IMG/VR virus record: IMGVR_UViG_3300028832_000119
Span: 72,924 to 89,426 of that record
Length of the DNA: 16,503 bases
DNA from: a virus
Taxonomy: Duplodnaviria > Heunggongvirae > Uroviricota > Caudoviricetes
Reading direction: 5' to 3' (one strand)
Below the pieces are notes generated by a model. The model ran no database searches. It worked only from the letters and a program-made list of their open reading frames with translations, and was not told the origin of the DNA. The position numbers and the translations under genes are program-made. Positions 1 to 16,503 of the stretch are shown here, piece after piece. The first letter of the stretch is position 1, and each line of letters starts with the position of its first letter.

Positions 1-11
1 ACCTTATGCAT

Positions 12-40
12 TGAATAACACAGAGAAATCTGAATAACAC
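12..40 (+). repeat. Direct repeat TGAATAACAC x2 (12-21 and 31-40)
   Basis: Exact 10-mer repeated 19 nt apart upstream of the first gene; function unknown. Confidence 0.45.
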
Positions 41-68
41 TTAAGCAGCTAATACACAATATTATGCT

Positions 69-668
69 GTGAAATATTTAAATCATGACCTTCATACAGA
101 AATGTGTCTTATGGATGAATATAAAATTAATCCAAATGAACTTATGTGTATTAAGGTTATCTTATTAGCCCAAGATGAAGATTATACCTATCTTCAAAAT
201 TTTGCTCAAATATGTCCATTAAGACCGCTATTAACAAGTTTACAATCTAAAGGAATTATTCTTAAATCTTATAAACTTCCTAAAGAAGGTACTGCATTTA
301 ATCCTGGAGATGTTCAATTTAATCAGAATTTTCTTAAAAAGTATTATAGAAGTGCTTTTGAAATGGGAGAGGAATTGTTTTATACATATCCTCAATCAGC
401 TGTAGTACAAGGAAGAGTATTTAATTTAAGAACAGTATCTAAGATATTTGACTCTCTAGAAGATGCCTTTGGAAAGTATGCTAAACAAATTAAAAATAAC
501 CCAGATTTACATAATCAAATCATTGATGATATAAAATGGGGAATAGAGAATGGATATAATTTTACTACCTTAGACAGATTTATAGTAGATAGGGCATATG
601 AATCCCTTCATGCAATGAGGCTTGGAGAAGGTATTAATATTAATCTTGAAGCTACTGAATTGGTATGA
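69..668 (+). CDS. Putative phage replication initiator / replisome-organiser-like protein (199 aa, GTG start)
   Basis: Lies upstream of the helicase. C-terminal pattern LFYTYP...AFGKYAK...IIDDIKW...LDRFI resembles C-terminal domains of phage initiators; N-terminus is plausibly winged-helix. Function is inference. Confidence 0.45.
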   Translation: MKYLNHDLHTEMCLMDEYKINPNELMCIKVILLAQDEDYTYLQNFAQICPLRPLLTSLQSKGIILKSYKLPKEGTAFNPGDVQFNQNFLKKYYRSAFEMGEELFYTYPQSAVVQGRVFNLRTVSKIFDSLEDAFGKYAKQIKNNPDLHNQIIDDIKWGIENGYNFTTLDRFIVDRAYESLHAMRLGEGININLEATELV

Positions 669-856
669 TGTCACATAAAGAAGTAGATTTAGACTATGTT
701 AAATCTAATTATGGTGGATTTGAAGATTTAGAAACTATATTAAAAGAGTTATTAAAAAATGACTCAGAATTGCAATTAGTTGAATCTAGAATACCTAGCT
801 CTAGTAGAGTAAATTTAGTAAGAAATGGTAAATTTCTTGCTGTAATAAGTAAATAA
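665..856 (+). CDS. Hypothetical protein (63 aa)
   Basis: ATGA overlap with upstream gene; TAA stop. Confidence 0.65.
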   Translation: MMSHKEVDLDYVKSNYGGFEDLETILKELLKNDSELQLVESRIPSSSRVNLVRNGKFLAVISK

Positions 857-860
857 TAAT

Positions 861-1007
861 ATGAAAAAGTATTTAGTTAGATTTACTACAAAAAGTGGTG
901 AGTATGATAAGGAATGGTGCCACGCTAATTCGGCATCAGAGGCAGAAAACATTATTCGACAAGATCATTGGAATATTGAAAGTATTGATCTGGTTGAAGA
1001 AATATGA
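861..1007 (+). CDS. Hypothetical protein (48 aa, MKKYLVRFTTKSGEYDKEWCHANSASEAENIIRQDHWNIESIDLVEEI), not in ORF track
   Basis: Fills the 857-1003 gap, A-rich start context, ATGA overlap with next gene. Confidence 0.7.
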   Translation: MKKYLVRFTTKSGEYDKEWCHANSASEAENIIRQDHWNIESIDLVEEI

Positions 1008-1252
1008 TTAGAGTTTGGTTACAACCCGATAATATCTATTATGGTGGAAAAGCTTATGCTTTTGACGTTTCTAATTTTGAAACAAGACCTAGTGAATATG
1101 GGTATGATAACCTTTTAACTGAAGACTTAATAGAAAGGGTTAATCAAGGAGATATATTAATGTATTTTGATTCTCAAGATTCTGCTCAAGAATGGTGTGA
1201 GGATCATCAATATGAATATATTTATGTAGAACCAAAAGATGACAATAACTGA
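1004..1252 (+). CDS. Hypothetical acidic protein (82 aa)
   Basis: Overlaps both neighbours; TGA stop. Confidence 0.7.
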   Translation: MIRVWLQPDNIYYGGKAYAFDVSNFETRPSEYGYDNLLTEDLIERVNQGDILMYFDSQDSAQEWCEDHQYEYIYVEPKDDNN

Positions 1253-2348
1253 TGCTCTATTACAAGAAATTGACATTGGTCGTGAAGGTAGAGCACAAGG
1301 TTATTCTATGGGATTACCAAAAGTAGAATCTATAATAGATGGAGTTACCAAAGGAACTATGACTGTTCTTGCTTCAGGTACTGGTCAAGGAAAATCAAGT
1401 TACATTCTATATGCTTATGTATATAGACCTCTTATGGAACATTTAGATGATGAAAATTTCTATGTTTCGTATTTTTCTTTAGAAATGCCTGCAACAGTTA
1501 TATTTGGTAAATTATTATCTACTTATATATTTGAAAAATATGGTAAAGAACTTTCTATAAAAGAAATACTCTCTAGAAAAAAAGGTTATATTCTTAGTGA
1601 TGAAGATTATCAAATTGTACAGGATAGTTTGCAATGGCTTAGAAAGGTTGAAAAGAAAATTCATGTTTATGATAAATCTTTAAATGCTGATAAACTATAT
1701 GCCATTTTAATGCAAAAACTTGAACAATTTGGAGAATTTGAAGAAACTGAGAATAGAAAAATCTATAAACCACATAATCCAGATTTATTATATGAAGTAG
1801 TCATTGATCACGTAGGTTTGTTAAGACCTTCTAATGGTCGTAATAAGAAAGGAGAAATAGATATGACTGTTGCATATTTAGTTACTCTTAGAAATATGTG
1901 TAATATAGCAGTTACTTTAATTCAGCAAATCAATAGAGAACAAAGTAATATTGAAAGATTTAAGGCGGGAAGAACTGGAATTCAGTTATCTGACTTAAAA
2001 GAAACTGGAGATACTACTGATGCTGCGGAGGTTGTTGCAGCTCTTTATGGTCCTAATAGAGATAAACTAAATACCTATAGAGGATATGATGTTAAGAAAT
2101 TAGGAGACCATATAAGAATGCTTCAAATTCTAAAGACTCGATTTGGTGAAGCTGATAAAGAAATTGCACTAAATTTCCATGGAGGAATAAATATGTGGAG
2201 TGAATTACCTCTCCCTGGTGATATTTATGATTATGATAAATATGTAACTCCGGACTATCTATTAAATAATAATGAAGAAACGACAGATGATAATGAAAAA
2301 ATAGAAGAAGATAATGCTGAAAAACAACAATTTAAATTGATTATTTAA
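1239..2348 (+). CDS. dnaB: DnaB-like (SF4) replicative helicase lacking the usual N-terminal domain
   Basis: Walker A ASGTGQGKS, SLEM, Walker B VVIDHVGL, QQINRE, LKETGDTTDAAEVV, KTRFG arginine finger; 369 aa. Confidence 0.9.
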   Translation: MTITDALLQEIDIGREGRAQGYSMGLPKVESIIDGVTKGTMTVLASGTGQGKSSYILYAYVYRPLMEHLDDENFYVSYFSLEMPATVIFGKLLSTYIFEKYGKELSIKEILSRKKGYILSDEDYQIVQDSLQWLRKVEKKIHVYDKSLNADKLYAILMQKLEQFGEFEETENRKIYKPHNPDLLYEVVIDHVGLLRPSNGRNKKGEIDMTVAYLVTLRNMCNIAVTLIQQINREQSNIERFKAGRTGIQLSDLKETGDTTDAAEVVAALYGPNRDKLNTYRGYDVKKLGDHIRMLQILKTRFGEADKEIALNFHGGINMWSELPLPGDIYDYDKYVTPDYLLNNNEETTDDNEKIEEDNAEKQQFKLII

Positions 2349-2350
2349 AT

Positions 2351-3064
2351 ATGGCATGTGAAACACTGTGTATTTACGGTGAATCAGGTACTGGAAAAAG
2401 TACCAGTTTAAGAAATATGGATCCCGAAACTACTTTTATAATTAGTACTACCGGTAAACCTCTTCCTTTCAGAGCTTGGCGTAAGAAATATACTCCCATA
2501 GTTATTGAAAAGGATGAGAAAAATAAAATTAAATCTGTTACAGGAAACTATTATATTAGTTCTAACTGGGAAGCCATAATCAAAATCCTTAAAGTTATCG
2601 ACAAAAAGATGCCTCATATTAAAGCTGTAGTCTTGGATGATATGCAGTATATTTTGAGTTATGAATTTGTCGATAGAGCTACTGAGGTTGGATATCAGAA
2701 GTTCTCCGAATTAGCTCAGCATCTAATGGAAATCCTTAGATATTCTGAGACAATGAGAGAGGATTGTACTATGATATTCTTGACCCATTCAGAAAATGTT
2801 GGAACAGAAATTGATCCAAAATATGTTATTAAAACTATTGGTAAACTTCTTGCGGAGAAAATAACTCTAGAAGGTTTGTTTACTTATATCTTCTGTACTA
2901 AAGTAGAAGAAGGTGATGATGGTAAGATGACATATAAGTTGGTTACCAATAATAATGGACAATGTTTAGCTAAGACTCCGATGGATATGTTCGAAGATTT
3001 AGAGATTGATAATGATTTGAATAAGATACTTGATATTATTAAAGAGTATAACGAAGGAGAATAA
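2351..3064 (+). CDS. AAA/RecA-fold ATPase, Sak4-like single-strand annealing protein
   Basis: Walker A GESGTGKST near N-terminus, Walker B VVLDD, THS and AKTP motifs typical of phage AAA_24/Sak4 proteins; 237 aa. Confidence 0.75.
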   Translation: MACETLCIYGESGTGKSTSLRNMDPETTFIISTTGKPLPFRAWRKKYTPIVIEKDEKNKIKSVTGNYYISSNWEAIIKILKVIDKKMPHIKAVVLDDMQYILSYEFVDRATEVGYQKFSELAQHLMEILRYSETMREDCTMIFLTHSENVGTEIDPKYVIKTIGKLLAEKITLEGLFTYIFCTKVEEGDDGKMTYKLVTNNNGQCLAKTPMDMFEDLEIDNDLNKILDIIKEYNEGE

Positions 3065-3624
3065 TGAAAATTAATTCAGCAAAACTCATTGTCGAAATCC
3101 TGGATGAAAGTACAGGAGAACTTATTACTAGAGAAGCTACTCTAGGAGATTTTAAAGAAGTTAAAAAGTCTACAAGTTCTGGTACTAGAACTAAGAAACC
3201 AAAGGACACCGATCCTGATCCAAAGATTACTTTGCTTGAAGGTAAGATTCAAATGAACAATGCTTGTGTAGAGCTTGTTGGTTGGGAACCAGAAATGAAG
3301 ATTGATATTCGTTTCGAAAAGCAAGGTAGAAAGATTACTCCAATTATTCTGGAGGATGAAGCTAAAGGTAATAGACTTACTAAGACCTTTACTATTTCTT
3401 GTCGTGGTAGTAAACACGATAATTTGGCAGAATATGGTTCTGTATTTAATGTAGTTCCTTATGAAGGTAAGGATGGTTGGTTTAAGCTCTTAGGAGATGC
3501 TCCTGAGAAAGAAGACGATATTATTGATGTTCCAGAGGAGTTAACCGCTCCAGAGGAAGATGAAGTTAATGTCGATGAACCTGGTGTAGAAGCAGCAGAT
3601 ATCGACTTTGACCTCGATATGTAA
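3064..3624 (+). CDS. Hypothetical protein with acidic C-terminal tail, possible DNA-binding protein (186 aa)
   Basis: TAATG overlap; tail EEDEVNVDEPGVEAADIDFDLDM; function unassigned. Confidence 0.7.
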   Translation: MKINSAKLIVEILDESTGELITREATLGDFKEVKKSTSSGTRTKKPKDTDPDPKITLLEGKIQMNNACVELVGWEPEMKIDIRFEKQGRKITPIILEDEAKGNRLTKTFTISCRGSKHDNLAEYGSVFNVVPYEGKDGWFKLLGDAPEKEDDIIDVPEELTAPEEDEVNVDEPGVEAADIDFDLDM

Positions 3625-3637
3625 TAAAGAATAAAAG

Positions 3638-3687
3638 AGTAGATAGTAATTATTGAAGTAGATAGTTGTAATCATAGATGTATGATT
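3638..3687 (+). promoter_or_regulatory. AGTAGATAGT x2 (3638-3647, 3657-3668 as AGTAGATAGTTG) followed by hairpin AATCATA-GATG-TATGATT
   Basis: Same 12-mer plus hairpin layout recurs at 9086-9114 at nearly the same distance from a start codon. Confidence 0.6.
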
Positions 3688-3716
3688 CAAATTATGAAAA
3701 TGTTTTAATAATTATT

Positions 3717-4424
3717 ATGAACAATTTTAACTTTGGCGGTCTTGCCGAAACCTCATTTACTAACAATGGTCCTCAGTACCTTCGTCCTTATGATATTTAT
3801 GAAGTTAATTTGACTAAGATTGAGAAGAGTTCTCTTAAAGGTAAGGATGGCACAGAATATGGTGTTATTGCTTTAGAGTTTAAGGGTTGTGGTGATAACA
3901 ATGGTGTATATACTCACAACTTGTTTATTCCTCACAAGGATTCAGACTTCGAGAGAAGAATTAATGAGACTAGTGGTACTCCTTATCCTTCTGCATTTGA
4001 GCAATTCCAGTATACCTTAATGCAGTTAATGCAGGTTATTAATCCAAAGGGTGCTGATAAGATTAAGGAGAATGCTTCTAAGTTGAAGAGTATGGATCAG
4101 TTTATTGATCTTATTATCAAAGGTCTTACTGGTAAGACTGATGTTAAGTTCTTCTTGAAGCTGGTTGGTCGTAACCAAGGTGGAACTACATATGCTACTA
4201 TTCCTAATGCTTGTGTATTGGGTAAGAAAGCAACTGCAGAGACTAAGCCTTCTGCTTTGAACTTTGTAGCTCTTGATAAGAGTCTGTTGGCATTCTCTAA
4301 TTATGAGTTGACTCAAATGAAGAATTATAAGAATGCAACTCCTACTAATATGGATAAGGAAGCTGATGAAACTCCTGATACCGCTGGAGACGATGTAGAT
4401 TTAGACGATATTAGTTTGGATTAA
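3717..4424 (+). CDS. Putative single-stranded DNA-binding protein
   Basis: Lies between Sak4-like ATPase and primase; acidic tail DETPDTAGDDVDLDDISLD; AAG/GAG-rich codon bias. Start placed at ATG 3717 (MNNFNFGG, context TTATTATG) rather than 3678, which would overlap the upstream hairpin. Confidence 0.55.
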   Translation: MNNFNFGGLAETSFTNNGPQYLRPYDIYEVNLTKIEKSSLKGKDGTEYGVIALEFKGCGDNNGVYTHNLFIPHKDSDFERRINETSGTPYPSAFEQFQYTLMQLMQVINPKGADKIKENASKLKSMDQFIDLIIKGLTGKTDVKFFLKLVGRNQGGTTYATIPNACVLGKKATAETKPSALNFVALDKSLLAFSNYELTQMKNYKNATPTNMDKEADETPDTAGDDVDLDDISLD

Positions 4425-4447
4425 ACATAATTGAAGATTCTTGATTT

Positions 4448-5449
4448 ATGTATTTTTCATCATTACAACCAGAAATTACTAAGGAATTTATATTTTCTAA
4501 AGGAATAAATCAGGAATCTATAATGCAACATTACACTGGACTAGATGTTAGAAGTAAAAAGCTAGCATTTAGCCCCTTTCGTAATGATAACCATGTTACG
4601 TGTGCTTTCTATAAATCCAAATCTAACATATTATATTTACATGATTTTGCTACTAATGAACATATCAATTGTTTTCAAGTAGTAATGAAGAAATTTAATG
4701 TAAATTATTATGAGGCATTAGAAATAATTGCCAAAGATTTTGGATTAATAGAAGGAACACACAGTAATAAAGTTGCCCCTATTATTGTCAAACCTATTAA
4801 AGAAACTGAATCTTCTAATATTCAAGTTCAAATTAAGGATTATACTGAGGAAGAATTAAAGTGGTGGGAAACTTTTGGAATATCTAAAAAACTTCTTAAA
4901 AAGTATCATATATATTCACTTCAACACGTATTTATTAATGGTCAGTTAAGATTTACTTCTTCTAGTAAATGTCCAATTTATGGGTATTATTTTGGTAAAG
5001 ATAAGAATGGAAATGAGAAATGGAAATGTTATTTTCCTTTAAAAACGGAATATAGATTTCTCAATAATCTTTCTAAAAAAGTTCTTCAAGGTTATCATCA
5101 ATTACCAAAGACTGGAGATTTATTAGTAATTACTAAATCAATGAAAGATGTAGTAGCTTTGTACGGTTTTGGAATAGCTGCTGTTAGTCCTAATTCAGAA
5201 ACTCTATTTGTTGATGATAAAAAATTAGAAGAGTTTAAACAACGTTTTAAACATATTCTAGTAGTTTATGATAATGATAGACCTGGATTATATAACATGG
5301 CTAAAATAAGACGAGACCATCCAGAATTAAACTATTTCTATATGCCTTGGTATCTTGCAAAGGATTTTACTGATTCTATTAAATTAGTTGGAGTAGAAAA
5401 TATGAAAGAATATGTTGATGAATTTTTTAAAGAATATAAATTTAAATGA
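4448..5449 (+). CDS. TOPRIM-family (DnaG-like) phage DNA primase with atypical motifs
   Basis: N-terminal SPFRNDNHVTCAF (degenerate Zn-binding domain), VITKSMKD in place of EGxxD, VYDND DxD motif, KDFTD; 333 aa. Confidence 0.8.
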   Translation: MYFSSLQPEITKEFIFSKGINQESIMQHYTGLDVRSKKLAFSPFRNDNHVTCAFYKSKSNILYLHDFATNEHINCFQVVMKKFNVNYYEALEIIAKDFGLIEGTHSNKVAPIIVKPIKETESSNIQVQIKDYTEEELKWWETFGISKKLLKKYHIYSLQHVFINGQLRFTSSSKCPIYGYYFGKDKNGNEKWKCYFPLKTEYRFLNNLSKKVLQGYHQLPKTGDLLVITKSMKDVVALYGFGIAAVSPNSETLFVDDKKLEEFKQRFKHILVVYDNDRPGLYNMAKIRRDHPELNYFYMPWYLAKDFTDSIKLVGVENMKEYVDEFFKEYKFK

Positions 5450-5676
5450 AAAAAGTATATTTGGCTAAAGATTGGACTGGAGTTCATATATTTCTAGAAC
5501 CTCCTCAATTAATGAAATGTGGAGGGTTACCTGAAATTTGGTGTGGTCATAGACTAAAAGAAGTTTTAAATGAAACTCTTCAAATAGCAAAAGAGGATAT
5601 TCCTAAAGGACGATATTTAGAACTTGACTTATATTGGTCATTAGTTCATTCTTATTCTAACACTAAAGAAATATGA
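5446..5676 (+). CDS. Hypothetical protein (76 aa)
   Basis: ATGA overlaps at both ends. Confidence 0.7.
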   Translation: MKKVYLAKDWTGVHIFLEPPQLMKCGGLPEIWCGHRLKEVLNETLQIAKEDIPKGRYLELDLYWSLVHSYSNTKEI

Positions 5677-5882
5677 AAGCTTCAGAAAAGCAAATAGAAT
5701 TTTGCAAAACTCTAAAAGGTATTCTCCAATTTTGGATAGATTCTAATGATATTAATTCTCCTTCTCATTTTACTATTATAGAAGAAGTAATTAATAACGA
5801 ATTAGAACCTTTGCCTGAAAGGGATAAGGAATTGTTAATAGATGTCTTTGGAAATTTACTTACATATGTAAGAAAATTATGA
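5673..5882 (+). CDS. Hypothetical protein (69 aa)
   Basis: ATGA overlaps at both ends. Confidence 0.7.
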   Translation: MKASEKQIEFCKTLKGILQFWIDSNDINSPSHFTIIEEVINNELEPLPERDKELLIDVFGNLLTYVRKL

Positions 5883-6178
5883 AAATTAATGAAAATAATA
5901 TTGAAAATATTCCTCTAAAAGAAAGAGCCTTAGTTAGGGCTTTATTAGAGGATATGGAAGAAATAAATCATAACCTTCCTTTACATTCTCCTAATTTAGA
6001 ATTAGAGTGGATTGATACACATACTGAATATTCTCCAGAAAGAACAGACCCATGTCCTGATTATTATGGAATGTATAGAATTTGGAGAGGTAATGATTAT
6101 ATAGGGGTTGAAATGGATTTAGACACTTTAGATTCTGCTTTATGTTTACTTTATAACTTTGTTATAGAAGATGACTAA
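5879..6178 (+). CDS. Hypothetical protein (99 aa)
   Basis: ATGA overlap upstream; overlaps next start. Confidence 0.7.
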   Translation: MKINENNIENIPLKERALVRALLEDMEEINHNLPLHSPNLELEWIDTHTEYSPERTDPCPDYYGMYRIWRGNDYIGVEMDLDTLDSALCLLYNFVIEDD

Positions 6179-6326
6179 AGAAGAATATTTAAATTCTTTA
6201 AGTAAAGAAGATATATTAAATGGGATAGGTTGGTATTTATTAGACCATGATGATGTTCCAGAAGATGTATCTCCTGAAGATATTTGGTCTGTTATTGCAG
6301 ATTTAATCATTTTAGAATGTATTTAA
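6171..6326 (+). CDS. Hypothetical acidic protein (51 aa, MTKEEYLNSLSKEDILNGIGWYLLDHDDVPEDVSPEDIWSVIADLIILECI), not in ORF track
   Basis: Fills the gap exactly: 8-nt overlap upstream, TAA abuts next ATG at 6327. Confidence 0.7.
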   Translation: MTKEEYLNSLSKEDILNGIGWYLLDHDDVPEDVSPEDIWSVIADLIILECI

Positions 6327-6875
6327 ATGAAGTAGAAACAATTAAATACCGGAGTCAAAATAACTGATAAAGGTGGAAATACTTATGTATATGATTCCAT
6401 AGAAAAAGCAGCTGAATTGACTCAAATGAGTATACAAACTTTAAAAATAAGAGCTAATAAAAATAGTGTTCCAAAGGATGGTATTAAAGTTGAATGGCTT
6501 GATCCTAGTACTAAGAAACACTATACTGCTAAGAGATCTAAGCAAAAGGGTTCACAACTTGAGCTAGATGTTATTCATAAACTAAATGAAATTGGTTACA
6601 CTACAGTTAGTAGTAGATCTAATAGTAAAAATTTAGATAATGCTAAAGTAGATATAGATGACTTAGGTGGAAACCTTCCAGTCTATATTTAGTGTAAAGC
6701 TACTCAAACTACTCCTTCTTACTTTAAAATTGAAGAAGAATGTCCATTAAAGGACAAACCGTTTACAGTAGTTTGGAAAAAGCAGGATAAAGAAGGAGGT
6801 AACAGTCCTGGAACTGTTTTTATTGCTCCTTTAAGTTTGTTATACGACTATTTAAAATTGAAATTAAATGAATAA
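6327..6875 (+). CDS. Hjc-type Holliday-junction resolvase (PD-(D/E)XK) with N-terminal NUMOD1-like HTH; 182 aa only if TAG 6333-6335 and TAG 6690-6692 are read as sense (likely Gln)
   Basis: MK*KQLNTGVKITDKGGNTYVYDSIEKAAELTQMSIQTL...SKQKGSQLELDV...SRSNSKNLDNAKVDI...PVYI*CKATQTTPSYFKI...VVWKKQ...TAA. KG..E, D and (Q)xK match resolvase motifs. The full frame abuts the upstream TAA and overlaps the downstream ATG by 8 nt. Confidence 0.8.
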
Positions 6876-7098
6876 ATATATTTGGGCAGAAGCCACTCAA
6901 GACTATTGGCCAGAGATAAAAACTATTATGGCCCCATCTTATAAAGATGCAGTAGAAAAATTAATCATTAAATATGGTACAGAATTAGATGATGATAAAA
7001 TTTTGGATAGTATTGATGATTGGCAACAATTAAGTGAATATCTAAATGATAATTACACAATAGCCTTATCTAATTTAGAAGATTATGATGAAATATGA
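6868..7098 (+). CDS. Hypothetical acidic protein (76 aa)
   Basis: Overlaps both neighbours. Confidence 0.7.
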   Translation: MNKYIWAEATQDYWPEIKTIMAPSYKDAVEKLIIKYGTELDDDKILDSIDDWQQLSEYLNDNYTIALSNLEDYDEI

Positions 7099-7619
7099 AA
7101 TTAAGAGTAGGATTTGATTTAGATGATACCATTTTTGGATTTTCTGAAGGATATTTAAAACGATTTAAACATTTTCCCAAATATGATTGGGCAATAACTA
7201 GAAATGTTACTAACATTCTAATACACGAAAGAGAGTTTTGGGTAAATCTTCCAGTAATTAGAAGACCTAATTTTGAACCAAAACTTTATTGTAGTTCAAG
7301 AGTAAATAGAAAAGCTTGGACTAAAAAGGCATTGGAAATTAATGATTTACCCAATAGTCCCTTATATCAGGTTCCAGGGTATCATATTCCTAAATCTAAA
7401 TATATAAAAGGAAGAGTTGATGTATTTATTGAAGACTCTCCCCATCAATGGAAAGCCTTGAATATGGCTGGAATTCCCTGCTTATTAATTAATGGAAGAA
7501 ATAATCAAGAATATGGTCCGATATTAAAGATATATTCATTAGATTATAATGAAATAGAAGATGCTTACTACCTCGGTAAAGAGTGTGGAATCTTTGATGA
7601 TTTTAGTAAGTTCGTATGA
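7095..7619 (+). CDS. HAD-superfamily hydrolase, 5'(3')-deoxyribonucleotidase-like
   Basis: N-terminal motif I GFDLDDT and motif IV FIEDS; 174 aa. Confidence 0.75.
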   Translation: MKLRVGFDLDDTIFGFSEGYLKRFKHFPKYDWAITRNVTNILIHEREFWVNLPVIRRPNFEPKLYCSSRVNRKAWTKKALEINDLPNSPLYQVPGYHIPKSKYIKGRVDVFIEDSPHQWKALNMAGIPCLLINGRNNQEYGPILKIYSLDYNEIEDAYYLGKECGIFDDFSKFV

Positions 7620-8638
7620 CTGTTGATTATGAATTAATTAAACAAATTAAAATAACTCCACTATTAGATACTCTTAGACTAGAAAATATTAGTGATGAAG
7701 AGTATTTTTCTGAATATAAAAATGACTATATCAGTAACTCTAGATTAGGAGTTCTTGTAAAAGATGGTGTAGAAGCTTTCTTTAAAGGAATTCCTCAAGT
7801 TTATAATCCGAGTTTTGAAACAGGTTCTCTTATTCATACTATGGTATTACAACCAGAGTCTTATGAAGTAATTAAGGGAGTATTTAAACCAACAGCTAAG
7901 GCAGGTTTAATGGCTGACGCTTTATATAAATCTGATGGAACAACCCCAACAGATGATGAAATTAAAGCACAATCCTATATTATAGGATATTATAAGGATA
8001 AGCTTACTGAAAATAGACTTACTGAATTTAGACAAAAAGCAGAACCTTATTGGAGAGATAGATTTTTATATGAGACAAATAATCCTTTTAAAGAGGGTGA
8101 TAAGAAACGTATATATACTGATGAAAGGAATTTTGAGTTATTAAATAACTGTATGGATGCTTTAAATAAAAATAAAGCTATTCAAGACCTTCTTCATCCA
8201 GATGATAGTTTTGGCCCAGTAATGGTAATGAATGAACATACACTTCTTATGGACATTCAGATGGAAGTTCCAGGATATGAACCTAGAATTTATAAACTTA
8301 AAGCTAAGCTGGATAATTTTACCTTTGAGGATGATATAATTACAGTTAATGACTTAAAGACTACAAGTAAACCAGCTAGTATATTTGACCCGGAGTATTT
8401 CCACTATCAAAGAGAAATAGCTTTCTATAGTTTCTTATTAAAGTTGTTTATAAAGAAAGAACATGGAATAGAAAACCCTAAGGTTAAAGGAAACTTCTTA
8501 GTAGTTTCAACTATTCCAGAATATTCCACTTCTGTTGTAGCAATGACTCCAAAATTATTTAAGAGTGGCTGGACAGAAGCTGTTTATTTGTTACGTAATG
8601 TAGCATATTTTAATCAAGTTAAAGGCTATGACTTTTAA
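7616..8638 (+). CDS. PD-(D/E)XK exonuclease, RecE/ExoVIII (DUF3799)-like
   Basis: ISNSRL, GSLIHTMVLQPE, KAKLDNF, NDLKTT, YQREIAFY motifs; 340 aa. Confidence 0.8.
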   Translation: MTVDYELIKQIKITPLLDTLRLENISDEEYFSEYKNDYISNSRLGVLVKDGVEAFFKGIPQVYNPSFETGSLIHTMVLQPESYEVIKGVFKPTAKAGLMADALYKSDGTTPTDDEIKAQSYIIGYYKDKLTENRLTEFRQKAEPYWRDRFLYETNNPFKEGDKKRIYTDERNFELLNNCMDALNKNKAIQDLLHPDDSFGPVMVMNEHTLLMDIQMEVPGYEPRIYKLKAKLDNFTFEDDIITVNDLKTTSKPASIFDPEYFHYQREIAFYSFLLKLFIKKEHGIENPKVKGNFLVVSTIPEYSTSVVAMTPKLFKSGWTEAVYLLRNVAYFNQVKGYDF

Positions 8639-8972
8639 AGAACTTGATAAATTTTATACTGATAATTTTAGTATAGGACATTTAAATGCAAATCCAAGTA
8701 CAAGAACTCCTTTTGAAAATAGATTAGTGCTTATTTCTTTGATTTGTCATGTTACATATAGAACAAAACTTAAAAATCCTGATGTAACACACTATCATAT
8801 TATAATGAAATTATCTGAGAACTTAGGTTTACCAGAGAATTTCATTTGGGCATTAGCTATTATTTGTAAAGATTTTAGTTATCAGTGTACCGAATTTCCC
8901 ACTTTTGGGTTAAAAGGACAAGATATTGTTAAAGAAATTCGTGGAATTTTAAAAACATATCTTCCGTTTTGA
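8628..8972 (+). CDS. Hypothetical protein (114 aa)
   Basis: Overlaps exonuclease stop; TGA stop. Confidence 0.75.
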   Translation: MTFKELDKFYTDNFSIGHLNANPSTRTPFENRLVLISLICHVTYRTKLKNPDVTHYHIIMKLSENLGLPENFIWALAIICKDFSYQCTEFPTFGLKGQDIVKEIRGILKTYLPF

Positions 8973-8986
8973 TTATAAAGAGAAAG

Positions 8987-9114
8987 TGTTAAAATCTGTA
9001 TTTTAACATTTGTTAACTATGATTATCATAAATCTGTGATAATTTTAATATGTTCTTCTTCGGAAGAAAAGATGTTTCCATATTTAGTAGATAGTTGATG
9101 ACGGATTTATCCGT
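8987..9114 (+). promoter_or_regulatory. Structured intergenic leader: four hairpins (one cUUCGg) and AGTAGATAGTTG motif
   Basis: Stems 8987-9008, 9022-9043, 9053-9068 (TTCTTC-TTCG-GAAGAA), 9101-9114; motif at 9086-9097; longest gap in the window. Confidence 0.6.
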
Positions 9115-9144
9115 ATGAATTGATGTATAAATTATAAAACTATT

Positions 9145-9684
9145 ATGGAAAATGTATTTTTCACAAAATTTGAGACTATTGGTTTGACCAAAGATGAAGC
9201 AATTAAGAACGCAGCTCCCCTGAACCTTCGTGTTGATGCAACTCAGGCTTATAAGAAATGGGCTAAGGAGAACGTTACTAACGAAGATAATGTTAAGGAG
9301 TGGATGGTTGATTATCTGAAGAAAAAGAAGTTTAATATGCCTAATGATGGTGCATATATCGTTCTTCAGTCAGCTGTTCTGGACTCAAGAGAGCGTCCTT
9401 ACAAGGTAGAGAAGCCTAAGTATGAAGCTCGTACCCATACTCCTGTAAGAGTTTATGTAGGTCGTGCTCAAGATACTAACGAGGAAATCTTCACTGAGAA
9501 GACTTCTAAGGCTGCTGAACAAGCTGCTAAGGAGTGGGTAATCGAGAACCACGTTGGTGTAGACTTGGTTATTGAAACTCGTATGAAGGAAAAGAACTCT
9601 TTGTACGCAAAGGTTAATTATGTTCCTTCAAAGGGTACTCAGTCTTGCAAACTGTTGGTATTTGGTTATAAAGTAATGGATTAA
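9145..9684 (+). CDS. Hypothetical protein, probably highly expressed (179 aa)
   Basis: AAG/GAG/CGT/CTG-rich codons, own leader and terminator. The DATQAYKKW and D(S/T)RERPYK segments resemble a conserved crAss-like protein from recall (unverified). Confidence 0.85.
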   Translation: MENVFFTKFETIGLTKDEAIKNAAPLNLRVDATQAYKKWAKENVTNEDNVKEWMVDYLKKKKFNMPNDGAYIVLQSAVLDSRERPYKVEKPKYEARTHTPVRVYVGRAQDTNEEIFTEKTSKAAEQAAKEWVIENHVGVDLVIETRMKEKNSLYAKVNYVPSKGTQSCKLLVFGYKVMD

Positions 9685-9711
9685 TCTCAGATTTTGTAAA
9701 CTCTTTATAAT

Positions 9712-9749
9712 ATAGCCGATTAGACTTAGTTCTAGTCGGCTATTTTTTT
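9712..9749 (+). terminator. Rho-independent terminator
   Basis: ATAGCCGATTAGA-CTTAGT-TCTAGTCGGCTAT, 13-bp stem with one G-U pair, followed by a T-run. Confidence 0.9.
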
Positions 9750-9776
9750 ATCTAAACTTAAATAAAGCATTGAAAA

Positions 9777-11285
9777 ATGAATAAAATTAGTGAAAAGAAA
9801 ATTAATGAAATAATTGAAGATTTAAACAACTATCAAACCTTGGACAATGAAAAACACAAAGCGGGCTATTATTATATGGCATATCAAAATGTGGTAAATT
9901 CTGATTTTCCTGATGAACTTAAAAATAAATTTATTGAAGCCTATAATAGTTGTAAGAAAAAGAAATCTAAAAAAGAAGAGGTAGAAACTGATGATAGAGC
10001 TATTACCAATTTTATTAGAGATGAAAAGGGTTTAATTCAGTATTATACTTTTGAAATCTTTAGAAAGAATAATCTAACGTTCTATGGTAAATTGGATAGA
10101 AGAGATATGGAAACTATCTATCGTCTTTATTCAATTTATGGTGCAAATCTTACTCAAAAAATAGTTTCTAGAGAATTTCCTCAATATACTTTTGTAGAAT
10201 TTAAAAGAATTCTTAGAGCATTTAATATCTTTAAAGCTAATTCAGAATTTGCTCCACATATTGTAGAGGAACGTTCTGAAGAAGAATTAGTTAATCTTCA
10301 TAATCAAAATAAAGAGAATAATGTTCTTAGAAAGATTGAGAAAGACCAACTTTCTGAAGCTAATAAACTTATTAATAAGTTAGCTCAAGAGAATCAAAAA
10401 CTTTCTAAGAGTACAGCATTATTTGAGACTCTTCTCCAGTATGATTCTGAATTCAAAAACGAGAAACCTGAATTAGATAAAGAAGCTACAAGTGTTGAAA
10501 CTTTAATTATTTGGTTGTCTGATTTACATATTGGAGCATATAATGAAAAGTTTGGATTCTATGAACTCCCTAGTTATGACAGAAAAGAAATTAAGAGGAG
10601 ATTAGATAAGATTATTGGAACATTTGTAGGAAAATCTTATCATAATGTTCTTATTGCTGATTTAGGAGATTCTGTTGATCAATATAATAAAGAAACTACT
10701 AGAGGAGGACATTTACTTCCCAATAATATGACTGATAAAGAAATGAGTCATCTTTATTTGGATTGTATGGAATATTTCTTTAATAATATTGCTGAAGCTA
10801 TTCAAGCTAATAGTTATTCTTATTTTAGTGTAGGAGAGAGTAATCATAGTGGTAATTTTGGTTGGGCATTAAATCTGGCTTTATCTTATAAATTACAGCA
10901 ACGTGGTTGGAAAACTTATGTAAGTGATCTTCCTATTGATGTCTTTGCTATCAATAAATATAAATTTATTTGTACTCATGGTAAAGATAATTATAATCAA
11001 TCAAAACAATTCCCTCTTACTTTAAATCCTCAAACTGAACTTTATTTCGCTAATTATATTGCAGAAAATAAATTAAATCCTGATGGCACTAATAAAATTT
11101 ATGTAATTAAGGGGGATTTACATCAATATGCTTATACTTCTGGAAAGCAATTTGATTATGTTTCTGTTGGTAGTATGTATGCAACTAGCAACTATATTGC
11201 AGCAAACTGGGGAAACACTCCTTGGAGCATAAATTATACCCATATTAGTGGTAACAATGTACTATTTGGTAAAATAGGAGACTAA
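9777..11285 (+). CDS. Calcineurin-like metallophosphoesterase with long N-terminal helical/coiled-coil region (502 aa)
   Basis: Motifs LSDLHIG, LGDSVD, GESNH, THG, GDLH in canonical order in the C-terminal half. Confidence 0.85.
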   Translation: MNKISEKKINEIIEDLNNYQTLDNEKHKAGYYYMAYQNVVNSDFPDELKNKFIEAYNSCKKKKSKKEEVETDDRAITNFIRDEKGLIQYYTFEIFRKNNLTFYGKLDRRDMETIYRLYSIYGANLTQKIVSREFPQYTFVEFKRILRAFNIFKANSEFAPHIVEERSEEELVNLHNQNKENNVLRKIEKDQLSEANKLINKLAQENQKLSKSTALFETLLQYDSEFKNEKPELDKEATSVETLIIWLSDLHIGAYNEKFGFYELPSYDRKEIKRRLDKIIGTFVGKSYHNVLIADLGDSVDQYNKETTRGGHLLPNNMTDKEMSHLYLDCMEYFFNNIAEAIQANSYSYFSVGESNHSGNFGWALNLALSYKLQQRGWKTYVSDLPIDVFAINKYKFICTHGKDNYNQSKQFPLTLNPQTELYFANYIAENKLNPDGTNKIYVIKGDLHQYAYTSGKQFDYVSVGSMYATSNYIAANWGNTPWSINYTHISGNNVLFGKIGD

Positions 11286-11289
11286 AATT

Positions 11290-11721
11290 ATGACTAAGTA
11301 TCAAGAATTTTTAAATGGAATTAATGTTATTCCAGAAGATTTATTTTATGAAGTATTAGATAGTCTTCCAGAATATGATTCTGATAAGGCAGATTTTCTT
11401 AATGTTTATGATTATAATTCTCAAGATGAAATTGCTGCAGAAATTATTGCAACAATCTTACTTAATTGGTCCTGTGTCACTTGTGAAGATGTAGATTTTG
11501 AAAGAAAAACATTTACTTTAGTTGATGGTTCTAGTTTAGAAGATTTAGAAGAAATTAAAGAAACCTTTTCTAAATGGACTATTAATAATTATGAAGAATG
11601 TAAAGAATGGTTTCTTAGTGAAGAAACAAACAAAGAAAAAGATGTATTTATTCATAATTATGATTTTAGCAATGTTCCTTTAAAAGATTTAAAGGAATTT
11701 TTGAAAAAGTATGAAAACTAG
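11290..11721 (+). CDS. Hypothetical acidic protein (143 aa; 145 aa to TGA 11727 if TAG is read through)
   Basis: Only gene in the window ending in TAG; TAG AGA TGA follows. Confidence 0.75.
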   Translation: MTKYQEFLNGINVIPEDLFYEVLDSLPEYDSDKADFLNVYDYNSQDEIAAEIIATILLNWSCVTCEDVDFERKTFTLVDGSSLEDLEEIKETFSKWTINNYEECKEWFLSEETNKEKDVFIHNYDFSNVPLKDLKEFLKKYEN

Positions 11722-12382
11722 AGATGAAGTTCTTTCACAAGCTGCAGAAGATTGTTTGAAAGACTTTTATAAATATGCTGTTCCTAAAGTTTCTTGGGAA
11801 GATTTTTTAAAAGAAAATCAAGAATATACCAAAAAATATAAAGAATGGGAAGAGCTAGAAAATAGGCCTCCAATTAAAGAATTTTGTGGTCCAAGACCAT
11901 ATGAATTTTATTATCTTCCTTCTGACATAATTAAAGACATTGCTCTTTCTTATGTTCATTCTTATAGAATGGATCATCAACAAGAACTTCTTGATACTAT
12001 AGAAATTCTTAAGAATTATTGTAAAGATCCTATTGTTGATAAATATATTGAAGGAGAAAACGGATTTCCTGGTCATAGGGGATATGAGCATCCTAATAAC
12101 TTAGAAAAAGAACTTATTGATATTTGTGATCAACATTCACATGAGCCAGTAAATATGGCTAAAGAAATTCAGAGTAAGTTCTTTGAATTTCTTGATATGG
12201 CAGGAAATTTCTATAATTGGAATAGAGATTTAAATTCTTTTAATATGACTGTTTATTTAGGACCTAGTCCTAATTCTAACAAACAAGCAGTCATAGATAA
12301 CTGGAAACAATATCGAAATAAAGATATTAAAATTAATGAAAAACAAATTAAAGAAGACTATTATGGAGAAGAATTGGATTGA
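11711..12382 (+). CDS. Hypothetical protein (223 aa)
   Basis: Long ORF overlapping both neighbours. Confidence 0.8.
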   Translation: MKTRDEVLSQAAEDCLKDFYKYAVPKVSWEDFLKENQEYTKKYKEWEELENRPPIKEFCGPRPYEFYYLPSDIIKDIALSYVHSYRMDHQQELLDTIEILKNYCKDPIVDKYIEGENGFPGHRGYEHPNNLEKELIDICDQHSHEPVNMAKEIQSKFFEFLDMAGNFYNWNRDLNSFNMTVYLGPSPNSNKQAVIDNWKQYRNKDIKINEKQIKEDYYGEELD

Positions 12383-12728
12383 AAAAATCAAAGAATTTAT
12401 TCGTAAAGCTATGAATGAAGGTCTTAGAATAAGGGCTTATCATACTTTAATGGGAGATGATAGTAGAGATTATTATGAAATTAGGGTTTTTAAAGAAAGT
12501 TCTGTAGTAGAATTTACAGTAGAACCAACAAATCTTTGTTTAGATACTTCAAAAGGAACGGCTTGTTTTGATTTATCTCTTAGTAAAAGAGATTTATTGG
12601 AATTGGATGCAATGATTCTTTCTATTGAAGAATATAATGAGGATATGGCTCTTTCTGATTTTAATAATTTCTTTAGTGAAGATGAAGATAAGCCAAAAAG
12701 TATTGATAACTTAGACGACGACGAGTAA
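12363..12728 (+). CDS. Hypothetical protein with acidic tail
   Basis: Start placed at ATG 12363 (MEKNWIEK, context CTATTATG) instead of 12336 to shorten the overlap. Confidence 0.7.
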   Translation: MEKNWIEKIKEFIRKAMNEGLRIRAYHTLMGDDSRDYYEIRVFKESSVVEFTVEPTNLCLDTSKGTACFDLSLSKRDLLELDAMILSIEEYNEDMALSDFNNFFSEDEDKPKSIDNLDDDE

Positions 12729-13516
12729 TGGCAGAAATTCAATTAAATGAGTTGCTTGCAGGAAGAGCCACCCGAATTAAAAATAGGGATTATTTTCAGA
12801 CTGCAGCATATGTAGAACCTTTTCTGGATAGAGTTCAGAAAATTTCTAAAGAAATTAGAGTGCAGGTACAACTTCCTACTCAAATAACTTATACAGCTAA
12901 TGGAGACATTAATACTGAAGATATTACTTATAATAGAGTATTGATTGAAGCTATTCTTCCAGATGAGTATAAGTTTAATGATGATCCACATAGAGCTGTT
13001 TTAGGAATGGTTTATGGAATTGATGTTCGTAAGCCAGTAGTCAAATTCTTTAAAGGACAGGAAAGAATGTCTTGTACTAATCTTTGTGTATTTAGCCCTC
13101 AACTACTTTCTTGTCAGGATTTAGAACCTGAAACACAAATTGATTTCAAACCACTTGAACGTATTATCGAGCAAACTGATGATACTGCAACTTGGTTAAA
13201 GAAATTAATTGAAACAGAATTTGATTGTTCTGAACATAATGTAAATGAATCTCTTGGAAGATGGATTAGAAATTGTATTAACTATAGTTTTAACAATCAT
13301 TATCAACCAGTAAAAATTGCCTGTTCTACTCCTATTGATGCTTATAAATCATTATTTGAAAAAGAAGATGATGATTATTATATTGGATTAAATGGAAATA
13401 CAAGTATGTATCAAATATATAATGCATTTACTCAAGTACTTACTGATGGTATGAAAAAGGATCCATTTAATATATTTGAGAAAACTTTGTTGATTAAGGA
13501 TATTCTTGATTTATAA
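12728..13516 (+). CDS. DUF932-like phage protein (262 aa)
   Basis: GQERMSCTNLCVF resembles the G..R.vC.N signature of DUF932; TAATG overlaps. Confidence 0.55.
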   Translation: MAEIQLNELLAGRATRIKNRDYFQTAAYVEPFLDRVQKISKEIRVQVQLPTQITYTANGDINTEDITYNRVLIEAILPDEYKFNDDPHRAVLGMVYGIDVRKPVVKFFKGQERMSCTNLCVFSPQLLSCQDLEPETQIDFKPLERIIEQTDDTATWLKKLIETEFDCSEHNVNESLGRWIRNCINYSFNNHYQPVKIACSTPIDAYKSLFEKEDDDYYIGLNGNTSMYQIYNAFTQVLTDGMKKDPFNIFEKTLLIKDILDL

Positions 13517-13677
13517 TGGATTTAGTTGAAATATATAAGGATTTTTTTATAAATCCATCACATATAATAAATTTATATGTTAAAGATGGGGAGTGTCACT
13601 TAGAAACTACAAAACATCTTTATAAAATCCCAGAAGAATATTTTAATAAAATTATAGAACATAGTAGTTTAATATGA
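13516..13677 (+). CDS. Hypothetical protein (53 aa, MDLVEIYKDFFINPSHIINLYVKDGECHLETTKHLYKIPEEYFNKIIEHSSLI), not in ORF track
   Basis: TAATG overlap upstream and ATGA overlap downstream. Confidence 0.75.
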   Translation: MDLVEIYKDFFINPSHIINLYVKDGECHLETTKHLYKIPEEYFNKIIEHSSLI

Positions 13678-13898
13678 ATAGAAAATTATATAATACAGCA
13701 ATAGTTGAAAAACTAAAAGAACTTATTAATAAGTATCCAGATTTAAGATTTGGACAAATTCTTGTTGATGCTGATATTATAAAAATAGTTCATTGTAATG
13801 ATAAACCATTTGCTAAAGATCCTTATTATGAAGAACCTGAAGTAATGTGGGAAAGAATGAAAAATAATAAGTTTGCATTTAAAGAATTATTTAATTAA
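13674..13898 (+). CDS. Hypothetical protein with YPDLRFGQ motif (74 aa)
   Basis: Motif recalled from small phage proteins; ATGA overlap. Confidence 0.7.
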   Translation: MNRKLYNTAIVEKLKELINKYPDLRFGQILVDADIIKIVHCNDKPFAKDPYYEEPEVMWERMKNNKFAFKELFN

Positions 13899-13899
13899 T

Positions 13900-14727
13900 A
13901 TGAAATTATATAAGAATCCTGTATTAGGTGCAATTGCTGGAGATATGATTGGGGTGCCTTATGAATGGTATTGTAAAAAAGGACTTCGAATTCCAGAAGA
14001 TTTTGAACTTTGGACTAAAGATTCTCATTTCTCTGATGATACTGTAATGACTATTGCTGTAGCTGAATGGTTACTTTATCCTCCATATAATACTTATAAT
14101 TTAACAAGTATTATGCAAAAATGGGGAAGAAAATATCGTAGAGCTGGATATGGTCATTTATTTGGAGAATGGATTGATTCTGATGATCCAAAACCTTATG
14201 GTAGTTTTGGTAATGGTTCAGCTATGAGAGTATCTCCAGTAGGTTGTGCTTTTAATACATATGAAACCACTAGAGCTATTGCAGAGGAATCTGCTTCTGT
14301 TAGTCATAATCATCCTGAAGGAATTAAAGGAGCACAATGTATTGCAGAAATGATTGCCAGTATTAGATTTATAGGAGAAAATTGTACAAGTTGTTTAAAT
14401 ATTGCAGAAAAATATTATGGCAAAGATTCTTTGAAAAAATCTCCAAAAGAAATAATTAAATCTGGTTATAAATTTGATTCAACTTGTCAAGGTAGTGTTC
14501 CAGAAGCTATTTGTTGCTTTGCATATAGTAATTCATATGAAGAAACTATAAGAAATGCAATTATGCTTCGTGGTGATGCTGATACTCAAGCAGCTATAGC
14601 TGGTTCAATTGCAGCAGCATATTGGGGAGTTCCTCAAGGTATTCGTGATGAATGCATAGAAAGACTTCCAGATGATATGTATGATGTTCTAGAAGATTTC
14701 TCTGAAAAGTTCGGTTTAGAGCTTTAA
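13900..14727 (+). CDS. ADP-ribosylglycohydrolase (DraG/ARH family)
   Basis: GAIAGDMIG, SDDT, SFGNGSAMR, SHNHP and GDADT metal-binding motifs; start placed at ATG 13900. Confidence 0.92.
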   Translation: MKLYKNPVLGAIAGDMIGVPYEWYCKKGLRIPEDFELWTKDSHFSDDTVMTIAVAEWLLYPPYNTYNLTSIMQKWGRKYRRAGYGHLFGEWIDSDDPKPYGSFGNGSAMRVSPVGCAFNTYETTRAIAEESASVSHNHPEGIKGAQCIAEMIASIRFIGENCTSCLNIAEKYYGKDSLKKSPKEIIKSGYKFDSTCQGSVPEAICCFAYSNSYEETIRNAIMLRGDADTQAAIAGSIAAAYWGVPQGIRDECIERLPDDMYDVLEDFSEKFGLEL

Positions 14728-14738
14728 ATAATATTTTG

Positions 14739-14785
14739 ATTAAAGAGTTATTGGAAATAGATTTAAAGTCTAATAACTCTTTAAT
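14739..14785 (+). promoter_or_regulatory. Long hairpin directly upstream of nrdD (terminator or leader structure)
   Basis: ATTAAAGAGTTATT (14739-14752) and AATAACTCTTTAAT (14772-14785) form a perfect 14-bp inverted repeat ending 11 nt before the ATG. Confidence 0.6.
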
Positions 14786-14796
14786 TTTAAAATTTT

Positions 14797-16503
14797 ATGC
14801 AAGAAAAAATGTTTATTGTAAAAAGATCCGGAAAAAAAGAGCAGTTTAATCCTGTGAAAATTAAAAATGCAGTAAAAGCTGCTTTTAATTCGGTTGGTTA
14901 TTCTGTAGATGACGATGTATATGATGAAATAGTTAATTCAGTTAAAGTATGGGATGAAATGACTATTGAAGACATTCAAGACCAAGTTGTAGAGACTTTA
15001 CGTAATCTTGAGTACCATGAAATAGCAGATTGTTACCAAACTTACAGATTAGAACATAAACAAGCACGATTTATCCGAGAAAGAATTGATTATATGGATA
15101 AATATGCTGATTCTTCTGATAATGCTTCAACCTCTTCTGAAACAGATTCCAATGCTAATGTTACTATGAAAAATGTAGCAAATTTGGAAGGTGAAGTATA
15201 TAAGGTAACTAATAGAAGAATCCAACGACAAAGAATGAAAGATAAACTCAATGAATTATTCCCTGAGGATGATGATTTGGGTAAACAATATATAAGTGAC
15301 TTGGAGAATTGGATTATTTATACTCATGATGAAGCATCCTCTCCAGTTCTTAAACCCTATTGTATGGCAGCAACTCTTTATCCAGTAATGGCAGAAGGTG
15401 TAGGTGTAATTGATGGAGTAACTCCTAGTGCTCCAAATGACATACAATCATTTAGTGGACAAGTAACTAATCTTACTTTCCTTTTATCAGCTTCAGCAAA
15501 GGGTGCTGTTGCTCTAGGAGACTATTTTATAGCTCTTAATTATTATATAATAGCAGAATATGGTCCTCATTGGTATGAGAAATTAGATGTAAATACTACA
15601 TCAGACCATTGTCTTAAACCAATGACTATTAAGAGAGCTATTCGTAAAGGTATGAAACAATTTATCTATGGAGTAAATCAGCCTGCTGGTAATAGAAGTT
15701 TCAACTCTCCATTCTCAAATTGTTCATATTATGATAAAACTTATTTTGAATCTATCTTTGATGAATTCTATTATCCAGATGGTACTAAACCAGAATGGAG
15801 AGCAATAGATACTCTTCAAAGAATCTTTATGGAACTTCATAGAGAACTTAGACTTATTAAACCTTTAACATTCCCTGTTACTACATTTGCAATGGTACAT
15901 GACGGTACTGATGTAATTGATAAAGAATATAAGCAATTATGTGCAGAGGAATGGGCTAAAGGAGGAAGTTTCTTTTGCTATCTTTCTAATAATCCATCAG
16001 CATTGGCTAGTTGTTGTAGAGTACTTAATGAAATGTCTGAAAATACGTTTAGTAGTACTACTGGAATGACTGGAATTATGACTGGTTCTTGTAATGTAAT
16101 TACTCTTAATATTAATAGAATTGTTCAGGACTATTGTAAAAAAGATATTTTCTATTCTAGATATAAAGAGTCTGGAAATGTACTATATAATCAAGAGGGA
16201 TTAAAAGATTATCTTATTTCTATATTAGAAAGAGTTTATAAATATCATATAGCATATAAAACAATGCTTTATGATTTAGAAGAGAAAGGAATGTTTTCTC
16301 CTTCTAATGGAGGTTATATTTATATGAAGAAACTTTATTCTACTATTGGACTTATTGGTTATACTGAAGCGGCTCAATTCTTAGGATTAGAAGTTTCTAA
16401 TAATCAAAAATATATTGATTTCTTAAAATTAATATTTGGAACTGTTAAAGAACAGAATAAAGAACATTCTATTAGAGATAAGAAAAGACCTATTTTATTT
16501 AAT
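14797..16503 (+). CDS. nrdD: Anaerobic (class III) ribonucleoside-triphosphate reductase with N-terminal ATP-cone; 3' partial
   Basis: Open frame of 569 codons to the window end with no stop. ATP-cone FIVKRSGKKEQFNPVKIK, IYTHD, PYC, GVNQPAGNRSFNSPFSN, ASCCR, GSCNVITLN, STIGLIG motifs. Confidence 0.93.
   Translation, partial: MQEKMFIVKRSGKKEQFNPVKIKNAVKAAFNSVGYSVDDDVYDEIVNSVKVWDEMTIEDIQDQVVETLRNLEYHEIADCYQTYRLEHKQARFIRERIDYMDKYADSSDNASTSSETDSNANVTMKNVANLEGEVYKVTNRRIQRQRMKDKLNELFPEDDDLGKQYISDLENWIIYTHDEASSPVLKPYCMAATLYPVMAEGVGVIDGVTPSAPNDIQSFSGQVTNLTFLLSASAKGAVALGDYFIALNYYIIAEYGPHWYEKLDVNTTSDHCLKPMTIKRAIRKGMKQFIYGVNQPAGNRSFNSPFSNCSYYDKTYFESIFDEFYYPDGTKPEWRAIDTLQRIFMELHRELRLIKPLTFPVTTFAMVHDGTDVIDKEYKQLCAEEWAKGGSFFCYLSNNPSALASCCRVLNEMSENTFSSTTGMTGIMTGSCNVITLNINRIVQDYCKKDIFYSRYKESGNVLYNQEGLKDYLISILERVYKYHIAYKTMLYDLEEKGMFSPSNGGYIYMKKLYSTIGLIGYTEAAQFLGLEVSNNQKYIDFLKLIFGTVKEQNKEHSIRDKKRPILFN

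Follow-up and report, generated by a model that had tools for sequence, protein, structure and literature searches.

The window, by which we mean the whole 16,503-nucleotide stretch of DNA analysed here, is the final 16.5 kb of an 89,426-bp IMG/VR record (IMGVR_UViG_3300028832_000119) that is estimated to be 49% complete. It includes a resolvase-like gene of 182 codons, counted with TAG read as Gln, that runs from an ATG at 6327 to a TAA at 6873-6875. The gene, its two in-frame TAG codons, and the open reading frames on either side are as follows.

6171-6326, plus strand: upstream ORF of 51 codons, with homologues in several loci; its TAA directly adjoins the ATG of the resolvase-like gene
6327-6875, plus strand: resolvase-like gene (Hjc-fold nuclease, predicted)
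6333-6335, plus strand: leader TAG, codon 3, the conserved candidate gate codon
6690-6692, plus strand: TAG at codon 122, the Gln of a Q-x-K motif; lineage-specific
6868-7098, plus strand: downstream gene of 76 codons, whose ATG overlaps the 3' end of the resolvase-like gene; conserved, and TAG-free in relatives

Packing around the gene is therefore tight at both ends. Read in the standard code, the same locus is reduced to a 91-codon fragment flanked by 90 and 175 non-coding bases.

In-frame TAG occurs three times across the window, twice in the resolvase-like gene and once as a genuine stop at 11719-11721, where gene 11290-11721 ends on a TAG that is backed by a TGA two codons on. The 25 other genes of the window (5,082 codons, 152 of them CAA or CAG) contain no internal TAG; as a bare trinucleotide, TAG is found in these genes 166 times in the second frame and 128 times in the third. 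The preliminary description had reported two TAGs in the resolvase and none in any other gene, which this count confirms, and the names it had given to the helicase (DnaB_C), the primase, the metallophosphoesterase-type exonuclease and NrdD were all borne out. Other window genes were identified as an AAA ATPase, exonucleases, and an ADP-ribosylglycohydrolase. Apparent in-frame TAG or TGA codons near the starts of neighbouring genes (window positions 8565-8627; locus L020; L144, 181-918; L145, 8363-9076) proved to be N-terminal over-extensions of the gene model into the preceding gene. Similarly, the stops seen in homologues of window gene 3678-4424 are TAA codons upstream of the true start.

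The contig covers roughly one half of the genome of a gut or rumen phage, ~180 kb in size, in which TAG is read as Gln and a tRNA(CUA) is encoded. Complete relatives span 174-188 kb, some of them with terminal repeats. Of the 34 tRNA genes in the record, a single one lies on the minus strand, at c[20844-20916], and it has the anticodon CTA; another tRNA gene has the anticodon TCA. The suppressor tRNA and the phage tRNA-Gln have in common a U1-A72 end pair, and the suppressor gene adjoins the TAG-rich module, at the edge of the late arm and on the strand of the late genes. Coding density is 0.70 overall and about 0.5 at 5-15 kb of the record when TAG is a stop; once TAG is taken as Gln, these values become 0.82 and 0.96. 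Late genes on the minus strand are rich in the codon (16 TAGs in the portal gene, 13 in the large terminase, 3 in the endolysin), and TerL of five complete relatives contains 3-20 TAGs in each case. These data support the earlier proposal that the phage is amber-recoded and supplies its own suppressor tRNA. Among the long late genes, about half have a TAG in their first 11 codons, which is no clear excess over what their TAG density would lead one to expect.

An AlphaFold model of the resolvase-like protein, built on 38 homologues (pLDDT 83), shows two domains.

6327-6509, plus strand: residues 1-61, N-terminal domain, putatively DNA-binding and of NUMOD/homing-endonuclease type
6549-6869, plus strand: residues 75-181, C-terminal PD-(D/E)xK nuclease domain with the fold of archaeal Hjc

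Moderate matches (Z below 8, E about 0.01), to be read at the level of fold only, join the nuclease domain, through a restriction-endonuclease-like alpha/beta fold, to the Hjc resolvases: 1gef_A in VIA-align (Z 6.8, rmsd 3.5, 91 aligned residues, 21% identity), 1ob8_A (Z 6.7), 2wcw (Z 6.0), 1hh1 (Z 5.2), and an Hjc-like enzyme from the Thermus phage 15-6 (7bgs, Z 4.7), with 1gef again found by Foldseek (probability 0.97-0.99, E 6e-3) and Sulfolobus Hjc 1hh1 found by the family profile at E 0.0076. The PD-(D/E)xK homing enzyme I-Ssp6803I matches at Z 4.4. For the N-terminal domain, residues 1-61 superimpose on residues 112-174 of I-HmuI (Z 6.8, rmsd 3.4, 60 aligned) and on I-TevI (Z 5.5), as fold matches; Pfam family PF22083 is found at E 0.023 with 14.7 bits, below its 27-bit cut-off. 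A homologue in locus L027 has a distinct, zinc-ribbon-like N-terminus. Pfam as a whole returned sub-threshold matches only, and a PDB search with the single sequence gave nothing useful. Among PHROGs, the protein matches phrog_244, a resolvase family, at E 4.7e-7. The label "RusA-like" attached to this family finds no support in the fold or in the motifs, which align as those of Hjc; there was no RusA Pfam match at E up to 1, and no RusA structure among the fold matches listed.

The motifs K-G-S-x-x-E, D and x-K align with those of Hjc. In the profile alignment to 1hh1, residues E79, D109 and K124 fall on Hjc catalytic positions, and Q122 stands at E55 of the Sulfolobus Hjc E-x-K motif. Q122 is invariant (38 of 38 aligned homologues), and the canonical Hjc set of E ... 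D ... E-x-K is not present, its second acidic residue being replaced by Gln. The protein is therefore classed as a non-canonical variant of the Hjc fold, and because its motif is Q-x-K instead of E-x-K, activity and substrate must be called putative. The nuclease domain is predicted to form a symmetric homodimer. The homodimer score was 0.84, against 0.00 for the best of three controls. Of 30 proteins whose solved structure is a pair of one chain, 20 attained this level, as did 1 of 23 whose solved structure is a single chain; at least 97% of contacts were common to the runs, with a partner pLDDT of at least 85. This outcome may stem from the model's memory of solved Hjc dimers. We describe the gene product as a resolvase-type nuclease of Hjc fold, with Q-x-K as its variant motif and with putative activity; it is most likely the DNA-debranching enzyme of the phage, which would cut branched DNA.

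We collected 184 database homologues of the resolvase-like gene. Every one of the 57 distinct complete two-domain homologues (41-97% identity) has a TAG within its first 38 codons, at codons 3-8 in 53 and at codons 18-38 in the other four, in counts that overstate the number of independent events, many loci being phylogenetically related. Searching IMG/VR with the protein gave 27 loci, in which codon 122 reads CAA or CAG; in all but one lineage of these, a TAG follows the ATG by 2-6 codons. An early TAG is likewise present in seven loci retrieved through the primase alone, and in some 45 relatives that are more remote, with identities of 41-50%. A tblastn search of GenBank phages found only two records, both unannotated, from human gut (faeces), and with a leader TAG; megablast of the locus against the same phages found no match. 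The leader varies in both length and residues (MK, MKKT, MAKAK, MSKN, MR, MVKRT or MGRKKFT ahead of the TAG), and the TAG stays in frame throughout. There is no ATG, GTG or TTG between the leader TAG and the conserved block that begins LNT.

Codon choice differs sharply between the leader and the rest of the gene. In 22 close relatives, Gln-type codons of the leader comprise 21 TAG versus 4 CAA or CAG, and those of the gene body comprise 6 TAG versus about 152 CAA or CAG (about 4% TAG). By this difference, the body is coded as an early gene, and the leader holds one candidate gate codon. The second TAG of the window gene is of another kind. Its column, codon 122, reads CAA in 18, CAG in 3 and TAG in 1 of 22 distinct relatives, so TAG is aligned with an invariant Gln and is to be translated as Gln; further TAGs in gene bodies also fall in Gln columns. 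The codon-122 TAG occurs in that one close relative among 22 and once more, in L118, and is a private, lineage-specific synonymous change. Of the two TAG positions that the preliminary description had singled out, then, only the leader one is conserved, every complete two-domain homologue keeping an early TAG, and the one in the Q-x-K motif is not.

The setting of the gene is constant. Wherever a related locus is long enough, the seven primase-only loci and relatives at 40-48% primase identity among them, the resolvase gene lies downstream of the primase gene. After it come, in conserved order, the same small gene, a gene of kinase/phosphatase type, and an exonuclease gene. The genome holds one copy of the resolvase gene. 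Its fixed position after the primase and its single copy mark it as a core gene rather than a mobile one. Across 76 loci, the neighbouring genes have no TAG in about 131,000 aligned codons. The suggestion that the neighbours would stay TAG-free while the resolvase keeps its TAG therefore holds well beyond the window, and so does the description of a resolvase-type nuclease set in a TAG-free replication operon, given the Hjc fold and profile match. Two complete genomes with terminases 46% identical (G012 and G016) allow the comparison to be made genome-wide. In 27 conserved plus-strand early genes there are no TAGs, versus 244 (G012) and 273 (G016) CAA or CAG codons. The resolvase gene has one TAG in each genome, and is the sole TAG-bearing gene among 28 conserved early genes. 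Conversely, in 35 conserved late genes of the minus strand, TAG occurs 227 times in G012 and 343 times in G016, versus 391 and 298 CAA or CAG codons, so that TAG makes up 37-54% of late Gln codons.

Three further features bear on transcription of the region.

3657-3668, plus strand: promoter-like shared element (candidate promoter), the nearest copy upstream of the resolvase-like gene
9086-9097: second copy of the promoter-like element
9712-9743, plus strand: first strong downstream terminator-like hairpin

In the window, no copy of the promoter-like element lies between 3657-3668 and the resolvase-like gene, and no plus-strand terminator was found from 3657 to the hairpin at 9712-9743. From this arrangement, genes 3678-8972 would form one polycistronic unit, and co-transcription of the resolvase with the primase is plausible. 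Some lineages have a conserved element of about 30 nt directly upstream of the ATG.

A sister clade of homologues, 130-150 residues long and lacking the N-terminal domain, occupies the same position after the primase. Its phages use a different code, with TGA as Trp, and have 7-8 in-frame TGA codons in TerL. In about 18 distinct lineages of this clade, the resolvase gene has a leader TGA at codons 11-17, in a leader that is acidic and variable; other lineages have TGA at an invariant Trp instead. The neighbours of this gene use TGG only, with 23-32 such codons in each locus. Apart from the resolvase gene, TGA is found in just one gene, which encodes a GIY-YIG homing endonuclease with three in-frame TGA codons (L147). 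An IMG/VR search for close relatives of the TGA-bearing gene of L129 found only L129 itself, and the rest of the clade was drawn from the protein database and a profile scan. The TGA leader codon appears to be a second, independent version of the leader-stop arrangement.

Not all recoded relatives have it. Syntenic single-domain homologues without any in-frame stop occur in G002 and G005, with TGA in TerL, and in G003 and G004, with TAG in TerL. L149 and L155 have TTA at the site of their relatives' leader TGA. Because at least four recoded relatives carry an ungated homologue, the candidate leader gate is recurrent but not obligatory.

On balance, this evidence tilts toward a reading in which translation of the resolvase depends on the phage tRNA(CUA) through one leader amber codon, and in which the enzyme is made late. 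In the mechanism we propose, a resolvase embedded in a replication operon written in the standard code would have a single amber codon 2-7 codons after its ATG, and its translation would hinge on that tRNA. While host release factor 1 read UAG as stop, a peptide of a few residues (two in the window gene) would be released, and no enzyme. With the suppressor tRNA active, UAG would be read as Gln, and the full enzyme would appear alongside the late proteins, in time for DNA to be debranched before packaging. The enzyme could thus probably be made only after the phage had altered the genetic code of the cell. A stop in the leader would avoid truncated DNA-binding fragments, and an extra Gln or Trp would be tolerated there at no cost. 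The mechanism supposes that suppression sets in late, a timing taken from the literature model (Borges et al., 10.1101/2021.08.26.457843), that translation of the resolvase would accordingly be delayed, and that its early expression would be harmful. A further proposition is that the one-codon leader stop is a dedicated, selected gate on a junction-cutting nuclease of an early operon, which has arisen at least twice, as TAG and as TGA, among gut and rumen phages of one family with genomes of ~150-210 kb; we regard the chances for and against it as even.

Other explanations must be weighed. The one that best survives, although we consider it unlikely, is that the leader codon is a dose throttle and not a clock: competition from release factor 1 would keep a potentially toxic nuclease scarce, and timing would not come into it. 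Resolvases need only low abundance to act. One gate codon in front of a nearly TAG-free body would give a fixed attenuation of the kind required, and ungated homologues in recoded relatives fit fine-tuning more easily than they fit an essential timer. However, structural genes with 13-24 TAGs need bulk synthesis, and because this requires efficient suppression at each codon, one TAG would attenuate little late in infection. Before the suppressor is available, furthermore, the leader codon would be a complete block, and an effect on timing would follow anyway.

Less probable again is an endonuclease of homing type, site-directed or selfish, whose gate would guard against cutting before the phage genome is ready. 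Several observations would suit such an enzyme: the likeness of the N-terminal domain to modules of I-HmuI and I-TevI (and its PF22083 match at E 0.023), the differing, zinc-ribbon-like N-terminus in L027, the existence of PD-(D/E)xK homing enzymes such as I-Ssp6803I (Z 4.4), the GIY-YIG homing endonuclease with three TGA codons in the same module of a TGA relative, and the gated intron endonuclease that Borges et al. describe in Agate phages. Yet the resolvase gene is single-copy and fixed in position in all adequately long loci, primase-only ones included, the sister clade is wholly without the DNA-binding domain, and by fold and by profile alike the catalytic domain matches Hjc resolvases best, with a symmetric dimer predicted. 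The sporadic presence and variable insertion sites expected of a free-standing homing endonuclease were not seen, and a mobile homing endonuclease was rejected as the main reading on synteny. An enzyme of homing type would leave the logic of gating unchanged.

A third explanation, neutral tolerance, strikes us as very improbable. Here the gene would be expressed late in any case, for example from its own late transcript, and TAG would drift into the leader as the least constrained part of the gene. The variable leader does tolerate many residues, sporadic TAGs do occur at other Gln positions, and the ~30-nt conserved element upstream of the ATG in some lineages could be a promoter. But a gene simply expressed late should resemble true late genes, in which TAG takes a 37-54% share of Gln codons, and the resolvase body has about 4%. 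A leader free to drift should also lose its TAG to AAG, CAG and the like, whereas 53 of 57 homologues keep it in place and the other four have a TAG nearby, and a TGA counterpart has evolved in the sister clade. Finally, the notion that both TAGs are inactivating mutations or sequencing mistakes, which might be suggested because the standard code leaves only a peptide of 2 residues and a fragment of 91 codons, with the tail of the gene untranslated, is effectively refuted by conservation, since dozens of independent assemblies from different samples share the feature, the protein is conserved at full length across both TAGs, and the phage reads TAG as sense in essential genes.

Our preferred reading, suppressor-dependent translation of the resolvase, would matter in several ways. 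The idea that recoding serves timing rests mainly on dense late modules, a pattern that can arise passively. A leader stop is another matter: one stop codon is retained in the freely evolving leader of one nuclease gene, in an early operon with no other such codon, and it is kept clade-wide and mirrored by TGA. Unless the stop codon itself is under selection, this is far harder to account for, and it suggests that the code switch is used gene by gene. If this is true, recoded stops would be gene-specific switches for dangerous nucleases, beyond their part as bulk marks of late modules, and the recoded homing endonucleases of the same modules would join the resolvase under such switching. Gene callers represent the gene either from an internal Met start (147-170 residues) or cut at the recoded stop (94-108 residues). 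Since standard callers mis-start or cut the gene in this way, single leader stops are missed by annotation and by code-prediction tools. A single codon is also the smallest possible experimental handle on the onset of suppression.

That recoding holds back the late and lysis genes of gut phages is an established hypothesis (10.1101/2021.08.26.457843; PMC7886860; PMC9523058), and for several clades the replication modules are described as keeping the standard code (Borges et al., 10.1101/2021.08.26.457843). The phage studied here is like those phages in having its own suppressor tRNA, standard-coded early genes, and late genes that are unreadable until TAG means Gln, and the purpose proposed there is likewise the timing of translation. 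The difference is one of scale: in gut-phage recoding, whole late modules are dense in recoded codons, whereas here a replication-operon gene that is otherwise standard-coded has one conserved leader codon. The word resolvase is absent from the recoding papers searched, and we found no paper describing a gate on a resolvase. The nearest precedent for a gated nuclease in an early gene is the recoded group I intron endonuclease of TGA-recoded Agate phages, which lies within an early gene and was read as a case of delayed production (10.1101/2021.08.26.457843). Both cases, and the GIY-YIG gene of L147 likewise, place a nuclease gene with in-frame recoded stops in an early transcription unit. The Agate endonuclease, however, is mobile and sporadic and has several recoded codons, whereas the resolvase gene belongs to the core, keeps its syntenic place, and in TAG and TGA lineages alike typically has a single recoded codon, at its start.

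A functional parallel, reached by another route, is found in phage T4, where late genes on early polycistronic transcripts are held back by hairpins that hide their ribosome-binding sites; the set held back includes gene 49 (endonuclease VII), soc, e, and both intron and free-standing homing endonucleases (PMC2988022, which cites the gene 49 study and covers the homing endonucleases). The product of T4 gene 49 is a debranching resolvase needed before packaging. By analogy, the arrangement in the window would again place a DNA-cutting, late-acting protein on an early polycistronic message with its translation blocked until late. The T4 block is an RNA hairpin and is relieved by a late promoter; in the arrangement proposed here, a stop codon would form the block and a switch of code would lift it. 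Endonuclease VII is not a PD-(D/E)xK enzyme, and the two nucleases are unrelated proteins. The closest resemblance in structure is instead to Hjc (1gef, 1hh1, 2wcw, 7bgs), with which the gene product shares the fold of residues 75-181, the motifs, and a predicted symmetric dimer. It differs from Hjc in the Gln that replaces the second acidic residue in every family member, giving Q-x-K, and, in the two-domain clade, in the additional N-terminal domain, putatively DNA-binding and of homing-endonuclease type.

The resolvase gene of the window, which carries TAG both in its leader (codon 3) and at the Gln of the Q-x-K motif (codon 122), has variants among its relatives. In L118, a distant relative with the gene at about 3980-4549, the codon that corresponds to codon 122, for the catalytic Gln of Q-x-K, is likewise TAG and arose independently. 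In one other relative, L027 / L127 (gene at 5791-6357 of L027), a Cys-rich, zinc-ribbon-like segment (CPVHG...CPLC) stands in place of the NUMOD-like N-terminal domain, and the leader TAG is retained despite the swap. This replacement indicates that the DNA-binding part is exchanged as a module. L003, L004, L007, L008, L012, L049, and L053, a subset of lineages with an intergenic gap before the resolvase ATG, share a conserved element immediately 5' of this start codon; it is about 30 nt long and AT-rich, with a consensus of roughly TTTATCTTAGAGAAAnTAGTAATAGTAAAT. The element, which could be a promoter or translation signal, is absent from the window's own lineage.

The amber suppressor tRNA(CTA) gene lies outside the window, at 20844-20916 on the minus strand of the same genome record, where it borders on the TAG-rich late module; no other of the 34 tRNA genes lies on that strand. 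A complete relative, G012, has the homologous gene at 129,937-130,009, also on the minus strand, and its late arm follows about 4.5 kb downstream in the same orientation. The early arm of the window includes, just upstream of nrdD, an ADP-ribosylglycohydrolase family gene (13873-14727; PF03747, E 2e-39), which may have a role in reversal of host ADP-ribosylation.

In several relatives, insertions of 0.2-1.4 kb interrupt the DnaB-like helicase, AAA ATPase, or exonuclease gene, and in two complete relatives the large terminase (TerL) matches in two pieces:

L040, 656-2029: insertion
L053, 2751-4182: insertion
L129, 1221-1434: insertion
L003, L007, L009, L025: insertion between the helicase and AAA-ATPase parts
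G003:C1:85999-89343: two-piece TerL match
G013:C1:92628-94961: two-piece TerL match

The 0.2-1.4 kb insertions probably represent endonuclease cassettes, introns, or inteins, gained and lost among the relatives. The divided terminase matches suggest an intron, intein, or inserted gene inside TerL.

Two genes invite comparison with described systems. In L147, a TGA-recoded relative, a GIY-YIG homing endonuclease gene (1310-2122) that interrupts the AAA-ATPase region of the replication module has three in-frame TGA codons and no TGG, while the genes around it all use TGG; a recoded gene of this kind agrees with what Borges et al. observed in Agate phages. The early gene at 11290-11721 of the window ends in TAG, followed two codons on by TGA (11719-11727). 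The second stop backs up the first, here in an early gene of a phage that reads TAG, and the arrangement corresponds to the one described for Zeta crAss-like phages (PMC12386605).
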